Shown: piece after piece, positions 1 through 44,935 of the stretch | Numbering within the stretch: position 1 is the stretch's first letter | Layout: each line of letters opens with the position of its first letter | DNA from: a virus | DNA: 44,935 bases | Direction: 5' to 3' (one strand) | Virus genome (UHGV): UHGV-0175244 | Translations under genes and position numbers: made by a program | The notes under the pieces: model-generated | The model's database searches: none | What the model saw: only the letters and a program-made list of their open reading frames with translations | Told to the model about the DNA's origin: nothing

Positions 1-49
1 GGGAGCATAGCTTGTCACTGATGCGCTCAATTTTACAAGGAATAAACCG

Positions 50-589
50 ATGCCATTACCCGAACGTCTGCAACCAGCCAAAGTAAACCGCCAGAAACTG
101 AAACAGCTAGCGGACATGGCCGAAGAGATACTGGCGCAAATTGATAACGGGGCTAAGGAAGAGGATACCGGGTTGAAAATGTTGATAAATGACTGGAATA
201 GCCTGGTTATTAACCCGTATGCATTCTCTGATTTCCGGGATTTCTCTTCATGGACCAGTGCAAAAGACTTCACCCGGATGGCGTTTAATCAGGAAAAATA
301 CGTGGCGGATTTATCCTGGGATGAGCTGATTCAGATCATCCAGTTTGTGTGTCAGGCCGAAGGTAAGGAATCTGAACAAAGCTACGCGCTGGGACTGCTT
401 GAGAAAAACTTTGATGCCAATCCATCCGACCTCATCTACTGGCCTAATGAATGGTTTCAGGATAAAGACATGCTTCATGTCGATTTAACGCCTGAAGAAA
501 TCGCCGGATACCTGATGGCAAAATCTGGCCGGCGGCTAAGCGATGCGCCGCACATCGAGCTGAAGTATCCTATCCCTTCAAATATTTAA
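50..589 (+). CDS. hypothetical protein with C-terminal colicin/pyocin DNase-immunity-like (Im7/Im9-type) domain
   Basis: 179-aa ORF with AAGGA about 10 nt upstream; C-terminal ~85 aa recalls E-colicin immunity proteins (PSDLIYWPNEW cf. Im9 GSDLIYYPKEG); N-terminal ~90 aa unassigned; recall-based. Confidence 0.4.
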   Translation: MPLPERLQPAKVNRQKLKQLADMAEEILAQIDNGAKEEDTGLKMLINDWNSLVINPYAFSDFRDFSSWTSAKDFTRMAFNQEKYVADLSWDELIQIIQFVCQAEGKESEQSYALGLLEKNFDANPSDLIYWPNEWFQDKDMLHVDLTPEEIAGYLMAKSGRRLSDAPHIELKYPIPSNI

Positions 590-1056
590 GGTGTATTACC
601 CTGCCCGCAAAATGTGAGTACGGGCCCCGCTCCAGTGAGGAGTCTACCAGGTATATAGCCTGCGGATATTCAACGTAATGCGCGACTATTATGAATAGTT
701 CAGAGTAACGAACCATGCATAATTTGCGTTATGTCCGACGCCCTTCAGAAGCCAGCGATAGTGTAAGTATCACTGCAAAAAGCAGGGCGAGGCTAAACGT
801 TGTCTTGCAATAGGTAGACCAGGCGATCAACTACTGATGAATCCGTTTAATGCTCCGCCAGGCGCCAACTCAATGAATGCCAAGTCATCGACAGCATGCA
901 CATCTTTGCTGATGAGTTACCACTTAATAAACCCCTGAGTGCTATCCAGGATTGATAGCGGAAACTAGAGGATAAAAGTACATAGCTGCAAAGGTGTTCG
1001 AGTTAGTCGGTTACGTCGTGCTCATGAAGCTATTTTGGGTAATTTGGATGTTGCTA

Positions 1057-1341
1057 TTACCGCGGATGCGGAAAGTATTTCTCCATTTTCACGAACTCTG
1101 GTTCAACCCATTTAGGCCCCTTCACTACTTGACCATTCTCACCAGTCATCAAAATTCCGGCCTGATATAATCGGTCAAACGACTCGATTAATTCCGCATT
1201 TGTGATGTGCTCTGTTCGCCCCCTGATGATTAATGGGTCTAATCTGTACAAAGGAATCTTGTACGCAAGCGCGGTTAGCAGGTCATCAATAGACTCATCA
1301 CGAAGCATTGCCTTAAATCTTTCAAGTTCAATATCTGACAT
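1057..1341 (-). CDS. hypothetical protein
   Basis: 94-aa ORF in AT-rich left flank; no recognisable motif. Confidence 0.3.
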   Translation of the reverse strand: MSDIELERFKAMLRDESIDDLLTALAYKIPLYRLDPLIIRGRTEHITNAELIESFDRLYQAGILMTGENGQVVKGPKWVEPEFVKMEKYFPHPR

Positions 1342-1804
1342 GTGAAATCAGGCTCCTGTTCCTTCAATATAACGAAGGAGTATTCATATATTACCCAAGC
1401 CTTAATATTTTTGAGGAAGGCTCCTGACAGCAACTGTATCCTACCACAGCCGCCATGCTTAGCGCTCGCTGATTATCGGTCTGAAAACATGATGCGGGTA
1501 ATGAAGTGCCCCTGCTGTTACGTGTCGTTGGCTGACAATAATGCATTCCAACTCACGCGCATCAAACGGTGCTAAAGGCCACCGCCATCAGACAGCTTAT
1601 AGGGTTTGTCCTTAGTTTTAGATATATCGACCTGGCGGGCTGCGAGCTTCACCTGAGGTATCTCCTTTCATTGAACAGGAATCTCCCTCCACATGAATGT
1701 GGATTTCAATGAATCATACAAGACATTGAGGTAATGGAATATTTGAAAATGCCGCGTATATACTGGGCTGAGTAGACTTCAGGGGACGTTAAGAGAAGTG
1801 AGTA

Positions 1805-1849
1805 TGGCACGCCCTACAGGATTCGAACCTGTGACCTACGGCTTAGAAG
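1805..1849. repeat. int-distal attachment-site core (45-bp copy of tRNA-Arg 3' end)
   Basis: tggcacgccctacaggattcgaacctgtgacctacggcttagaag is identical to 43603-43647; flanks diverge immediately outside. Confidence 0.85.
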
Positions 1850-2014
1850 AAAGTAGAGCGTTAAATAACACACTGTAATCACACATGTTTTCCGCGTTCG
1901 CATCCGGTTTTGTGTCGTTTCGTGTCGTTGTGTGACTTCCTTGTCCTTATCGCGCTTTTCAGTTACGCCACAAATGCGACACATCAAACAGGACTGGCAT
2001 CCTGCCTCAAATCG

Positions 2015-2311
2015 TTAATCGTGTGTGGCTACGCCGAGAACTTCCACATCTTCCAGCGCCTCACCTTCAATGCTCTCGCCTTCGGCTGTGATAAAAGAGC
2101 TGCCCATCAATTTTGCAAACTGCAGTTCGCCAGCCAGGCGGATAAGCAGGACGCTTCCTTGCGTCACTTTTAACGACAGGTCAACTGAGTATTTTTCAGC
2201 GATTCCGACAGTAACGGTAACAGAAGCGGCATTTTCATCGAGAGAAAGAGACTTTACCTGCCACAGAGCTGACAAGTTGAGGATATGTGCATAGAGGGAC
2301 TTTTCGTCCAT
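2015..2311 (-). CDS. hypothetical protein (between att and gtrA)
   Basis: 98-aa ORF; GAGGT about 8 nt upstream of ATG; no recognisable family. Confidence 0.35.
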   Translation of the reverse strand: MDEKSLYAHILNLSALWQVKSLSLDENAASVTVTVGIAEKYSVDLSLKVTQGSVLLIRLAGELQFAKLMGSSFITAEGESIEGEALEDVEVLGVATHD

Positions 2312-2546
2312 GGTGGTGACCTCTGGCGATTTAATACGCCATTATCATGCCTTCAGCCACCACAACAAGGGAAGACCCATGGATAAACAGTAATATCGAT
2401 CGGTAGATTTGATCAAGGCGAAACGGCTCACAGTTTTGTAAAGCCACTGTTGGCGCTGAAATTTTAATCTGGCGGCTTCGTTTATGGGTGACTAACCTCA
2501 AATTACCCACCCCGTAGCCAGCTCAGAGAGGCGCGGTTGAGTCATT

Positions 2547-2567
2547 GCCCGGTCGCCGGGCTTTTTT
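2547..2567 (+). terminator. rho-independent terminator upstream of gtr operon
   Basis: gcccgg-tcg-ccgggc hairpin followed by T6. Confidence 0.45.
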
Positions 2568-2590
2568 CATTAACCCCGCTTTACTAATTC

Positions 2591-2619
2591 TTGCCAAAAA
2601 CCAGACGTAGTGGCAAGAT
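2591..2619 (+). promoter_or_regulatory. candidate sigma70 promoter for gtrABC
   Basis: TTGCCA, 17-nt spacer, CAAGAT; weak -10; about 30 nt upstream of gtrA start. Confidence 0.25.
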
Positions 2620-2648
2620 CCGCACCTTGCGATTATAGGAATATACTG

Positions 2649-3008
2649 ATGTTAAAGCTGTTCGCTCGCTACGCTTCAGTTGGGGCGGTTAACACTCTCA
2701 TTCACTGGATAATTTTTGCTGCTCTTTACTCACAGGGCTTCAACCAGTCGATGTCAAACTTTGCGGCCTTCTGTTGCGCGGTAACCTTTTCATTTTTCGC
2801 AAATGCCAAGTGGACATTTGACGCTGAGACCACCACGTTTCGCTACATAATTTATCTTTTCTTTATGGGCGGCATGGCATCTGCAGTTGGAATGTATGCG
2901 GACAGGTCGCACTCCAGCCCTGTTATTACGCTTATTGCTTTTTCTGCCATCAGCATGGTGTGTGGATTCATTTATTCAAAGTACATTGTTTTCAAGGATA
3001 GAGGATGA
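2649..3008 (+). CDS. gtrA: GtrA-family bactoprenol-linked glucose translocase (flippase)
   Basis: ~120-aa small membrane protein; internal ATG (M14 of listed ORF) with AGGA RBS; directly precedes and overlaps gtrB. Confidence 0.8.
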
Positions 3009-3934
3009 AAATATCCCTTGTCGTTCCGGTATTTAATGAAGAAGACGCCATAACCATTTTCTATAGGGAAATCCGTCATTTTCAGCCCTTCCAGGGGGAA
3101 GAGGTTGAAATTGTCTTTGTAGATGACGGTAGCACTGACTTCACTGCTGTTCTGATGAAAGAGATGGCGCAGGAAGATAGTCTGGTCAAAAACATATTCT
3201 TTACTCGCAACTTTGGTAAAGAAGCTGCGTTATTTGCTGGGCTAGCAGAGGCCAGCGGCGAGGTGGTAATACCTATAGACGTGGACCTTCAGGACCCGCT
3301 GGAAGTCATTCCGCGCATGATTGAGAAATGGCGAGAAGGGGCTGATGTTGTTCTGGCAAAGCGCATGGATAGGTCTTGCGATAGCTACCTCAAGAAAAAA
3401 AGCGCTGAATGGTTCTACCATCTTCACAACTTAATCAGTAATCCTCAAATTGAAGAGAACGTAGGCGATTTTCGTCTTATGTCCCGAGAAGTTGTCGAAC
3501 ACATCAAGCTGCTGCCTGAGAGAAACCTTTTTATGAAGGGGATACTATCCTGGGTAGGTGGTAAGACAGATGTGGTTGAATACGTAAGAGCCGAAAGAGC
3601 CGCAGGAAAAAGTAAGTTTAATGGCTGGAAGCTTTGGAATCTGGCGCTTGAAGGGATAACGAGTTTTTCTACCTTCCCGCTGAGAATGTGGACGTATATC
3701 GGTCTCTTCGTAGCCGGTTGCTCATTTTTTTATGGGGCATACATGATTGTGGATACCCTTTGTTTTGGCAATCCGGTGAAGGGATATACATCGATAATGG
3801 TATCGATGCTATTCCTTGGCGGCGTTCAGCTGATAGGTATTGGAGTGCTCGGCGAATACATTGGCCGCATTTACATCGAAACAAAGAACAGACCAAGATA
3901 CATTACGAAAAGGGATAATGTTGAACATGAGTGA
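3005..3934 (+). CDS. gtrB: GtrB bactoprenol glucosyltransferase (GT2 family)
   Basis: 309 aa; N-terminal [10 protein letters not shown] and VDDGSTD glycosyltransferase-2 motifs; C-terminal membrane segments. Confidence 0.9.
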
Positions 3935-5411
3935 TTCAGCGTTAAAAAACGATAAATTCCAGCGAATTTTTAGAATTGTTTTGCCATTGTCCCTTTTATA
4001 CATATCTTGGATTGTTTTTACTGGCAGACTTTACATTGATGACTTAGGCCGTTCTCTTTACGGTTATACATCGTGGGGACAGGACGGCAGGCCAGCCTCT
4101 GATCTATTAATGTCAGCCTTGAGTTTTGGCACGCCAATCCTAGACATTACACCCCTTCCCCAGATTTTATCTGTCATTGCCTTAAGTGCAGTTCTGTCAC
4201 TTTGGGGGGTAAAGTATCTGCCAAGAAAAGGCACAACCTCTTCTGCTGTATGTGTTTTATATTTTATTCTATCACCATTTTTCCTTGAGAATATCTCATA
4301 TCGTTATGACTCACTACCTATGTCTTTGAGTCTTGTTGCACTATTATTGCCATATGCATTGAAGAAAAAACCTTGGTCTCCTTTTCTACATTTCATTTCT
4401 GTTATCGCTTCCCTGTCTTTTTATCAGGCATCAATATCGTTATTCATATTACTTATGATTATTGATGTAATTCATCTTTATTTTTCTAAAAAAGATGATT
4501 TAAGACATCTAGAAATAATCAAGTCAATTGCAATTAACACGCTTGCCTTTGCTGCTGGATTTGTTTTTTATAAGGTATTAATTGCTAGCTCCTTTGCGTC
4601 AGGCTCTTATTCTGATGAGCACTCAAAAATTATAAACGTTGACCACACCTTTTTTGATGTACTGTATAATAATACAGTTGTCATATTTACGTGGCTTTTA
4701 AACCCGCTTTATAAGTGCTCACCTTTTCTCTTTAAGGGGTGCGCATTGATCTTGCTAGTTAGCATCATAAAGATATCAATGACATCCAAAGATGTGAAAT
4801 CCAGAGTTATTAACTTATTTTTACTTTCCGCCTTGATTACTGCGGGCTTTTTCTCTTGCTTTGCACACATTGCACTTCTTAAAACCCCTGTGCTAGCGCC
4901 TAGAGTATTAATATCTTTCACAGGATTCTTCCTGCTTTTTGCATACCTAGTAGTCCAAGCCTTTGAAAGTAAAAAAATTCAGCTGATACTTTTGGCCCCT
5001 GTTGTTTTTTTTAGTTTCATACTTTCATTTTCTTATGCAAACGCATCAAGCTCCCAAAAGGAGCTAGATAAATTAATTTCCACCTCAATTTATAACGACA
5101 TTTCTCATCAAGATTTGAGTTTTAAAAATGTTTTCATTCATGGCGTTATGCCAACATCGAAGCAGAGGGCATTGATAGTCGAGAGACTTCCGATAATGAA
5201 TTCTCTGATACCTATTTATTTAAATAACAATTGGTCTTGGGGGGCTATGATTCTTAAGCATTACCTTCTCGACTACAATGTGGACGCAACAATTACAGAT
5301 CCAAAAAAGGAAATCTGCTCCTTAACACCATTCTCCAGGTCTAAGGATTATTCACTATACAGCAAAGGTGATACCTTAATAGTATCATTTGATAAGACTG
5401 GATGCCGCTGA
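3918..5411 (+). CDS. GtrC-type serotype-specific O-antigen glucosyltransferase (polytopic membrane protein)
   Basis: about 497 aa, highly hydrophobic, markedly AT-rich relative to the rest of the prophage; start overlaps gtrB end (ATG at 3918 or 3927); third gene of a gtr operon. Confidence 0.6.
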
Positions 5412-5420
5412 TTAAAGTCT

Positions 5421-5447
5421 AGGCCGCCATGCGGCCTACTTTATTTT
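5421..5447. terminator. hairpin terminator between convergent gtrC and tfa
   Basis: aggccgc-cat-gcggcct stem-loop followed by T-rich tract. Confidence 0.4.
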
Positions 5448-5836
5448 GGCCAGTCAATATCAGGTGCCTTGGAAGTATCAACCCGGCTTAAAAGCACGCG
5501 ATATTTTTTCAGTGTAGTTAACTGTGTTCTTTCTTCATCTGTCGCCATGTCTAGGTCGACCGCATCCTGAAGTATGGAGATCGTCTGGCTTGCTTCAGCT
5601 ATAAGATTAGCCTTTTGCTGCTCTGCCTGAGAAATCAAATCCTCTTTTGGTACCTCCGGCTCAGGAGGAACGTTAAACACACCTTCTTTGTATGTTCCGC
5701 CAATCCCGCAAAGATTATCACCGCACCTTACTGCATGAGCGCCTTCAGGCGGCCCCCATTCTGTGACGCCATCCCATACAACAATATTAATTATCAGGCC
5801 ATCTGAGTTAACAACTGCATAGCTTTCCGGAACCAT
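5441..5836 (-). CDS. tfa: tail fibre assembly protein (chaperone)
   Basis: 131 aa; C-terminal ...DIDWPK typical of Tfa-type chaperones; immediately downstream of tail fibre gene. Confidence 0.75.
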   Translation of the reverse strand: MVPESYAVVNSDGLIINIVVWDGVTEWGPPEGAHAVRCGDNLCGIGGTYKEGVFNVPPEPEVPKEDLISQAEQQKANLIAEASQTISILQDAVDLDMATDEERTQLTTLKKYRVLLSRVDTSKAPDIDWPK

Positions 5837-6765
5837 TACGCGTACTCCATAATCAGTATTGCGCCATCATTTCCCGCAAGCCCAGCCTGAGCAGCGGAGC
5901 TTGCGTTAACAAAAATACCAGACCCCCCACGCCCTCTCTCACCACCAGGGAAAGGAGATGCCGGAGAAAGCCATCCGGTTCCCGATCCTGTCGCTGCCTG
6001 AAGAAAGTTCCACGCCTGTGAACCAGTACTGGAGAGAATAATCTCAGTACTGTGGTATTTGTTGATAACTGGCTTGTCATATGATGGCTGCGCAACTGCG
6101 GTAGTAGCGCCGACTGATCCCGGGCCTGACCCATACCCTCCAGTAACATCAGCGATATCTGCAATTGCGGTTGTACCACCTGCAAACCCGGCGCCATTTA
6201 CCTGTGACTTGCCACCAGTACCAACGCTTACAGCCTTACCTGCACCAATATCAGATGCATACGCCTTTATAAATGCGTAACCTCCACTGTTACCGGCGGC
6301 AGATCCACCAGTCTGATTCGACGAAGTTGCAGGAACTCCGCCTGACGCACCTCCACCGGCTATCATATGAGCAAGAATGAACTTCATGCCTGGAGTAGGA
6401 TTATAAATACCGGAGTTGTAGAATACCTGTATGTTTAGCAGCCTACCAACGTATCCGCTCGCATCTCCCAAACCAAGGTTTTCGAGAGCCGTTTTCACCG
6501 TGCCATCCGATTTGATATCACCAAACGGATTCTTGCGGCTTAACAGCAGCGCACGAAGCGCGGTAAGCAGCTGGTCGTGCCGCCCCTTCTCCAGGCTGGC
6601 ACCGGATGCCTCAACAACGCTACAAAGTTCTTCCTGCAACATGTCAAAGTAGTCATCATCCAGATCGGTGGCAGGTGTGCCGGTCTGGGGGTTACCACGG
6701 GTAAAACCGTTCTTACCCGCGCCGAACTTATCCTTCTGCGCGGTTTTCGTGTCTATACGATGCAT
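5836..6765 (-). CDS. tail fibre protein
   Basis: 309 aa; conserved fibre N-terminus ([27 protein letters not shown]), Gly/Ser-rich distal part. Confidence 0.8.
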
Positions 6766-6768
6766 GGA

Positions 6769-7353
6769 TTACTCCGGATATTTAAAAATTACGTAGGTAT
6801 GCGACGGGCAGAGTTTGTTAAGCACGCACTCGACAACGGTGTCGCCCCAGATACGCAGTGCGGAATCACAGGGATCGCCACATGTCATCCAGGTGGTGTT
6901 GGTGGCTGCTGGCATGTTGATCTGCCAGTAATACCGCCATTCAGGCGCGTTCACAGCGTCAGTACAGGCCGATGAGCAGGTGAACGTGCTTTTGTCGTAT
7001 CGCGTGATGGTGGCATCTGGTCTGCCCAGGGCAGCAAGCTGTGCAAGATAAAAATCCTCGTTGATGCCGCCCGCCAGGTTAACCTTCGCATCCAGTCGTT
7101 GCTGACGCTGGCGAAGGGTCTGTGTTCCTGCGGGAATACATTCATCCGGCAGGCCGCACAGACGCTCCCAGCGATTTATCAGTTCGGTGGTGGTGCGCGG
7201 ATCCAGCTCCCGCATCAGGGCATCCGCACGCTGATGAACGCGGGTTAATGACGGTGCCGCACCGGCAATCGCCGGATCGCTGGCTGACCACGCCGGACCG
7301 GGCGGCAGCAGTGCCGACAACAGACGGATGTAATCATCGTTTGTCACGTCCAT
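6769..7353 (-). CDS. putative tail protein (YmfQ/DUF2313-like, Mu gp48-like)
   Basis: 194 aa, between baseplate J-like gene and tail fibre; N-terminus recalls YmfQ family. Confidence 0.6.
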
Positions 7354-8402
7354 GAAATCGTCCCCAGAACCGCCAGTTCATTTTTTGCAATGGAGATATT
7401 TTCCGCCGGTGCAAGCAACTGATGGCTGTATTCCCCGTTCGCACCGGAAATCGCTTCACTGATACGCGACACCTTCAGTTCTCCCTGGGGATAACCATCA
7501 CGCAGCAGGAACGAACGCAACTCCGCGGTGATGGCAGCCCGTATTTCCGGTGTATCCGGCGTCACACGGATATGAAAATCCACCGTATGCGCCACCGGCC
7601 TGAACACATACAAATCAGAGCCTGCCACCGGGGCCAGTGGCCCGATATGTTGTCTTGCCGCCGTTTCCGTTGATTCTTCCGGAATGGGATTAATCAGGTC
7701 ACTGCTGGCAATCATCACACCGACAGTCCCCGTTCCCATCCAGTGACGGTATGCCCATGCGCGGGTAATGCCGGGCACTTCTTTAGCCCAGACAACATAG
7801 TCCCCGTCAGCCCCGCCCTGAGGAGTCCAGTAATACCGCTCAATGACGCGGGCGCGCCACGTTTCCAGATCTTCAGTATCAAATCCACCTGTCAGAGTGT
7901 CTGCCACGCCGGAAGACGGCAGACCATTAACCGGCGTAACCAGGATTAATGACGTACCGTCGTCAGCGTTACCGACCGCTCCTGCACTTGAGCAGGCGAT
8001 CGGCACGCGCAGGACACCACCGGCGCTGGTTGCATCGGCAGTTGCCGTGTACTGAACCAGGTCATCGCGCTGAATAACACTCCCGGCGGTCACCTTCAGG
8101 CCATCGCTGACGCCTTCCCAGCGCATATACCCGCTGGCAGTCGTGGCCCCCTTGCGCGGACACCGTTTCATCGCAGCATGTCGCGCCAGCCAGGACTCAT
8201 CGCACAGGTCAGGCAGCATGTTCATTGCCAGATAATCGATGTACCCGTAAACCGTATGCAGCGCCGCCGCATACACCTTTGCCCGCACGTCTTCATCCAT
8301 GCGCCGGAGCGTGTCGCTGACGTCCAGCCTGGCGAATAAATCGTTACGGAGCATACTGATATTTTCTGCCAGCGTCGGGCGCTGAAATTCACTGTCCGCC
8401 AT
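7344..8402 (-). CDS. baseplate J-like protein (Mu gp47-like)
   Basis: 352 aa; position and sequence character of baseplate wedge J family. Confidence 0.75.
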
Positions 8403-8817
8403 GCGTTATCGCACTCCACAGATCATCAAAAGAAATCATTACCGGTCCGTCACGACGCCAGAGAGTGATACTGTTACCCAGTTCATTAATCCCGGTGCGG
8501 CGGATATCCAGATCAATACGGGACACCACGCCGTCATCAATCATCCATTGCAGGCATTCGCGGATATACCCCCTTACCGTCTGCACCAGCTGATTGGTCA
8601 GTTTGCTGCGCTGAAGCAGCCACAGTCGGGAGCCGTAACGGTCATTCTGTACCGCAGGCCAGGTATCCCCCCACCATCCCATCGGGACGTCGGCGTTGTC
8701 ATCAGGCTCCGCCCGCCGCCAGGTAAACAGGGAAATCACCACGGCGCGGGTCAGCGGATCCAGCGGTGCGCTGGCGCAGGTGCGTTTACCGTTCACCGTC
8801 AGCCACAGTTCCATCAT
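8389..8817 (-). CDS. Mu gp46-like baseplate protein
   Basis: 142 aa; position between gp45-like and gp47-like genes. Confidence 0.6.
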   Translation of the reverse strand: MMELWLTVNGKRTCASAPLDPLTRAVVISLFTWRRAEPDDNADVPMGWWGDTWPAVQNDRYGSRLWLLQRSKLTNQLVQTVRGYIRECLQWMIDDGVVSRIDLDIRRTGINELGNSITLWRRDGPVMISFDDLWSAITHGGQ

Positions 8818-9362
8818 GCCTCCATCGCTTTATCAGGTTTGTCGGTGTTACTGCCCTGACCGTTCTCTCTGTGACGATGCCCGTTATAGGCAAGCCGCAT
8901 CGCTGACATGGTGGTGCCGCTGGAGTCGCACAGGTCTTTCACCTGTCCTGTCACTTCCAGGTCCATTTCAAAACGTGCTTTAGGTGAATTGCGAAACGTG
9001 ATCGTTTTGCCTGCACCGTCCACCACGATCCCCTCCCGGGTCAGCGTCACGGACTGCCCCTGATCGTCATAGACAGCCACCTCACCCGTTTGCAGCCCTT
9101 TCAGGCGGTAGCGACGGTCCGACACCGTAACAACCACCGCATGAGAACGGTCGCCATCCGGAAACAACACCACCGCTTCCGCACCGCTGTTTGCCCTTGC
9201 GGTAAAACCGTAGGGTTCAAGATGTTCAACCCCGGCTTTGGGTTCACCGGCAATCAGGGACACATCCACGGTCTGACATTTCGTGGCGGCACTGATGCTT
9301 TTCACCACGGCCCGCCCAATCAGGCCGAGGAGTTGTCGCTGCATGGCTTCAATCGTCCTCAT
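8814..9362 (-). CDS. baseplate assembly protein V / spike (Mu gp45-like)
   Basis: 182 aa; synteny in Mu-like tail module. Confidence 0.7.
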   Translation of the reverse strand: MRTIEAMQRQLLGLIGRAVVKSISAATKCQTVDVSLIAGEPKAGVEHLEPYGFTARANSGAEAVVLFPDGDRSHAVVVTVSDRRYRLKGLQTGEVAVYDDQGQSVTLTREGIVVDGAGKTITFRNSPKARFEMDLEVTGQVKDLCDSSGTTMSAMRLAYNGHRHRENGQGSNTDKPDKAMEA

Positions 9363-10441
9363 CAGAACGGGTCCTCCTGTACTCTGGCTTTTTTCTTTTT
9401 CCGCGCGCCGGGGGCTTCGGGTTCAGGCAGATAAGCATCAGGTGGGCCGACACGGATTTCCGTCAGGGTGCCGTTCTGGTCCTGAGTAAACGTGACTTCC
9501 GAAACAAGCAGTTCGGTATTGTCGAAACCACAGACCGGATCAAAGACAATCACCCGCTGGTTGGGCTGCCACAGCGTACCGTTACCCTGTCGCCAGCCCT
9601 GCACCACATAGGTGGTTTCATCCGTCCGCGCCGCCCGTTGCCGGGCTTCAAAGTCAGCACGCGCAATACAGCCTGCCCCCGTAGCCTGCCCTGTCTGCCT
9701 GATATACATCGGACGGTAACGGGCAATAAATGCGTCCTCTGCGCGGGCCCGCAGCGCGGTGGTGGTGGCCTCACCGAAATCATCGTCGTTTCCGGCACGC
9801 TGCCCCGCCACCTGGTAAACAGAAAATCGCTCCCGGATACTCTTCTCCGTATCGCAGGAAAGGATGTTTTCCCCGAGTACCAGCGCAGTATGTGCCCGCG
9901 TTGAGCCAATACCGCCAATCACCAGCCTGCCGTGCGGGTCGTCGTAAGCCAGTGCCTGCTGCTGACCGAGTATTTTGTTGATTACCTCAATCACCGTTTC
10001 ACCGTGATCAGGCTGAACATCAGGAATAACACCCGACGGCGCACCGCTGTTCACCACCTCAATGCCGAAAGGCGCAGCAAGCGCCTGCGCAATCTGTACC
10101 AGCGATCGTCCGTTAAACTGTGTCGGTTCGGCTGCACAGTCAATCAGGTCAGCGGTCAGACTGCGTCCGGCAATACCGGTGCTGACCGAACGGGCATCGT
10201 AACGAACGGGCGTCGCCTCCACCCAGCCGGTGATCACCAGCTCATCACCAATCAGCACCTCCACTTTTGAACCGTTTTTAATGCGCGGCTGAAGCGTGGT
10301 AATACCCTCATCTCCCGGCCACTGGCGGGTGATCTCCACACTGAAATCCCGCGCCAGCCGTTCAATACCGGCACCGATGCGCACCGATGTCCAGCCATTC
10401 CACTCCCGGCCATTTACCCGTAGCGTGACATTGTCGTTCAT
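9362..10441 (-). CDS. Mu P (gp44)-like tail/baseplate hub protein
   Basis: 359 aa; N-terminus MNDNVTLRVNGREW... typical of this family; synteny. Confidence 0.7.
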   Translation of the reverse strand: MNDNVTLRVNGREWNGWTSVRIGAGIERLARDFSVEITRQWPGDEGITTLQPRIKNGSKVEVLIGDELVITGWVEATPVRYDARSVSTGIAGRSLTADLIDCAAEPTQFNGRSLVQIAQALAAPFGIEVVNSGAPSGVIPDVQPDHGETVIEVINKILGQQQALAYDDPHGRLVIGGIGSTRAHTALVLGENILSCDTEKSIRERFSVYQVAGQRAGNDDDFGEATTTALRARAEDAFIARYRPMYIRQTGQATGAGCIARADFEARQRAARTDETTYVVQGWRQGNGTLWQPNQRVIVFDPVCGFDNTELLVSEVTFTQDQNGTLTEIRVGPPDAYLPEPEAPGARKKKKARVQEDPF

Positions 10442-11808
10442 TGCACTGGCACCTTCAGAGGGATCACCGGCACAAAGCCGGGATGCGTAATGGCATTACG
10501 CCGGATAATGTCCGCGTCACGCGCCGCGTTATCAAACCAGGTCGCCGCCAGCACCAGCGCGGGTAAAACCTCATCCGGTGTGCGCTGAATGATCCGTGCA
10601 GACTGTTCAAGGCGCGTGTTGATATCCGCATTCAGATCTGCTTTCACCCGGCGCAGCGCCAGAAACAGCGCATCACTGGTTGTACGGGACAACTCCTTAT
10701 CAATTGCCGTATTCAGTGTGTCGCGAATGTCAGTCAGTTCTTCCCACGTCGGCAGGTCAACCGTGTTTTTCACCGCCGGTGCATTGTTCAGTGCCGGATG
10801 CGTGACGGAAGGCCAGCCGGTGCTCTGCGCAGGTGTTGTTGCCTGCCCCACTGCGGAATTCAGCATCACCGCGGAAGTTGTTGGCGCAGGCAATCGGGTG
10901 ACGGCATACGCCGCTTCACTGATTGCGGTCGTACGAAGGGTGCTGGCAACCACATTACGCTGCTGCGTAGCCGTGGCGGTGGTTTTACTGTCCGTTTTCC
11001 AGACGCCGCGCGGTTGCAGATCGCTGCCGAGGCTGACACCGGAAAGCGTTTTGATCATGGTGACCAGGTCGCTGGCGTTACCATAAAGGCGTTTCCCGGT
11101 ACGCCACATTTTCTGCACCTGCTCAACGAAATTTTTGCCTGACGATGGCGGCGGCAGAAGTACCGAGATATCCCCCTGCAACAGCCTGGCAGCATCCGAT
11201 ACGGCAGAATCCACCACTTTCATCGCATCAGAAACATACCCCAGCATTATGCTGGCATTACCGATAACGTCGTTCTGCACGAAATCCGCCACACCATCGA
11301 TACTGAAACCGCTGAAGCTGTCACTGATGCAGTCATCCAGTGCAGAACAGGATGACATCAGCGTCTGCGCCGTCGCCGCACCTGAAGTGGGGTAAGAGAG
11401 TTCTCCCGCTTCGACAAACTTCAGGTCAAAGCGGACAATACGCCCTTCACTCTTCGATGTGCTGACCCGAACTTCCCCGTCAACACAGACTTTCAGCTCA
11501 CCGTAAGTCGGATGGACAAGCGTGCCGGGACCGGGTTTATTCAGCGCGTCAATCAGGCGATCGCGCTGGTCAAAGCAGTCATCTCCCACCACATAAGCTG
11601 TGATGGACGGGCGGAAAGTGATTTTCCCCAGGTCTTCGGTATAGGGTTTGTCGCGGTTCGGGTATTCGTGTGTTTCCACACGACGGCCGGTTCCCGCACT
11701 TTCTTCTTCAACCTTAAACGGCACACCGCGAAATGACGCGTCCTGAAGTCTGTCTTTCCACGTCATATAAACTCCGTACATAAAAAATCCCACCGGAGTG
11801 GGACTCAT
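10438..11808 (-). CDS. DNA circularisation protein N-like (Mu gp43-like) tail protein
   Basis: 456-aa ORF; true start probably an internal ATG (11781 or 11766). Confidence 0.7.
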   Translation of the reverse strand: MSPTPVGFFMYGVYMTWKDRLQDASFRGVPFKVEEESAGTGRRVETHEYPNRDKPYTEDLGKITFRPSITAYVVGDDCFDQRDRLIDALNKPGPGTLVHPTYGELKVCVDGEVRVSTSKSEGRIVRFDLKFVEAGELSYPTSGAATAQTLMSSCSALDDCISDSFSGFSIDGVADFVQNDVIGNASIMLGYVSDAMKVVDSAVSDAARLLQGDISVLLPPPSSGKNFVEQVQKMWRTGKRLYGNASDLVTMIKTLSGVSLGSDLQPRGVWKTDSKTTATATQQRNVVASTLRTTAISEAAYAVTRLPAPTTSAVMLNSAVGQATTPAQSTGWPSVTHPALNNAPAVKNTVDLPTWEELTDIRDTLNTAIDKELSRTTSDALFLALRRVKADLNADINTRLEQSARIIQRTPDEVLPALVLAATWFDNAARDADIIRRNAITHPGFVPVIPLKVPVQ

Positions 11809-11826
11809 TAACAGATTAATTTTTCA

Positions 11827-13662
11827 TTACCTGCCAAAGCGCGTATAGCCAACATCATGGCTGACATCAAAACCGCTGGATCGCGTTTCCATAACCCGCA
11901 TCCCCGGAGGCAAATTCACAAAAGAGACCTTGATCTCACCATCAACTTTTGGCGCAGAAGCTTTGTTAATCATGAAGGGATTCGAGCCTGTGGCATCGGA
12001 GGCGTTGTTTGACTGAGCCGGATCCACCGCCGGATAAGGTGTGTATCCCCGCGCCGGTATTCCCGTCCCATAAGCATCATAAGCACCCGCGCCCCACTGC
12101 GCAGAGTTAATGGCATCGACCGTGTCACCGGAACTGTCGGTAAACCACTCAATAATTGGCTTCAGCTTGTCCCACATATCCTGAAACCACTTAACAACCG
12201 GCCCCCAGTTATTGATCACCATCCCCAGCGGCGACCAGGCAAAAACTTTCTTAAGGAGTTCCCAGCCGGCCTCAAAATAAGGACCAATGGTTTCCCAGAG
12301 TTTCTTAAAATAAGGTCCGACAACATCCCAGTTAGTGATAATTAATCCCGCAGCCAGGGCTATCGCCGTCGCAATCATGCCAATCGGCGTCATCGACATG
12401 ATCCTGCTGACAATACTGATGGCACCGCCAACGCCCATCAATCCCAGTTTCAGAATCGCAAGACCGGCAGCAAGCCCGACGACGCCGCGAATAACCCGGG
12501 GATTTTCATCCGCAAACTTCGTGAATTTTTCCCCCAACTCCCCCAGCCATTGCGTGATATTTTTAGCGTCACCAGAAAATGCGCCGCCAATAGCTGCAAG
12601 ACCGTTAGTTGCGGTCCCCGTCATTGCCTCCCACAGGTTGGACAGCGTACCAAGCTGAGCCTGAACACGTTTATTCAGGCTGGCCTGTTTATTCATCTTC
12701 TGCTGGGTCTGATCGTAGCCATCCTTTCCTTTATCGATTAGTGCATTGACCACCTGAAGGGTTTCGGCATCATCACCAAATATTGCCTTAAGTACACCAG
12801 TTCGTTTAACGTCGGTCAGTTTTCGCAGCTTTGCCAGTTGCCTGAACATGTTATCAAGACCGCCAAAACTCCCTTTGCCGTCAGTAAAATCGAGCTGTAC
12901 CCCGAGTTTCTGGCGGGCCATGATTTTATTGACGTCCCTGATTTTCTTAACGCTTAATCCGGACTGGATAACTTTTCGCAGGGCGTTACCTGCCGACTCC
13001 CCGTTCATCCCCATCTGATCCATCATGACGCTGATGGGGGCAAGGCTCTGTGCAGCCTGAAGACCGTCCTTGTTCACCATCTTCAGAACAGAGCTGGTTT
13101 TAGTGAAGAAGGACAACATGTTGGTATCGTCAACGCCCAGATAAAACGCCTTCTGGATAGTGTCGAACAGCCCCATCATGTCTTCTGACGCCGTTCCGGT
13201 AGCATCCTGCATCTTTGCAGCAAACTCAGCAGCCGCTTCCGGTGTTTTTTTCAGTTGTACCGCAAGATAAGCTGTCGCTTTACCCACACCGCCAAGAATG
13301 TTTTCTGCCGGGATCCCCTGACGCACCAGCATCTGCATCATGTTCTGGAAATCAGCCGTTGTACCGGGTAGCTGGTTACCCAGACCAATAGCCAGTTTAT
13401 TGATGTCCTGAAAGCTCTTTCCGACCTCACCGTTCGCATCCATCATGGCAACTTTCAGCCCGGTGGCGGCGTTTTCCTGATCGGCATAAGATTTCAGGGA
13501 AAGCGTCAGACCCGCAGCCAGTCCGCCACCAAGCGCCAGCCCACCCTGTGACGCTTCTTCCGCCTGGCGTTTAAATCCCCGGATTTTCTTTTGCATTTTC
13601 GACAGCGCGGGAGAAAGCCTGTCGACACCGGTGATCAACGCCTTAAGCTCAAATTCAGCCAT
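11827..13662 (-). CDS. tail tape measure protein
   Basis: 611 aa, Ala/Gly-rich with coiled-coil and hydrophobic segments; downstream of frameshifted chaperone. Confidence 0.85.
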   Translation of the reverse strand: MAEFELKALITGVDRLSPALSKMQKKIRGFKRQAEEASQGGLALGGGLAAGLTLSLKSYADQENAATGLKVAMMDANGEVGKSFQDINKLAIGLGNQLPGTTADFQNMMQMLVRQGIPAENILGGVGKATAYLAVQLKKTPEAAAEFAAKMQDATGTASEDMMGLFDTIQKAFYLGVDDTNMLSFFTKTSSVLKMVNKDGLQAAQSLAPISVMMDQMGMNGESAGNALRKVIQSGLSVKKIRDVNKIMARQKLGVQLDFTDGKGSFGGLDNMFRQLAKLRKLTDVKRTGVLKAIFGDDAETLQVVNALIDKGKDGYDQTQQKMNKQASLNKRVQAQLGTLSNLWEAMTGTATNGLAAIGGAFSGDAKNITQWLGELGEKFTKFADENPRVIRGVVGLAAGLAILKLGLMGVGGAISIVSRIMSMTPIGMIATAIALAAGLIITNWDVVGPYFKKLWETIGPYFEAGWELLKKVFAWSPLGMVINNWGPVVKWFQDMWDKLKPIIEWFTDSSGDTVDAINSAQWGAGAYDAYGTGIPARGYTPYPAVDPAQSNNASDATGSNPFMINKASAPKVDGEIKVSFVNLPPGMRVMETRSSGFDVSHDVGYTRFGR

Positions 13663-13837
13663 GTGTGCGTTTCTCCTGCTCTATCCTGTTTGCCTGACTG
13701 ACCAGCAAGGGAATTTCACTGATCGGCATATTCAGCAATTCGAAGGGATTAATGCGCCAGTAGCTGGCGCAGTCAAAGAAGCGATCAGTGAGGTATTCAG
13801 CCGTCAGGCCTGGAGGAAAAAACCGGCCACAAGCCAC
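13655..13837 (-). CDS. tail assembly chaperone -1 frameshift extension
   Basis: -1 frame ORF overlapping the chaperone end; slippery heptamer T TTT TTC (plus-strand gaaaaaa at about 13816-13822) lets the ribosome shift into this frame. Confidence 0.55.
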   Translation of the reverse strand: MACGRFFPPGLTAEYLTDRFFDCASYWRINPFELLNMPISEIPLLVSQANRIEQEKRTHG

Positions 13838-14073
13838 GCCGCTGCATTCAGGTCTGCCGGAGACATCTGGTCGACAGAGCTTTGCGGCACTTTCGCCAGC
13901 CGCACAATGTATTTCGACACCACATGCGCCAGAAGTCTGACGGACTCATCCTGATTCATCTGGTAGGGATACCCCAGCTCGCGGACATCTTTCCCGGTGG
14001 GCTCATCAAACTCCAGTACGGAGAGTGTCTCGCCATGAGCGGTAATCGGTTTCTTTAACTCAAGCTCTTTCAT
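13804..14073 (-). CDS. tail assembly chaperone (short, in-frame product)
   Basis: 89-aa ORF between tube and tape-measure genes; ends just after slippery site. Confidence 0.65.
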   Translation of the reverse strand: MKELELKKPITAHGETLSVLEFDEPTGKDVRELGYPYQMNQDESVRLLAHVVSKYIVRLAKVPQSSVDQMSPADLNAAAWLVAGFFLQA

Positions 14074-14429
14074 TACTGGTAATCCCCTTCTTCACCGTGG
14101 AATTCAAGATCGACCGTGCCTTCTTCGGCATTATGGTTCGCTTCGCCGTGCAGCCAGGCAGACGACAGTACATAGACCTGACCGTTCGCCAGCTCGGCAG
14201 TGATGGTCATCTCATCAGACGAGGTGATTTTGTTCACCGGAAAATTCTTCGGCACCTTGAAGGTCCCTTTGACATAAGGCGCACGGTGAGTTTCCTTGCG
14301 GTCCACTGAACCGTCCAGGCCGATGATGTCATCATTGACCGTCCTGTTCATGGGCACCTCAATGCCGCCGGTCAGCGATAGCTGCTGACCGTCAATTTTG
14401 AAATAACAGGTTCCCCCGATACGGGCCAT
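14073..14429 (-). CDS. tail tube protein (Mu gpM-like)
   Basis: 118 aa, immediately downstream of sheath gene. Confidence 0.8.
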   Translation of the reverse strand: MARIGGTCYFKIDGQQLSLTGGIEVPMNRTVNDDIIGLDGSVDRKETHRAPYVKGTFKVPKNFPVNKITSSDEMTITAELANGQVYVLSSAWLHGEANHNAEEGTVDLEFHGEEGDYQ

Positions 14430-15925
14430 TATGCGGACTCCTCTGAATACTGAAGACGGAACTGGTTAACCACGGCAAAGACACGCAACTGGTTAACATA
14501 GTCAGGCGGGAACAGCGTGTTCAGGCGGTTCGGATCGCTGGCATCACGCTCCACAACCAGGTACTGCTTAAACAGTTCGTAGTTTTCCACGATCCCCGCA
14601 CGCTCAAGCTGACGGTAGGTTGCCAGCAGTTCCCCTTTGATCACCGCCGGGGTGACAATCGCCTGACCGGGACCAAAGCGGGTACCGTCACTGGCAAGCT
14701 TGTGACGCCCGTACTTACTGGTAATGACGGATTTCAGTTTGCGCAGTACATAGGCACTGGTATGCAGCGTCTCGCTGTCGAGGTAGCTGTTATCCGCAAC
14801 CCCGTAAGCGTTTTTCCTGTACGTGGTGACATCACGCTGAATGCGCAGCACCCCGCTTTCGACATATGCCGTTGCCACGCCATGAGACAGCAGGGTCTGT
14901 TGTTCGGTCATCGTGAACCGTTTCCCCTTCGGCGCAGGCAGCATACCCACCAGCTCACCGGTCTGCGTGGGACGTGCCGGATCGTTGCGAATAAACACCG
15001 CTGCGCGGGCGGTACGGCTTGCCGCCAGCTCATCGGCAGGCGTCTGGGTCTCTTTTTCGTACCCCGCCAGGGTAATGTGCTGCTGGTTAAACTGGTCACC
15101 TGCGGTCACCAGCTCTGACAGCGTGCCGATCTTTGCCGTATACACATGACCATACAGCTGACGCGCATAGCTCCAGCGACCGCTGGTATCGTTCATCTCG
15201 GTCACCAGCGTGTTAACGGAGGCCGTGTCGTTGAACGGCAGGCCGATATAATCAAACGGCTCATCCGCCATTGCAGCCACCGCGCCGGTGAGAACCGGAG
15301 CACCCGTTCCGGCGGTACCCGTCGCCACGGCAATCTGTACGCCCGCTGGCAGCACTTCGCCCCCACCGAAGCCGTAGTAATTGAGGCTGACAGGAATTTC
15401 ATTCCCGCAAAGCCCCTTATGACGCGCGGTCAGCGTGACCACACCAGCCGAAGATGAAGCTGTAAACGGCAGAGTCGGAACGGCATTGATGGCATCCTGG
15501 ATACTGCTGGCAATCGTCGTGACGTTATCGCCGTTGGTCACCGGAGCCTGCACGCGGGTACGTCCCACATAGACATTCACCGTGCCGCTTTCGGTTGCTT
15601 CCCCGGTCACCGTCAGCGTAACCGTTGCCGCCGCGCCTGTGGCTTCCGGAACGGCAATCACATACAGCTCACCAAACGGGTCGGTCTGGCGATAAGCCTC
15701 GACCATACGCGCCAGCTGACTTCCCGCACCACAAATCTGGCGTGCATAGTCTGCCGACGGCATTAGCACCAGACTGTTGGCAACAATCTCTGCACCGTTA
15801 TTGGCATGACCAATCAGCAGCGATGCCCCGCTGCTCTGTGCAGTATTCGCAGCCTGGTTATCCATTTCCGCATAAAACAGCGGAACCAGCGTATTCGACG
15901 GAATGGTGTTAAAGCTTGTCGTCAT
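14429..15925 (-). CDS. contractile tail sheath protein (Mu gpL-like)
   Basis: 498 aa; N-terminus MTTSFNTIPSNTLVPLFYAEMDN... characteristic of sheath proteins. Confidence 0.9.
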   Translation of the reverse strand: MTTSFNTIPSNTLVPLFYAEMDNQAANTAQSSGASLLIGHANNGAEIVANSLVLMPSADYARQICGAGSQLARMVEAYRQTDPFGELYVIAVPEATGAAATVTLTVTGEATESGTVNVYVGRTRVQAPVTNGDNVTTIASSIQDAINAVPTLPFTASSSAGVVTLTARHKGLCGNEIPVSLNYYGFGGGEVLPAGVQIAVATGTAGTGAPVLTGAVAAMADEPFDYIGLPFNDTASVNTLVTEMNDTSGRWSYARQLYGHVYTAKIGTLSELVTAGDQFNQQHITLAGYEKETQTPADELAASRTARAAVFIRNDPARPTQTGELVGMLPAPKGKRFTMTEQQTLLSHGVATAYVESGVLRIQRDVTTYRKNAYGVADNSYLDSETLHTSAYVLRKLKSVITSKYGRHKLASDGTRFGPGQAIVTPAVIKGELLATYRQLERAGIVENYELFKQYLVVERDASDPNRLNTLFPPDYVNQLRVFAVVNQFRLQYSEESA

Positions 15926-16079
15926 CGGTGTTCACCTTTTTATTCACGCGCCGGATATCACCCGCTGCTTCACGGCGCAGCCAGTAGTTGTTCTCGTCAA
16001 CATTTCGCCCTTCGGCGGGCAAAAGGTCGCCGCGGGCAGGGTCAGGCACTGACCGCCCTTTAACAGGTTTGACAAACAT
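15909..16079 (-). CDS. small phage protein (DUF2635 / Mu gp38-like?)
   Basis: 56-aa ORF absent from ORF track (below cutoff); GAGGA RBS 7 nt upstream; MFVKPVKGRSVPDP...; overlaps sheath start by 17 nt. Confidence 0.4.
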   Translation of the reverse strand: MFVKPVKGRSVPDPARGDLLPAEGRNVDENNYWLRREAAGDIRRVNKKVNTDDDKL

Positions 16080-16087
16080 GAGGATCC

Positions 16088-16648
16088 TCAGGAAGGAAGG
16101 GTTATTTCGGTGTGATGTTCGATATCGCCGTCAGGCCCGTTACCGGGATCGAGATAATCGACATCAATCGCCAGCGTTTGCAGTTCATCCAGACTGTTCA
16201 GATCATCCTGCTGGCGGGTATCGTCTTCAGTCAGCTCGCTGATGACCGAAAAATCGAACTGATAAATCAGCTCATGACGATTCAGATCCAGCAGCGTGCC
16301 GCCGTCATAGGTAATCGGGTTACCGCACGCTTCCGGGTTCCAGCCCAGCAGGGCCTTAAAGAGCATCTGCCGGACATCGTCCACCACATCATACGAGGCA
16401 AACTGACCGCGCTCATCACGCCCGTTACTCAGTATGACAACCACGGAGAAGCCCTCTTTCAGCTCCTGCCAGTAGTCGGTCTGGCTTTTGTTTTCTCCCG
16501 GAGAGTCATCACCCGGTACCACATACGCCGCCGGGAGTCTCAGCTTTCCGACCTCCGGCAGATTTTTGAACTGTGCCGCGCCTGCCACCCGGTTTTCAAA
16601 ATACGGGCAGCGGGCACGCAGCGCAGCAATAACAGGCGTCAGTTTCAT
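16088..16648 (-). CDS. phage structural protein (Mu gp37-like?)
   Basis: 186 aa; synteny upstream of sheath. Confidence 0.45.
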   Translation of the reverse strand: MKLTPVIAALRARCPYFENRVAGAAQFKNLPEVGKLRLPAAYVVPGDDSPGENKSQTDYWQELKEGFSVVVILSNGRDERGQFASYDVVDDVRQMLFKALLGWNPEACGNPITYDGGTLLDLNRHELIYQFDFSVISELTEDDTRQQDDLNSLDELQTLAIDVDYLDPGNGPDGDIEHHTEITLPS

Positions 16649-17151
16649 CTGTGTCGTCGCTCCGGCTTCAGTGATTTACGCAATTCCCGCGCCAGAAAAT
16701 AGCGTGTCCAGCTGCGGTTCTTTTCAAGAGTTTCCACCATGAAGTTATTACGTGGAGCCAGTCGCCAGCCGCTGCCACCGGATGCACCACGATGATGACT
16801 ACGACGACGTTTTGCTCCTCCCCGGACACCAAAAAACAGAAACGCCGGATAGAAGTCACCAGAGATCATCCGGTTCCCCTTCCCGTTGCGCTGGTTAGGG
16901 GCAATGCGTGTCATAAAACCGGCTCGCTTTTTACTGGCTCTCGGCACCATATAACCAATCGAACGAGCCAGGCGTCCGGTCTGATAACCGGGGTTTTCAC
17001 CCGGTGCCGATCGCGCACGGCGCATCACCAGCCGACGGGCATCACGCATATGACGCTGCCCAATCGTGACAAACGCCCGCCGGACACGGGCGCGGTTAAA
17101 GCGCATCTCGGCGGGCTGCTGAACATCAACGTGAAAAAAGGGAGTCGCCAT
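16645..17151 (-). CDS. virion morphogenesis / tail completion protein
   Basis: 168 aa, basic; position between head-tail joining genes and tail genes. Confidence 0.5.
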   Translation of the reverse strand: MATPFFHVDVQQPAEMRFNRARVRRAFVTIGQRHMRDARRLVMRRARSAPGENPGYQTGRLARSIGYMVPRASKKRAGFMTRIAPNQRNGKGNRMISGDFYPAFLFFGVRGGAKRRRSHHRGASGGSGWRLAPRNNFMVETLEKNRSWTRYFLARELRKSLKPERRHR

Positions 17152-17536
17152 TGCTGCCTCCGTGACTCTGCCTACATTCGCCCAGCTCCGTACACTCCAG
17201 CAGCAGAAAGCGCCGCGCCCCGTTCAGATCACGCTGACGTTTCACCCGGTACACACTGTCACCGCAGACCACCTCATAATCAGCGGTGATCCCCCGGCGG
17301 TAACGAATGGTGATGTAATGGGTGATGGCGTCCCCGGTCTGCGCGGTTTCCTGCCAGGTGGTGGCACTGGTCTGGACAACCTTCGCCCATGCCCGGAACG
17401 CAACCGGGTATTGAGGCTCCACGCCAAAGTTATCCGCGGGCATATCCACCCGCTGGCGGATCAGGACGCGTTTATTCAGTTCGCCGGGGTCCGGCAGAAT
17501 GTAGGTTGCGCTGGTCTGCGCCTGACGAATTTTCAT
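17126..17536 (-). CDS. head-tail joining (head closure) protein
   Basis: 136 aa; synteny. Confidence 0.5.
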   Translation of the reverse strand: MKIRQAQTSATYILPDPGELNKRVLIRQRVDMPADNFGVEPQYPVAFRAWAKVVQTSATTWQETAQTGDAITHYITIRYRRGITADYEVVCGDSVYRVKRQRDLNGARRFLLLECTELGECRQSHGGSNGDSLFSR

Positions 17537-17856
17537 TGCGGAAAGTACCTGTACGGGCCGACAAGCCAGCCAAAACTCTGCGGCATGTCGAGTTTCTCCA
17601 CTTCCGTAACCGACGAGCGGTTTTCGTAAAAATGGCTGATAAGCATCAGCATCCCCAGACGAATATCATCCGGCAGGTGCAGCCCGTCCGGATCGCTGTC
17701 CGGAATGGTTTCATCCGGTGCATAGAGCTTCCGGTTCAGATACGTTTCCGTCCGCTTTTGTGCCGCACATGCCAGCAGTTGCAGATGGCGGTCATCAGTA
17801 TCGAAATCCTCATCCAGCCGGAGTTGGGCTTTAATCTCTTCCATTGTCAGAAGCAT
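17533..17856 (-). CDS. head-tail connector protein (gp6-like)
   Basis: 107 aa; synteny directly after capsid-associated genes. Confidence 0.55.
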   Translation of the reverse strand: MLLTMEEIKAQLRLDEDFDTDDRHLQLLACAAQKRTETYLNRKLYAPDETIPDSDPDGLHLPDDIRLGMLMLISHFYENRSSVTEVEKLDMPQSFGWLVGPYRYFPQ

Positions 17857-17858
17857 AC

Positions 17859-18059
17859 TCAGCCCTCTTTACTGGTCGTGGCTTTTTTCTCTTTTGCCGC
17901 TTTACTGCTTTTTGCACTGATTCCGCGCTCTGCTAACCCGGCCTGAAGTGCAATCTCCTGCACCCGGGCAGGAAGCGCCCCGTCGTCATACTCACCGGCC
18001 TGAATGACCTCAACACGCATACCGTCCGGTGACCATTTCAGATCTTGTTTCAGGATCAT
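17859..18059 (-). CDS. small hypothetical phage protein
   Basis: 66 aa, Lys/Ala-rich C-terminus; between capsid and connector genes. Confidence 0.4.
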   Translation of the reverse strand: MILKQDLKWSPDGMRVEVIQAGEYDDGALPARVQEIALQAGLAERGISAKSSKAAKEKKATTSKEG

Positions 18060-18107
18060 GATTCTTCACCCATCAGAACAGGGGCGCAGTTCAGCGCCCC
18101 TGAGTGA

Positions 18108-19312
18108 TTACGCCGCAGCAATCTTCAGCAGTTTGATGGCCTGCGAATCGACCAGCATGCCGCCGGTGCGCTTGGTGGTATAAAAACCGACAAACGGTTT
18201 ATTGGTGTACGGATCGCGCAAAATGCGGGTACCGATACGGTCAACGATGGTGTAACCCCGTTTGAAGTTACCAAATGCAATGGCTTTCGCATCCGCGGCG
18301 ATATCCGGCATCTGCTCGTTTTCAGCGATACCGTAACCCGCCAGAGAGGACGGCTGCCCCAGTTCCAGCCCCGGACGCCACAGATAGTTACCCTCGGTGT
18401 CTTTCAGCAGACGAATGGCAAACAGGCTGTTGTTGTTCATCATGAACTTCGCACCGGTGCGATGTGCCTTACGCAGCGTGTAAATCAGTTTGATAATGGC
18501 ATCAGCGGTCACTGCCGTCGCTTCACCGGATACAATATGCTGAAGTTTGCCGAACGCACGTACCTTATCGGTTTCATCCGTGGACTCATACGCCAGGAAC
18601 CCTTTCGGCTTCTTGGTGCCATCACCAGTGGTAAAGGCAATTTCTTCCTGTTCGGCAAATTCGGTTGCCAGCTCGCTGTTGATCCAGGCCTCTACGTTGA
18701 AGAAGGCATCATCCAGCATTTTCTGGGTGGCCTGCGGGTTACCGTAGATTTCCCCCATGAAAGGTTCAATCAGTCCCAGTTTTGAGGTGGCGGTCTGGGA
18801 GCGCGCGTCAGTCTCGCCAACCCATCCGGAAGCCGTGCCGCCCAGATTCACCAGTTTTTTGTAGTCGGAACCGCCAACAGTGATTACCGTGGCTTCCTGG
18901 CGCATCACCACTTCATCTTTCAGCAGGGTGAGAATGTTGCGATCCAGTGCTTCCGGCACGGCATAGCCACCGTCTTCATCGGTGCCCACCTGCAATGCCT
19001 TACGCTCCAGATCGCGCAGACCGTCTTCACGGCCTTTACGCAAAAAGCCCACAAACGCTTCTTTATGCTCGGTGGCCAGTTTATTTTGCGCGCCACCTGC
19101 CGGACGTTTCAGCTCAAGCAGCTCTTTTTCAAGATCGCTTTTGAGATTTTCCAGCTCGCTGAGTTTCCCGTTCAGGGTTTCCACCTGCCCGGCAAGCTTG
19201 CCTTTTTCCTGCTCAATCGCATCCACGCGCTTGTCGTTCTTTGCTTTAAGTCGTCAAACTTCTGCTGCAGCTCCTGCGCGACCTGTTCGACATCTTTAAT
19301 ATCTACCGCCAT
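18108..19312 (-). CDS. major capsid protein, HK97 family (apparent frameshift near N-terminus)
   Basis: main ORF 18108-19226 opens with GTG and no RBS; ATG at 19312 with AGGAG RBS opens a 46-codon ORF encoding a coiled-coil delta-domain-like N-terminus in another frame. Confidence 0.8.
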
Positions 19313-19326
19313 CGTATTTCTCCTGA

Positions 19327-20013
19327 TTAGAAGTTCAGATTTTTCAGTGCATTCAGTGCAGAGCCCACATCCTCAGCGTCGCGCAGGGACAGTGCGCCAT
19401 AGCCCCCGGCCATGAATGCTTTGGCCTGGGTACGGGAGAGTCCGACATCACGCAGGACTCTTTCGATTTTTTTCTGTTCGGGGATTTCCCCGCGGGCCAG
19501 TGCGTTCTTGACGTCGCTGATCCGCGCCTCGTCGTTAGACGGGAACGTCACCAGGCTGACTTCCCAGAGGTCGATTTCTTTCAGCAGAAAGGCTTCTTTG
19601 CTCCGGTCGTATTCCCAGTCTTTCAGGACGTACCCAATAGAAAGGCCGGTTAACGAACCGGCCTTCATGTGTGCATGTGCGCGTTTTGCGAGGGGATCAT
19701 CATCAATAAGCAACCGTCCCCTGACGTAAAGCCCGACATCGTCTTCCTTCATTTCGGTGTAAACACCGATGGGTTCATCCATGCGGTGCTGCCAGAGCAG
19801 CGCAGGTAACGCTTTTCTGTCACTCCACGCCCGCAGGGAAGCAGCAAATGCCCCGGACATCACCACATCATCGTGGCTGTCCTTTACACCAAAGACGGAG
19901 CCATACCCTTCAAACTCACCGGAGTCACTGACAGATTTCAGACTCAGCGGTACATCAAGACGTTGTTTCGTCTGCATTGGCGTTATCCTTCTGCTTACCG
20001 GCCTTACTGCCAT
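19327..20013 (-). CDS. HK97-family prohead protease
   Basis: 228 aa; EFEGYGSVFGVKDSHDDVV...GAF motif block. Confidence 0.9.
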   Translation of the reverse strand: MAVRPVSRRITPMQTKQRLDVPLSLKSVSDSGEFEGYGSVFGVKDSHDDVVMSGAFAASLRAWSDRKALPALLWQHRMDEPIGVYTEMKEDDVGLYVRGRLLIDDDPLAKRAHAHMKAGSLTGLSIGYVLKDWEYDRSKEAFLLKEIDLWEVSLVTFPSNDEARISDVKNALARGEIPEQKKIERVLRDVGLSRTQAKAFMAGGYGALSLRDAEDVGSALNALKNLNF

Positions 20014-21196
20014 CGGAGGGTTTCGTGGTCATGTTCATCGGTGTGAGATAGACATCACCACCGGGACGCGGATTCATATCTTCCAGGTCGCGGCAGTCAT
20101 TGGGAGAGTAAATTCCCCAGTTGATCCCGGTGGCGTAGGCTTCAAAACGGGACTTCATATCCCCGCGCAGTAACGCCCCGGCGTTAAATTTGGCGTAATA
20201 AACGCCCTGCTTACTTTTTCGTACCAGTCCGGTGTTGATCCGCTGTTCGATGCGGGTCAGATACGGCACCAGTGAATAGTTGATAAATCCCAGCCCCAGC
20301 TCTTCGATATTGTTGAAGGTGGCGCGATCGGTGTTCTGCACCATGTGCAACGGCACCCGGAACAGACGACAGATTTCTTCAAGCTGAAACTTGCGGGTTT
20401 CCAGGAACTGGCTGTCCTCGGCGTTCAGCGCCATCGACTTCCAGTCCAGCCCCATCTCAAGGATCATTGGGCGGTGAGCATTGCCAAGCCCGGTGTGACG
20501 CTCCTCAAAATCTTTCTTCAGGCGCTCGTAAGCCTGATCTGACAGCGTCTGCTCTGTACGCAACACACCCGACGTCACCGCGCCATTGCTGAACAGTCTG
20601 GCCCCGTGCTCTTCGGTCGCTGCCGCCAGCGATATTGCCTCGCGGGCATAGGCGATGGGATTCAGCCCCACCAGTCCGTCCAGCGTCAGCGTGCGCACAT
20701 GCCAGATATCCTCCTGGCTCAGTACATCCGTGGAGCCATCCGGGAATGTGACCTGATAGACCGGCTCCCAGCTACTGTTAAGCTTCGGTACCACACAGCC
20801 GGGATCGACGGGCAGCAGTTCAGCCACTTCGCCAAATGTTTTCACTTTGTAGGCGTAAAAGTTTCCCCGCAGGCACAGACAGGTGACCACCAGCTCCCAG
20901 AACTCCTGCGGCGTCATATAGCCATTGGGATGCGTGGAGATCAGCTTATGCAGACGTTCGCCAGTGGCTCTCTGCTTCAGGCTGCCGTTCAGGTGATACA
21001 GGTTGCAGGGCAACATCCCGACCGACTCCGCCAGCACCCTGACGCAGGAAAAAACCGCCGTCAGTCGCATGGCCCTCTGGCTGCTGATCTGCTTTCCGGT
21101 ATAGGTGTCGTATGACAGCCCGATAGCATCCACCAGCTCTGCTGGCGTGGTCACCGGTGCGTCACTTTTTCGTTGAAATAATCCCGAAAAGAACAC
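19955..21196 (-). CDS. portal protein, HK97 family
   Basis: 413 aa; position between terminase and protease. Confidence 0.9.
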   Translation of the reverse strand: MFFSGLFQRKSDAPVTTPAELVDAIGLSYDTYTGKQISSQRAMRLTAVFSCVRVLAESVGMLPCNLYHLNGSLKQRATGERLHKLISTHPNGYMTPQEFWELVVTCLCLRGNFYAYKVKTFGEVAELLPVDPGCVVPKLNSSWEPVYQVTFPDGSTDVLSQEDIWHVRTLTLDGLVGLNPIAYAREAISLAAATEEHGARLFSNGAVTSGVLRTEQTLSDQAYERLKKDFEERHTGLGNAHRPMILEMGLDWKSMALNAEDSQFLETRKFQLEEICRLFRVPLHMVQNTDRATFNNIEELGLGFINYSLVPYLTRIEQRINTGLVRKSKQGVYYAKFNAGALLRGDMKSRFEAYATGINWGIYSPNDCRDLEDMNPRPGGDVYLTPMNMTTKPSDGSKAGKQKDNANADETTS

Positions 21197-21378
21197 TATT
21201 TACCTCCACCAACAGACATCTGTGTACGGTCGAGATATCGCGCTACCAGCCACGACCAGAACAGGCACAACGCCCCGGCAACAACAAACCCCGCCGGGGG
21301 ATAAATCAGCCAGGCGCCATACGCCAGCAAAAGCGCCCCCAGCACGCCCACCAGAGGCGCGAGAATCAGCATGATCAT
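21196..21378 (-). CDS. small membrane protein
   Basis: 60 aa, two hydrophobic segments; between terL and portal. Confidence 0.35.
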
Positions 21379-21389
21379 AATTACCTCAG

Positions 21390-23123
21390 TTAAAGCGAGC
21401 GGATCCCGTAGGACTCAATGTGGTCGGACAGCGTGTCTTCTTTCTCATACAGCATGGCTCTGCCAACCGCCATAATCAGCGCAACTGCACCATCGATTTT
21501 GTTTTCCGCCTGCTCTTTGACGGGCTTCACCACATCATCGTTACCCGGAATGGTTTTGCCGACCACGTTACCGATACACCAGGTCATGATGGGATTGCCA
21601 TCATGATGAAAGCGCCCCGATTCAATTGCCGCTTCCAGCTCTTTCATCGGGTCGGACATGTTGGTGTAGTTCTGAATGATGGTGATGGGATTCAGGTCTT
21701 CATCAGCAAGGTCATGTGACAGCCCGGTCGCCCCGAAGGGGTCGATGGGTGACTCGCTGACCGGGCTGATTTTGTTCGCCGCTTTGGCCTCTTCGAGGAT
21801 GTAGCGATAATCCACCTCCGCACCATCGGTAACGGTCAGGACGCCCATTTCCACCCATTTCTGAAAGCGTTCGGCTGTCCGGCGATCTTCATTTTTCTCG
21901 ACGCTGTACACCGTGTCATACGGTACCCAGAAACGCGGGGCCACACTATAGTAATGCGTTTTACCGTCAATCTCGCGGGTATAAAGTCGCGCCATGCTGT
22001 TCATATCCAGCTTACGCGCCAGGTCAAAGGCCAGAATGCACGGCTGCCCCTCGAACTGCTCAAGGGTCAGTGATTTATCCTCGCAGCTCTGCCAGCTCAC
22101 CAGGTTGAAATACGCCGAACGCGCCGACACCCAGATATTGAGGTGTTTTGTTTTAAAGACGTTTGCCAGACGGGCGTTATTTTTCGCACGCTGCTGCTGA
22201 CTTAACAAAAATTCGCGATAAACCGACACGCCAATATTCGGGTTAGCTTTTTCCAGCACCTGCGGGTCGGTCCAGTCATCGCCTTCGTCAACGGTATAGA
22301 TGATCCCGAACAGTTCATCGTTGGGTACCGACCCGTTGAGCATCTCGATAACTTCCCGTCGCTTGTCGTAGCACGGCCCCTCAATGTTGTACCCGGCAGT
22401 AGTAATGGCCCACATCAGTGGCTGACGTCTCGCCCCCATCCCGGTAAGCATCGTGGTGTAAAGCGCATCGGTGGCGTGCTCGTGATATTCATCCACCACC
22501 GCACAGTGGGGTGATGAACCATCACCGGGGTTACCGATCAGCGGTTCAAACCGCGCGCCATCCTCCGGACGATTCATGTTTGAGGCGTTAACCTCAATCC
22601 CGAACGCTTCCGTCAGCATGGGTGTGCGTTTACACATCAGTCGCGCCGGGCGAAAGACTTCCCACGCCTGTTTCTCTGTCGTGGCACCGGAATACACTTC
22701 CGCGCCAAACTCGTTATCACAGGCAAAACAATACAGGGCAACACCGGCAGAGATTGCCGATTTGCCGTTCTTACGGGGGATTTCGGTATACACCTCACGG
22801 AAGCGGCGCAGCCGGGAGCCTTTATTGACCCAGCCAAACGCGCAGCAGATCACAAAGAGCTGCCACGGCTCCAGCGTGATGGGCATCCGTTTAAATGCCC
22901 ACTCACCCTTGGTGTGCGGCAACAGCTGAATAAATTTCGCGGCTCGTTCAGCCAGGTCCTTGTCGAAGCGGTAACGAAACGACTTACTTTTTTCCTCCAT
23001 CAGGTCATCAAGATGGCGCTGGCAGGCCTGAATCACAAACTGGCAGGCCACAATCTTTCCGCGCACGACATCCCGGGCATACTGATTGGCAGCATTTACG
23101 TTGGGGTAAGATTTCCGGCTCAT
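21390..23123 (-). CDS. terminase large subunit
   Basis: 577 aa; ATPase and nuclease domain character; follows terS. Confidence 0.95.
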
Positions 23124-23623
23124 GATTCGATGATTTTCAGAAACGGGTTAGTGGCTTTCTTCTGCCCCGCCAGGCCAATCAGACGCTGGCGGCTGCTGGG
23201 GTCGAGTCCGAGCATTGCCCCCGTACTGCTCATCTCGGACTCCTGTTCTTTTTTGGCGGTCAGCTCCGGATTTTTGACCATACCGCCCATTGCACCGGTG
23301 ATGGTGTTGCCCTGTCTGGCAATATTTTTCACGGCACGTCGCCAGAACTCATAGGCCACGCACCACCGCTCAAGTACCGCCAGGTCAGTCACGCACAGCA
23401 GGCCCTGACCGCAGAGTTCTTTGGTTGTCAGTTGCCACATGATCGTGGCGAGAGGGAGATCTTCTTCAGCGAACCACTCCGGTGGGTCAGCACCTTTGAT
23501 GGGCGTAAAAACAGGTTCATCTTTATTCAGGGCTCGCTTGCCGGGGTTTCCGGCCAGCACCTTGCGCGCCGTTGGCTTGGGGCGACGCCCGGAACGCCCC
23601 GCCGTTCCAGCCATATGCGGCAC
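23120..23623 (-). CDS. terminase small subunit (P27 family)
   Basis: 167 aa; basic N-terminus [18 protein letters not shown]... Confidence 0.85.
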
Positions 23624-23721
23624 TCCTGGTTAAATTTCATTTTTCGCGGGTATAAAAAAACGATGGGGCGGGCAGTCCGGAAGACGTCAGGCTGCAGGGA
23701 TTTGACCCGCCCTCCCCTCAT

Positions 23722-23767
23722 GCAGTTGAGAATTATTATCACTAGGCAGTTGAGAATTATTATCACT
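23722..23767. repeat. tandem 22-bp direct repeat (x2) in candidate cos/terminase-binding region
   Basis: gcagttgagaattattatcact twice, 2-bp spacer; lies between HNH and terS, overlapping HNH stop. Confidence 0.45.
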
Positions 23768-24113
23768 TTAGCCGTTCACGGGCCGTCTTCGCCTTATGGC
23801 ACGGCCAGCACAGGCTCTGCAGATTACTGTCTGCATCGGTGCCGCCATGCGCTTTAGGGATGATGTGGTCAACGGTTTTAGCTTCACGCACCACACCGGC
23901 ACGCAGACATAACTGACACAGGCCTTTGTCACGTTTCAGCACACGCGCACGGATAACGTCCCACTTCGAACCATAACCGCGCTGGTGACGGGATTGTCCT
24001 GGCTTATATTGCGTCCAGCCTTCGCTTTTGTGGCTTTCACAATAGCCTGACGGATCTGTGGTGGTATGGCGGCAACCGCGAACACGGCAGGCTTTTGGGA
24101 TTCGTGGCGGCAT
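23763..24113 (-). CDS. HNH endonuclease (terminase-associated)
   Basis: 116 aa; Cys-rich N-terminus, DHIIP...H...N...C...H HNH motif. Confidence 0.85.
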   Translation of the reverse strand: MPPRIPKACRVRGCRHTTTDPSGYCESHKSEGWTQYKPGQSRHQRGYGSKWDVIRARVLKRDKGLCQLCLRAGVVREAKTVDHIIPKAHGGTDADSNLQSLCWPCHKAKTARERLK

Positions 24114-24524
24114 ATGTACTAATCTCCGATTTATCCAAATTTCACTGCCATAATGCCGACATTCTCTGCCATTATTGACTCCGTTTATCCGTTAAAAGGG
24201 ATATCAGTTAAGTTATCCCGTGCAGGGTATAAGCCATTGTCGAGACCATTCATTGAATGGCCTCTGCAATAACCGATGTCTTTCCATCAGTCCGCCACCA
24301 CAAAGAATCTTTTTTGCCATAAGGCAGGAGGTTCATCTTTCAGTGGCTGCCAGTGTTATTTCCCCACTTACTGGCTTGGGTTGTTTCGCTGTATTGCCGC
24401 AACTGGTGGTGCACAGATTTAGTTAAATCTGTTCTCGCCTGAACTATCTTTTACATACCCGGATTGTGGGGATGTAAATCACGGTTTCATTATCAAGCCC
24501 ACCCGTAGATGGGCTTTGGAATGG

Positions 24525-25043
24525 TCACTTTGGCAGTCCGGGGATCGATATTTGCGCCTGCTGCTCAAGCCTTTCGATTCTTGCTATGAGTTGCGGTTTT
24601 TTGATCCTGCCCCAGCGGTTCAGCAAGCGTCCTGACATACTGGCAACATCCTTTTCCTTCATGAACTCCAGCATTAACTCGTTGTGCTCTCTTTGGTATG
24701 AGTGAGCCATCTCCATCAGCCTGTCACGCATCCAATTAAATGCTTTGATAAACGCCTCTTTGATGGCGGCAGCTTTTTTGCCGGTAAACGACATGATGAT
24801 GTACATCGCGCCGTCTTTGGAAATTTCATATTCAACATACTGATTACCCTTGTGTTCATAGGTAACCCGCGAAAAGTTGCTGGTTAGAAATTCATCCGAA
24901 CAGTCTAGCTTTTCGATTTTCTGAATGATGTGGTGATGCTGCTTGTCGAAGTAAGCTGCTACCTTGCGGGAGGTTGTGATCACGCGATCACCAGAAACAA
25001 CCACCATGTCCCGGAAATCGAGATTAGCCAATTGATGATTCAT
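24525..25043 (-). CDS. Rha-family phage regulatory protein
   Basis: about 172 aa from internal ATG (M13 of listed ORF); Rha-like N-terminal domain. Confidence 0.7.
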   Translation of the reverse strand: MNHQLANLDFRDMVVVSGDRVITTSRKVAAYFDKQHHHIIQKIEKLDCSDEFLTSNFSRVTYEHKGNQYVEYEISKDGAMYIIMSFTGKKAAAIKEAFIKAFNWMRDRLMEMAHSYQREHNELMLEFMKEKDVASMSGRLLNRWGRIKKPQLIARIERLEQQAQISIPGLPK

Positions 25044-25192
25044 AGCGTCTTTACCTTTTAGAAAGTGAGCCTGTCTCACAGAAAAGCCGTCCCGAGATGG
25101 TCGCCACCATATACGGCAGTTCTCAGGCTCAACTTTCTGAAAGGCTCGGGTGATGTAATATGCGCGTGAGATGCGCTGTGAAATTCAGATGT

Positions 25193-25217
25193 AAAAAAAG
25201 CCCCGCATCGCGAGGCT
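25193..25217 (-). terminator. rho-independent terminator after lysis cassette
   Basis: minus-strand RNA hairpin agcctcgc-gat-gcggggct followed by U7. Confidence 0.5.
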
Positions 25218-25248
25218 CATTAAATGGACTTTGTGATTTGCAAAAAAA

Positions 25249-25707
25249 TTATTTCAGGCATTGCGTCCTGATGTACTCCTGCAGGTAGTTAACCTGCGCG
25301 GTTATCCTGTCGATTCCACTTCTGAGACGGTAATAATTGAGTTCAGCATCTGCTGTAAGTCTTGGGCTTTCTCCATCGCCCATGCCGCTGGCTCTGGTCG
25401 TTGACTTTGCACAGGTGGCGGCGACTTGCAGGCGCTTACGACCAGCAGAAACATCAGCACGGAGACTTTCGATAGTCGCGTTAGCATCAGCAAGCTCCTT
25501 TGTGTATCTGGCGTCGAGTTCTGCTACATCACGTTGACGCTTCTGCATGTCAGCGATAGTGTCATTTGCCAGGCTGAGTTGCTCAGTCACTTTGTCCCGC
25601 TGCCTTTTGAACTCGGTGGCGTTGTCGTGGTAGTGGCTGGCCAGCCAGCCGAGGCTGACTATCAGGCAGATCACAACAGCGCTGATAATGGCTGCTAATC
25701 GGCTCAT
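25249..25707 (-). CDS. Rz-like i-spanin
   Basis: N-terminal TM segment then coiled-coil; start overlaps endolysin stop; contains embedded Rz1 frame. Confidence 0.75.
25302..25493 (-). CDS. Rz1-like o-spanin (lipoprotein) embedded in Rz
   Basis: +1 frame inside Rz; lipobox ...LLVVSAC followed by Pro-rich segment. Confidence 0.7.
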
Positions 25708-26213
25708 TTCTGCCCCCACAAACAAACTTCGCGCTCAATCTCGCGGCGAGTCACCAGGCCTTTCCACTGCTTGCCCTTGGCATAGGTCCAGCGGCGCAAC
25801 TGGTCACACGCCCACTTCTGGTCGCCCTGGTTGATTTTGCGCAGTAGCGTTGAAGTCTGGAAATTGCCAGCGCCGACGTTATACGCGAATGAGTAAAGCG
25901 CCCCACGCATTGTTTCGGGGATCGGCTTCTGGATGTATGGGTTAATCTGGCGGGCGACGGCGTTCAGGTCTTTACTGAGAAGCGCACGGCATTCAGCCTC
26001 GGTGTACTTCTTGCCAAGAATGATATCTTTGCCAGTATGGCCATAGCAGACAGTCCAGACGCCTACCACATCCTGATAAGGGTTGTATCGCACACCTTCA
26101 AGACCATCGTTACCGGTTGGGCCAGTGATGAGCGCAGAGGCAATGGCTATGGCGCCACCGCCGCCGGCGATCACGCCAATCAGTTTATTCCTCATTGATG
26201 GCGTCATGCTCAC
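25704..26213 (-). CDS. SAR endolysin (T4-lysozyme-like, GH24)
   Basis: 169 aa; Gly/Ala-rich N-terminal SAR segment; E...D...T catalytic spacing ([17 protein letters not shown]). Confidence 0.85.
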
Positions 26214-26524
26214 CCCTGTGTATCACTTGCGATCCGCTTCAAGGCCTCGGTTACCACTTCGGCTGAAGCCGGGCGGTTACTTCCTGGCTTAGCGGAGACA
26301 TCAGCCAGATAACTGGCCAACAGTTGCGTGCGCTTTTTCTCTTCATCCAGTCGCTCTCGCTCTTCCTTGCGCTTTGCGTAATACGTCTTGATTGTGAAGA
26401 AGGCAGAGATCAGGGCGCCAATGATGAAGACATAATCCTGCAGACTCAGGACGGAAAAGATACCAAGCAAGGCTGACCACCAGTAAGGCAGATTGTGACC
26501 ATCGGTTGGGTTCATACGTTGCAT
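26210..26524 (-). CDS. holin (two TM segments)
   Basis: 104 aa; two hydrophobic helices then highly charged C-terminus; overlaps endolysin start. Confidence 0.65.
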
Positions 26525-26719
26525 CTCTCACCTCCGATAATGTTCGGGGTGCTATCTGTAGTCAGTAAAAGGTTCAGGGCCGTCGGGCTGATTTACCAAC
26601 AAAGCGTCGAGGGTGATTCCCGCGACCCTGAAAATAAAAAAAACCGCTCAAGGCGGGAAGAAATACCAAGGGTAAAAAGTGACGGCGCGGTAGCCGTAAT
26701 GGTCCCAAGGTAGAGGGAT

Positions 26720-26794
26720 TGGAGCATCTGGCGGGGATCGAACCCGCATATTCTGGTTGGAAGCCAGACGTAATTACCAAACTACGACAGATGC
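26720..26794 (-). tRNA. phage-encoded tRNA-Gly (anticodon UCC)
   Basis: 75-nt cloverleaf folded by hand: perfect 7-bp acceptor and 5-bp T stems, T-loop TTCGATC, anticodon loop CUUCCAA, discriminator U, CCA encoded. Confidence 0.8.
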
Positions 26795-26802
26795 AATCTG
26801 GT

Positions 26803-26865
26803 TCAGGGCTCTTGCGCGGCGGGTGTCGACGTGTCGTGCAGCACGTCTCTACCCAAGAGCCCTGA
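26803..26865 (-). other. 12-bp perfect hairpin with 39-nt structured loop, followed by ACCA; immediately 5' of tRNA-Gly
   Basis: tcagggctcttg / caagagccctga arms; inner 6-bp stem gacgtg/cacgtc; not a canonical tRNA. Confidence 0.5.
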
Positions 26866-26880
26866 CCGGATCGCAGGCAT

Positions 26881-26909
26881 AAAAAAGCCCAAGGCGTTAA
26901 CCTCGGGCT
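26881..26909 (-). terminator. rho-independent terminator (tR'-like) downstream of candidate late promoter
   Basis: 9-bp stem with one mismatch, followed on minus strand by U6. Confidence 0.55.
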
Positions 26910-26958
26910 TGAATTTTTTGCTTCGGAACGACTGAACGGATTCCCAGCGTTAGGGATG

Positions 26959-26987
26959 AATCTAACCAGTTTTTCCGGAGATTGCAA
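26959..26987 (-). promoter_or_regulatory. candidate late promoter PR' (with presumed qut region)
   Basis: minus strand TTGCAA, 17-nt spacer, TAGATT; located just downstream of Q. Confidence 0.4.
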
Positions 26988-27029
26988 TAGCTATTTTCCA
27001 CAAAATTTTATTTTTATAGAAAATACTCA

Positions 27030-27839
27030 TTATTTCGTCACCCGGGAGAGAATGACATCAGCGTAGGATTCCTGTTTGTGACATTCGGATACCAGCTCCT
27101 CGAAGAAAGGTTTCAGTTGCTCATAAGCTGCCGTTTTCTTAATGTCAGCCACGGCCCTTACCCCTTCCATCACCGTCGAAAACTTCATGCGCGCATAACC
27201 TCTTCCGCTGCAGCGATCGCATACCTTCATTACCGGTAGCCCAAGGCGCTCGCTGGTCTCTTTATCCAGTACCTTTCCTTTTCCATTGCAGCGACACGAA
27301 TTGCTGATAACACCCTTTCCGTTACAGGCTGAGCATTTAACTTTGACCACTTCGCGCACTTCGCTCCAGCTCTCCCAGTGGCTTGGGCGAACTGCTCGGG
27401 ACATCTTTGCCCAAAAAGGTGGCTTGCCCCACGGATATGAGCATTTATTGGTGAATACCTGGGCCTCTGTGAAGCCAGTCCCATCGCAGCAAGTGCATTT
27501 TCTAACGCTGGCAGCACTTCGCGTGTAATCCTGGTATGCAAAAGCACACAGAACTTCGAGAACTCTTTTGCGAACGTCCTGGCTGAGTTCTGAAACGATA
27601 TTAAAGCGGATTGATAATCGCTCTGCTGATTCATAAAGTAGCTCCATTGCTCGGTCAGGTGCGCTCACCCCAATCTTTGCAAGATAGAGGTCGAAGCCGA
27701 ATCCGCACTTGGCATTTACCAGACCAAGAGCGGCCATGATGTCAGTGCCGGTTAGACCATCAGATGCAGTAGCCCGTGGCGAGTCGCTCAGCATTGGTGA
27801 TTTAGGCGCGAAATATTTGGCGATAGATTCGAGGTTCAT
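27030..27839 (-). CDS. Q: late-gene antiterminator Q (lambda Q family)
   Basis: N-terminus [39 protein letters not shown] closely recalls lambda Q; C-terminal CxxC zinc-finger region. Confidence 0.85.
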   Translation of the reverse strand: MNLESIAKYFAPKSPMLSDSPRATASDGLTGTDIMAALGLVNAKCGFGFDLYLAKIGVSAPDRAMELLYESAERLSIRFNIVSELSQDVRKRVLEVLCAFAYQDYTRSAASVRKCTCCDGTGFTEAQVFTNKCSYPWGKPPFWAKMSRAVRPSHWESWSEVREVVKVKCSACNGKGVISNSCRCNGKGKVLDKETSERLGLPVMKVCDRCSGRGYARMKFSTVMEGVRAVADIKKTAAYEQLKPFFEELVSECHKQESYADVILSRVTK

Positions 27840-27976
27840 GCTGTCTCTCCCAGGGTCTGATAGATACGGACGAAATTGCGTAATATTTTGTAGTCAACCA
27901 GCACGGTGCCGCGGCTACGCAGGAGGCGGAGCTTTTGCCAGCGGTCGCGGATGCGTTCGATAACGTCACGGCTCAT
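27836..27976 (-). CDS. small protein (YlcG-position, between rusA and Q)
   Basis: 46-aa ORF not in ORF track; ATG overlaps rusA stop (ATGA), stop overlaps Q start. Confidence 0.4.
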
Positions 27977-28335
27977 GCGGACTCCATTTCGGTAATGGTT
28001 AGCTCAAGCCGCCCACCTTTGACTACAGGCATTCTCTTCACGCTGTAATAATCAACCTGCTGGTCATCGAGCCAGAAACCTGATTTCGTCAGAGCATCGA
28101 ATGCAGCCTTTTGCAGGTTGTCCAGGTCACGGCGCCGGCGATCCGGCATGTGGCACTCAATACGGATTTTCAGTGGTGTGGCCAGGCCGATATCAAGCAT
28201 CGAGTCTTTGATGATTCTGGCGACGCTGTCGCGGTATGCCTGCCCTTCCGCGCTGATGTGTGTGCGCCCCCGGTTGTGCCGGTAGTAACGGTTGTTGCTT
28301 GGTGGCCAGGGTAAAGAAATGCGATATTGGTTCAT
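27973..28335 (-). CDS. rusA: RusA-family Holliday junction resolvase
   Basis: about 120 aa from internal ATG (M22) overlapping upstream stop. Confidence 0.8.
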
Positions 28336-28622
28336 GCTTTTATCAACCCCTCTTTCATCCAGATAACCTGCGTGCGTGCCATGCCTTCCAGCGCGCACTC
28401 CTTTGCATATTCCGCATCGACCAGACGGGTGCGGCGATCAATCTCGTCGTGGCAACTGCTGCATGCGATGGTGGCGATCAGGTCAGGCGGCTTGATTCCG
28501 GTCCCGCAGAGGCCAGCAATACGGATGTGGGCCAGTACCGAGGTTTCAGAGTTGCCGTTGCATATGCCGGGGATCCGAACCTGACATTCGCGGCCGCGTG
28601 CCGCTTTGCATAAATTAGCCAT
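28332..28622 (-). CDS. YbcO/DUF1364-like nin-region protein
   Basis: 96 aa, Cys-rich (CQVRIPGIC...CSSCH); synteny with DLP12 nin region. Confidence 0.6.
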
Positions 28623-28785
28623 GCGCCTTCCTCGCCGCGAGACGCAGCCATTTCTGATCCACCAGGCGGGCGGTGTAGCCTTTCAGGGTCGGTATGTCGG
28701 ACGGCTTAACCGCTGGCTTGCGCTGGCGGCGCGCCGGAACGCGGAAGATTTCGTTTGAGATAACGCGGGAAAGTGGAGTTGACAT
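28615..28785 (-). CDS. ninE: NinE-like protein
   Basis: 56-aa ORF not in ORF track; C-terminal YTARLVDQKWLRLAARK recalls lambda NinE; overlaps flanking genes. Confidence 0.5.
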   Translation of the reverse strand: MSTPLSRVISNEIFRVPARRQRKPAVKPSDIPTLKGYTARLVDQKWLRLAARKAHG

Positions 28786-29240
28786 CAGGCCTCCTGCTTA
28801 TCGCGCAGCACCTGAAATTCGCTGCTTTGAGGTATGGTTAGCACCAGGCCAAACTGAGCGCACCAACCTTCCACCTGGCACATGAAATGATGCATGTCGC
28901 CAGTGTCCAGATCGGACGTGTGGCGCAGTTCTAATTCAATCGTCTTAATTCCGGTCACGAAGTCGGTGTATTCAACCTCTTCATAACCGAGATGGGTCTT
29001 TTTGAGGTTGCGCTTTACCCATGCAGGCGTGGCGTCAGTGCGCCCAGACTTGATCAGGTAATCGCTGATTTCCTCGTACCAGACATGGCTCAGACTATTT
29101 TGAGAAAGGCTTCTCTTCTCGCGCCAGTCTTTGAGTTGCAGCCGGAAGCACTCACCGTTTTCGAGAAGTGGCTTCAGATGCTGAGTGATAGCACCAAGAT
29201 TTCCACGGTGTAGCTTGATGCCGTCTTTGGGGAGAATCAT
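28785..29240 (-). CDS. ninB: NinB recombination protein
   Basis: 151 aa; strong AGGAGG RBS; NinB/YbcN family character. Confidence 0.8.
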   Translation of the reverse strand: MILPKDGIKLHRGNLGAITQHLKPLLENGECFRLQLKDWREKRSLSQNSLSHVWYEEISDYLIKSGRTDATPAWVKRNLKKTHLGYEEVEYTDFVTGIKTIELELRHTSDLDTGDMHHFMCQVEGWCAQFGLVLTIPQSSEFQVLRDKQEA

Positions 29241-29423
29241 ACGGCCTCCTTAACGGAAACCGCAGAATGCAGAAAATCGCAGGTGCATTTCTGCATCTGT
29301 GACAAGGTGAGGAGTTCAGATTGTGTTCGCATTTAAGTCCCCTTAAATGCGCAGAAGTCACCGGAGTTGTTCAGGCTCCGATGACATGATTATGGACGGT
29401 TGATTCAACAAAATCAACGCGAG

Positions 29424-29444
29424 AAAAAGGCCTCCGGAGAGGCC
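29424..29444 (-). terminator. rho-independent terminator (tR2-like) upstream of nin genes
   Basis: ggcctc-cgga-gaggcc hairpin followed on minus strand by U5. Confidence 0.5.
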
Positions 29445-29486
29445 CTGGCTGTCGATATGGGGATTCCCATATCGCTTGTATGGCAG

Positions 29487-29729
29487 TTACACCAAATCGG
29501 GCAATTTGAAGCCTGCCATGTCTTCCGCCCGGATTGGAGGCGATAGGCAGTCAGCAAACACCAGGGTGCCATCGAGCCAAATCACGAAACCCCACCCCAT
29601 AAACAGGTTGGCACTACACCAGTCAGCCTTTAGGGGCACATCTGGCATCTTGTCTGGAAAGACTGGGTAATGCTCAGCCAGCCACTCCATTGCGTCGCAG
29701 CGATTGAGAGTATATTTGTCGTACATCAT
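29487..29729 (-). CDS. hypothetical phage protein
   Basis: about 80 aa from internal ATG with AGGAGG RBS; overlaps DUF551 gene stop. Confidence 0.45.
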   Translation of the reverse strand: MMYDKYTLNRCDAMEWLAEHYPVFPDKMPDVPLKADWCSANLFMGWGFVIWLDGTLVFADCLSPPIRAEDMAGFKLPDLV

Positions 29730-30115
29730 GCCTCCTGCTGTGGTGCTGCTGGCAGAGGCATCCAGTGGGTAGGCTCGCAATAACAGTCGAATCCGTGATA
29801 ATACTCACGCCCTCCCTTGTAGGTTGCTGTTTTTACTGGCGGGTCATTTGACTCACTGGCACGAGGCCGGAAAACTATGACCTTGCTTCCTTCCTCAGGC
29901 ATCCGCTCACTGCAAGCCACCCAACCATCCGGAATCACCGGAGAGTTGCCATCGACACCCTGAAGCATGGCGGGGCGGCCTTGCCACCCCTCCCACATTG
30001 CCGCCATCATCATGAACCAGACGTTTCCACAGCCAGCCTTTTTGTTATCAAAGAACCAGTCAGCAAATTCACGACTCATGCCGTTTTGCTCTGCTATTTC
30101 GTAGCGATCATTCAT
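29726..30115 (-). CDS. DUF551-domain protein
   Basis: 129 aa; C-terminal ...THWMPLPAAP typical of DUF551 phage proteins. Confidence 0.55.
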   Translation of the reverse strand: MNDRYEIAEQNGMSREFADWFFDNKKAGCGNVWFMMMAAMWEGWQGRPAMLQGVDGNSPVIPDGWVACSERMPEEGSKVIVFRPRASESNDPPVKTATYKGGREYYHGFDCYCEPTHWMPLPAAPQQEA

Positions 30116-30539
30116 TGTTCTTCTCCTTGTTGAGCATGGCGGCGCGGCAGACTCTGAAAGCAGATATCACCGCCAGTACACCATGATTCCATGCTTGCTC
30201 ATCAATCGCATCAGACTTGCGACAGATATCAATCGCCGCATCGAATATCGCGGATTCATCCGGCACAGATACCGGCGCTGGCGGGGCGGTGTAGACTTCC
30301 CTGACCGGGAGTTCCTCGTTAAATCTATAGTGATCAACATCCTCCTTCTTGATGCTTACCCAATCTCCGCCATGCTTTTTGACTTGCCATCCTGCAGGCT
30401 CCGCTTCGAGCGATGCCAGCGCAATCTTCATCGCTGCCAGCGCCATCGACGCATCTTCGTTTACTGCGCCTGGCGTCGCATCGCGCTCTTCTTCAAGCTC
30501 CGAGATGGTCTGCTGGAGCCATTCTTTGGTTAATGTCAT
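30108..30539 (-). CDS. hypothetical phage protein
   Basis: 143 aa; AGGAG RBS; ead/nin-type accessory region. Confidence 0.45.
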   Translation of the reverse strand: MTLTKEWLQQTISELEEERDATPGAVNEDASMALAAMKIALASLEAEPAGWQVKKHGGDWVSIKKEDVDHYRFNEELPVREVYTAPPAPVSVPDESAIFDAAIDICRKSDAIDEQAWNHGVLAVISAFRVCRAAMLNKEKNNE

Positions 30540-30542
30540 GGG

Positions 30543-30830
30543 TTAGTAGCTCCTAAAACCGTTGCAACCGCGAAGAAATTCGACGATATAACTCTTCATT
30601 TTTTCTTGCTCGCTGCCAGACCAACCATCCGGTGGTGTCCATGCCTCGACAATCTCTGCCATCTTTTTCGCTTTGGCTGGCGTCACATCAAGCGAGTCAT
30701 TGGTATGCTGATTGTTGATAAGCTTTCCCATGCCTGGAATATCCAGAACTGCAAACCACGTCCAATTAGCGAGTCCGAGGCCGGGAATACGTTGCCCACC
30801 ACGGCGTTTATCTTCGAGTTCAACTGACAT
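30543..30830 (-). CDS. hypothetical phage protein
   Basis: about 95 aa from internal ATG (M16) with AAAGGAG RBS. Confidence 0.45.
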   Translation of the reverse strand: MSVELEDKRRGGQRIPGLGLANWTWFAVLDIPGMGKLINNQHTNDSLDVTPAKAKKMAEIVEAWTPPDGWSGSEQEKMKSYIVEFLRGCNGFRSY

Positions 30831-30832
30831 GC

Positions 30833-31234
30833 TCACTCTCCTTTGCCGGCTGCGGCGGCGCGTTCCGCGTCCCACTTCTGCATGTATTCTTCGATATCAC
30901 TCCATTCCTCACCTGAACTAGCCAACGCATCAATTACTGACTGGCGGTCACTGTGCTGTTCTTTACGCTCCAGTTCAGCAATCCGCTTCTCTGCGGCCAG
31001 GCATCGTTTCATCCATTCAACTCCAGATGCCGCAGCTTTATCTGCGCCTACAGATTCAGCCTCTGCCAGCTTTTCCAGCTTGAAGATTTGCCTCTCTGCG
31101 GACTCAAGGGCGTCGAGTGTCACTTCAAGGATGTCGCGCATTTTCTCGGCATTCCCGTGACTGGCTTCGTCGTAACGCTCCCATAGGCGTGAGAACTTCG
31201 ATTCGTATTGCGCCTGTTTGTCGATGTTGCTCAT
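30833..31234 (-). CDS. hypothetical coiled-coil phage protein
   Basis: 133 aa, acidic, predicted coiled coil. Confidence 0.45.
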   Translation of the reverse strand: MSNIDKQAQYESKFSRLWERYDEASHGNAEKMRDILEVTLDALESAERQIFKLEKLAEAESVGADKAAASGVEWMKRCLAAEKRIAELERKEQHSDRQSVIDALASSGEEWSDIEEYMQKWDAERAAAAGKGE

Positions 31235-31887
31235 TGGGCGGCCTCCTGGCGGTCTATGCGTTCAATTTCGGCCAGAATAAGTGCGCCAGCTTTCACCAGG
31301 TCACGGCGTGGATTTGTCGGCTTCCACCATTCTGGTGCCCACGGCCAGTTTTTAGGTGCTGGATGGATGTCATAAGGCGTTCCATCATCTTCAAAATCCC
31401 AGGATGCAGCGGCAGAATGGAACGCATAACACGATGCAGCAAAGGCCAATTCATTATTGTCATGCTTGTCGTCATGCTTAGACGTCCAGCCCTCAGCTGA
31501 TTGCTGGCGTTGACGCTCTGCAATTACTGACTGAACTGCATTGGATAGCGATTTCACACCCTGAGCCCGCACTTCATCCAGGAAAGCTTCGGTGGCCGTG
31601 GTTTCTGCTTCACGCATTAACTCCACAGCCAAGCCATAAAAATCATCTTTGACGCAATCTGCATACGCGATTCCATCAACGGTGTTCAAGTGTCCGTGGT
31701 TATAGCCTGCTGCGTAAACCTCTTCAGCCTGCTCAATAAGCCCCGCATTCTCCGCAGCCAGCGCCGCGCACATGGCATCCGCTTCGGCAAATTTACGCAC
31801 AAGATACTCGGCGTTGGTTTCGTTAACCTTCAGATCGCGTGGAATGCACTTGCCACGCAGAAAACCTTCCATCTCAAATAATTTCAT
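31231..31887 (-). CDS. hypothetical phage protein (DUF550-like?)
   Basis: 218 aa from internal ATG (M75); C-terminal NWPWAPEWWKP...PRRDLVKAGALILAEIERI recalls DUF550. Confidence 0.45.
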   Translation of the reverse strand: MKLFEMEGFLRGKCIPRDLKVNETNAEYLVRKFAEADAMCAALAAENAGLIEQAEEVYAAGYNHGHLNTVDGIAYADCVKDDFYGLAVELMREAETTATEAFLDEVRAQGVKSLSNAVQSVIAERQRQQSAEGWTSKHDDKHDNNELAFAASCYAFHSAAASWDFEDDGTPYDIHPAPKNWPWAPEWWKPTNPRRDLVKAGALILAEIERIDRQEAAQ

Positions 31888-32198
31888 ACCCCTACTCTCC
31901 CCCAAACCATCAATACTCGCTTCATTGCTGCGCTGTTGCGGCACTCCTGAAATATTCCGTTGGTGCAGCTGCGTGCGGTACCGGCCTGCTCTTCCTGCGT
32001 GGCCAGGCGATAAGTCACCGTTCGCCATACCTTGCTCACGCGTACAATCTTGCGGGCCCGCTCCAGGTCGAGAGCGTTTTTCGTGATGCAGTTGATGGTC
32101 ATGCCGCACTCTGTGGCCACATCCTTCGCGGTGAAGGTCCGGTGCGTTTCGAGATAACGCAGAATTGCCTGTTTGCCTTTCATCGTCTTAGCACTCAT
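31884..32198 (-). CDS. hypothetical protein, possible winged-helix DNA-binding
   Basis: 104 aa; downstream of helicase gene; stop overlaps next start (ATGA). Confidence 0.4.
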   Translation of the reverse strand: MSAKTMKGKQAILRYLETHRTFTAKDVATECGMTINCITKNALDLERARKIVRVSKVWRTVTYRLATQEEQAGTARSCTNGIFQECRNSAAMKRVLMVWGRVGV

Positions 32199-33561
32199 AG
32201 TCAGCCTCCTGTTGCATCTGGCCGCTGTAGGTGAAATCTACCGGGTCCAGGCCTGAGTAGCGGCTGCTGAAGTGGTAGGTCTTTTCTGCCCCCGGCGCAT
32301 GGCGGGACTTCACACAGATGATTTCGGTGATGCCTTTCAGTTCTGTGTTCGGGTTGTATTTCTCATCCCGGTAGATCATGAAAATCACATCGGCTTCCTG
32401 CTCGATAACACCGGACTCGCGGAGGTCAGCTGCGACCGGGCGCTTATTAGCACGTTCTTCGACCTTACGGTTAAGCTGAGCCAGTGCGATGACCGGGCAA
32501 CGCAACTCTTTCGCCAGGTTTTTCAGGCCGGTTGCGATCTCCCCTACGCTGCGGTTCATGTTCTCAGGGTCAGACATGCGCATCTTCTGGAGGTAATCGA
32601 CAATGACCACACCAAGTCCACCCAGTTTCTTGCTCATTCGCCTGGCTTCAGCACGCACCTGATGAACGCTGAGGGATGGCTTGTCGTTGATATAGATCGG
32701 GGCTTCGATGAAATCCTTCATGCAGTGGCCGACCTTTCCCCAGGCACCATCCATCACGCCGCTCTGCTTGCTGAGTAAATCCTCTTTGCTCACCCGGGCC
32801 CGGTGGAACGCGACTCGCTCAGAGATTTGTTCCACTGGCATCTCGAGACTGAAGAACAGCACCGGCTTTTTGTTTTTCAGGCCGACTGTCTCGGTCACTG
32901 TGGTGCTGAACATAGTTTTCCCCATGCCAGGGCGCCCGCCGACAACGATGAAATCGGTGTTGTTGAACCCGCCGAATGCGCTGTCGATGGTTGCCATGCC
33001 CAGCTCGGTTTTGTGCTTCCAGATATCGCCGCTGATAATCGACTGGATAGTCTCGAGGGACATGTCGATCCCGGTGGTGATGTGCTCGGTGCCGTAGTCG
33101 GTGTTGTGCTCGATGCCAGAGATATCCGCCTGTATGTTGCCGATGATGTCAGCGATACCCTCACTGGATGGTTCGGACAGCTTCTGGATCCCTACCTGTA
33201 GCGCCAGGGTCATCCGGCGGCCGAGATGCATTTCCCGCAACTTTTCGCAGTACGAGGCAAGGTTCGCGAACGACGGTGTGTTTTTGCTGCATTCAGCCAG
33301 GTAAGCGAATCCCCCGGCACTTTCCAGCGCGCCAAGCCGTTCAAGGTCGCTGGTCAACGTCAGCAGGTCTATCTTCTCCCCGGACTCGTTGAGGCGTTTG
33401 TAGGACCGCAGAGCCACCTTGTGAGGCGTTGCTGTGAAGTAGTCCTCAGTCAGCCCCTCAATCGCGTCAGTCGCCATGTCAACGCCGTCTGTGCGGCCCG
33501 CTGCGAGCATGATCCCGCCGATGACGGCCTGCTCAACGTACAAATCGATAAAACGGCTCAT
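32188..33561 (-). CDS. replicative DNA helicase (DnaB family)
   Basis: 457 aa; Walker A GGRPGMGKT, DnaB N- and C-domain character. Confidence 0.9.
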   Translation of the reverse strand: MSRFIDLYVEQAVIGGIMLAAGRTDGVDMATDAIEGLTEDYFTATPHKVALRSYKRLNESGEKIDLLTLTSDLERLGALESAGGFAYLAECSKNTPSFANLASYCEKLREMHLGRRMTLALQVGIQKLSEPSSEGIADIIGNIQADISGIEHNTDYGTEHITTGIDMSLETIQSIISGDIWKHKTELGMATIDSAFGGFNNTDFIVVGGRPGMGKTMFSTTVTETVGLKNKKPVLFFSLEMPVEQISERVAFHRARVSKEDLLSKQSGVMDGAWGKVGHCMKDFIEAPIYINDKPSLSVHQVRAEARRMSKKLGGLGVVIVDYLQKMRMSDPENMNRSVGEIATGLKNLAKELRCPVIALAQLNRKVEERANKRPVAADLRESGVIEQEADVIFMIYRDEKYNPNTELKGITEIICVKSRHAPGAEKTYHFSSRYSGLDPVDFTYSGQMQQEADYEC

Positions 33562-34643
33562 GCTTTGACTCCCTTGCGCTCACGGTGCTCGTTGATGGCC
33601 TGCTCGTAGACAGATCCCCAGTTCTTCGGATTCAGTATCCAGTCGAGAGTCAGCCATGGCTGATCGCCTCTGGTGCCGAACAGGGAAGACTTGCTAATCA
33701 GCTCGAAGGCCATTCCCATGTGCTTCAGTTCTCGCCAGTTGCCCTGGGTGGTTTTGCCGTTCCACACAGCTTCCAGGTCTCGATAGGCCGGACGGCGGCG
33801 GTTCCACTCATGCAGTGAAACGGCCTTTGAAGGGAATTTTTCATTCCAGAGCTTGATGATCTCTTCGTGCGGACAGGCTGCCGGATTGCTTCCATGACCA
33901 TCTGCCCATATCAGGGCGTCTGACAGGTATCCATCAAAGCGGGTCATACGGCACAGGTTCTCTGGCTTGAAGCTGTGACCCCAGTTCACATGGGCCCAGC
34001 GGATAACGAGTTTCAGCTCTTCAGCGGTGTAGCACTGGTCTTTGCTCTTCACCGTGGAGAGAGCTTTCTCGAAAGGTGCCAGCGCAGCACAACGACTACC
34101 AGTTAGCTCGTTGAAGTAATCCATCACCTCCTGAGCGAGTGAGTTTTCCCCCTTGGGGGATTTAGGGGGATCTTGTCTTTCTGTATTTTGATTATTGTCT
34201 TTTGTGGTTAGCACCTTCTGCTTAGTTCTGTTAGCAACTTCCGCTAAGGTTTTCTTAGCAGGTTTAGCTAATGTTTTGCAGAATCCGTTAACCTTCGTTT
34301 CCCACTCGGAAACATTGGTATTCATGCCCACTTTGCGGCCTTCCTGAATGAATACCTTCTTGCCGATCAGCAGGTTTTTGGCAGTAGAGCAATGCGTGTG
34401 GTGCTTACCAACCATCTGCTCAAGTTGCTCGTTGCTGACCCAATCCGTTTTTTTATTGAAGCCGTATGTTTTGCGCCAGACGGCCAGCACAATGCACATC
34501 TCAGTTTCGCTCAAACCTGAAGCCATAACGGCATCAAGAAGCTCATTCGCGACGCGAGTGAACCCATCTTCCAGTTGCGCCACACGATGCTCCACGACCT
34601 CCAGCGGCGGCCTGTAGTCTGCTAAATGCTTAACGACGCCCAT
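33558..34643 (-). CDS. replication initiation protein (lambda O-like)
   Basis: 361 aa; basic/polar linker in the middle coincides with iteron-like DNA. Confidence 0.75.
   Translation of the reverse strand: MGVVKHLADYRPPLEVVEHRVAQLEDGFTRVANELLDAVMASGLSETEMCIVLAVWRKTYGFNKKTDWVSNEQLEQMVGKHHTHCSTAKNLLIGKKVFIQEGRKVGMNTNVSEWETKVNGFCKTLAKPAKKTLAEVANRTKQKVLTTKDNNQNTERQDPPKSPKGENSLAQEVMDYFNELTGSRCAALAPFEKALSTVKSKDQCYTAEELKLVIRWAHVNWGHSFKPENLCRMTRFDGYLSDALIWADGHGSNPAACPHEEIIKLWNEKFPSKAVSLHEWNRRRPAYRDLEAVWNGKTTQGNWRELKHMGMAFELISKSSLFGTRGDQPWLTLDWILNPKNWGSVYEQAINEHRERKGVKA
34146..34275. repeat. candidate origin of replication (iteron-like repeats plus AT-rich tract) inside O-like gene
   Basis: ttcccccttggggga and tttaggggga; AT-rich stretch; two 15-bp units GTTAGCA(C/A)CTTC(T/C)GC spaced 23 bp; further TTAGC motifs. 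Confidence 0.4.
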
Positions 34644-34797
34644 GCTTCACCCCTGCCTGAATCAGTGCCAGTCTTGCCATGCCAACAAAGCGCTCAGCGA
34701 ACGCCCGGTTTTTTGAGGCAGCGACAACCAGGCCATCTGGTGAATCTGGGTGGCGACGTTCCTCTTTTTCCTGGTACTTTTTGCGAGTTTTTGACAT
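34630..34797 (-). CDS. small basic hypothetical protein
   Basis: 55 aa from internal ATG with GGGAG RBS; between cII-like gene and O-like gene. Confidence 0.35.
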   Translation of the reverse strand: MSKTRKKYQEKEERRHPDSPDGLVVAASKNRAFAERFVGMARLALIQAGVKHGRR

Positions 34798-34885
34798 ACT
34801 TACTCCCGTTACTTGGCGTAACACAGTGTGATAAGGGCCTTTGAAGTGACCGCTTCAAGGGCTTTCGCTTTTTTGGTAGTACCCA

Positions 34886-35452
34886 TCACATAACTCCCGG
34901 CGCCATAGCGGCCAGACTTGTCACCACCGCAGCGATTGATTCAGTTGGCAGGAGGCGCAGCAGTGCTTCAGCAGCTTCTCTCACCTCTTTCTCAAGGCGT
35001 TGTATCGGCTGACCAAGTAACTTCGCCTGATGCGCTTCAGTGCACTCTTTCATGGCCTCGGCTATCAGTTCGGCCTCAGTCTTTGCGACAAGACCGAACT
35101 CTCTCGCCACTTTCTCGTTATCCCGAGCCATCACATCAACAATGACGGGGATAAGTAGCACCAGGCCTTTATCGTTCTTAGGTCCCGGGTCGTTAATCAT
35201 CCGGAAGAAGTTCTGCTTGGTGTTGTGCTCAGAACCGGCCAGCAGCAATCCACGACCGCCGCGCGCCAGCCACTCCTTTGCTACCAGTTGCGAAATGTGA
35301 ACCTGAGCCTGTCCGGGCGTTGCCTTCTGCCAGGCGCGAACAGCTTCGCGGATCCTGGTCAGCTTACTGTTATTGCGCGGAACGCTTTGATTTATCGAAA
35401 TCATCGGATTCGCAGTGAATCCGTTATTCTCGTGATACGTAAGTGAATGCAT
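34886..35452 (-). CDS. cII/YdaT-like regulatory protein (putative)
   Basis: 188 aa immediately downstream of cro-like gene; assignment by position. Confidence 0.35.
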   Translation of the reverse strand: MHSLTYHENNGFTANPMISINQSVPRNNSKLTRIREAVRAWQKATPGQAQVHISQLVAKEWLARGGRGLLLAGSEHNTKQNFFRMINDPGPKNDKGLVLLIPVIVDVMARDNEKVAREFGLVAKTEAELIAEAMKECTEAHQAKLLGQPIQRLEKEVREAAEALLRLLPTESIAAVVTSLAAMAPGVM

Positions 35453-35469
35453 TGCTTTCCCTTTCGTGG

Positions 35470-35703
35470 TTAGGCCGCAGTATCACGCGGCGATGCGAAT
35501 ACCAGGCTTTCTTTGAGGACCGGAGCCTGGCGGTGAAAATTCTTCGTGCCTTTTTCGATAGCAGATGCCATTTCTGGAGATGCCCGGCGATTTCCGTAGG
35601 CAATCTGGTCCAGGTAACCTGGCGTCGTGTTAGCCAACTTTGCGAGCTGTGCCCATTCGTCGGTAGTGGCGGCCTTGCGCCAGCGGTGTAGTTCAGTGCT
35701 CAT
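35470..35703 (-). CDS. cro: Cro/YdaS-like HTH regulator
   Basis: 77 aa; HTH segment WAQLAKLANTTPGYLDQIAYG; divergent from cI; GGAG RBS. Confidence 0.65.
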   Translation of the reverse strand: MSTELHRWRKAATTDEWAQLAKLANTTPGYLDQIAYGNRRASPEMASAIEKGTKNFHRQAPVLKESLVFASPRDTAA

Positions 35704-35735
35704 TGTTGTCTCCGGGTGAGTCGTTTAATTTGGAG

Positions 35736-35801
35736 TTTAGCGTTATGCTAAATACTACGCAAGCATCATTTAGCAATTTGCACATTTATCATTCTGCTAA
35801 A
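35736..35801. promoter_or_regulatory. OR operator region (PR/PRM) between cro and cI
   Basis: 17-bp palindrome tttagcgttatgctaaa (35736-35752) plus two related sites; possible PRM -10 TAACAAT at 35807-35813 giving leaderless cI. Confidence 0.5.
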
Positions 35802-35819
35802 AGCAGTAACAATGCAGGG

Positions 35820-36497
35820 ATGGAAAATAAAGAAATCAGAAAAGCCAACCTGGAAGCGCTGTACGAGAAACGTCAGCACGAATCTGGAATGACCAAGGCG
35901 CAGTTCGCCGAGCTCATCGAGACAAGTCCGGCTGCGCTTAGCCAGCTACTGGGACCAAACCCTCATCGCAATATCGGCGATAAGATGGCTCGCAAAATTG
36001 AAACTGCGCTTGATCTGCCTTTTGGCTGGATGGATGTTTTACACGCCAGTGAAGAACCTTCGAACGTTGCATTTCGAGGACTTAACGAGATAAAAGGAAG
36101 TTATCCTGTGATCAGCTGGGTAAGCGCGGGGCAATGGATGGAAGCTGTAGAACCTTATCACCGAAGAGCGATAGATCGCTGGTATGACACGACCGTTGAT
36201 TGTTCAGAAGATTCATTCTGGCTTGACGTTAAAGGGGATTCTATGACCTCCCCGGCCGGACTGAGCATACCAGAGGGAGCAGCGATACTTGTTGATCCTG
36301 AAGTCGAGCCGCGCAACGGAAAGCTGGTTGTCGCGAAGCTAGAAGGCGATAACGAAGCGACCTTTAAGAAGCTTGTAATCGATGCCGGCAGACGCTTCCT
36401 TAAGCCACTTAACCCCGCGTATCCAATGCTAGAAGTTAATGGAAACTGCAAAATTATTGGCGTTGTGGTCGATGCAAAAATACTAAACATCCCATAA
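35820..36497 (+). CDS. cI: CI-type repressor (HTH plus LexA-like S24 peptidase domain)
   Basis: 225 aa from ATG at 35820; HTH MTKAQFAELIETSPAALSQLL; C-terminal autocleavage-domain character; listed ORF start 35703 is a TTG artefact. Confidence 0.85.
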   Translation: MENKEIRKANLEALYEKRQHESGMTKAQFAELIETSPAALSQLLGPNPHRNIGDKMARKIETALDLPFGWMDVLHASEEPSNVAFRGLNEIKGSYPVISWVSAGQWMEAVEPYHRRAIDRWYDTTVDCSEDSFWLDVKGDSMTSPAGLSIPEGAAILVDPEVEPRNGKLVVAKLEGDNEATFKKLVIDAGRRFLKPLNPAYPMLEVNGNCKIIGVVVDAKILNIP

Positions 36498-36516
36498 CCA
36501 CACGCAAAACCCCTCA

Positions 36517-36541
36517 AGCCCGCCATTGCGCGGGCTTTTTT
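36517..36541 (+). terminator. rho-independent terminator after cI
   Basis: agcccgc-cattg-gcgggct followed by T6-7. Confidence 0.6.
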
Positions 36542-36580
36542 GCGTCCCGAATTCCTGCGCTGTAAATTTTTAATCGCTTA

Positions 36581-36655
36581 TTAATCAAAAAGCTAAATAA
36601 AATCCGCCAATAATTTAGCATTTTGCTATTGCGCATAATTTAGCATCACGCTAAA
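36581..36655. promoter_or_regulatory. OL operator region / candidate pL
   Basis: perfect 17-bp site tttagcatcacgctaaa (36639-36655) plus two degenerate copies; same half-sites as OR. Confidence 0.45.
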
Positions 36656-37150
36656 TTTACCCCATCGAAACGAAACATCGACAGCTGAGCGAAGTTAGCC
36701 AGCGGCGGATAGCGAGTCGCCTGCTCATTAAGAATTCAGTCAAGCAGCAAATCACCCGGAGCGCTCCTGGCAAATTGAAATGGCGCCCAATGGGATTGAG
36801 GCAGGTGTGTAACGCGTGGCGGGTATAGCACACGAAGAGGACTCCGCACCGGAATGGTTTGCTGCTCAGTTCCCGAACATCGGGGAATCTTCAGTGGGAA
36901 TGTTTTGGGATTGGATGAATGCGCAGGCTGATGCGCGGGGTGGAGCGGCCCGGGTGGCTACTGAATCAAGACAGGCTGTAAGACAAGCTGTGTAAATAAC
37001 TGGTAAGCCGTAGTAGCCAATAAAGCAGGTGAAAATCATAACGTCTATCCCGCTTCGGCGGTGGCAGCTAACACCTGTGATAGTCAATGCCGGAGATCAG
37101 CGCCGGCCATCCAATCACCAAAGCATTTCGATTCATCAACCCACGCAACA

Positions 37151-37241
37151 AAGGAGCTTCTATGCGACGGCAAAGCTATATCGCTCACAAATAATCGGTA
37201 CCACAAATGCTTTCGGAAACCCCGGCGATGTCGGGGTTTTT
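37151..37241 (+). other. strong RBS plus 10-codon mini-ORF followed by rho-independent terminator (attenuator-like)
   Basis: AAGGAG-5nt-ATG CGA CGG CAA AGC TAT ATC GCT CAC AAA TAA (37162-37194); then accccg-gcgatgt-cggggt plus T-run (37219-37241). Confidence 0.4.
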
Positions 37242-37389
37242 GGTGAGTGCTTTGGGTTGGCAGACGGTTATCAGCTAGTTGGTGAGGTAATGGCTCACCA
37301 AGGCGACGACGACCTTCCCCGCTTCATTGTGGGGAGCCAGCGCCAAAGCATTTCTCCCGCATCAGCGGGTAACGACAGAGGGTAAGGCG

Positions 37390-37557
37390 ATGAGAAACAC
37401 AACAGATAAATATGCTGCCGAGTGCAGTGAAGATTACAGGCAGTATCGCAAAAAATGTCGAGCATCAGTGCGTGGTGATGGGTTTCATGACCTTTGGGTA
37501 AAGCTGGCATGGATGTGCCGACGCAACGCACGAGAATGGATTAACAGAGCCGCCTAA
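37390..37557 (+). CDS. small hypothetical protein (55 aa, Cys/Arg-rich)
   Basis: internal ATG (M22 of listed ORF) with GGGTAAGG RBS; stop codon sits in loop of a strong terminator. Confidence 0.4.
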   Translation: MRNTTDKYAAECSEDYRQYRKKCRASVRGDGFHDLWVKLAWMCRRNAREWINRAA

Positions 37558-37571
37558 CCAGCGGCTTTTTT
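37549..37571 (+). terminator. rho-independent terminator
   Basis: gccgc-ctaacca-gcggc followed by T6. Confidence 0.6.
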
Positions 37572-37707
37572 CATACCTCAGTCGCTTCACCGAGGCGGCT
37601 TAGTTATGACAATCGGCGGCCATCCACCGCCCATTGAAACACTGAATAAATGCGTTGAAGTCTTGTATTAACCGTTCGGCGGCGCGGCCTTAAGCGCGGA
37701 GATGATT

Positions 37708-38064
37708 ATGAAATACACCATGAAGGTTTATAAAAACTCTGATGACCATGCTGCTTATCTGAAAGCGCGATCCGACAGCGCCAGAAATGGCCAGTCATTT
37801 GAATGGGCGGGTCACCGCTGGGCGTACGAAGTCACCAGTTTTGACGATGCCGGCGATTACGACCTGCTTTACCGGTTTGATGACAAGCCATATCCAGAAG
37901 AAGTTTCAGTCACTACAGATGACATGACGATCCGTGACTACTTTGCGGCCAAGGCTATGCAGGGAATCATCAGCAGCGAATGCAAATATGGAGCGTTTAG
38001 TTATTTAGCAAGCGATGCATACAGCATTGCCGACGCAATGCTCCGCGCCCGGGAGGCATCATGA
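37708..38064 (+). CDS. small acidic hypothetical early protein
   Basis: 118 aa from ATG with GGAG 7 nt upstream; Asp/Glu-rich. Confidence 0.45.
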   Translation: MKYTMKVYKNSDDHAAYLKARSDSARNGQSFEWAGHRWAYEVTSFDDAGDYDLLYRFDDKPYPEEVSVTTDDMTIRDYFAAKAMQGIISSECKYGAFSYLASDAYSIADAMLRAREAS

Positions 38065-38225
38065 CAGTCACCCACAACGGCAGGCAGTACACCTTTAAGC
38101 GCTGCGCCATGAACGATAACGAATGGCGGCTAACGTCGATCACCAATCTGCGAGAGCAGGTCACACTGAACAGCGGGCAGATGCACATTGCTGGCTTACT
38201 GGCCCAGGTGGAGGGTAAAAAATGA
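38061..38225 (+). CDS. small hypothetical early protein
   Basis: 54-aa ORF not in ORF track; GGGAGG RBS; ATGA overlaps with both neighbours. Confidence 0.4.
   Translation: MTVTHNGRQYTFKRCAMNDNEWRLTSITNLREQVTLNSGQMHIAGLLAQVEGKK

Positions 38226-44935: not shown

What the first reader, a model, noticed from the sequence alone, without database searches (positions are those of the whole stretch)
36660..37390. About 730 bp of structured non-coding DNA where an N-type antiterminator would be expected
Downstream of cI, its terminator and the OL-like operators, the early-left operon opens with no convincing ORF for roughly 730 bp. Three-frame reading finds no Arg-rich N-like protein with a start codon. 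The stretch carries a perfect 10-bp palindrome ggagcgctcc (about 36770), a UUCG-tetraloop hairpin ccgcttcggcgg (about 37050), an 8-bp stem ttggtgag/ctcaccaa (about 37270), a strong RBS with a 10-codon mini-ORF (37162-37194) followed at once by a terminator (37219-37241), and a boxA-like tgctcattaag (about 36722). This could be an RNA-based, factor-independent antitermination element (HK022 put-like), a leader-peptide attenuator, an sRNA locus, or a decayed N gene.
Basis: partly seen in the sequence, partly recalled or inferred. Interest (0 to 1): 0.6.

Follow-up and report, generated by a model that had tools for sequence, protein, structure and literature searches.

The report
Modular RNA leader replacing phage N
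This stretch is the roughly 726-base untranslated start of a lambda-like phage's early-left transcript, built from RNA modules conserved in other phages; one of them, a previously undescribed folded RNA next to a boxA site, sits where related phages carry the N or put anti-termination signals.

Summary
Window 36664-37389 has no credible gene apart from a conserved 10-codon mini-ORF.

The stretch is the PL leader of a phi80-like phage that lacks N. It is a chain of RNA modules shared in different combinations with tens to hundreds of phage contigs:
- a conserved 5' leader, a hairpin and a boxA-like site (36722-36734);
- a 124-nt three-way-junction RNA (36743-36866). It has four diverged subtypes in more than 110 contigs, strong covariation, no Rfam match, always lies 7-9 nt after boxA, and almost never co-occurs with an N gene;
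- a long-stem cassette (36899-37127) homologous to the lambda N-leader hairpin, which I recall from the literature as RNase III-processed;
- the mini-ORF plus an intrinsic terminator (37220-37241);
- a second long-stem cassette (37247-37351) whose cargo copies 16S rRNA helix 11;
- a portable translation-initiation region.

It is not a put RNA: a covariance model found nothing. It is not a decayed N gene: a six-frame profile search was negative.

My inferred best reading is that boxA plus the junction RNA form an N-independent, nut-like anti-termination site. Experiments are needed to test this.

The parts
36629..36657 (+). Putative PL promoter: -35 TTGCGC (36629-36634), 17-nt spacer, -10 TAAATT (36652-36657). 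The inferred transcript start is about 36664.
   Evidence: Placed by homology with the annotated phi80 pL -35/-10 and by operator overlap. The simple promoter scan did not report it, so this is an inference.
36663..36721 (+). Conserved 5' leader (CATCGAAACGAAACATCGACAGCTGAGCGAAGTTAGCCAGCGGCG) ending in the hairpin GGCGGAUAGCGAGUCGCC (36704-36721).
   Evidence: It is 91-97% identical in 61 fetched loci. These include phi80, which has an annotated N, and HK639, which carries putL.
36722..36734 (+). boxA-like site TGCTCATTAAGAA.
   Evidence: It lies at the position of the annotated phi80 nutL boxA. N-encoding relatives use the same TGCTCATTAA variant as boxA in front of a boxB-like hairpin. Other subtypes of the junction RNA carry the canonical CGCTCTTTAACAA at the same place.
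36743..36866 (+). boxA-linked three-way-junction RNA (the main new element). P1 pairs AGCAGCAAAUCA with UGGUUUGCUGCU. The invariant core is CUCCUGGCAAA..GAAAUGGC.CC...GAGG...AGAGGA.
   Evidence: Alignment A2 and RNAalifold predict 34 pairs, 12 with changes on both sides. 97.4% of cells are paired against 29-36% in slid controls, and the covariation score is 0.359 against 0.043 or less. Model R2 scores 177 bits here and finds only this copy in the window. No Rfam family matches even at E up to 10.
36870..36887 (+). GC-rich hairpin without a U tract (UUCCCG-AACAU-CGGGGAA). A hairpin follows the junction RNA in three of the four subtypes.
   Evidence: helix 9, 96% paired.
36899..37127 (+). Long-stem cassette 1. 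A 19-bp outer helix with one bulge pairs AAUGUUUUGGGAUUGGAUG with CAUCCAAUCACCAAAGCAUU. Inside are hairpin H1 (36921-36936, loop GGCUGA), a hypervariable cargo that contains the UUCG hairpin (37050-37061), and hairpin H2 (37089-37107, loop AGAUCAGCG).
   Evidence: The inverted repeat is I17. The cassette occurs in 174 fetched loci with 116 distinct end sequences. The outer helix is 97% paired, its outermost 5 pairs covary, and all 5 pairs of H1 covary. The lambda N leader has the same architecture and the same UUUGGG/C(A)CCAAAGC core. The MFE fold forms the outer helix, with a z-score of -3.3.
37151..37194 (+). Shine-Dalgarno AAGGAG (37151-37156) and the 10-codon mini-ORF MRRQSYIAHK (37162-37194).
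   Evidence: Identical in 6 loci. The 88%-identical L011 variant keeps the Shine-Dalgarno, frame and length (MRRQSNTTHK) although the upstream sequence differs.
37220..37241 (+). Intrinsic terminator t1: a 7-bp GC-rich stem, a GAU loop and UUUUU.
   Evidence: The extended fold has a free energy of -22.5 kcal/mol. L011 carries a compensatory C-G to G-C change. The simple terminator scan did not list it.
37247..37351 (+). Long-stem cassette 2. Its arms pair GUGCUUUGGGUUGGC with GCCAGCGCCAAAGCAU. Its cargo is a copy of 16S rRNA helix 11 (37267-37313) plus the hairpin CCCCGC-UUCAUU-GUGGGG (37317-37334).
   Evidence: The Rfam SSU_rRNA_bacteria model matches at positions 237-283 with 33 bits, E 8.5e-9. 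The cargo is 95% identical to Salmonella 16S positions 233-272 (H46). The same cargo sits in cassettes with different arms in L140, L151, Yersinia phage vB_YenM_30.14 and E. coli phage vB_Eco_CWW26. Variants of the second hairpin keep pairing only through G-U, which indicates a plus-strand RNA.
37343..37389 (+). Portable phi80-type translation-initiation region: CCAAAGCAUUUC, the hairpin CCCGC-AUCA-GCGGG (37356-37369) and Shine-Dalgarno GAGGGUAAGG (37378-37387).
   Evidence: 94-100% identical in phi80, HK639, KO-TP1, BHUENT6 and CobraSix, and present in about 40 further loci in front of unrelated ORFs. The 12-nt CCAAAGCATTTC repeats at 37118 and 37343 (D18).
37390..37557 (+). ORF55 (MRNTTDKYAAECSEDYRQYRKK...), a small basic protein at the position of phi80 N. 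It lies outside the finding's coordinates.
   Evidence: It matches no Pfam or PHROG family. Only 7 homologs exist among 5.8 billion proteins, at 66-95% identity and all unnamed.
37548..37571 (+). Terminator homologous to phi80 tL1A.
   Evidence: The annotated phi80 tL1A aligns here.

Best explanation
**What it is (shown).** The stretch is the roughly 726-nt untranslated leader of the early-left (PL) transcript of a phi80-like lambdoid phage that has no N gene. It is a chain of self-contained RNA modules.

**How it most likely works (inferred).**
1. The boxA-like site recruits the host NusB/NusE complex.
2. The 124-nt three-way-junction RNA lies 8 nt downstream, where lambda has the 15-nt boxB hairpin. 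I propose it takes the place of boxB plus N protein. It would hold the Nus-modified polymerase in a termination-resistant state in cis, so transcription reads through t1 (37220-37241), tL1A (37548-37571) and later signals.
3. The two long-stem cassettes are homologs of the lambda N-leader hairpin, which RNase III cleaves (from my knowledge of the literature). Cleavage here would separate the anti-termination RNA from the downstream message, release the enclosed cargo RNAs (one copies 16S rRNA helix 11), and free the initiation region of the downstream ORF.
4. The mini-ORF, with its strong ribosome-binding site, probably loads ribosomes on the long leader just before t1.

The layout resembles a miniature rRNA operon leader: boxA first, then long-range helices that enclose structured RNA.
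For: **Non-coding, modular and conserved**
-.

**The junction RNA is a real structured RNA**
- 34 pairs, 12 with changes on both sides, and 97.4% paired against 29-36% in slid controls.
- Window and L088 share the same fold when each is folded alone, with different helix sequences.

**Position**
- It always lies 7-9 nt after a boxA, in five different promoter and leader contexts.
- The boxA-to-boxB spacing in lambda is the same.

**Slot equivalence**
- Behind the same 5' leader, relatives carry one of four things: putL, the phi80 module, this RNA, or a fourth type (type D).

**Exclusivity with N**
- 1 of 113 loci with the junction RNA has an N-family ORF.
- 103 of 160 cassette-bearing loci without the junction RNA or put have one.
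- No N signal appears in any frame of the window.

**No partner protein found**
- No protein family within about 5 kb tracks the leader type.
- The gene at the N position is hypervariable behind identical leaders.

**Need for read-through**
- Terminators t1 and tL1A stand in front of kil, gam, recT and exo.
- The mobile t1 module occurs behind a put leader (L014), phi80-type leaders (L025, L137, L183) and junction-RNA leaders (window, L098, L103).

**Cassette homology with the lambda N leader**
-.

**rRNA-operon parallel**
- The parallel of boxA, Nus factors and an RNase III leader-trailer helix comes from PMC4807359.
Against: - No experiment bears on read-through. The anti-termination role rests on position, substitution pattern and co-occurrence.
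- The window has only one copy and none in the rightward operon, whereas HK022 has putL and putR.
- L281 carries the junction RNA together with a lambda-like N gene and a putR. Exclusivity is therefore not absolute, and the RNA could serve another purpose.
- The window's boxA departs from the rrn consensus TGCTCTTTAACAA (recalled, not tested here) at two positions.
- The covariation comes from four subtypes, so the number of independent events is small.
- The fetched loci hold limited flanks, so a partner protein encoded farther away cannot be excluded.
- RNase III cleavage of the cassettes is inferred from my recollection of work on lambda. The held library gave only the title of Kameyama et al. 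1991, from a reference list.
Confidence: 0.5

Rival explanations
1. boxA plus the junction RNA is a nut site for an unrecognised anti-terminator protein. Candidates are ORF55, another small phage protein or a host factor. In this reading the RNA is an oversized boxB rather than a self-sufficient element.
For: - It has nut-like geometry, with boxA and then a structure 8 nt later.
- ORF55 is small and basic and sits at the N position.
- L281 combines the RNA with a lambda-like N gene.
- The invariant A-rich loop (AAA..GAAAU) recalls the A-rich boxB loops described in PMC11893012.
Against: - ORF55 is rare, with 7 homologs. It is absent from the other loci that carry the identical RNA.
- No protein cluster tracks the leader type.
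- The ARM-like phrog_1331 protein is not associated with it: 6 of 82 junction-RNA loci carry it, against 11 of 105 N-type loci.
- The N profile search is negative.
Confidence: 0.2
2. There is no processive anti-termination. The leader is a processing and attenuation unit. Most PL transcripts stop at t1, RNase III cuts release stable small RNAs (the junction RNA, the cassette cargos and the helix 11 copy) that act in trans, and leaky read-through suffices for the downstream genes.
For: - A good intrinsic terminator stands inside the leader.
- The cassette also occurs as a stand-alone unit followed by a terminator between structural genes of E. coli phage vB_Eco_CWW26.
- Cargo RNAs are diverse, and the 16S helix 11 copy recurs among them.
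- Only a single copy lies on the PL side.
Against: - Kil, Gam, RecT and exonuclease lie downstream of two terminators.
- The same terminator module sits behind a bona fide put leader.
- The tight, fixed linkage to boxA and the near-exclusivity with N would be left unexplained.
Confidence: 0.2
3. The mini-ORF and t1 form a leader-peptide attenuator. Translation of MRRQSYIAHK sets the amount of termination at t1.
For: - It has a strong Shine-Dalgarno.
- Frame and length are conserved in a diverged copy, and the terminator has a compensatory change.
- The stop codon lies 25 nt before the hairpin.
- Tiny ORFs with strong Shine-Dalgarno sites recur in related leaders: MKH, MKN and ATG-TAA.
Against: - No alternative anti-terminator pairing was found.
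- In L011 the same module lies after an intact N gene, like an ordinary tL1 module.
- The codon content gives no hint of a sensed amino acid.
Confidence: 0.1
4. It is a member of the HK022/HK639 put RNA family.
For: - It has the same genomic slot and the same 5' leader as HK639, which has an annotated putL-like RNA.
- The window has no N gene.
Against: - The put covariance model gives no hit in the leader. The best hit in the window is 12 bits at 2563-2637 on the minus strand.
- True puts score 58-101 bits.
- Motif searches were negative.
Confidence: 0.01
5. It is a decayed N gene or pseudogene region.
For: The N-position initiation region and the terminator are retained.
Against: - The six-frame N profile gives a best E-value of 0.74.
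- Every segment is an intact module conserved elsewhere.
- The mini-ORF coexists with an intact N gene in L011.
Confidence: 0.02

Closest known systems
Lambda N leader (nutL boxA/boxB plus the RNase III-processed hairpin before the N ribosome-binding site)
   Same: - The order is promoter, boxA, a structure 8 nt later, a long helix, then the ribosome-binding site of the first gene.
- Cassette 1 shares the UUUGGG / C(A)CCAAAGC helix core, the bulge and the position of the lambda hairpin.
- In 100 or more relatives the cassette is followed directly by an N gene.
   Different: - There is no boxB and no N.
- A 124-nt three-way junction stands at the boxB position.
- There are two cassettes instead of one, with a mini-ORF and an intrinsic terminator between them.
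- The leader is about 726 nt against about 220 nt.
- One cargo copies 16S rRNA helix 11.
HK022 putL/putR and HK639 putL (factor-independent anti-terminator RNAs)
   Same: - A structured RNA lies shortly after PL in a phage without N.
- HK639 shares the first roughly 45 nt of the leader and carries its put in the same slot.
   Different: - There is no sequence or structure homology.
- The window RNA is tied to a boxA, which put leaders lack.
- It is a three-way junction of 124 nt rather than two stems of about 70 nt.
- The window has a single copy.
rRNA operon leader (boxA, Nus factors with SuhB, and the RNase III leader-trailer helix)
   Same: - A hairpin precedes boxA, and long-range helices enclosing structured RNA follow it.
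- The Nus factor model in which boxA is tethered to the polymerase to help such helices form is from PMC4807359.
- A literal 16S helix is among the cargos.
   Different: - The cargos are 50-190 nt and hypervariable.
- The context is a phage early operon.
- The window's boxA has two mismatches to the rrn consensus, which I quote from memory.
phi80 PL leader (annotated nutL boxA, 'nutL core', N, tL1A)
   Same: - The 5' leader is 92% identical, boxA lies at the same position, and the initiation region and tL1A terminator are the same.
- The phi80 module is also a boxA followed by a closed multi-helix domain. This is my reading of the sequences; its 'nutL core' hairpin shows a compensatory variant in L069.
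   Different: - The roughly 165-nt phi80 module is replaced by the junction RNA.
- phi80 lacks the cassette-1 arms, the t1 module and cassette 2.
- The phi80 'N' gene is replaced by ORF55.

Membership tests
put RNA (HK022/HK639) | Sequence and two-stem structure matching the put consensus (GAACGGCNCG...CGUCGG...GGCGGG.UCAGGA.GA.CGGCAAU) | tested here: not met
   Model R1 scores true puts at 58-101 bits. Nothing appears in the PL leader, and the best window hit is 12.2 bits (E 0.28) at 2563-2637 on the minus strand.
put RNA (HK022/HK639) | Located shortly downstream of an early promoter in a phage that lacks an N anti-terminator | tested here: met
   It has the same slot as HK639 putL behind the shared 5' leader. 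The window has no N.
put RNA (HK022/HK639) | Acts in cis on RNA polymerase without protein factors and is blocked by beta-prime zinc-binding-domain mutations (PMC9378689) | not testable with these tools
   Requires in vivo or in vitro transcription assays.
Lambda-type nut site with N | boxA element | tested here: met
   TGCTCATTAAGAA at 36722-36734 aligns with the annotated phi80 nutL boxA. N-encoding relatives use the same variant. Sister subtypes have CGCTCTTTAACAA. Binding by NusB/NusE was not tested.
Lambda-type nut site with N | boxB: a short hairpin (5-bp stem, purine-rich pentaloop) about 8 nt after boxA | tested here: not met
   The 124-nt three-way junction starts 8 nt after boxA.
Lambda-type nut site with N | Phage N protein with an arginine-rich motif | tested here: not met
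   A profile of 78 N proteins searched against all six frames gives a best E-value of 0.74. No Pfam or PHROG N family matched the ten ORFs tested around the immunity region.
Lambda N-leader RNase III hairpin | Long, nearly perfect helix between the nut region and the first ribosome-binding site, with the core UUUGGG... / ...C(A)CCAAAGC | tested here: met
   Cassette 1 has a 19-bp helix, 97% paired over 116 distinct sequences, with covariation. The lambda sequence was compared directly. Cassette 2 has the same core.
Lambda N-leader RNase III hairpin | Cleavage by RNase III and an effect on downstream translation | not testable with these tools
   Known for lambda from my own knowledge of the literature. 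The held library gave only the title of Kameyama et al. 1991, from the reference list of PMC11893012. Needs rnc+ versus rnc- end mapping here.
16S rRNA helix 11 | Match to the bacterial SSU rRNA covariance model over the whole helix | tested here: met
   Model positions 237-283, 33 bits, E 8.5e-9 in a 76-nt search. This is below the whole-gene gathering score of 50, as expected for a single helix. It is 95% identical to Salmonella 16S.
Intrinsic terminator | GC-rich hairpin followed directly by a U tract | tested here: met
   At 37220-37241 a 7-bp stem is followed by UUUUU, with a compensatory change in L011. The site at 37548-37571 is homologous to the annotated phi80 tL1A. The tool's simple scan did not list either.

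The most novel reading that the evidence does not exclude
The boxA-linked three-way-junction RNA is a new class of processive anti-terminator, a 'ribo-N'. In this reading a 124-nt RNA replaces both boxB and N protein and works together with host Nus factors. That would make it intermediate between the protein-dependent nut and the factor-free put mechanisms. The neighbouring long-stem cassettes would form a phage platform for producing small cargo RNAs, including decoy copies of 16S rRNA helix 11.
Probability: 0.3. Interest if true: 0.9.

Novelty: new variant of a known kind. Interest (0 to 1): 0.72.

Why it matters
- **How N-less lambdoid phages read through early terminators is an open question.** Many such phages have no recognisable N gene, and authors currently guess at a put-like mechanism (PMC12315714).
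- **The junction RNA is a concrete, testable candidate.** It is conserved, supported by covariation, absent from Rfam, and sits exactly at the boxB position in more than 110 phage contigs and several Enterobacteriaceae genomes. If it works as inferred, it would be a third solution to early anti-termination, alongside N/nut and put, and the only one of the three to combine boxA with a large RNA.
- **The lambda N-leader hairpin belongs to a widespread cassette family.** The cassettes have hypervariable cargo, repeatedly including a copy of 16S rRNA helix 11. This points to phage-made small RNAs that may act on ribosome proteins or on host defences.
- **The annotation of 'N' in phi80-type phages becomes doubtful.** The gene at that position is hypervariable behind identical leaders.

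Tried and rejected
- **Rfam.** At gathering thresholds the window yields only two tRNAs. A permissive scan of 36400-37800 yields only weak terminator-like and chance matches.
- **put.** Motif searches and covariance model R1 were negative for the window and for the phi80, KO-TP1 and BHUENT6 leaders. My by-eye resemblance between the phi80 module and put was therefore not confirmed.
- **N gene.** Pfam and PHROGs on ten ORFs, blastp with 78 N proteins, and a profile plus phmmer search over six frames were all negative.
- **Partner protein.** Clustering the ORFs of 68 loci and testing association with leader type gave only spurious ORFs that overlap the RNA modules themselves. The ARM-like phrog_1331 protein in the rightward operon is not associated with leader type.
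- **Second copy in the rightward operon.** None was found.
- **Host identification.**
  - E. coli genomes hold only pieces of the region: 139 of 5426 genomes match and none covers more than 80%.
  - ORF55 is not on record as a called gene.
  - The cI protein occurs only on short metagenome contigs.
  - The host remains unknown, probably an enterobacterium.
- **tRNA-like cargo.** ARAGORN does not call a tRNA in L100, L150 or L281.
- **A supposed junction-RNA-plus-put locus (L248).** This was a motif-search artefact.
- **Literature searches.** Searches for a phage 16S helix 11 mimic, for phi80 N function and for the N-leader RNase III site found nothing directly on point in the held library.
- **Simple promoter/terminator scan.** It missed PL, t1 and tL1A. 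I did not take this as evidence against them.
Full report
**1. Setting**

The window carries a lambdoid immunity region.
- cro lies at 35703-35470 on the minus strand.
- A LexA-type cI lies at 35820-36497 on the plus strand, with its terminator at 36516-36537.
- Repeated operators lie at 36610-36653.
- By homology with the annotated phi80 pL, the leftward early promoter reads -35 TTGCGC (36629-36634) and -10 TAAATT (36652-36657). The inferred start is near 36664.
- Downstream lie ORF55 (37390-37557), a terminator homologous to phi80 tL1A (37548-37571), two small ORFs of unknown function, Kil, GamL, RecT and an exonuclease.

The finding therefore covers the untranslated leader of the PL transcript.

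**2. Observation**

- The two longer ORFs inside the stretch (59 and 118 codons) match no family. Mosaic boundaries also cut through them.
- On a metagenome contig (L305) with the identical cI protein and the same flanking genes, gene calling left the interval empty.
It starts one base after the stretch and occupies the position of phi80 N. It shares 96% identity in the upstream initiation region and has the same terminator behind it.

**3. The leader is a chain of conserved modules**

Pairwise comparison with phi80, HK639, KO-TP1, BHUENT6, CobraSix and an Erwinia phage shows short blocks of 92-100% identity separated by unrelated sequence. Pattern scans of viral contigs then showed that each block belongs to a widespread unit.

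*(a) 36663-36734: shared 5' leader, hairpin and boxA-like site.*
- This segment occurs in 61 fetched loci.
- TGCTCATTAAGAA sits where phi80 annotates the nutL boxA.
- N-encoding relatives, including Yersinia phage vB_YenM_30.14, use the same TGCTCATTAA variant in front of a boxB-like hairpin.

*(b) 36743-36866: the new element.*
- Behind the shared 5' leader, relatives carry one of several alternatives:
  - an HK639/HK022-type putL;
  - the phi80 module, which is boxA plus a closed multi-helix domain of about 150 nt;
  - this element;
  - a fourth type (type D).
- A scan with its most conserved core found 120 or more viral contigs. One genome per species of Pseudocitrobacter, Citrobacter, Trabulsiella and Enterobacter also carries it.
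- There are four diverged subtypes, found in five different promoter and leader contexts. All start 7-9 nt after a boxA. Two subtypes have the canonical CGCTCTTTAACAA.
- Independent folds of the window copy and of a diverged copy (L088) give the same architecture from different helix sequences.
- On 27 representative sequences RNAalifold predicts 34 pairs in a three-way junction, and 12 pairs change on both sides.
- 97.4% of cells are paired against 29-36% when partners are slid. The covariation score is 0.359 against 0.043 or less.
- The covariance model scores the window copy at 177 bits and finds no second copy.
- Rfam has no matching family.
Other subtypes do not keep it.

*(c) 36899-37127: long-stem cassette 1.*
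- Two arms (AAUGUUUUGGGAUUGGAUG and CAUCCAAUCACCAAAGCAUU) form a 19-bp helix with one bulge (I17).
- Just inside sit two conserved hairpins, H1 with loop GGCUGA and H2 with loop AGAUCAGCR. Their loops are complementary to each other.
- Between them lies a cargo of 50-190 nt that differs completely between phages.
- Over 116 distinct versions the outer helix is 97% paired, its outer five pairs covary (for example TA 59, GC 42, AT 6), and all five pairs of H1 covary.
- Lambda has the same arrangement: GGCUUUGGGGUGUGUG ... CACACACCACCAAAGCUAAC, followed by the Shine-Dalgarno site and N.
- In more than 100 of the fetched loci the cassette is followed within about 25 nt by an N-family gene of the lambda, P22, phi21 or other types.
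- This is therefore the homolog of the lambda N-leader hairpin. From my knowledge of the literature (Kameyama et al. 1991, title seen) that hairpin is cut by RNase III and controls N translation.
Close relatives keep the stem with CUCG or CGAG loops.

*(d) 37130-37342: a 213-nt mobile module.*
- It occurs at 96-100% identity in six other loci, at 88% identity in L011, and partially in L140 and L151.
- Relative to KO-TP1 it is an insertion flanked by the 12-nt repeat CCAAAGCATTTC.
- Its first half is the Shine-Dalgarno site, the 10-codon ORF and terminator t1.
  - In L011 the ORF keeps its frame and length (MRRQSNTTHK).
  - The terminator stem there carries a compensatory C-G to G-C change.
  - In L011 the module follows an intact N gene, so the mini-ORF is not a remnant of N.
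- Its second half (37247-37351) is a second cassette of the same kind, with arms GUGCUUUGGGUUGGC and GCCAGCGCCAAAGCAU. Its cargo is a complete copy of 16S rRNA helix 11.
  - The Rfam SSU model matches at positions 237-283 with 33 bits, E 8.5e-9.
  - The cargo is 95% identical to Salmonella 16S.

*(e) 37343-37389: a portable initiation region.* It comprises a hairpin and the sequence GAGGGUAAGG. About 40 loci place it in front of unrelated small ORFs.

**4. What it is not**

- It is not put.
- It is not a decayed N gene.
- ORF55 is a real-looking but rare small protein, with 7 unnamed homologs and conservative substitutions.
- ORF55 does not travel with the leader modules. Phages with the identical junction RNA or the identical t1 module carry quite different genes at that position. 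That argues against a matched N-nut pair.

**5. Mechanism**

*Shown:* modular structure, conservation, covariation, position relative to boxA, and co-occurrence statistics.

*Inferred:* function. The arguments for an anti-termination role of boxA plus the junction RNA are these.
- It occupies the boxB position at boxB spacing.
- Behind the same leader it alternates with putL.
- N genes are found in 1 of 113 loci that have it, against 103 of 160 cassette loci that have neither it nor put.
- No protein family within about 5 kb tracks it.
- Two intrinsic terminators stand between PL and the recombination and kil genes.
- The t1 module sits indifferently behind put, phi80-type and junction-RNA leaders. 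This is hard to reconcile with only put leaders being able to pass it.

The counter-arguments are these.
- There is a single copy per phage.
- The mosaic L281 has the RNA, a lambda-like N and a putR together.
- The number of independent lineages is small.
- There is no experimental evidence.

The overall layout is boxA followed by long-range helices that enclose structured RNA. It parallels rRNA operon leaders, where Nus factors bound at boxA are thought to help the RNase III leader-trailer helix form (PMC4807359). The same factors may assist folding of the cassettes here.

**6. Comparison and novelty**

- The leader as a whole is a variant of the lambda/phi80 N leader.
- boxA, the RNase III-type hairpin and the terminators are known kinds of element.
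- Three things are, to my knowledge and by Rfam, undescribed:
  - the junction RNA family;
  - the recognition that the N-leader hairpin is one member of a cassette family with hypervariable cargo;
  - the recurring 16S helix 11 cargo.
- I file the finding as a new variant of a known kind, with a substantial chance that one module is a new class of anti-terminator.

**7. Verdict**

Interest is 0.72.

Noticed in passing
window 37267-37313; L319 about 915-975; L320 about 893-950; L151; L140: Copies of 16S rRNA helix 11 recur as cargo of long-stem cassettes with different arms. Examples are the N leader of Yersinia phage vB_YenM_30.14, an E. coli-type version in L151, and E. coli phage vB_Eco_CWW26 (ZCEC13-like). 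One search also gave similar short hits in Shewanella, Stenotrophomonas, Streptomyces, Moraxella and T4-like Serratia and Cronobacter phages. They may be decoys for a protein that binds helix 11.
   Followed up: partly
L320 860-995 (E. coli phage vB_Eco_CWW26): A complete cassette lies between baseplate-spike and tail-fibre genes and is followed by a strong terminator. It has the conserved H1 and H2 hairpins, different outer arms and helix 11 cargo. The cassette is therefore an autonomous unit, not only an N-leader feature.
   Followed up: partly
L100, L150, L281 (cassette cargos): Some cargos contain tRNA-like D-arm and T-arm sequences (for example GCTCAGATGGTAGAGC ... GGTTCGAGTCCATC). ARAGORN does not call a tRNA in them.
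   Followed up: partly
L088, L033, L139, L151, L281, L219, L140 (related PL leaders): Tiny ORFs with strong Shine-Dalgarno sites recur in the long leaders of N-less relatives: ATG-AAG-CAC-TAA, ATG-AAG-AAC-TAA, and bare start-stop ATG-TAA. They may be ribosome-loading sites.
   Followed up: no
window 34797-34630 (-): A 55-residue basic protein (phrog_1331) lies between the cII-like gene and the O-like gene. Its N terminus (MSKTRKKYQEKEERR) resembles P22- and phi21-type N arginine-rich motifs. It does not track the leader type.
   Followed up: yes
window 37615-37631 and 37101-37113: The hairpin GGCGG-CCAUCCA-CCGCC lies after tL1A. It is conserved in phi80, HK639, KO-TP1 and BHUENT6, and it shares CGGCCATCCA with the junction between H2 and the 3' arm of cassette 1 (D17). 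In phi80 the region is annotated as the rho-dependent terminator tL1B.
   Followed up: no
L002 (phi80) 1918-2214 and about 40 loci with the same initiation region: The gene at the phi80 'N' position is hypervariable among phages with near-identical leaders. An Erwinia phage carries both a phi21-type N and a phi80-'N' homolog at another place. The N annotation of phi80 may deserve re-examination.
   Followed up: partly
L281 1100-3940: A mosaic early region combines a phi80-like PL, boxA plus the junction RNA, a lambda-like cassette with a lambda-like N gene, and a putR on the rightward side.
   Followed up: partly
window 36921-36936 and 37089-37107: The loops of H1 (GGCUGAU) and H2 (AUCAGC) are complementary over 5-6 nt and nearly invariant. 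They could form a kissing interaction or an alternative helix. Covariation cannot decide between these.
   Followed up: partly
window 26723-26794 (-) and 43606-43679 (-): Rfam reports two tRNA genes in the window. The one near 43.6 kb may mark the prophage attachment site.
   Followed up: no
window 38430-38744 (-): A 104-codon ORF (phrog_16212) on the opposite strand is embedded in the early-left operon between kil and gam.
   Followed up: no

What the first reader, a model, noticed from the sequence alone, without database searches (positions are those of the whole stretch)
37390..37571. Small Cys/Arg-rich protein gene whose stop codon lies inside a terminator loop
A 55-aa ORF (MRNTTDKYAAECSEDYRQYRKKCRASVRGDGFHDLWVKLAWMCRRNAREWINRAA) is the first convincing coding sequence of the early-left operon. 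Its TAA stop sits in the loop of a strong rho-independent terminator (gccgc-ctaacca-gcggc plus T6). The arrangement suggests a short, self-contained transcription unit or a regulated termination point, possibly a small regulator taking the place of the N-nutL module.
Basis: seen in the sequence. Interest (0 to 1): 0.4.

Follow-up and report, generated by a model that had tools for sequence, protein, structure and literature searches.

The report
Small early gene overlapping its terminator
A real, conserved 55-residue phage protein gene ends inside the first transcription terminator of the early-left operon of a lambda-like prophage; it is not a stand-in for the N antiterminator, because in related phages it sits right behind a genuine N gene.

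Summary
ORF 37390-37557 is a genuine gene: synonymous sites are saturated while dN/dS is about 0.1. It has about 36 protein clusters and 58 viral loci, all unannotated. Its TAA (37555-37557) lies in the loop of a hairpin plus T6 (37546-37571). That hairpin is the homologue of the annotated phage phi80 terminator tL1A.

The gene replaces phi80 'N' exactly, between conserved flanks, but it is not an N analogue. It has no N-family match and no N-terminal Arg-rich motif. It is predicted to fold confidently as a two-helix hairpin. In at least 15 related loci it lies 2-18 nt (once 53 nt) downstream of a true N gene. Only Cys12 is widely conserved, so 'Cys-rich' is not a family trait.

The stop-in-loop arrangement is conserved. 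About 15 hairpin sequence variants keep the stop codon in the loop, with the last two codons forming the 5' arm. In phi80-like phages this position is a hypervariable first-gene slot, and every occupant's stop codon abuts or enters the terminator.

Most likely the region is the immediate-early pL unit of an N-less phage, and its terminator is bypassed when the ORF is being translated. The protein's own function is unknown; it is basic and possibly binds nucleic acid.

A 16S rRNA helix-11 mimic in the leader is the most unusual by-product.

The parts
36592..36657 (.). OL operators (TTTAGC..GCTAAA repeats) overlapping promoter pL (-35 TTGCGC 36629-36634, -10 TAAATT 36652-36657)
   Evidence: Repeat family D1 and inverted repeats I1/I7 are shared with the OR region at 35732-35799. 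The hexamers align with the annotated pL -35/-10 of phi80.
36663..36707 (+). Conserved 5' end of the pL transcript (CCATCGAAACGAAACATCGACAGCTGAGCGAAGTTAGCCAGCGGCG)
   Evidence: Nearly invariant in window, phi80, HK225 and HK639. Present upstream in 62 of 77 related IMG/VR loci.
36722..36734 (+). rrn-type boxA-like element TGCTCATTAAGAA
   Evidence: Aligns with the annotated phi80 nutL boxA. It is the only such site in the regulatory region, with none in the pR transcript. The match count itself is not above chance.
36899..37131 (+). Structured leader RNA module 1, closed by the helix AAUGUUUUGGG / CCAAAGCAUUU
   Evidence: MFE -87.3 kcal/mol, z -3.8, 0 of 200 shuffles fold as well. Its hairpins GCGCAGGCUGAUGCGC and GCCGGAGAUCAGCGCCGGC recur in the ZCEC13-type element.
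37217..37241 (+). Intrinsic terminator inside the leader (AAACCCCGGC-GAU-GUCGGGGUUUUU), preceded by a 10-codon mini-ORF at 37162-37194
   Evidence: Fold -22.5 kcal/mol, z -4.3. The same terminator precedes the helix-11 element in many IMG/VR loci.
37245..37354 (+). Three-way-junction leader RNA. Hairpin 37266-37314 copies 16S rRNA helix 11; the second hairpin is 37316-37335; the closing helix uses the 12-nt repeat CCAAAGCATTTC.
   Evidence: Fold -66.2 kcal/mol, z -4.3. 40 nt are 95% identical to Salmonella 16S nt 233-272 (H51). 101 IMG/VR contigs carry the motif. Compensatory changes and G-U pairs favour the + strand. No Rfam match.
37356..37389 (+). 'Linker': hairpin CCCGC-AUCA-GCGGG (37356-37369) plus Shine-Dalgarno (37378-37387), the upstream boundary of the variable gene slot
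   Evidence: Conserved in front of phi80 N, HK639_44, HK225_040/039 and L007. Present once downstream of the helix-11 element in 69 of 77 loci.
37390..37557 (+). 55-aa protein gene ('X'): a basic two-helix hairpin in an uncharacterised family
   Evidence: purifying selection; pLDDT 91.8; helices 4-25 and 32-54.
37546..37571 (+). Rho-independent terminator, homologue of phi80 tL1A. The stop codon TAA 37555-37557 lies in its loop, and the last two codons (GCC GCC) form the 5' arm.
37571..37631 (+). Conserved downstream spacer: hairpin 37580-37600 (extended pairing 37571-37609) and GGCGG-CCATCCA-CCGCC at 37615-37631, the downstream boundary of the slot
   Evidence: Fold -17.7 kcal/mol. Aligned in phi80, HK225, HK639, L006 and L007. 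GGCGGCCATCCACCG is found 267-1064 nt after the helix-11 element in 57 loci.
37702..38064 (+). Next pL-operon gene (phrog_37111, unknown function), followed by a 54-aa ORF, kil (38222-38425), gam-like (38842-39162) and recT (39178-40023)
   Evidence: These are the delayed-early genes that lie beyond the terminator.

Best explanation
The finding is the promoter-proximal (immediate-early) unit of the early-left operon of an N-less, phi80-like lambdoid prophage. The order is pL, a roughly 730-nt structured leader, the 55-aa gene X, then terminator tL1A.

X belongs to a conserved, uncharacterised family of basic two-helix-hairpin proteins. Its usual home is between the N gene and the first pL terminator. 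Here it sits alone in a hypervariable first-gene slot, bounded by a conserved linker hairpin upstream and by tL1A downstream.

The terminator is built on the gene's end: the last two codons are its 5' arm and the stop codon is in its loop. Inferred mechanism: a ribosome finishing X occupies the 5' arm while RNA polymerase is on the T-tract, so translated transcripts read through into kil-gam-recT-xis-int. Untranslated or uncoupled transcripts end at about 37566-37571. Termination is therefore gated by translation of X, not by an X-encoded antiterminator.

The protein itself is most likely a small nucleic-acid- or transcription-complex-binding accessory factor that acts in the first minutes of infection. 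This last point is the weakest.

Shown: gene reality, family, genomic contexts, terminator homology, and conservation of the stop-in-loop arrangement. Inferred: translation gating and the protein's activity.
For: Gene reality: purifying selection, 36 clusters, 58 viral loci, and a confident fold.

Position: the flanks are shared with phi80 N/tL1A, HK639 and HK225.

X follows N: Pfam N_peptide or N36 genes lie directly upstream in L008, L012 and L016, and further upstream in L017. L014 is near the cutoff. Seven of 10 IMG/VR upstream ORFs tested are N-family.

Stop-in-loop conservation: 25 of 54 parsed IMG/VR loci have it, in about 15 hairpin variants that keep the pairing, for example GCCGCC-TAA-CCA-GCGGC, GGTCGCT-TAG-GCGGCC, GGCTGCC-TAA-CGGCGGCC and GGCCGCA-TAG-T-CGGCC.

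Slot architecture: at all 48 distinct slot ends, the last ORF's stop codon is 0-11 nt before the hairpin or is the TAA in its loop. Sixteen ORFs (63-238 codons) end Ala-Ala-stop or Ala-Ala/Leu-stop using the terminator's own codons.

Published experiment: an intrinsic terminator placed a few bp after a translated gene is almost completely repressed in E. coli (Li et al. 2016, PMC4824070).

No alternative antiterminator is evident. There is no N-family ORF in the leader. Only 17 nt separate cro from the cII-like gene, leaving no room for a nutR. There is a single boxA-like site.

Basic character: pI 9.7 and net charge +6, with invariant R44 and R48 on helix 2.
Against: There are no transcript or translation data. 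Translation gating is inferred from geometry and from one published model system.

In phages that have N, the same arrangement exists although N could do the job. The overlap may therefore serve another purpose, such as mRNA 3'-end stability or compaction, or may simply mark a recombination junction.

One large Klebsiella-phage clade (24 loci, Chronis type) and the most distant members have X but no terminator at its stop.

A second intrinsic terminator (37217-37241) lies upstream of X, and translation of X cannot suppress it.

Fold and sequence searches give no functional hint for the protein: all PDB matches have E > 1, and the only viral match is a family member.
Confidence: 0.55

Rival explanations
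1. X is a novel, very small N-type processive antiterminator that replaces N-nutL. It would bind a leader RNA element and modify RNA polymerase so that it passes tL1A and later terminators.
For: It replaces phi80 'N' exactly. It is the first gene after pL and is followed by terminators. A boxA-like element is kept in the leader. Its basic helix WMxRRNAREW loosely recalls arginine-rich motifs. No other antiterminator was found for pL.
Against: X coexists with bona fide N genes in many phages, lying 2-18 nt (once 53 nt) downstream of them. It has no N-family match. It is predicted to be folded rather than disordered. There is no nutR space and no second boxA. Chronis-type phages have X behind a roughly 70-nt leader with no boxA and no terminator. 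The slot holds at least 35 unrelated genes in related phages, and HK639 fills it while using put RNA.
Confidence: 0.07
2. The overlap of stop codon and terminator has no regulatory meaning. It would be a by-product of genome compaction and of module exchange at a fixed junction. tL1A would act as a constitutive, partly leaky terminator and 3' stabiliser of the immediate-early mRNA, whether or not X is translated.
For: The terminator is a cassette boundary shared by unrelated genes, with junctions exactly at the stop codon. The arrangement also occurs in phages that have N. Some X clades lack it.
Against: The stop codon is held within 0-11 nt of the hairpin at all 48 distinct slot ends. It is also held inside the loop through about 15 compensated hairpin variants. 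That is tighter than compaction alone requires. Published data show such proximity strongly represses termination (PMC4824070).
Confidence: 0.28
3. Antitermination in this phage is RNA-based, like put in HK022 and HK639. One of the structured leader modules (36899-37131 or 37245-37354) would act in cis on RNA polymerase, and X would be unrelated cargo, for example a host-takeover or anti-defence protein.
For: The phage lacks N. Its pL 5' leader and slot flanks are shared with put-using HK639. The leader holds two very stable conserved structures. The slot is hypervariable, as accessory-gene hot spots are.
Against: There is no sequence similarity to the annotated HK639 putL. No second copy exists in the pR transcript. 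The modules are three- or four-way junctions of 110-230 nt, not a roughly 70-nt two-stem V shape located just after the promoter (PMC9378689). An intrinsic terminator sits between the two modules.
Confidence: 0.1

Closest known systems
Phage phi80 pL - 'N' - tL1A unit (GenBank JX871397 annotation)
   Same: The pL -10 region, 5' leader and boxA position are the same. So are the 56 nt upstream of the start codon (96% identical) and the terminator hairpin and downstream spacer (89% identical).
   Different: The gene between the flanks is unrelated (55 aa against 98 aa). The window's leader is about 300 nt longer and carries two structured RNA modules and an internal terminator. The phi80 stop codon (TAG) abuts the hairpin instead of lying in its loop. 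phi80 'N' itself has no Pfam N match, and its PHROG has unknown function.
Lambda immediate-early unit pL-nutL-N-tL1
   Same: It is the promoter-proximal short unit of the early-left operon, ended by an intrinsic terminator ahead of kil/gam/recombination/int genes. In many relatives X is part of exactly this unit (pL-N-X-terminator), including behind a lambda-N orthologue.
   Different: The window has no N gene, no recognisable boxB and no nutR. Lambda has no X gene (from memory of the lambda map).
Ribosome-dependent control of intrinsic terminators (pyrBI-type attenuation; the stop-codon-to-terminator distance effect of Li et al. 2016, PMC4824070)
   Same: A translated ORF runs into a terminator hairpin, so a closely following ribosome should prevent hairpin formation.
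   Different: X is a conserved, folded protein under purifying selection, not a dispensable leader peptide. No sensing step (such as a nucleotide or amino-acid pause) is evident. Nothing has been tested experimentally.
HK022 Nun / HK639_44: non-antiterminator occupants of the N position
   Same: A gene unrelated to N sits between pL and the first terminator, and HK639 has the same flanks.
   Different: There is no sequence similarity to X, and HK639 carries an annotated put-like RNA that the window lacks.
Rop/Rom-type small helical-hairpin RNA-binding proteins (structural analogy only, recalled from memory)
   Same: About 55-63 residues, two antiparallel helices, and a basic surface.
   Different: There is no sequence or significant fold-search match. 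Neither dimerisation nor RNA binding was tested.

Membership tests
Lambdoid N antitermination proteins (Pfam PF11438 N36, PF25694 N_peptide, PF26859) | Sequence match to an N family profile | tested here: not met
   No Pfam, PHROG or NCBIfam hit at E <= 0.1. True N genes next to X homologues score 37-85 bits.
Lambdoid N antitermination proteins (Pfam PF11438 N36, PF25694 N_peptide, PF26859) | N-terminal arginine-rich motif in a roughly 90-130-aa, largely disordered protein | tested here: not met
   X is 55 aa. Its N-terminus (MRNTTDKYAAEC) is not Arg-rich. AlphaFold predicts a folded two-helix hairpin with pLDDT 91.8.
Lambdoid N antitermination proteins (Pfam PF11438 N36, PF25694 N_peptide, PF26859) | Cognate nut sites (boxA plus boxB hairpin) in both the pL and pR transcripts | tested here: not met
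   There is one boxA-like site, in the pL leader only. The cro stop and the next start codon are 17 nt apart. No repeat is shared between the two transcripts.
Lambdoid N antitermination proteins (Pfam PF11438 N36, PF25694 N_peptide, PF26859) | One such factor per phage (mutually exclusive alleles at the N locus) | tested here: not met
   X co-occurs with N in L008, L012, L016 and L017, and in at least 11 IMG/VR loci.
Rho-independent (intrinsic) terminator; phi80 tL1A homologue | G+C-rich hairpin immediately followed by a U-tract on the transcribed strand | tested here: met
   5-8 bp stem, 7-nt loop, T6, -11.6 kcal/mol, z -3.0.
Rho-independent (intrinsic) terminator; phi80 tL1A homologue | Homology to, and the same position as, an annotated terminator, with compensatory variation | tested here: met
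   Aligned with phi80 tL1A. A GCCGC/GCGGC versus CCCGC/GCGGG variant occurs. A tL1A-like terminator is found downstream in 59 of 77 related loci.
Rho-independent (intrinsic) terminator; phi80 tL1A homologue | Transcripts actually end there | not testable with these tools
   Needs Term-seq, Northern analysis or in vitro transcription.
Leader-peptide attenuator | A short ORF whose translation, not its product, matters, so the peptide sequence is poorly conserved | tested here: not met
   dN/dS is about 0.1 and the fold is conserved. The product is under selection, although translation may also gate the terminator.
Cys-rich / zinc-binding small protein | A conserved set of Cys/His ligands | tested here: not met
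   Only Cys12 is widely kept. Cys23 is lost in P0027, P0030, P0049, P0056 and P0057. Cys43 is specific to the window's clade. The invariant residues are E11, V37, A40, R44 and R48.
HK022/HK639 put-type antiterminator RNA (considered for the leader) | A roughly 70-nt two-stem-loop RNA just downstream of pL, with a similar second copy downstream of pR | tested here: inconclusive
   No similarity to HK639 putL and no second copy. No put covariance model was available for a structural test.

The most novel reading that the evidence does not exclude
The pL-proximal slot may be an N-independent developmental switch. Under this reading, read-through of tL1A into the delayed-early genes depends on translation of whichever small gene occupies the slot. 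That translation would in turn be set by the 5'-UTR three-way junction, whose hairpin copies 16S rRNA helix 11, the binding site of ribosomal protein S17. The phage would then read the host's pool of free ribosomal protein, and so its growth state, to decide how far early-left transcription proceeds. X would additionally be a new small factor acting on early transcription complexes.
Probability: 0.08. Interest if true: 0.85.

Novelty: new variant of a known kind. Interest (0 to 1): 0.42.

Why it matters
Lambdoid early regulation is a textbook system, yet many lambdoid phages have no recognisable N and no put RNA. This locus gives three testable leads.

1. A conserved small protein that normally accompanies N has never been named or studied.
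2. The first early-left terminator is built onto the stop codon of whatever gene precedes it, in dozens of phages. This predicts termination that depends on translation.
3. The gene position behind pL is a hypervariable cargo slot with fixed RNA-structured boundaries. That makes it a useful landmark for finding accessory genes.

If translation gating is real, it would explain how N-less phages reach their delayed-early genes. If it is not, the finding is an ordinary hypothetical gene next to a known terminator.

Tried and rejected
- Function by homology failed. Pfam, PHROGs and NCBIfam gave nothing for X. A PDB profile search found only a de novo designed protein at E 0.15.
- Fold search failed. 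Foldseek against PDB gave only generic helical hairpins at E > 1, and BFVD returned only a family member.
- The first AlphaFold run with 7 close sequences was poor (pLDDT 62). It was superseded by the 29-sequence run.
- The exhaustive profile search gave long repetitive eukaryote-like proteins with multiple partial matches. I judged these spurious repeat-inflated hits and kept only the 52-73-aa members.
- The zinc-finger idea was rejected because the cysteines are not conserved.
- A minus-strand protein under the leader was considered, because PGAP annotates an 'ECs_2282 family zinc-binding protein' antisense to it in E. coli. The real domain is only the C-terminal 60 aa, the rest is over-extension, and the window has no such domain.
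- Rfam at gathering and at E <= 10 found nothing convincing in 36600-37720. The only hits were a weak partial rydB match (19 bits) and terminator look-alikes.
- The genome-contig scan returned only 2 loci.
- The phi80 genome paper (PMC3510586) is not held, so what is known experimentally about phi80 N and nut could not be checked.
- Literature searches for a phage 16S helix-11 mimic found nothing relevant.

Full report
**Setting**

The window is a lambdoid prophage. A LexA-type cI repressor (35703-36497, +) and cro (35470-35703, -) diverge from operators at 35732-35799. A second operator set lies at 36592-36657. Downstream on the + strand come kil (38222-38425), a gam-like gene (38842-39162) and recT (39178-40023). 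Integrase and an attachment-site tRNA were not checked against a family profile. The + strand here therefore corresponds to lambda's leftward pL operon. The -35 and -10 hexamers (36629-36634, 36652-36657) align with the annotated pL of phage phi80. Transcription should start near 36664, giving about 730 nt of leader before the ORF of the finding.

**Observation check**

The 55-aa ORF (37390-37557) and the hairpin plus T6 (37546-37571) are exactly as described, and the TAA at 37555-37557 lies in the loop.

The ORF is a real gene. Against five homologous loci, synonymous sites are almost saturated (pS 0.72-0.92). Non-synonymous differences stay at 0.20-0.31, and dN/dS is 0.10-0.15 where it can be measured. 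The family comprises 36 clusters of 48-82 aa (most 52-57) from Enterobacter, Klebsiella, Serratia, Photorhabdus, Providencia and Mixta prophages. All are labelled hypothetical. There are also 58 IMG/VR loci.

With 29 sequences AlphaFold gives a confident two-helix hairpin: pLDDT 91.8, with helices 4-25 and 32-54. The invariant residues are E11, V37, A40, R44 and R48. Cys23 and Cys43 are not conserved, so the protein is basic (pI 9.7) but not a cysteine-motif protein.

The terminator folds at -11.6 kcal/mol with z = -3.0. More importantly, it is the homologue of the annotated phi80 rho-independent terminator tL1A.

**The gene occupies the N position but is not an N analogue**

Window 37338-37393 is 96% identical to the 56 nt that precede and include the start codon of phi80 'N'. 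Window 37548-37677 is 89% identical to tL1A and its downstream spacer. Only the gene between these flanks differs. HK225 and the put-RNA phage HK639 have the same flanks around yet other genes.

X itself matches no N family. It lacks an N-terminal arginine-rich motif, is half the size of any N, and is predicted to be folded.

The decisive evidence is context. X lies 2-18 nt downstream of Pfam-confirmed N genes in a Mixta prophage (L008), an Enterobacter prophage (L012) and L016. In L017 the N gene lies further upstream. In L014 the upstream ORF scores just below the N_peptide cutoff. In IMG/VR at least 11 further loci show an N-type ORF directly upstream of X. Seven of 10 such ORFs tested hit PF11438 (lambda N36) or PF25694. 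They include a near-orthologue of lambda N (MDAQARRRERRAEKQAEWKAANP...).

X is therefore a companion gene located between N and the first pL terminator. The window's clade has X without N, and so do L006, L007 and the Klebsiella phages Chronis and ST15-VIM1phi2.1.

**The stop-in-loop arrangement is conserved**

In 25 of 54 parsed IMG/VR loci the X stop codon lies in the loop of a hairpin followed by a T-run. About 15 sequence variants preserve the pairing. Examples are GCCGCC-TAA-CCA-GCGGC, GGTCGCT-TAG-GCGGCC, GGCTGCC-TAA-CGGCGGCC and GGCCGCA-TAG-T-CGGCC. In each, the C-terminal (Val/Ala)-Ala codons form the 5' arm. One Klebsiella-phage clade (24 near-identical loci) and the most distant members lack a terminator there.

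Independently, I collected 77 phi80-like loci through a leader motif. In these the position behind the linker is hypervariable, with at least 35 unrelated first genes. Even so, at all 48 distinct slot ends the last ORF's stop codon is either 0-11 nt before the hairpin (32 cases, mostly directly abutting it) or is the TAA within the loop (16 cases). In those 16, otherwise unrelated ORFs end with Ala-Ala-stop or Ala-Leu-stop supplied by the terminator.

**How it most likely works**

In E. coli, an intrinsic terminator placed a few base pairs after a translated gene is almost completely repressed. Efficiency recovers as the distance from the gene grows (Li et al. 2016, PMC4824070). With the stop codon inside the loop, a ribosome completing X covers the 5' arm.

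I therefore infer that tL1A terminates mainly transcripts that are untranslated or uncoupled, and lets translated ones continue into kil-gam-recT-xis-int. This would give an N-less phage a route past its first terminator.

The phage shows no other pL antiterminator. There is no N-family ORF in the leader. Only 17 nt separate cro from the cII-like gene, so a nutR does not fit. There is a single boxA-like site. The simple terminator scan listed no G+C-rich, T-tailed terminator in the pR operon before the Q-dependent late region; Q-like is 27030-27839 (-) and the strongest hit is 26910-26885. That scan also missed both pL-leader terminators, so its silence is weak evidence.

Three points limit this inference:
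- The same overlap exists where N is present.
- Another intrinsic terminator (37217-37241) lies upstream of X.
- Nothing here is experimental.

For the protein itself I can only say that it is a folded, strongly basic helical hairpin made in the first transcription unit. A nucleic-acid- or transcription-complex-binding accessory role is my best guess, held with low confidence. Fold and profile searches gave no lead.

**The leader**

The 730 nt upstream of X are not coding but are highly structured. Two modules are each closed by the same helix, (A/G)UG(U/C)UUUGGG paired with CCAAAGCAUUU(C). This explains the 12-nt direct repeat at 37118 and 37343.

- Module 1 (36899-37131) folds at -87 kcal/mol with z = -3.8.
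- Module 2 (37245-37354) folds at -66 kcal/mol for 37243-37392 with z = -4.3. It is a three-way junction.

One hairpin of module 2 (37266-37314) reproduces 16S rRNA helix 11. Forty nucleotides are 95% identical to Salmonella 16S nt 233-272. From memory, it is closer still to Vibrio- or Pseudomonas-type 16S. Helix 11 is the binding site of ribosomal protein S17 (PMC4604426, PMC3359968).

A specific pattern for this element hits 101 IMG/VR contigs, in two architectures:
- Class A is in lambdoid pL leaders. Of the 77 loci, 62 have the conserved pL 5' leader upstream and 59 have a tL1A-like terminator downstream.
- Class B is a four-way junction in ZCEC13-like phages. Window module 1 shares its two flanking hairpins.

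Blastn also finds helix-11-like stretches in Yersinia, Shewanella, Stenotrophomonas, Streptomyces, Moraxella and Serratia phages. Compensatory changes occur in the closing helix and in the second hairpin. The Yersinia phage has an entirely different second hairpin. Frequent G-U pairs support an RNA structure on the + strand, but the class A sequences are too similar for strong statistics. Rfam has no match, and I found no paper describing the element.

The element is not tied to X. It precedes many different slot genes, and most X loci lack it.

**Comparison with known systems, and novelty**

The terminator is already annotated in phi80. The immediate-early unit follows the lambda paradigm. 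Non-N occupants of the N position are known (Nun in HK022, recalled from memory; the HK639 slot genes).

What appears undescribed:
- the X family and its regular placement between N and tL1;
- the evolutionary maintenance of the stop codon inside or against the terminator hairpin;
- the fixed-boundary hypervariable slot.

I rate the finding a new variant of a known kind, of moderate interest (0.42). The rRNA-mimic leader is potentially more novel, but it lies outside the finding and is only partly followed up.

Noticed in passing
window 37245-37354 (+); also L006 3650-3760, L010 about 1480-1600, L018-L118: The pL leader contains a three-way-junction RNA. Its hairpin at 37266-37314 is a near-copy of 16S rRNA helix 11, the S17 binding site. 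A specific pattern hits 101 IMG/VR contigs, and helix-11-like stretches occur in unrelated phages of Yersinia, Shewanella, Stenotrophomonas, Streptomyces, Moraxella and Serratia. There is no Rfam match and no literature was found. The function is unknown; a ribosomal-protein-binding leader is one idea.
   Followed up: partly
window 36899-37131 (+): A second very stable leader module (-87 kcal/mol, z -3.8) is closed by the same helix motif as the helix-11 element. It contains the hairpins GCGCAGGCUGAUGCGC and GCCGGAGAUCAGCGCCGGC, which flank the helix-11 copy in ZCEC13-type (Jedunavirus) phages. Part of it resembles E. coli sRNA rydB weakly (19 bits, below threshold). A Mixta prophage (L008) conserves the same pieces.
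   Followed up: partly
window 37162-37241 (+): A 10-codon mini-ORF (MRRQSYIAHK) with a strong Shine-Dalgarno is followed by a strong intrinsic terminator (37217-37241, -22.5 kcal/mol). Both sit inside the leader, between the two RNA modules and upstream of the 55-aa gene. The same terminator precedes the helix-11 element in many IMG/VR loci. How transcription passes it is unexplained.
   Followed up: partly
L018-L118 (IMG/VR), L001-L003; window 37356-37631: In phi80-like phages the first gene position behind pL is a hypervariable cargo slot holding at least 35 unrelated genes. Its fixed boundaries are a linker hairpin CCCGC-AUCA-GCGGG plus Shine-Dalgarno upstream, and tL1A plus GGCGGCCATCCACCGCC downstream. 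The recombination junctions fall exactly at the start and stop codons.
   Followed up: yes
L001 1918-2214 (phi80 gene N): The phi80 protein annotated as 'early transcription antiterminator protein N, similar to lambda N' matches no Pfam N family, and its PHROG (25091) has unknown function. Because it sits in the hypervariable slot, the annotation may rest on position only.
   Followed up: partly
window 35452-35472 (-) and the pR operon down to about 27000: The cro stop codon and the start of the cII-like gene (34886-35452) are only 17 nt apart, so there is no room for a nutR/tR1 region. The simple terminator scan listed no G+C-rich, T-tailed terminator on the minus strand before the Q-dependent late region. 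That scan also missed both pL-leader terminators. Only one boxA-like site exists in the regulatory region (36722-36734).
   Followed up: partly
L119 1170-1643 (-), L120 1169-1621 (-) (E. coli chromosomes): RefSeq annotates 150-157-aa 'ECs_2282 family putative zinc-binding protein' genes antisense to the pL leader RNA modules. Only the C-terminal roughly 60 aa match the family model. The N-terminal 80-90 aa look like over-extension through the structured RNA region.
   Followed up: partly
window 27030-27839 (-), 26885-26910 (-), 26723-26794 (-), 43606-43679 (-): A Q-type late antiterminator (PF03589 plus a DnaJ-like CXXCXGXG zinc finger) is followed by a strong terminator. One tRNA gene lies just downstream of that terminator. 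A second tRNA lies next to a 387-aa ORF (42424-43587) that was assumed to be the integrase and was not checked against any family profile; it may be the attachment site.
   Followed up: no
window 36663-36707 (+); L001, L002, L003, L007: The first roughly 45 nt of the pL transcript (CCAUCGAAACGAAACAUCGACAGCUGAGCGAAGUUAGCCAGCGGCG) are almost invariant in phi80, HK225, HK639, L007 and the window. This holds although the phages differ in immunity region and in presumed antitermination mode. A shortened relative is present in the Klebsiella phages Chronis and ST15-VIM1phi2.1. The role is unknown.
   Followed up: no
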